15,169 bases of DNA. It comes from an uncultured archaeon (GTDB lineage Archaea > Asgardarchaeota > Lokiarchaeia > Sigyniarchaeales > SOKP01). A program made the translations under genes and the position numbers. The notes under the pieces are model-generated. The model made no database searches, had not been told where the DNA came from, and saw only the letters and a program-made list of their open reading frames with translations. Location: positions 1-15,169 of the forward strand of contig CAZOYD010000077.1 of assembly GCA_964583985.1 (NCBI GenBank), in the 5' to 3' direction. Shown piece after piece: positions 1 through 15,169 of this stretch. Every line of letters begins with the position of its first letter. Within the stretch, counting starts at the first letter, position 1.

Positions 1-1216
1 ATTCACCAATCAAGCTTACTGCGTTATCCAAATCTTCTTCTGTATGCCTATAACAGATATAACCGTGATGATAAGGTTGCAAAAATATTTTACGCCTGAT
101 TAATTGGCGATAAAATTCTTCCCTTAGTTTACGATATAAGTAATTAGGGTCAGAATCAAACGTGATGTATGGCATCCAAGGTTCTCCTGAAAATGTACAC
201 GGAACACCACTATCTTCTATTAATTGCTTAATTTTTTTCCCAAATATAGTTCCCCTTTTACGAATGACACCCAAAACATCATCTCTCTCCATTATTTCTA
301 TTGTCTTTAATGCCGCTACTTGTGGTAAACTATTTGGAAAGAAAGTCGAACTTAGAAACACTTCTTCTATCAAAACATCCATGATATCTTCCTTGCCAGC
401 AAGAAAGCTAATTGAATAACCGTTTGCCATCGCCTTACCGAATGCAGCAAGATCTGGTATTACTCCCAATTCTTTTTGAGCACCTCCAAGATTAACTCTA
501 AAACCAGTTCGTATCTCATCGTACATTAAAAGAGCCCCATATTTATCTGTTATCTCACGGAGCCCTTCTAAAAATCCAGGTTTAGGCATCTCTACTTCAT
601 GTCCTCCAGGATGATTAATCGGAGTAACGATTATGGCTGCTACATCATTGCCATAAGTACTCATCAGTTTAGTGACGTGCTCCAAGTTATTATATTCAAA
701 CTCGTATACATCCTCATAAAGTTTTTTGGGAATTCCTCCTTTATTTTCAACACACCAATCATGCCAACCATGATAACCGCAACGTAGAATTTTAGATCGC
801 TTTGTATAACCTCGAGCAACACGAATCCCAATAGTAGTTGCATCTGAGCCAGTTTTAACAAATACCATTTTTTCACAGCAAGGAATTAAATCCTTAAGTT
901 TCTTGGCTAACTTATTTTGTACTTGTTGAGTCAAGGACATGCAAAATCCCTTGTTCTTAATCTGATCTATTACAGCATTATCTATTTCTTCTTCTCTATG
1001 TCCAATTATAATGGGTCCATAAGCACACAACATGTCTAAATATTCATTTCCATCAACATCAATAACTTTTCCTCCTTTTGCTGTTTCAAAAAAGATGGGA
1101 TATTCTCCTTCAACAAAATTATATGGCCTTCTTATGCCTAGAATCGCACCAGGTATTAGATTCAAGGCTTCTTCATATAATTTAAACGATTTCTCCAAGT
1201 TCAATTTTTTAGACAA
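1..1216 (-). CDS. kat: Class III PLP-dependent aminotransferase (GSA-aminomutase-like), most similar to 3-aminobutyryl-CoA aminotransferase; 3' end runs off the window
   Basis: Not in the ORF track. Manual translation from TTG at 1216 (AGGAGA RBS at 1223-1228) is open to the window edge: MSKKLNLEKSFKLYEEALNLIPGAILGIRRPYNFVEGEYPIFF...DVDGNEYLDMLCAYGPIIIGH...KTGSDATT...GYHGWHDWCVE...YDEIRTGFR...PDLAAFGKAMANGY (PLP lysine)...FLSSTFFPNS...WMPYITF...QPYHHGYICYRHT. The class III motifs are clear. The Kat assignment rests on recalled similarity to the Cloacimonas enzyme (GIRRPYNFVEGEYPIFF, QPYHHGYICYRHT), not on a search. Confidence 0.85.
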   Translation of the reverse strand, partial: MSKKLNLEKSFKLYEEALNLIPGAILGIRRPYNFVEGEYPIFFETAKGGKVIDVDGNEYLDMLCAYGPIIIGHREEEIDNAVIDQIKNKGFCMSLTQQVQNKLAKKLKDLIPCCEKMVFVKTGSDATTIGIRVARGYTKRSKILRCGYHGWHDWCVENKGGIPKKLYEDVYEFEYNNLEHVTKLMSTYGNDVAAIIVTPINHPGGHEVEMPKPGFLEGLREITDKYGALLMYDEIRTGFRVNLGGAQKELGVIPDLAAFGKAMANGYSISFLAGKEDIMDVLIEEVFLSSTFFPNSLPQVAALKTIEIMERDDVLGVIRKRGTIFGKKIKQLIEDSGVPCTFSGEPWMPYITFDSDPNYLYRKLREEFYRQLIRRKIFLQPYHHGYICYRHTEEDLDNAVSLIGE

Positions 1217-1369
1217 TTTGAATCTCCTAAAAATAATACTTATTGAATTAATCAGTATGAACTATTATTATTGAATATTTTTAAATAAGTAATTTCAATC
1301 ACATGAAAAGTTATCAAATAATATTTGGCTTATATTGAACAATAACAACCAAAATCATCAAACATAGAG

Positions 1370-1394
1370 AAAATAGAAGAAAGATCAAAAAAAA
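1370..1394 (-). terminator. Putative oligo-T archaeal terminator downstream of the 528-aa gene
   Basis: The minus strand reads T8 followed by ...TTCTATTTT shortly after the TAA stop at 1409-1411. Confidence 0.4.
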
Positions 1395-1408
1395 GGTAAC
1401 AGTAAATA

Positions 1409-2995
1409 TTACCAAATTAAATTGTAAATAACAGTTTTTGCTTTTTCCGCTTCCTTTTTGCCTAGAATTTTATTTATTCTTAAATCATTAATTGCTTCTT
1501 CAAGTTTGGTATCTAGGTTTTTCATTTCCATCAAATTTCCTTTTTCTCCGCCTTTTTCAACAAGATTAATCATTGCATTATCTTTATTCATGAGATCTCG
1601 AAGTTTCGTTCTAAACGCATCGGTTACTTTTGTTTTTTGAACCTTACCATTTTCAACCAATAATGGCAGAACAGGAGCTCGTTCAGTGGTTCTTCTGGTA
1701 TTTGGGTCTACAAAATAGAATATAAACATCGGTATTCCCACAACCACATTTTGAGTGTTGATCTCAATGGAATAACGTTTAAAAAAGTTCTGCACATTTC
1801 CCATTTCAATATCTTTTATATATTCTATATTATCCAAACAACTTTGTTTTTCTTGTTTAACTTTAGCTACATTTGTCTCAGTAGTAGAGAGATTACTACT
1901 TAATTCACTATGTTTCGCTTGAATCTTACTTTCAACTTCAGATTTTTTTTGCTCTAATTCTCGAATCTTTTGCTGTTTGGACTTTTCCAAATCTGAAATT
2001 TCTTTCTGAACATTTTTCTTCAATTGAGTGATTTCAGTATTATACCTACTAATAGAATTTCCTAGATCTTGGTACTTTATGCCTAAATCGTTTAAAGCAC
2101 TTTCCACTTCAAAAAGATCATTCTTATTAATTGCTGCTTTAAGACGATCAACACTATTCTTGATTGAATTATTGTTATTATATAATTCACTCGTTTTATC
2201 ATTAATTTTATACTTACCGCTTTTTACCAGTTCTTCAGGAGTACTCTCGATTTTTTTAGCTTTTTCAGCTTCGATTTCCTTGGTAAGTTGAGCAAGTTGT
2301 TTCTCTTCTTCGCTAGTATCAATTTTTTTACTTCGAATTTTATCGGCGTCTTGAGCACCTCTTTGCAACCATTGATCACAGAGCTGTATTATGACTTGTC
2401 CATAATTATCGAGCATTCGCACATCTTGTTGTGAAATATAATCGAACACCTCCTGAACGATTTTCGCTTGATTAATGCTCTTAGGAATTGGATCACCTTC
2501 TAATAAAAAATGAGGTTCACCAAATGAATTCAAACTATATTGATTCAAGAAAAAATTCTTAAAATATTCCACTTCATCAGCACTGAATAAAGCTTCTTGG
2601 ATAACCGTCCCTCTCCTAAAATTTTTGGACTTTTTGAGATATGTTGCGTTATATGATTGTAAGGAGCTCAAGAATGTATCTATATCTGATCCCTTGATTA
2701 AATTTTCAGGGTTCGGTGGCACTTCTGCGAATTTGCCTACGCTTAATTTTTCTTGTTTATTAAGTAAATAACTGCACACACACGCCCTTGTTTCATTTAA
2801 CGGAATCAAGCGAACTGGCCAGAAACAAATACTTATTCTATTGATCTTTCCTAACTTCTTCAGAGATTTAGCATAAATATTTATGCATTCGTTTAAAGCC
2901 ATAGCCATTTCGTCTAATAAAGTCGCTTTACTTCGCGCCGGGATAATTTCACCAATATTTATCAAGAAAGGGATTATTCGATCTACATTTGCCAT
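1409..2995 (-). CDS. Hypothetical protein, 528 aa, with a long central coiled coil between two globular segments
   Basis: Long ORF. A K/E/Q/L-rich heptad-like region spans about aa 205-395 (EEEKQLAQLTKEIEAEK...ITQLKKNVQKEISDLEKSKQQKIRELEQKKSEVESKIQ). No Walker A motif and no TM helix were seen. Confidence 0.85.
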   Translation of the reverse strand: MANVDRIIPFLINIGEIIPARSKATLLDEMAMALNECINIYAKSLKKLGKINRISICFWPVRLIPLNETRACVCSYLLNKQEKLSVGKFAEVPPNPENLIKGSDIDTFLSSLQSYNATYLKKSKNFRRGTVIQEALFSADEVEYFKNFFLNQYSLNSFGEPHFLLEGDPIPKSINQAKIVQEVFDYISQQDVRMLDNYGQVIIQLCDQWLQRGAQDADKIRSKKIDTSEEEKQLAQLTKEIEAEKAKKIESTPEELVKSGKYKINDKTSELYNNNNSIKNSVDRLKAAINKNDLFEVESALNDLGIKYQDLGNSISRYNTEITQLKKNVQKEISDLEKSKQQKIRELEQKKSEVESKIQAKHSELSSNLSTTETNVAKVKQEKQSCLDNIEYIKDIEMGNVQNFFKRYSIEINTQNVVVGIPMFIFYFVDPNTRRTTERAPVLPLLVENGKVQKTKVTDAFRTKLRDLMNKDNAMINLVEKGGEKGNLMEMKNLDTKLEEAINDLRINKILGKKEAEKAKTVIYNLIW

Positions 2996-3133
2996 TTATA
3001 TCACTTTAGGATTCTATATTAAAGTTTTAATGGAATCATATAATTAAATTTATGTTTTCAAAATTTTGAAAAAAACTAATATAAGAGTATGTTCCATTTA
3101 TTCTCATTAAAAATTATAAATAATTGAAAGAAC

Positions 3134-3958
3134 ATGTTGAATGAGAAATTTTTATCAGGCAAAGGAGCACTAATTACGGGAGGGGCATCTGGATTTGGTC
3201 GTGGAGTTGCTCACGCATATGCAAAAAGAGGTGCAAATTTGGTTTTAGTCGATGTAAATAAAGAATTATTGGATAAAACGAGTACTGAAATAAAAAAAGA
3301 ATATGGAGTTAAAGTAATTCCGATAATTTGTGATGTATCAAAATCAGATCAAGTTGAAGCCATGGGAAAGGAGGCATTCAAAGAATTAGAGAATATTTTT
3401 ATCTTGTTCAATAATGCTGGAATAGGAACATCCTATGGAAGAAATATATGCCGAATTAAAGAAGCGGATTGGGATAAAATCATGGCTGTTAATCTTAAAG
3501 GTCAATGGTTAGTCGCCAGAGCTCTTTGGAGGAAAATGAAAGGTCAAACATTTGAGAACGAAGAACTCTCAGGAAAAATGATAAACACTGCTTCTGCTGC
3601 GGGTTTAGTTGTAGACCCAGCATTACCTGATTACAGTATCACAAAGGTTGGAGTCATTGCCCTCACAGAATTATTGGCTAAAACTTTAGCCCCTAATATC
3701 ACTGTAAATTCTATTGCTCCTGGATTTCACCTAACTGGAATTTATTTAAATGATGAAGAAGCAATGCGGGTTACTATGCGAGATGGAAATTTAAAAATTC
3801 CACAGCAACGTATAGGTACTGTTGAAGATATAGTTAATATGATGTTATTCCTTGCATCTCCCTTGTCAAATTATATTACAGGGCATTGTTTTCCTGTGGA
3901 TGGAGGAATGTCAGAAGTAGGTGTACCACCATACAAATTAAAAGATATAAAGTACTAG
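3134..3958 (+). CDS. Classical short-chain dehydrogenase/reductase (FabG-like SDR), probably NAD(H)-preferring
   Basis: TGGASGFG nucleotide-binding motif, acidic residue after beta-2 (LVDVN), NNAG, catalytic S and YxxxK (TAS...YSITK), VNSIAPG, and a C-terminal ITG..FPVDGG. Confidence 0.93.
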   Translation: MLNEKFLSGKGALITGGASGFGRGVAHAYAKRGANLVLVDVNKELLDKTSTEIKKEYGVKVIPIICDVSKSDQVEAMGKEAFKELENIFILFNNAGIGTSYGRNICRIKEADWDKIMAVNLKGQWLVARALWRKMKGQTFENEELSGKMINTASAAGLVVDPALPDYSITKVGVIALTELLAKTLAPNITVNSIAPGFHLTGIYLNDEEAMRVTMRDGNLKIPQQRIGTVEDIVNMMLFLASPLSNYITGHCFPVDGGMSEVGVPPYKLKDIKY

Positions 3959-3983
3959 GATACAATTAAATAAATAATGAAAT

Positions 3984-3999
3984 AAAAAAAACAAAAAAA
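3984..3999 (-). terminator. Putative oligo-T terminator for the 865-aa gene (convergent gap with the SDR)
   Basis: Two T-runs on the minus strand within about 25 nt after the TAA at 4007-4009. Confidence 0.4.
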
Positions 4000-4006
4000 T
4001 TAGTTT

Positions 4007-6604
4007 TTATTTATTTTCTTTTTTTTTGGTAGATTCAGGAATTCTCTTTAATTCTTCAAAACCAGAAGGAAATAGATTAGTAAGTTTCCGTGGTGTCGTA
4101 TCGTATCCATTTTTTCTCATTATCTTATAGAGTTTTTCAGAATTGTATTCATAAGAATAATCCATTACTTCGATTGATAAAAGCATGTAAGAGAATGAGG
4201 TGAGGAATGGTGTTCCATAGAACATTACTATTAAAAGAAAAATTCCAAATATAAACATAAAAACTGCATTTGAATCATTTCCTGTAAAAAATCCTGAAAA
4301 ATCCACTGTCTGAAAAAAAGAAAAAAAAGTAATAACAGCTGAAAATCCAGCGATACCTTTTACAATTGATTGAGCCCATATACTGATAGGTTCAATATCT
4401 CCAGGTTTTCTATGTTTCTTTGATTCAAGATAATAAGCAATTCCAGCATCATCTAGTAAATAGTTTCCCGAAATAAAAAATGAAAATATTATGAATGTGA
4501 GGACCATCGGAATAATAGATAATAAATTATACCCGATCATAAATAGGAAGAATTCTTGTCCACCAAAAACATCAAATGTTTGAGGATACCCAAATATTGG
4601 TGAGAGTGAATTGTAGGAGTAGAATCCTATTGCCATTGAAAGAAGTAAGGGAAGGATAACTCTTTTGAGTCTAATAATGGTGCTTAATTGTCTCCTATCT
4701 TGTAGATCTTCAACAAAAATTGCATATTTATGACTCTTTGAAAACTTGAAAAAGAAACTGCGAAGCGATATAAAACCATAAGCAAATTGAGGTGCAAATT
4801 GATTATAAATACAAGCTGTTAAAGGAAGTAACCCAAACCAAATAATTGTTGTAGCAGTATATACAATCGTAAGACCTGTCATGGAGTCCCCAGCAATCAA
4901 TGTCCTATTGAAGATGTTTAACATCAATAAGAACATGACGAAACTAATTGTCATTAATGCTACTACTACAACATTTACAGCAACAGCCATTTTACTTTGT
5001 TGTAATCTGTTTCGTTTTGGTTTTATCTTCTTTCCATTAATAATTATTACTATCAGACTAAAAACGAGCATAATTGCAAGAATTATAAAGATGGTAAGTC
5101 CCGGTTCGAATATAGGAGAAAGCCAAATGGGAAATGGTTTTTGAGTGGAAATGGCTGTTATTTTATCACCATCTTCAAAAGCATAATCTTTTTTGCCATC
5201 ACCATCAATATCGGGAATAGTGATAATATTCGATATATGATAATCAATATTAATTAATGCTAGTTCAGTATTTGATATCGGATCAATTATTATAAATCGA
5301 CTTCCTTCTTGTCCGGTCAACGTAGTATGTCTAATGGTTAGCAAAATTTCATCGCTATTATCTCCAGTAAAATCTTCTTCTATTACGAAACATCCCGGTA
5401 ATTCTTCATTTTCATCAGGAGTAAATTTATAATACTGCCAAATAATATCGTGTTCAGTTAGAGAGATAGAATAAACATATGCAAAGTATTCCCTTTCATC
5501 ATAAAGAGATATACTAATTAACACGTGAGCAATTCCATCATCGATCTGAGTATTCATTGCGGTTACATCAGCTGTATTATCAGTTATTGGTAAATTAAAA
5601 TAATCGAGAAGATTTCCATCCAAACCATTCAAAATGCTTACATTTCCTTCCCATGAAATTGTTAAAATCTCGTGAATCCCATCAAGGTTGAGATCTTCCA
5701 CAAAACAAAATGTATTGATATATAATCCATTTTTAACGAATATTGGATCTAATAAATTGTCTATGCTCTTATTATATAAGATAATACCATCATTCTTGAG
5801 AAAGATGACATTATTTTGACCATTGTAATCAAATTCTCTTATTGTTGGAAAAGTCGAATCATAAAAGACATAAGCACTCGAGGTAGAATTCATAAAAATC
5901 GATTTAGTTCTAGTTCCATTAATAAAATAGGTGGAAATATTTACTAGATAATTTTCACCAGGAAAATTATAATATTTTCCTTCTAATAGAATAAAATCTT
6001 CGATATTATCACCAAGATCACTGACTCTAATAACACCTAAGATCAAATTTGTAGAAATAATCCCTGAAAGTGAGCTTCCATCCTCTCCACTTATTATTAT
6101 ATTTGTAAAGTTATTATGAATAATCATAGGTCTCATTCGGGTTCTATTATCAGAACCCTCTGTATAAATATCCCAAGATTCATTGACTTTCACCATATTT
6201 GCAAAAAAATCTTCATAACCATCTGAATTAATATCTCCTATAGGATAAAGACTCCGAACTGGTGTAGTATATTCTTTTGACCATATTTTCAACCCTGTTA
6301 TTCCATCAATAGCGTAAATCCCTCCATATCTCGGGGTATTATAAGTATACTTGTTTACATCATCTAAATCTATATCTCGAGTATACATGTTCACAATTAT
6401 ATCTGAAACTCCATCATTATTTAAATCTCCAGTAAGTTGCATATCAAAATTAACAGGATATTGATTAGAAACATCATCCCAAGTATACCCCGGAATAAGT
6501 TCCATTTGAGTGACAAAAATTAATCCTAGAGATCCGAAAACGAGAAATGAAATCGCCAGTAGAATTATGTTTACAGGGTTCTTTAGTTTCATTGCTCTTT
6601 TCAT
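4007..6604 (-). CDS. Membrane protein: N-terminal signal/TM helix, FG-GAP/VCBS-like (Ca-blade) beta-propeller ectodomain, C-terminal multi-pass (~7 TM) domain
   Basis: Repeated DxDxDG-like loops (GDLNNDGVSD, GDINSDGYED, SDLGDNIED, EDLNLDGIHE, EDFTGDNSDE, PDIDGDGKKD) and 'AIDGITG..IWS' blade ends. Hydrophobic N-terminus. About seven hydrophobic segments follow aa ~500, the first followed by a basic KKIKPKRNR stop-transfer stretch. Confidence 0.85.
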   Translation of the reverse strand: MKRAMKLKNPVNIILLAISFLVFGSLGLIFVTQMELIPGYTWDDVSNQYPVNFDMQLTGDLNNDGVSDIIVNMYTRDIDLDDVNKYTYNTPRYGGIYAIDGITGLKIWSKEYTTPVRSLYPIGDINSDGYEDFFANMVKVNESWDIYTEGSDNRTRMRPMIIHNNFTNIIISGEDGSSLSGIISTNLILGVIRVSDLGDNIEDFILLEGKYYNFPGENYLVNISTYFINGTRTKSIFMNSTSSAYVFYDSTFPTIREFDYNGQNNVIFLKNDGIILYNKSIDNLLDPIFVKNGLYINTFCFVEDLNLDGIHEILTISWEGNVSILNGLDGNLLDYFNLPITDNTADVTAMNTQIDDGIAHVLISISLYDEREYFAYVYSISLTEHDIIWQYYKFTPDENEELPGCFVIEEDFTGDNSDEILLTIRHTTLTGQEGSRFIIIDPISNTELALINIDYHISNIITIPDIDGDGKKDYAFEDGDKITAISTQKPFPIWLSPIFEPGLTIFIILAIMLVFSLIVIIINGKKIKPKRNRLQQSKMAVAVNVVVVALMTISFVMFLLMLNIFNRTLIAGDSMTGLTIVYTATTIIWFGLLPLTACIYNQFAPQFAYGFISLRSFFFKFSKSHKYAIFVEDLQDRRQLSTIIRLKRVILPLLLSMAIGFYSYNSLSPIFGYPQTFDVFGGQEFFLFMIGYNLLSIIPMVLTFIIFSFFISGNYLLDDAGIAYYLESKKHRKPGDIEPISIWAQSIVKGIAGFSAVITFFSFFQTVDFSGFFTGNDSNAVFMFIFGIFLLIVMFYGTPFLTSFSYMLLSIEVMDYSYEYNSEKLYKIMRKNGYDTTPRKLTNLFPSGFEELKRIPESTKKKENK

Positions 6605-6811
6605 ACCTTGATTTTTTTTAAATTTAGGTATTATAACATACCAAACATCATTATTTCTTATTAATTTAAGGTTTATTTTGAAATTTCAATATATAATTCT
6701 AAATAAATGTCGAAAAAATATGGAATAGACAAACTTTTTTTATTTACAATTTTATTCTAGCTTGATTTCAATTTTCAATATAATACTACTATAAAATGGA
6801 GGATTTTTAAA

Positions 6812-7225
6812 GTGTTAAATTTTATATTTGCTATTTTGCAGATAATAATAGCGATAGGTTTGATTGGTTTCTGGACTATGTTCTATATCACAGAATATAA
6901 GAATAAGGACAGGAAGATGTCAGAAGTAGAATTCAAGCATGAACTGTCATTTCCTCTACCAGATCTTGGATGGGTTCTTCCTAATTTAATTATCAGTTCA
7001 ATTGGACTTCTATTGAGTGAGTCTTTTGGCTACTTCTTTTCTATTACTGCCGCGAGCGGAATGATGTTTTTAGGTTTGATAGACTTAGCTTTTAATCTCC
7101 AAAATGGGGGATTTAACATTAAAAAGCATGGATTTGATGCTTACATGAGCATTTTTATTGTCTCGATAATGTTAATTTTGGGTCCAATATTTTTAATTTT
7201 TGGATGGTTCAACATGATTCTATAA
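6812..7225 (+). CDS. Small integral membrane protein (~4 TM), function unknown
   Basis: GTG start with GGAGG RBS at 6798-6802. Four hydrophobic segments with an HELSFPLPD loop. Ends 21 nt before the next co-directional gene. Confidence 0.85.
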   Translation: MLNFIFAILQIIIAIGLIGFWTMFYITEYKNKDRKMSEVEFKHELSFPLPDLGWVLPNLIISSIGLLLSESFGYFFSITAASGMMFLGLIDLAFNLQNGGFNIKKHGFDAYMSIFIVSIMLILGPIFLIFGWFNMIL

Positions 7226-7246
7226 ATTAAATATTGAAAAGAGAAG

Positions 7247-8107
7247 ATGCATATGGTAGATGAAAAACTACTTAAAAGGCAACCATTTAAGGAAAGATCT
7301 GCAATAATTTGTGGGGGCTCCCAAGGAATCGGAAAAGCTATTGCAAAGCTATTTGTTCAGTTGGGCGGTAATGTGTGTATAGTAGCAAGAACTTTAGATA
7401 AGTTAAAAGCGGCTGCTGAAGAGATAAAAGGGCTAAAAGTAAACGAGAATCAAATTGTAGAAATCATTTCTTGTGATACATCAAACATGGAACAAGTTGA
7501 TTCATTATTTAATGAATATATAAAAAATTTTGGAGTTCCGAATTATCTCTTTAACATTGTAGGCATCTCATTACCTGACTATACTGAAAAATTAACCATC
7601 GAAAATTTCAGATTCCACATGAATACTAATTTCTTTGGGCAACTATGTCCTATAAAAGCGCTGTTACCTCATTATATAAAGCAAAAAGAGGGATATTTTA
7701 TTAACATGTCTTCTGTAGCAGGATTTATTGGTTTAATGGGTTATGCAGCGTACACACCTACAAAATTCGCGATTGTAGGACTAAGTGAAGTATTAAGAAA
7801 CGAATATAAAGCAGATAACATCAGTGTTTCCATGGTTTTCCCCCCAGATACTGATACCCCAGGACTTCATGAAGAAGCTGAGACTCGTCCAGAGGAATTA
7901 AATATTATTTCAGAAAGGGCCGGTCTTCTCCAACCAGAAGAAGTTGCTGAAACAATCCTTAAGGGCGTGTTAAAAAAGAAATTATACATTTTTCCGGGCT
8001 CAGCTAAATTTTTATGGAGAATGATGCGCTTCTTTCCAAAATTAGTTCATTGGGTCACGGATGGTGATCTTAAAAAGGCTCGAAAAAAGTTAGGCAAAAA
8101 TAAATAA
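7247..8107 (+). CDS. SDR oxidoreductase, 3-ketodihydrosphingosine reductase (KDSR/Tsc10)-like subfamily, probably NADP(H)-preferring
   Basis: CGGSQGIG, basic residue after beta-2 (VART), SSVAGFIGLMGYAAYTPTKFA (S...YxxxK) and the FPPDTDTPG motif that I recognise from KDSR-like SDRs. Amphipathic C-terminal helix. The start could be the second ATG (7253). Confidence 0.85.
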   Translation: MHMVDEKLLKRQPFKERSAIICGGSQGIGKAIAKLFVQLGGNVCIVARTLDKLKAAAEEIKGLKVNENQIVEIISCDTSNMEQVDSLFNEYIKNFGVPNYLFNIVGISLPDYTEKLTIENFRFHMNTNFFGQLCPIKALLPHYIKQKEGYFINMSSVAGFIGLMGYAAYTPTKFAIVGLSEVLRNEYKADNISVSMVFPPDTDTPGLHEEAETRPEELNIISERAGLLQPEEVAETILKGVLKKKLYIFPGSAKFLWRMMRFFPKLVHWVTDGDLKKARKKLGKNK

Positions 8108-8112
8108 AAATA

Positions 8113-8745
8113 TTATTTTTTTTCTTTTTTAGCAAATATATATCTTAAGAGATGTGTATGGGGGCCTAATTCTCCATGATTCTCGTGATCTTCCATTAAC
8201 CCTGTTTCTATTATTAAATAATCTTTGAAATGTTCTTTTAAATCAGCTTCTGTGAAGTAATGAGTGGGCCTAAAGGGTTTACTTTCGAAAGTACTTGATT
8301 CGATTCGTTTTCCTTTTCCAAAACTTTCCTCCTTATCGGAAAATACTGTGAAAAATACATGCCCTTTAGAACTCAATTGTTCATAACATTTCTTTAAGAA
8401 TGAGATACGATTATTTTTTAGAAGTAAATGTAATACATTATGGCAATAGATCCCATCATATTTATCATCATTAAAAGGCATTTCTAATACTGAACCTTGA
8501 AAAAATTGAGTTTTAGGGTCGAAATTTTTCGCGATCTTTATAGCAAAATCAGAAATTTCAATTGCATTTACATCTAAATAAGCATCCGTAAATAACTTCG
8601 TATTGCGACCATAACCTGCGCCTGGAACTAAAATCTTGTTAACTTCATGCCTTTTAAAAAGCTCAAGGGCATGATATGCGGTTTTACTCGGTTTGGTTCC
8701 CCAAATTTTACCTCCATCAATGAATCGTTTCTCCCAATATTCCAT
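8113..8745 (-). CDS. Class I SAM-dependent methyltransferase
   Basis: Motif I ILVPGAGYGRN, acidic motif II (AIEIS), GSVLEMPF..KYDGIYCHNVLH, and LSSKG (L.pgG-type motif). Confidence 0.92.
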   Translation of the reverse strand: MEYWEKRFIDGGKIWGTKPSKTAYHALELFKRHEVNKILVPGAGYGRNTKLFTDAYLDVNAIEISDFAIKIAKNFDPKTQFFQGSVLEMPFNDDKYDGIYCHNVLHLLLKNNRISFLKKCYEQLSSKGHVFFTVFSDKEESFGKGKRIESSTFESKPFRPTHYFTEADLKEHFKDYLIIETGLMEDHENHGELGPHTHLLRYIFAKKEKK

Positions 8746-8823
8746 AAAAAGATTAATTTTCCTTGTTAAATATGTTTTTATTGGTTAGAAAAATCTTAAT
8801 CAAAAAATAGTTATTTGGCACAC

Positions 8824-9927
8824 ATGAGATTATTTGGATTTATTGTCAATCCTGTAGCTGGAATGGGCGGATCTGTTGGCTTGAAAGGAACCGATGGAGA
8901 CTTGTATAAAAAGGCTTTAAAAATGGGTGCTAAATCCATTACTCCAGAATTAATAGAACAATTTCTTGTTGAGATTAAAAATAAAGATAAAATAACCTTT
9001 TTAACCGCACCAGGTATAATGGGTGAGGTATATCTAAAATCCAAGCAATTTAATTATGATGTAATCGGACAAATCGAAGAAGAAACATCTTCTAATGATA
9101 CTAAGAATATAGCAAAATTGTTACTCAAAGAAAAAGTTGAGTTAATTGTATTTTTTGGAGGAGATGGTACCGCTCGAGATATATTTGATTCGATCGGTTT
9201 AAATCTCCCAGTTATTGCAGTACCTACAGGAGTTAAAATGTTTAGTTCAGTATTCGCAATTAATTCAAGAGCAGCAGCCCAATTAATTGACGCTGTGATT
9301 TTGAATAATCTTGATTTTGAAGAAAGAGAAATCTTGGATATAAACGAAAGTTCTTATAATAAAGGAATTTTGGATTCAAACCTTTATGGGTACCTAAAAG
9401 TACCAAAAGTACCGAATTTGATACAAACGGGTAAAGACACCTCAATAACCGGGAATGTTAATGAAATTAATAAAAAAGAGATTGCACTCCATATAATAGA
9501 GACTATGAAAAAGGATGTTCTCTATTTATTAGGGCCAGGTACTACTGTGAAAGCGATAACAGACCAATTAAATTTACCAAAAACGTTGCTGGGTTTAGAT
9601 GCAATATATAACAAGCAAGTTATTGAAAAGGATTTAAATGAAGAAGATATCCTTAAACTTTTGGAGACATACAATCAAGTTCGAATAATTGTTTCTCCCA
9701 TTGGTGGTCAAGGATTCATTTTTGGGCGGGGTAATAAGCAATTTACTCCTAAAATAATAGAGAAGATAGGAAAAAAAAATGTAATTATTATTTCGACGAA
9801 AGATAAATTGAGATCGTTAAAATGTTTAAGAATTGATTCGACAAATATAGAAATTGATGATTTATTTAAAGGATTAGTCAATGTTGTGGCAGGGTTTAAA
9901 GAAGAAATTATATATCAAATTGAATAA
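8824..9927 (+). CDS. ATP-NAD kinase / AcoX-like family protein
   Basis: GFIVNPVAGMGG..GLKGTDG, GGDGTARD kinase motif, PTGVKMFSSVFA, GPGTT, SPIGGQGFIFGRGN. ATG at 8824 is preferred over the TTG at 8815 used by the ORF track. Confidence 0.9.
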   Translation: MRLFGFIVNPVAGMGGSVGLKGTDGDLYKKALKMGAKSITPELIEQFLVEIKNKDKITFLTAPGIMGEVYLKSKQFNYDVIGQIEEETSSNDTKNIAKLLLKEKVELIVFFGGDGTARDIFDSIGLNLPVIAVPTGVKMFSSVFAINSRAAAQLIDAVILNNLDFEEREILDINESSYNKGILDSNLYGYLKVPKVPNLIQTGKDTSITGNVNEINKKEIALHIIETMKKDVLYLLGPGTTVKAITDQLNLPKTLLGLDAIYNKQVIEKDLNEEDILKLLETYNQVRIIVSPIGGQGFIFGRGNKQFTPKIIEKIGKKNVIIISTKDKLRSLKCLRIDSTNIEIDDLFKGLVNVVAGFKEEIIYQIE

Positions 9928-9942
9928 TCAGAATTAATATAC

Positions 9943-9960
9943 AAAAAAAAATAGAATAAG
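9943..9960 (-). terminator. Putative oligo-T terminator of the adh-aor operon
   Basis: The minus strand reads CTTATTCTATTTTTTTTT immediately after the aor TAA. Confidence 0.5.
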
Positions 9961-11838
9961 TTATATAATATTTAGTTCTTTTAGTTTTTCTTCGGTGGGG
10001 GCTCCTGTATTCCAGTCCCAACCTCTTAATTCATAATATTTCTTTAGATTAGGCTCTAAATCGAGAGTTATATCTACCGTTTTTCCAGAAGTCAGGACTT
10101 TTTTCACGTGACCCGGTAATCTATCATCTTCCCTAGTTATACCCAGTTTCACGTTAATCAAACGCTTGAGATTATTGATTCGTTCGCCAACTTTCATTAA
10201 TGATTTTTTATCATAATCTAAACCAGTGGAAGCATTGATAAATCCGACGATATGTTTAAAATCTGGATTTATAAATCCACAATTTACGGCTGAGTCATCA
10301 ATAGCGCGTAAATCTTGGAATGCCATGACTCCTTTCTCCCTACCTTTTATCGAATATCTATCTCCAGCTTTTATGCGTAATTTTGGATAAGCTAACAGTC
10401 CCAATTCAGTTGAAAACCAATCGCATTTTTCATGGTTAGCACCAACACAACATGTTATATAGCTTAATCCTTGCCCTGCAAATGCTCTTGGATCATGCAT
10501 TGGTATCTCTAAACCTTTCACGTGAGCCGCTAATTCTGGATCCACATCTAATTCTTTAGCCATAAATCGTACACCTTCTGCTAAAATTGCTCCAATTCCA
10601 TTTCGTGTCGAAATTTTATTGATTAACTTTAGGATTAATTCACCATTTCCCCATCTAATTTCATCCAAGTTTACTGTTTCTAGCTTTGCTTTAATCTCAT
10701 CGATAGCAAGATTATTTTCAACCAAATAAATCAAGAAAGCTATGCTTACTCCAGTAGAAATAGTATCAATTCCATAGACATTGCACATGTGATGGGCAAG
10801 AATCACGCTTTTTGAATCAAAAACCCCACATAATGGTCCAAATGCACCCACGGACTCATATTCTGGTCCATCTACGCGAATTTCTTTTTCATTTTCTACA
10901 ATAACGGTAGTTTTTCCACACCTCATCGTGCATCCTGCACAACCATAGTCTAAAACGGCATATTCTTCTTTGAGAGTTTTTCCAGATAATTTTTCAGCAA
11001 GAAATTCCGTTTCAGTAAAGTAATATCCTGAAAGATCTCCAAGAGCCATTCCAATATCTAAATAACAATTAGTACCATACAATGTAAATAACATTGGTAC
11101 CATTTCTTTTAGCAACACTCCTTTTTTCGCGTCTTCTGCTTGTTTCAAAAACTCCTTACCAATATCGGGATCAGCTATTTTAACTGGACTAGTACCGTGG
11201 ATTGCTATAGCTTTTAAATTTTTTGAACCCATTAGGGTTCCCATGCCACATCTCCCTACTGCCCTCCCTTCATCATTGATAATACAACCGTATTTAACAA
11301 GGTTTTCTGCTCCAACTCCAATGGTAGCTACTCGTAAATTATTATTTTTTAATTCTCTTTTTATGAGTTTTTGAGTTTCATAAGTATCTCTTCCCCATAA
11401 ACTGTCAGCGTCCTTGAATTCAATAGATTGATCATGAATATATATATAAACAGGATTTTTTGATTTTCCGGTGATAACAATAGCATCATATCCGCTATTT
11501 CGTAATGAAATACAGAAAGTTCCACCAGAACTTCCTTCTCCCCAAATTCCAGTATGTGGAGATATCCCCGATACAGTATACCGACCTGAAGACGGTCTTA
11601 GGGTACCAGTTACAGGCCCCGTAGCAAAAATGAGAGGATTGATTCCATCCATGGGATCTTTCTTTAAAATTTCATAATCTTCATCTGATAATCGATCATA
11701 TATTAATTTCGCACTTAATCCCGTCCCTCCAAGATAATCCTTCGCGATCTGAGGATCCAATTCTTTGATTTCAACTTTCTGGTCATCTAAATCAATATAT
11801 GCAATTTTACCATTATAACCTATTAATTTTTCACTCAT
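9961..11838 (-). CDS. aor: Aldehyde:ferredoxin oxidoreductase family (tungstopterin, 4Fe-4S)
   Basis: YLGGTGL, ATGPVTG, SPHTG..GEGSSGG, GYDAIVITGKS, GRCGMGTLMGSKNLKAIA, CAGCTMRC Fe-S motif, GPEYES, YGIDTIS, HVKGLEIPMHDPR, distal Cys in DSAVNC, and YYELRGWD..G.PT. GGTGA RBS at 11845-11849. Confidence 0.95.
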   Translation of the reverse strand: MSEKLIGYNGKIAYIDLDDQKVEIKELDPQIAKDYLGGTGLSAKLIYDRLSDEDYEILKKDPMDGINPLIFATGPVTGTLRPSSGRYTVSGISPHTGIWGEGSSGGTFCISLRNSGYDAIVITGKSKNPVYIYIHDQSIEFKDADSLWGRDTYETQKLIKRELKNNNLRVATIGVGAENLVKYGCIINDEGRAVGRCGMGTLMGSKNLKAIAIHGTSPVKIADPDIGKEFLKQAEDAKKGVLLKEMVPMLFTLYGTNCYLDIGMALGDLSGYYFTETEFLAEKLSGKTLKEEYAVLDYGCAGCTMRCGKTTVIVENEKEIRVDGPEYESVGAFGPLCGVFDSKSVILAHHMCNVYGIDTISTGVSIAFLIYLVENNLAIDEIKAKLETVNLDEIRWGNGELILKLINKISTRNGIGAILAEGVRFMAKELDVDPELAAHVKGLEIPMHDPRAFAGQGLSYITCCVGANHEKCDWFSTELGLLAYPKLRIKAGDRYSIKGREKGVMAFQDLRAIDDSAVNCGFINPDFKHIVGFINASTGLDYDKKSLMKVGERINNLKRLINVKLGITREDDRLPGHVKKVLTSGKTVDITLDLEPNLKKYYELRGWDWNTGAPTEEKLKELNII

Positions 11839-11850
11839 AATTTATCACCA

Positions 11851-13143
11851 TTAAAAATCTATAGCTTTTCCCTCCCAAGCATATTCAAATATTTTTTTAT
11901 ACAAATCACTATTTACTGCTCGGTATGATGTAAGGCTAACAGCATCATCTTCCGCATAAGAAACCATCAAATCTAATTTTGACATGTACTCTGCTTTTGT
12001 AATTTCTGGTTTTCTTAAATCCCTAACACAAGTTGGAGCATCTATTGAATGTATAAAAGCTTTTAATTTTTCCATAAATTCCTTGAAAAGTTCTTCCCGA
12101 GGCTTATTCTCAACGGAAATATTAAAAATTGGACATAAATCTTGCCATCTATCGGTTACTTTTTCTTGGAACTCAATGGAATAGGGTAAGTACAATCCTA
12201 CGGCTAATCCATGATGAATTCCGAAGATCTTGCCGGCAGAATGGCCAAGGGCATGATCGATCCCAGGTACCGTGTTGCCAAAACCAATTCCGGCCATCAG
12301 TGCAGCCATGTGCATGTGATCTCTCGCTTCTATGTCTTTTGCACCATATTTATAAGCTCGTGGCAAATACTTTACTACTTCTTTTATAGCCGTGAAATTT
12401 ACGGCATCTAAATATGGAGATCCCCAATTTGAAACGTAACTACCCATTGCATGAGATAATGCATCTAATCCAGTACCAGCGGTTAGCATTGGAGGCATAT
12501 CTTTTACAAAATCAGTATCTAATATCGTGATATCTGCGGGAAATTCATCGCTCATCACTTCTAATTTTTTAGGTGGGTCTCTGGACGTGTCGGTTAATAC
12601 AGCTGCGGAAGATACTTCCGATCCAGTTCCTGACGTCGTTGGGATTGCTATGAAAAACCGAAATTTCCTTCTTAATCCCAATGATCCAAAATAAGGAAGA
12701 ATGTTAAATATGTTAACATTCGGATACTCATATTTAACCATAACCATTTTAGCGGTATCCATAACACTCCCCCCTCCCAGTGCAAATATAACTTGTGGTT
12801 TAAATTCTTCACAAATTTGAGCTCCTATATCTATTGTCGGAAGAGGTACTTCTGGTTCTGCTCCGGACCATATTTTATACTCCATTTCAATAAGATCAAG
12901 ATACTCAGTAACCTTTTTAGCATACTTTTGGGTAAATGAATCAGTAATTATTAAAGCTCTTCGATCTTCCTTATCAAACATGGCTTTTAAATAATTACTA
13001 ACTTGAAGTAGTCCTACTTTACCCTTATAAATGCGCGATGAAAAATAATTAGACATGACGCCACGTAGTGCCTTTCCGCCCATAAGAGCCATCATATCCT
13101 TTACGGTTTGGCTTTCATACCAAGCCGGTTGTTCTTTAGTCAT
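11851..13143 (-). CDS. Iron-containing (type III) alcohol dehydrogenase
   Basis: ALGGGSVMDTAK, IPTTSGTGSEV, and metal ligands in GLDALSH, DHALGH and IHHG. ATG at 13143 has GGAGG upstream and is preferred; the ORF-track start at 13161 is the alternative. 12-nt gap to aor. Confidence 0.92.
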   Translation of the reverse strand: MTKEQPAWYESQTVKDMMALMGGKALRGVMSNYFSSRIYKGKVGLLQVSNYLKAMFDKEDRRALIITDSFTQKYAKKVTEYLDLIEMEYKIWSGAEPEVPLPTIDIGAQICEEFKPQVIFALGGGSVMDTAKMVMVKYEYPNVNIFNILPYFGSLGLRRKFRFFIAIPTTSGTGSEVSSAAVLTDTSRDPPKKLEVMSDEFPADITILDTDFVKDMPPMLTAGTGLDALSHAMGSYVSNWGSPYLDAVNFTAIKEVVKYLPRAYKYGAKDIEARDHMHMAALMAGIGFGNTVPGIDHALGHSAGKIFGIHHGLAVGLYLPYSIEFQEKVTDRWQDLCPIFNISVENKPREELFKEFMEKLKAFIHSIDAPTCVRDLRKPEITKAEYMSKLDLMVSYAEDDAVSLTSYRAVNSDLYKKIFEYAWEGKAIDF

Positions 13144-13168
13144 TTTTTTTAATTCCTCCATAAATCAG

Positions 13169-13207
13169 TGAATTTCTTTTAAGAGTTCTGAAAATTGAAG
13201 AAATTCA
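13169..13207. repeat. 10-bp perfect inverted repeat upstream of the adh-aor operon
   Basis: TGAATTTCTT (13169-13178), a 19-nt spacer, then AAGAAATTCA (13198-13207). Confidence 0.55.
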
Positions 13208-13390
13208 ATTTTTAAAAAATAGTTATTTAAGTAATATATCTAACATGATAATAAATAAAGATTTATTTAACGTGATGATTTGAGAGGAGTATAAACCATT
13301 TATAGATAAAATAAATAACCTTAAAATAATATGTGATACAACACTATTTTGCATGTTATTATTTAACTACATAAAGAGAGAGAAAATAAA

Positions 13391-13630
13391 ATGGCATGGA
13401 CACCTCCAACAAAAATAACGGTAATATTTTCTTTTATATTCGTCGTTCTTGGATTAATTTTGTTAATTGAATTGATCTGGGGACCCATGGGTTTCTATAG
13501 CAGTTTACCATTATTAACATTTGCTGAACCAACTTTAAGTTCAAAGGATGTTTGGTACATTATTGGATTATTCCTAATGTTTTTTGCATGGTTTTTGCTA
13601 TTACTTGGAGTCCGTATAAAAGGTTTATAA
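13391..13630 (+). CDS. Small 2-TM membrane protein, function unknown
   Basis: 79-aa ORF in its own intergenic space with a purine-rich upstream region, two hydrophobic helices and a downstream T-tract. Confidence 0.8.
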   Translation: MAWTPPTKITVIFSFIFVVLGLILLIELIWGPMGFYSSLPLLTFAEPTLSSKDVWYIIGLFLMFFAWFLLLLGVRIKGL

Positions 13631-13638
13631 ATATTTAA

Positions 13639-13659
13639 TTTTTTTTTATTTTTTTATTT
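13639..13659 (+). terminator. Putative oligo-T terminator after the 79-aa gene
   Basis: Two long T-runs begin 8 nt after the TAA. Confidence 0.55.
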
Positions 13660-13739
13660 AATTGCAGATAAACAGTTAAACTTTTTTTAATTTAAAATTT
13701 AAAATATATCTAATTAAAGTGAAATTTGGACTAATAAAT

Positions 13740-14570
13740 ATGGAAATTAAAACGATTGCAATTATTGGAACAGGTTTTATGGGAGACCAAATTGCTTCAA
13801 GAGCAATATTATATGATTATAAATTAAGGTTGTATGATATCAGTGAAGACAATTTGGAAGTGATAAGAAAATCCCTTGTTGGCTTTTTAAGAAGAAGGCG
13901 AATGAAAGAAAAATTGGAGTGGATTAGTTTTTATAATGATCTTGCTAAAGCCGTAAGTGATGCTGATTTGATCATTGAGGCAATTCCAGAGGATTTAGAG
14001 TTAAAAAGGGACATTTTTTCAAAGATAGATGAACTGGCTCTTCCACATGCCATTATTGCTACAAATAGTTCTTCAATCCCTGTCTCAAAGATTGAAAGTT
14101 CGGTAAAAAGAAAAGGGCAAGTATTAAACATGCATTTCTATGCTCCTATCATTACGATGCCAATGGTTGATATAATGAGAGGTACTCAAACTACCGATGT
14201 CGTTTTTAATACTGGAAAAAAATGGATCGAAAGTCTCGAGTGTACACCATTAGTGGTTAAAAAAGAATGCTTGGGGTTTGTGTTTAACCGCGTGTGGCAT
14301 GCTGTAAAGAAGGAATGTTTAAAAATCTGGGCGGGTGGATATGCTGATATCGAAACTGTTGACAAGGCGTGGAAAATTTTTACAGGAATGGGTTTAGGAC
14401 CATTTCGTTTAATGGACGGTGTTGGCTTGGATACAATATACAATGTTGAGATGACTTATTTTAATGAAAGTAAGAATTTAGATGATAAACCTCCTAAAGA
14501 ATTACAAGAAATGGTAAATAAAGGTTTCCTTGGAAGAAAATCTGGAAATGGTTTTTACACTTGGGAATAG
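13740..14570 (+). CDS. 3-hydroxyacyl-CoA dehydrogenase family (Hbd-like)
   Basis: IAIIGTGFMG, ADLIIEAIPEDLELK, ATNSSS, MHFY (catalytic His), GFVFNRV, GPFRLMDGVGLD, GFLGRKSGNGFY. ATG at 13740 is preferred over GTG at 13719. Confidence 0.93.
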   Translation: MEIKTIAIIGTGFMGDQIASRAILYDYKLRLYDISEDNLEVIRKSLVGFLRRRRMKEKLEWISFYNDLAKAVSDADLIIEAIPEDLELKRDIFSKIDELALPHAIIATNSSSIPVSKIESSVKRKGQVLNMHFYAPIITMPMVDIMRGTQTTDVVFNTGKKWIESLECTPLVVKKECLGFVFNRVWHAVKKECLKIWAGGYADIETVDKAWKIFTGMGLGPFRLMDGVGLDTIYNVEMTYFNESKNLDDKPPKELQEMVNKGFLGRKSGNGFYTWE

Positions 14571-14582
14571 CAAAAATTTATC

Positions 14583-14597
14583 AAAAAATAGAAAAAG
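14583..14597 (-). terminator. Putative oligo-T terminator directly after the SECIS
   Basis: The minus strand reads CTTTTTCTATTTTTT immediately after the closing helix of the hairpin. Confidence 0.55.
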
Positions 14598-14664
14598 ATC
14601 CCTAATCCTTGCGGGTTGTCCCCAGACGTCTATCATTTATACATCCAGATCATCCTTATGGGAT
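14598..14664 (-). promoter_or_regulatory. Eukaryote-like SECIS element in the 3' UTR of the peroxiredoxin-like selenoprotein gene
   Basis: The minus strand reads AUCCCAUAAGG-AUGA-UCUGGAUGU-AU-AAA-UGAUAG-ACGUCUGGG-GA-CAACCCGCAAGGAUUAGGGAU. AUGA (14653-14650) lies opposite GA (14620-14619), AAA sits 11 nt after AUGA, the upper stem UCUGGAUGU/ACGUCUGGG has 9 pairs, and the lower stem is AUCCC/GGGAU. About 45% GC (30/67), far above the other intergenic regions. Confidence 0.85.
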
Positions 14665-15169
14665 TTAAAGTTTTGTATTAATTGCATCCATCATCATTTC
14701 AATTGAAGGTCTGTCAGTCTTAGTTTTTCCAAAATAGGTCCAAACAATTTTTCCTTCCTTATTTATGAGAAATTTACTCGGTACTGCTTGCTTTGATTTC
14801 AATGAACTCTCACCTACAGGAGCAAAACAATATACTTCATAATCACTTGCAATTTTCGCGTCATGATCAGCTATTATATCGATGGTAATTTTATTATCTT
14901 CCTTGAATTTTTTTAAAAACCTTACACTATCAGCAGCAATTGATATAATTTTGATAATTTTGATATCAAATTGAGATTGATTTTCGGATAATAAAACTAA
15001 ATGTTGTTTTCAACGATTTCACCAATTTCCTCTAAAAAAATCGATAAGAACTCCATTAAAGATTTTTAAAAGTTGAGTTAGAATGATATTATTGCCATAG
15101 ATGTCTTGCGTGTTGAATAATGGTGCGTTTGAACCAACTGGCAGACCTTTCGGTCTCGGCGGTTCTTCA
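14665..15169 (-). CDS. Peroxiredoxin-like (AhpC/TSA, thioredoxin-fold) selenoprotein with a UxxU motif; 5' end lies outside the window
   Basis: Not in the ORF track. Frame from 15168: EEPPRPKGLPVGSNAPLFNTQDIYGNNIILTQLLKIFNGVLIDFFRGNW-U-NR-U-KQHLVLLSENQSQFDIKIIKIISIAADSVRFLKKFKEDNKITIDIIADHDAKIASDYEVYCFAPVGESSLKSKQAVPSKFLINKEGKIVWTYFGKTKTDRPSIEMMMDAINTKL*. TGA codons at 15019-15021 and 15010-15012 align with the Cys residues of the family's FYRGxWCxxC motif. Family features continue after the TGAs (ISIAAD, IIAD, AVPSKFLINKEGKIVW, DRP). Confidence 0.9.

Follow-up and report, generated by a model that had tools for sequence, protein, structure and literature searches.

At one edge of the window, by which we mean the entire 15,169-bp contig C77 of an uncultured archaeon, a truncated reading frame is broken by two TGA codons, and a hairpin begins directly behind its stop codon. 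The locus raises the question of whether these are the remains of a damaged gene beside an incidental fold, or rather a selenoprotein gene accompanied by its own SECIS, and in the latter case to which of the known kinds of SECIS the element belongs.

The interrupted frame and the element behind its stop codon

The frame (14665..15169 (-)) is that of a PrxL.1-type Prx-like (AhpC/TSA, thioredoxin-fold) selenoprotein gene, the 5' end of which is lost at the contig end. Read from 15168 downwards, 167 codons are open with the two TGAs as the sole interruptions, and the frame is closed by a TAA (14667..14665 (-)). A Pfam AhpC-TSA match (PF00578, E 6e-21, residues 11-143) spans both TGAs, and a Redoxin match likewise runs across them. 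The first in-frame UGA (15019..15021 (-), predicted Sec 50 of the partial frame) takes position one of the redox box, and the second (15010..15012 (-), predicted Sec 53) the second redox position, so that both redox Cys positions are occupied by TGA and the box reads W-U-N-R-U. Homologues have WUxxC or WUxxU at the site of the first UGA, and UxxU forms are found in further genomes too. An AhpC/TSA-Redoxin fold with U-x-x-U in place of C-x-x-C is what sets PrxL.1 apart. With interruptions confined to the two redox Cys positions and a SECIS behind the stop, the selenoprotein call made earlier for this gene holds, and what appears as a "stop-interrupted" truncated frame at a contig end is gained for annotation as a real two-selenocysteine Prx-like gene.

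The PrxL gene converges with a 3-hydroxyacyl-CoA dehydrogenase gene (13719..14570 (+)), from which it is separated by a spacer of 94 nt. Its neighbours are redox and fermentation genes, encoding this dehydrogenase, an Fe-ADH, an aldehyde:ferredoxin oxidoreductase, two SDRs and an NAD kinase. No in-frame TGA was found in the other genes of the window, and none of the 11 long ORFs of positions 1..14570 that end inside the window stops at TGA (nine end in TAA, two in TAG).

The element itself (14598..14664 (-), with all coordinates of its parts on this strand) begins at the base immediately 3' of the TAA and comprises three helices. The lower helix, P1, is opened by AUCCC (14660..14664), which pairs with GGGAU (14602..14598) at the far end of the element. 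A joining strand AUAAGG (14659..14654) then precedes AUGA (14650..14653), the 5' half of a proposed tandem G.A kink-turn core. The upper stem, P2, is formed by UCUGGAUGU (14641..14649) and ACGUCUGGG (14621..14629), 14649..14641 pairing with 14629..14621 in nine pairs, four of them G.U and none mismatched. It carries an 11-nt apical loop, AUAAAUGAUAG (14630..14640), with A at four of its first five bases, AAA at loop positions 3-5 (11 nt after AUGA) and AG at its end. On the 3' side follow GA (14620..14619), the other half of the proposed core, and an invariant C, these three bases occupying 14618..14620; then a side hairpin, P3, of the form AACCC-GCAA-GGAUU (14604..14617), as placed by alignment to the covariance model R2 described below; and, after a single A, the 3' strand of P1 (14598..14602). 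The letters after GGGAU read CUUUUUCUAUUUUUU, and an oligo-U tract, CUUUUUCUAUUUUUUGAU (14580..14597), lies directly 3' of the element, within the 27-nt space before the dehydrogenase stop.

Most of this anatomy had been noticed in the original prediction: the start at the first base after the stop codon, the AUGA-N11-AAA-...-GA arrangement, the nine-pair GU-rich helix, AUCCC/GGGAU and the U-tract are all read directly on the (-) strand. Its estimate of about 350 nt between the UGAs and the element is likewise in keeping with 366 nt for the first and 357 nt for the second UGA, counted from the last base of the TGA to the first base of AUGA. It missed the invariant last G of the loop, the invariant C after GA and the side hairpin at 14617..14604. 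As judged from the letters, AUGA and GA would form the G.A pairs of a kink-turn-like core.

P3 is weak in the window copy (four pairs plus one C.A mismatch, closed by a GCAA loop), and it is absent from the plain MFE fold of that copy, in which other pairings are preferred. The folding energy is unremarkable against shuffles (z -0.5 with the element taken whole, -1.8 with its upper hairpin alone and +0.26 with another slice), these MFE z-scores being uninformative here, as is expected when the G.A core is not modelled in folding. Congruent with the earlier observation that the space behind the UGAs lacks a stable hairpin, none was found in the 60 nt after either of them (MFE -4.7 and -3.7 kcal/mol, z +0.5 and 0.0).

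The host and its selenocysteine machinery

The genome (3.8 Mb, 31.7% GC) encodes the components expected of a Sec-using archaeon, several of them clustered on one contig (G000:C27:14433-20957; L001/L005/L006). Here a tRNA-Sec scoring 59 bits, above the Rfam family cut-off (G000:C27:19492-19580 (+)), is adjoined by SepSecS (C27:19800-20957 (+)), and an EFSec-like gene is located at 14433-15320 (-). A PSTK-like gene is recognised by a full-length match (E 3e-46), though under the curated NCBIfam cut-off. The SelD gene carries one in-frame TGA itself and is followed by a type II-like AUGA...GA element (L014 ~1305-1383 (-), that is G000:C24 ~29335-29413) composed of AUGA, a 6-bp stem, AAA, a CAC/GUG ministem and UGA. 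A closing helix (AUGAUG/CAUCAU) and a side hairpin are present here as well, so that SPS-type SECIS seem to share the three-arm layout. Matches to PF01248, the L7Ae family, are restricted to two small ORFs of 123 and 127 aa, and an SBP2 homologue was not found in the genome with this query. Genome-wide reassignment of TGA was considered and rejected, TGA serving as an ordinary stop at the end of 291 of the 1579 long open frames (18%).

The original prediction had pointed to an Asgard host. A genome of the same genus (G239, JAEOSU01) is recorded as a Promethearchaeota archaeon MAG, and we take Promethearchaeota to be identical with Lokiarchaeota/Asgard. Because of this same-genus genome the Asgard host stands, and together with the archaeal/eukaryal-type Sec machinery it confirms that the MAG is a Sec-using Lokiarchaeon. 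The NCBI taxonomy ranks Promethearchaeota as a phylum within the archaeal kingdom Promethearchaeati.

How far the element exceeds chance in this genome was assessed with a strict pattern, consisting of ATGA, 9 bp with at most one mismatch, 11 nt, and GA or AA. It occurs 45 times in the genome compared with 23-31 times in each shuffled 3.8-Mb genome, which corresponds to a chance expectation of about 4e-4 per 100-nt UTR. A single match is weak evidence because shuffles alone yield 23-31. The excess consists of matches with an A-rich loop ending in AG, directly behind frames with an in-frame TGA: four VhuD/MvhD-like genes, a VhuU-like ORF (DCULSCAAH), the PrxL gene and two small ORFs. Fifteen elements from another genus, without that of the window, served to build the covariance model R2, which comprises the helices P1, P2 and P3. 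This model scores the window element at 43.3 bits (E 7e-8 with 175 kb searched, E 1.5e-6 for the whole genome), and across the whole 3.8-Mb genome it matches seven sites only, every one of them behind a UGA-containing frame and in several unrelated protein families.

Some of the matches in this genome lie behind small frames. The top R2 match (L095:1502-1583 (+), G000:C52:8146-8227; 44.3 bits) follows a small ORF encoding a one-helix membrane protein, ...IDEGGG-U-GCLIIPH..., with a single in-frame TGA. Another SECIS-model match (L093:1501-1584 (-), G000:C7:63418-63501; R1 55 bits, R2 40.5 bits) has GUGA as its core and, on the 3' side of its stem, a bulged C; about 40 nt upstream of it, an ORF of about 37 codons with CxxC...CxxC (zinc-ribbon-like) ends in ...R-F-K-UGA-UAA, so that it might encode a small selenoprotein terminating in Sec, or simply carry a tandem stop. 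Three more strict-pattern matches have loops ending in AG (G000:C126:1121-1155 (+), C9:23491-23525 (+) and C93:4549-4515 (-)), the first behind a 148-codon frame with ...AHAD-UGA-UGA-ADNL... and the second behind a small membrane ORF ending at TGA. None of these three was recovered by the covariance models at E<=1.

Recurrence among relatives and what the element may do

When 399 genomes of the phylum were searched in six frames, PrxL homologues turned up in 91, all of which belong to the window's family or to a single sister family, and nearly every homologue contains one or two in-frame TGAs; a related-loci search with the single protein had yielded only two loci. From the homologues, 70 PrxL loci were taken and 74 gene ends examined. 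The strict geometry is present at the same place behind 58 of the 74 PrxL-homologue 3' ends, a count that allows up to two stem mismatches and some variants of stem and loop length. R2, applied over 75 sources, recovered 84 elements, namely that of the window and 83 further ones, mostly at PrxL-homologue loci; the set includes most loci missed by the pattern as well as, from the window's genome, the elements behind VhuD, VhuU and the small ORFs. Six of the most distant PrxL homologues, five from the sister family f3 and one (L081) from the window's own family, had no strict-pattern match. R2 later matched L081, and the five f3 loci stayed unmatched.

The f3 homologues (L079, L080, L082, L083, L084 and L085) have in-frame TGAs, but neither a lokiSECIS-pattern nor an R2 match. 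In one of their flanks (L084:795-865 (+), genome G143; z -3.0) the predicted fold comprises a closing helix, a stem of 11 bp and a UGCAAC-looped side hairpin, but AUGA is missing right at the foot of the stem. Tandem PrxL paralogues, WUxxC beside WUxxU, are common among the relatives (L045, L046, L048, L053, L056, L060, L061-L067, L077 and L078), each paralogue with a complete SECIS of its own, in contrast to hdrA-vhuD pairs, which share one element per pair.

The original prediction had named covariation in orthologous 3' UTRs as a check, and all three helices covary. In A1, a MAFFT alignment that holds 54 distinct sequences without gaps, 90.7% of the P2 cells are paired, compared with 27-60% when the partner strand is slid; two-sided changes are present in all nine pairs, and the covariation was reached by none of 500 shuffles. 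RNAalifold independently predicts eight of the nine P2 pairs on A1, the one missing being the core-proximal pair, and the pair adjoining the core is often non-canonical among relatives. Constrained folds of the relatives brought out the recurrent three-helix layout. In the R2-fitted alignment of the 84 elements (A3), the paired cells amount to 83% for P1, 90% for P2 and 90% for P3, with two-sided changes in 22 of 23 pairs. These include nine of nine model pairs of P1, where strands such as ACCCC/GGGGU and UCCUAA/UUAGGA replace one another, and four of five pairs of P3. The paired percentages lean upward, A1 having been picked by pairing pattern and A3 fitted to a model; this selection has no bearing on the invariance of the unpaired bases, on the constant position or on the score of the independent model. 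Shuffling of the flanks gave a modest contrast, since AT-rich sequence forms pairs readily: P1 is present in 54 of 58 flanks versus 64% of shuffles, and P3 in 47 of 58 versus 50% (mean z -2.2).

The unpaired bases are close to fixed throughout. AUGA, GA and AAA, expected earlier to be conserved behind orthologous TGA-containing genes, are so in 82 to 84 of the 84 elements: the first A of AUGA in 83 and its U, G and A in 84 each, the loop AAA in 83-84, and of the GA-C the G in 82, the A in 84 and the C in 84. To these are added a G two bases upstream of AUGA (83/84), the last G of the loop (84/84) and the A before it (74/84). The window copy holds every one of the near-fixed unpaired bases. Such invariance of unpaired bases amid covarying stems is, as judged from the aligned sequences, the signature of a motif recognised by a protein or the ribosome, not of a mere hairpin.

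This bears directly on a first alternative, according to which the hairpin is a mere terminator, or a 3'-end stabilising structure common to the two convergent genes, with no recoding role and with AUGA, GA and AAA incidental in an AT-rich spacer. A run of at least five T is present within about 22 nt after 65 of the 84 elements, compared with 2 of 84 in the 30 nt upstream, and such runs would fit a terminator, as would the 94-nt convergent spacer with its oligo-U tract and the unremarkable folding energy. A plain terminator does not need, however, the unpaired AUGA, AAA, last loop G and GA-C that stay near-invariant while the stems vary, and the R2 matches across the genome lie behind nothing other than UGA-containing frames of unrelated families. 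A scan for bacterial-type terminators, blind to archaeal oligo-T, finds nothing here. Termination behind the element is moreover compatible with a SECIS, without conflict between the two, and we consider a hairpin devoted to transcript ends alone to be very improbable.

An AUGA/GA tandem G.A core is the generic signature of L7Ae-binding kink-turns, and L7Ae-family genes are present in the genome, so a kink-turn RNA with another job has to be weighed as well: a box C/D-like sRNA, or an L7Ae-binding site that regulates translation or stability, with UGA read-through brought about by other means. Rfam indeed returns box C/D matches in the region, but at E 2.3-9.1, and their 8-16 bits fall short of the gathering thresholds (43-80 bits); their main basis is an AUGAUGA run within the coding sequence, and we rejected them, along with the other Rfam matches in this E range, as chance. 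The element has no guide or D-box architecture and is tied to selenoprotein genes only, which leaves a kink-turn of unrelated purpose just as improbable as the terminator. Binding of L7Ae within a SECIS mechanism would belong to the main explanation. Lastly, the notion of a chance motif beside sequencing or assembly errors or a pseudogene mark, to which the 23-31 strict-pattern matches of shuffled genomes and a truncated gene on a short MAG contig might lend some colour, is effectively refuted, and its probability negligible, given about 4e-4 matches expected per 100-nt UTR and yet the same position behind 58-plus orthologues, TGAs exactly on the two redox Cys positions that recur in 91 genomes, the covariation and the R2 matches.

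We consider it highly probable that the element serves as the SECIS in the mRNA of a Prx-like selenoprotein from a Lokiarchaeial (Promethearchaeota, Asgard) host, and that it belongs to the published lokiSECIS or Asgard type I eSECIS-like class. As a working SECIS, it would operate as follows. Transcription would pass through the element and stop at the oligo-U tract just behind it; oligo-T is the archaeal transcription terminator, and the tract at 14580..14597 is likely such a signal. The 3' UTR of the mRNA would then fold, P1 closing the element, P2 presenting the A-rich 11-nt loop and P3 standing as a small side hairpin, while AUGA and GA at the base of P2 would form the tandem sheared G.A pairs of the core. 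This fold may recruit the archaeal EFSec/SelB with Sec-tRNASec, either directly or via a putative SECIS-binding factor, and the ribosome would read both UGAs, some 360 nt upstream, as selenocysteine, one element serving the two. The predicted product is a thioredoxin-fold protein with a U-x-x-U redox box, capable of a diselenide.

The third arm deserves separate mention. P3 is observed in the PrxL, VhuD, VhuU and SelD elements of the window's genome and in the relatives, it adjoins the invariant C, its loop has a consensus around GCAA, and the layout is reminiscent of a k-junction. We tentatively suggest, as an idea that in our estimate falls somewhat short of probable, that the Loki/Asgard SECIS is a three-way junction, in which the covarying P3 is inserted between closing helix and G.A core on the strand without the bulge, and that this arm could be the docking site of an Asgard SECIS-binding factor and would have been lost towards eukaryotes. 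The 84 aligned elements, with their invariant G-N-AUGA, loop AAA, last loop G and GA-C, provide a target list for the search for an archaeal SECIS-binding factor.

Relation to known SECIS classes

With the bacterial SECIS the element would share the recoding of UGA to Sec. It differs in that a stable SelB-type hairpin, expected within about 40 nt of the UGA, follows neither UGA in the 60 nt folded, and the host has SepSecS, not SelA.

The eaSECIS of Methanococcales and Methanopyrus is closer, being likewise a 3' UTR element in archaea with the PSTK/SepSecS pathway; AUGA and GAC/AAC are ascribed to the methanococcal VhuD SECIS, too, in the main text of Mariotti et al. (2016, PMC4989117). The window element lacks, in contrast, the GAA_A bulge and the GC-clamped stems: a loose model of the asymmetric GAA_A bulge after Huang 2024 gave no match in the 148 nt from the stop codon. 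The definition of the lokiSECIS class is a bioinformatic one, and in a Methanococcus maripaludis reporter a lokiarchaeal SECIS showed no activity (PMC11881835), a further difference from eaSECIS.

The original prediction had spoken of a eukaryote-type SECIS. This stands for the AUGA/GA core and the apical AAA, and does not for membership of the eukaryotic family, the element being the Lokiarchaeota variant. A check with eukaryotic covariance models had been proposed. When all 4227 Rfam families were run over the window, and again with relaxed filters over a slice of 161 nt, neither RF00031 (SECIS_1) nor the related SECIS models matched at E<=10. The likeness comprises the position in the 3' UTR, the presumed action at a distance, the AUGA_GA quartet, the unpaired apical AAR and a lower helix closing the internal loop. 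On the other side, the stem of the window element is shorter, its loop is fixed at 11 nt with an invariant last G, an invariant C follows GA, a hairpin is added on the 3' strand of the internal loop, and SBP2, the long L7Ae-domain SECIS-binding protein, was not found in the host with PF01248, in agreement with PMC4989117 and PMC11227280. The element thus has the core and the predicted manner of working of a eukaryotic SECIS, yet it is a member of lokiSECIS and not of the eukaryotic family.

The lokiSECIS, as defined in the main text of Mariotti et al. (2016, Mol Biol Evol 33:2441, PMC4989117), is found in PrxL, VhuU and HdrA-VhuD genes close to the stop codon and consists of AUGA, a 9-bp stem, an 11-nt loop and, after the stem, GA (AA in VhuU); the first five bases of the loop are A-rich, and its last G, usually after A, is ultraconserved. 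According to the same text, these elements escape the SECIS models of eukaryotes, archaea and bacteria alike, and SBP2 was not found; PrxL.1 with both redox Cys replaced by Sec is described there as well. In the later catalogue by Huang, Xiao & Zhang (2024, ISME J, PMC11227280), which spans more than 400 Asgard genomes, eSECIS-like structures are given for 85% of 1439 Asgard selenoprotein genes, those of Prx-like genes being mostly type I.

The window element agrees with this class in its place just after the stop, AUGA and GA, the 9-bp stem, the 11-nt A-rich loop ending in AG, the recognition by a covariance model, the PrxL.1 host gene, the presumed use of one element for more than one UGA and the Sec-using Lokiarchaeial host without SBP2. 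The loop starts with AUAAA, not AAAAA, with AAA at positions 3-5 retained, and nothing essential differs. The encoded protein has, in its partial sequence, one extra Cys outside the redox box, contrary to a remark by Mariotti et al. In the main texts of the two papers, figures and supplements aside, the loki elements are presented only as a stem-loop with core or as two stems, with P3 and the invariant C unmentioned for them (PMC4989117, PMC11227280), and in that of Mariotti et al. GAC/AAC is mentioned only for the methanococcal VhuD SECIS (PMC4989117). The kind of element is accordingly one already published, of which the window holds one more copy in one more Loki MAG. Eukaryote-like SECIS have been known from Lokiarchaeota since 2016, and they are taken to indicate that the Sec-insertion signal of eukaryotes arose in archaea.

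Follow-up and report, generated by a model that had tools for sequence, protein, structure and literature searches.

A probable two-selenocysteine peroxiredoxin-like gene with a lokiSECIS element at the end of an Asgard archaeal contig

Does a reading frame that runs off the end of an archaeal contig, interrupted by nothing but two TGA codons, encode a protein with two selenocysteines (Sec), and if so, what kind of protein would it be? The stretch of DNA analysed here, which we call the window, is 15,169 nucleotides long and constitutes an entire contig (C77:1-15169), so the frame is open at its 5' end. Translated with TGA as U, it runs over 167 codons on the minus strand (15168..14665) with the two TGAs as its only interruptions, and the coordinates, peptide and TGA count given in the initial annotation were reproduced exactly. 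The coding sequence (14665..15168, minus strand) ends in TAA (14667-14665), and its first three codons (MAD) lie beyond the contig end. The first in-frame UGA (15019..15021, minus strand) specifies residue 50 of the fragment (Sec53 of the full protein) and the second (15010..15012, minus strand) residue 53 (Sec56 of the full protein). These are positions 1 and 2 of a redox box, FFRGNW-U-N-R-U, within an AhpC/TSA thioredoxin-fold domain. The read-through product matches the Pfam families AhpC-TSA (E 6.3e-21, 75 bits against a cut-off of 26; residues 11-143, flanking both TGAs) and Redoxin (6.6e-13), the two families that the initial annotation had named for such a search. With translation table 11, all that can be called here is a 5'-open piece of 49 aa and a TTG-initiated ORF of 45 aa, which means that ordinary ORF callers miss or split the gene, as the initial annotation had claimed. 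Judged from the sequence, an open frame matching AhpC-TSA in DNA of 32.6% G+C is far beyond chance. From this and the evidence below we conclude that the region is very probably the gene of a cytoplasmic two-Sec peroxiredoxin-like (PrxL) thioredoxin-fold selenoprotein of a Lokiarchaeia-type Asgard archaeon (Promethearchaeota), with its UGAs read by means of a lokiSECIS element and with a thioredoxin/TlpA-like oxidoreductase as the best guess for its product.

The 5' end of the gene is supplied by a JGI metagenome contig (L055) that matches the window without a difference over 610 nt, a stretch that takes in both TGAs and the 3'UTR. One base differs farther downstream, and L055 is therefore a separate assembly. 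It places an ATG three codons upstream of the contig end, giving a protein of 170 aa that begins MADEEPP... (L055:942-1454) and so providing the start codon that extension of the contig had been expected to reveal. A TATA-like ATTATTTAAA precedes this ATG. The N-terminus, MADEEPPRPKGLP, contains on reading by eye no hydrophobic segment that could form a signal peptide or anchor. The same contig bears on the proposal that the TGAs are sequencing or assembly errors, or that TGA is a sense codon throughout this genome. Nothing was found in favour of either version, beyond the circumstance that the other genes of the window happen never to end in TGA. Against error stands the recurrence of both TGAs in L055, a contig set apart from the window by a single-nucleotide difference elsewhere, which also answers the concern of the initial annotation about sequencing mistakes. 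Against a general sense codon stands the absence of in-frame TGA from all 12 other ORFs of the window, in which TGG serves for tryptophan; TGA is thus no general sense codon here. Taken with the dedicated tRNA-Sec and the SECIS element described below, these observations effectively refute this explanation.

Downstream of the gene we found an element that matches every feature of the lokiSECIS given by Mariotti et al. 2016 (PMC4989117), namely an AUGA, a 9-bp stem, an 11-nt loop with an A-rich start and a terminal G, and a GA. The core (14619..14653, minus strand) begins 11 nt past the TAA, about 360 nt downstream of the UGAs, and consists of AUGA (14653-14650), the 9-bp stem (14649-14641 paired with 14629-14621), the 11-nt loop AUAAAUGAUAG (14640-14630) and GA (14620-14619), in the order AUGA-UCUGGAUGU-AUAAAUGAUAG-ACGUCUGGG-GA. 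The loop has the form AUAAA...AG, in which the first five bases are A-rich and the last is a G that follows an A. The whole SECIS-bearing structure (14598..14664, minus strand) is closed by an outer helix of AUCCC (14664-14660) and GGGAU (14602-14598), and reading of the sequence directly after it reveals two oligo-U tracts (14583..14596, minus strand) that are likely to be an archaeal transcription terminator.

The same layout lies 2-19 nt past the stop codon in 28 homologues. In an alignment of 26 homologous 3'UTRs, 92% of the stem cells are paired, compared with 24-64% when the partner columns are slid; compensatory changes on both sides are seen in eight of the nine stem pairs, and the covariation score was reached by none of 500 shuffles. 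RNAalifold recovers the same helix. The bases that do not vary across the 3'UTRs are the GA of the AUGA core, the AAA of the loop, the terminal loop G and the GA. The strict lokiSECIS pattern occurs nine times in the 3.8-Mb genome and one to three times in shuffled versions; the other matches include ones that follow a [NiFe]-hydrogenase large-subunit gene and three VhuD-like genes, the latter containing in-frame TGAs. The minimum-free-energy fold of the window's 3'UTR is no more stable than those of shuffled sequences (z 0.21), so support for the element comes from pattern and covariation, not from energy. An Rfam search gave no SECIS match at E values up to 10. Since Rfam has no family for the lokiSECIS, nothing else was to be expected, and we do not count this result against the element. 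The outer helix and a small 3' hairpin appear in most sequences of the window's clade (clade A, below), as an unquantified outcome of constrained folds in a three-helix test that was partly spoiled by a constraint setting.

The Sec machinery, whose presence the initial annotation had made a check on its reading, is found in the genome. The tRNA-Sec scores 59 bits, over the Rfam cut-off, and is called by ARAGORN as SeC with anticodon TCA; directly downstream lies SepSecS (467 bits). An EFSec-like GTPase on the same contig, 4 kb away, has selB as its best NCBIfam model (235 bits, compared with 131 bits for the best EF-Tu model). This GTPase, which is just under the bacterial selB cut-off, and a PSTK-like gene are best matches that fall below NCBIfam cut-offs of models built from other lineages. 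A SelD gene with its own in-frame TGA is also present, and the genome accordingly has tRNA-Sec, PSTK, SepSecS, EFSec and SelD, the components of the archaeal/eukaryal Sec pathway. Several of these genes are clustered within 6.5 kb (G000:C27:14433-20957), with the EFSec-like GTPase at 14433-15320 (minus strand), tRNA-Sec at 19492-19580 and SepSecS at 19656-20957.

Homologues were sought in six frames with stops read through. Of 60 related genomes, 30 were found to carry the PrxL gene; in a sample of 300 genomes of the phylum the carriers number 42, almost all of them members of one family-level group. The first redox-box position is TGA in every one of the 46 motif-bearing homologues from the phylum sample, in each of about 36 homologues in the relatives and in all 39 sequences that were read. 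The second position is TGA in 17 of the 46 and Cys (TGC or TGT) in 29. The conservation of the TGAs that the initial annotation looked for in relatives is thus complete across the homologues at position 1; at position 2 about one homologue in three shows it. A maximum-likelihood tree places the window's gene in a well-supported clade (98/97), clade A, the crown of which carries U-x-H-C and the basal members of which (L035, L053 and L056) carry U-x-H-U. The sister clade (U-H-Y-U) and more distant clades are all two-Sec. The window's gene therefore sits in a mixed UxxU/UxxC clade that is sister to an all-UxxU clade in this tree, and at least three switches between Sec and Cys at position 2 are needed on it.

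Within this family the window's gene departs from its relatives in its redox-box spacer, in an extra Cys and in the length of its branch. The spacer reads N-R; in members of its clade it is x-His, and in the two-Sec sister clade H-Y. The codon responsible is CGT (Arg; 15013..15015, minus strand), where the other 23 clade-A genes that were read have CAT or CAC (His). A TGT codon (14830..14832, minus strand; Cys113 of the fragment, Cys116 of the full protein) replaces a Trp (YWF) found in all clade-A orthologues. Cys116 is the sole Cys outside the redox box of this protein and is unique within the genus-level clades A and B, and an extra Cys is also found in three distant homologues from another family (L050, L044 and L040). 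The terminal branch of the window's gene is long (0.52). PrxL identity to other genomes of the genus is 59-66%, and that of the neighbouring dehydrogenase is 55-68%; with the neighbour about as diverged as PrxL, the length of the branch is attributable to the species, not to the gene itself.

These departures raise the question of whether the second TGA is merely a recent change of Cys to stop (TGC to TGA) in a decaying or relaxed copy, leaving a pseudogene or a truncated product. The closest relative (L052; G027:C67, 1191 nt), a scaffold in which a 10-N gap removes about 120 nt of PrxL, supplies much of the case for decay. Its redox-box codons are TGA AGT CAT TGC (U-S-H-C) against TGA AAT CGT TGA in the window, so that position 2 is TGC and the three variable codons all differ, each of them non-synonymously. 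DNA identity between the pair is 77% over the N-terminal part of PrxL and 88% over the adjacent dehydrogenase, and dN is 0.22 for PrxL compared with 0.057 for the neighbouring gene at similar dS. In this comparison (dS ~0.5), which is unsaturated but noisy, PrxL has an omega of 0.24 before the UGAs and 0.56 after them, and the neighbouring gene one of 0.12; the value of 0.56 is only weakly below 1. The unique Trp-to-Cys change and the long branch point the same way, although the latter is accounted for by the divergence of the species.

Against decay, the 114 codons after the UGAs contain no other stop and no frameshift in DNA of 33% G+C, and the window's gene keeps all 17 columns in which 25 family members are invariant, 11 of which lie beyond the UGAs. 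Against nine more distant clade-A orthologues and one homologue from the sister clade, the codons after the UGAs give pN of 0.19-0.37 and pS of 0.56-0.79; omega is 0.11-0.31 in the nine comparisons with estimable dS, although saturation of dS against most relatives limits what these ratios can say. Omega downstream of the TGAs, which the initial annotation had singled out as informative, is thus below 1 throughout, and we take the values to mean that the gene is constrained but fast-evolving. The SECIS is intact, similar to that of the closest relative, and the differences between the two preserve pairing. The two-TGA state is shared by homologues that include whole clades, and the first UGA already needs read-through by the same SECIS. 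We consider decay very unlikely. Some relaxation may nevertheless have occurred in the window's gene, given that Arg for His and the extra Cys are seen in this member alone. A strong acceleration was considered and dropped, a relative-rate count having given a modest excess in the window's lineage (13-16 compared with 8-12 changes).

What kind of enzyme the two-Sec protein might be is a question for its fold and active site. An AlphaFold model (pLDDT 90.7) has its best structural match in Sulfolobus Bcp4 (3hjp, TM 0.83), and the nearest structures overall are peroxiredoxins of the PrxQ/BCP and AhpE types. The best sequence match in the PDB is likewise a PrxQ/BCP protein, Aeropyrum Bcp (2cx3), in the alignment with which U53 (the second Sec, in fragment numbering) lies on the peroxidatic Cys. 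Foldseek also matches ResA, with a TM score of about 0.69 normalised to the query and 0.84 normalised to the target, and PDB sequence matches to the ResA/TlpA/CcmG type reach 1e-8. In the ResA alignments (4nmu and 2h1b), U50 and U53 lie on Cys74 and Cys77 of the WCxxC motif, and Pro133, which is invariant in the family, is aligned with the ResA cis-Pro.

The peroxiredoxin matches open the possibility that this is a genuine two-Sec selenoprotein but a peroxidase, in which one Sec would be oxidised to a selenenic acid by peroxide and the other would resolve it to a diselenide, in the manner of glutathione peroxidase (GPx) or peroxiredoxin. Besides the structural match and the position of U53, a weak NCBIfam match to thioredoxin-dependent thiol peroxidase (46.5 bits) favours this assignment, and TxxU peroxiredoxin selenoproteins exist in bacteria (PMC13188914). 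The PrxQ/BCP signature of P-x3-T/S-x2-C plus Arg is nevertheless absent from the window's protein. In the comparison with 2cx3 the Pro is replaced by Arg, the Ser/Thr by Sec, the peroxidatic Cys by Sec and the catalytic Arg by Gln, so that three of the four active-site residues are missing and PrxL is no canonical peroxiredoxin. Moreover, the invariant Sec of the family is the first residue of the redox box, whereas the position corresponding to the peroxidatic Cys is Cys in 29 of the 46 homologues, and WCxxC together with a cis-Pro is a signature of thioredoxin and ResA. We regard peroxidase activity as possible, if on balance doubtful. A thioredoxin/TlpA-like oxidoreductase is our best guess from the aligned residues, and the choice is weak because the nearest structures are peroxiredoxins and the second Sec falls on their peroxidatic Cys.

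The oxidoreductase assignment draws on the likeness to ResA, TlpA and CcmG (DsbE), with which the protein shares the G-x-W-C-x-x-C motif and the aligned cis-Pro. Those proteins are membrane-anchored, extracytoplasmic and use Cys, unlike the window's protein, which has neither signal nor anchor and uses Sec; its score of 54 bits against the ResA model NF002854 is also well short of the cut-off of 170. SelL of aquatic metazoans (Shchedrina et al. 2007, via PMC4989117) offers a second comparison: it too has a peroxiredoxin-like thioredoxin fold and a UxxU motif encoded by two UGAs two codons apart, a single 3'UTR SECIS serves both, and a diselenide has been proposed or shown. SelL is eukaryotic, however, and the window's protein scores 52.6 bits against a cut-off of 120 for NF040769, 'SelL-related redox protein', which makes it an analogue and distant relative of SelL and not a member.

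The closest published counterparts are the Asgard PrxL proteins themselves. Mariotti et al. 2016 described two peroxiredoxin-like genes in Lokiarchaeum: PrxL.2 encodes a single Sec, and in PrxL.1 Sec takes the place of both Cys. They also reported metagenomic homologues with one or two Sec, all of them accompanied by a lokiSECIS, and on the model of SelL they proposed a diselenide for PrxL.1 (PMC4989117). Peroxiredoxin-like selenoproteins were reported in 43% of Sec-using Asgard genomes by Huang et al. 2024 (PMC11227280), and a 2026 review gives the motifs of the family as UxxC and UxxU, with one or two Sec (PMC13188914). The peptide of the window was not found in the supplements of PMC11227280. 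Like PrxL.1 and the other Asgard peroxiredoxin-like proteins, the window's protein has an AhpC/TSA fold without the peroxiredoxin TxxC. In this group the first redox-box residue is Sec and the second either Sec or Cys. The lokiSECIS close to the stop of the window's gene, its host lineage and the Sec machinery of that host all match the published cases. It differs from the PrxL of Mariotti et al., as they are described, in having one Cys outside the redox box; the absence of such a Cys from every PrxL was noted there as a property and not as a definition (PMC4989117).

These comparisons suggest how the gene might be expressed and how its product might work. The eukaryote-like lokiSECIS past the TAA, acting with EFSec, tRNA-Sec, PSTK, SepSecS and SelD, would direct Sec insertion at both UGAs. 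The two lie two codons apart, and one SECIS would serve both, as for SelL and the published PrxL.1. The GPx attacking residue lies at the same place as the first Sec of PrxL. This Sec is the likely nucleophile, being invariant and lying in the alignment where thioredoxin and ResA have their attacking residue. The second position would be the resolving residue, which can pass between Cys and Sec by single-base changes; such changes would be tolerated if, as we infer, a SECIS in the 3'UTR decodes any UGA in the message. That the first position is always Sec while the second alternates suggests the same division into attacking and resolving residues. The oxidised form of the window's protein would then contain an intramolecular diselenide. 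For the PrxL family as a whole, Sec insertion, diselenide formation and enzyme activity are likewise presumed from sequence.

The gene family, its two-Sec form and its SECIS have all been published, so that current understanding is unchanged; the initial annotation had itself cautioned that a two-Sec peroxiredoxin-like class might already be known from Lokiarchaeota, and it is (PMC4989117; PMC13188914). What is new lies in small details: Arg in place of the clade's His, the extra Cys and the labile Sec/Cys second position. The case bears out that a multi-Sec gene of Asgard genomes escapes public gene calling. It also adds a small quantitative point, in that close relatives differ by several Cys/Sec switches at position 2 of PrxL while position 1 is always Sec; such a pattern fits a 3'UTR SECIS able to decode every UGA of the mRNA. 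The idea that a recent adaptive remodelling of the redox box (U-S-H-C to U-N-R-U, together with the Trp-to-Cys change) created a distinct diselenide enzyme with a third redox residue strikes us as unlikely; if true, Cys-to-Sec gain enabled by a position-independent 3'UTR SECIS would be seen here in progress. The gene could help to test the biochemical function of PrxL and the formation of a natural diselenide.

The surroundings of the gene are conserved in the order membrane protein, PrxL and a convergent 3-hydroxyacyl-CoA dehydrogenase, which identifies the window's gene as the positional orthologue. The first of these, a 257-aa multi-pass membrane protein (L055:91-864, plus strand) that contains no Cys and matches no Pfam family, is encoded immediately upstream of PrxL and on its strand. 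A Cys-free membrane protein is found upstream in all 22 orthologous loci that were checked, at 43-55% identity, and may be a co-transcribed partner or may represent nothing but conserved gene order. Three large ORFs of the window have no Pfam family (4007-6604, 865 aa; 1409-2995, 528 aa; 6812-7225, 137 aa), and the remainder are redox and metabolic genes: an aldehyde:ferredoxin oxidoreductase, an Fe-ADH, two SDRs, an NAD kinase, an aminotransferase and a methyltransferase. Among the 11 complete ORFs other than PrxL, nine stop with TAA, two with TAG and none with TGA; the twelfth exits the contig end.

Several further SECIS-like elements came to light. In two of the two-Sec orthologues (L035:2010-2065 and L056:2005-2060) the core reads AGGA for AUGA, the 9-bp stem and 11-nt loop being otherwise perfect. 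In another orthologue (L023:2008-2070; G023:C9) the ORF is not in frame with the usual TAA and continues to a UGA within the AUGA core of its own SECIS. Elsewhere in the genome of the window, a short hydrophobic ORF (G000:C9:23291-23470, plus strand; locus L068) contains a TGA three codons from its end, and a strict lokiSECIS pattern follows the ORF at a distance of 20 nt (at 23491); this could be a chance match, about two such matches being expected at random. A 148-codon frame without a Pfam match (G000:C126:649-1095, plus strand; loci L067/L069) contains two adjacent in-frame TGAs (..HAD-U-U-ADN..) and is followed 25 nt past its stop by a lokiSECIS pattern (C126:1121). Homologues of this Sec-Sec frame are present in 47 of the 60 related genomes, nearly all with exactly two TGAs and a conserved read-through tail.
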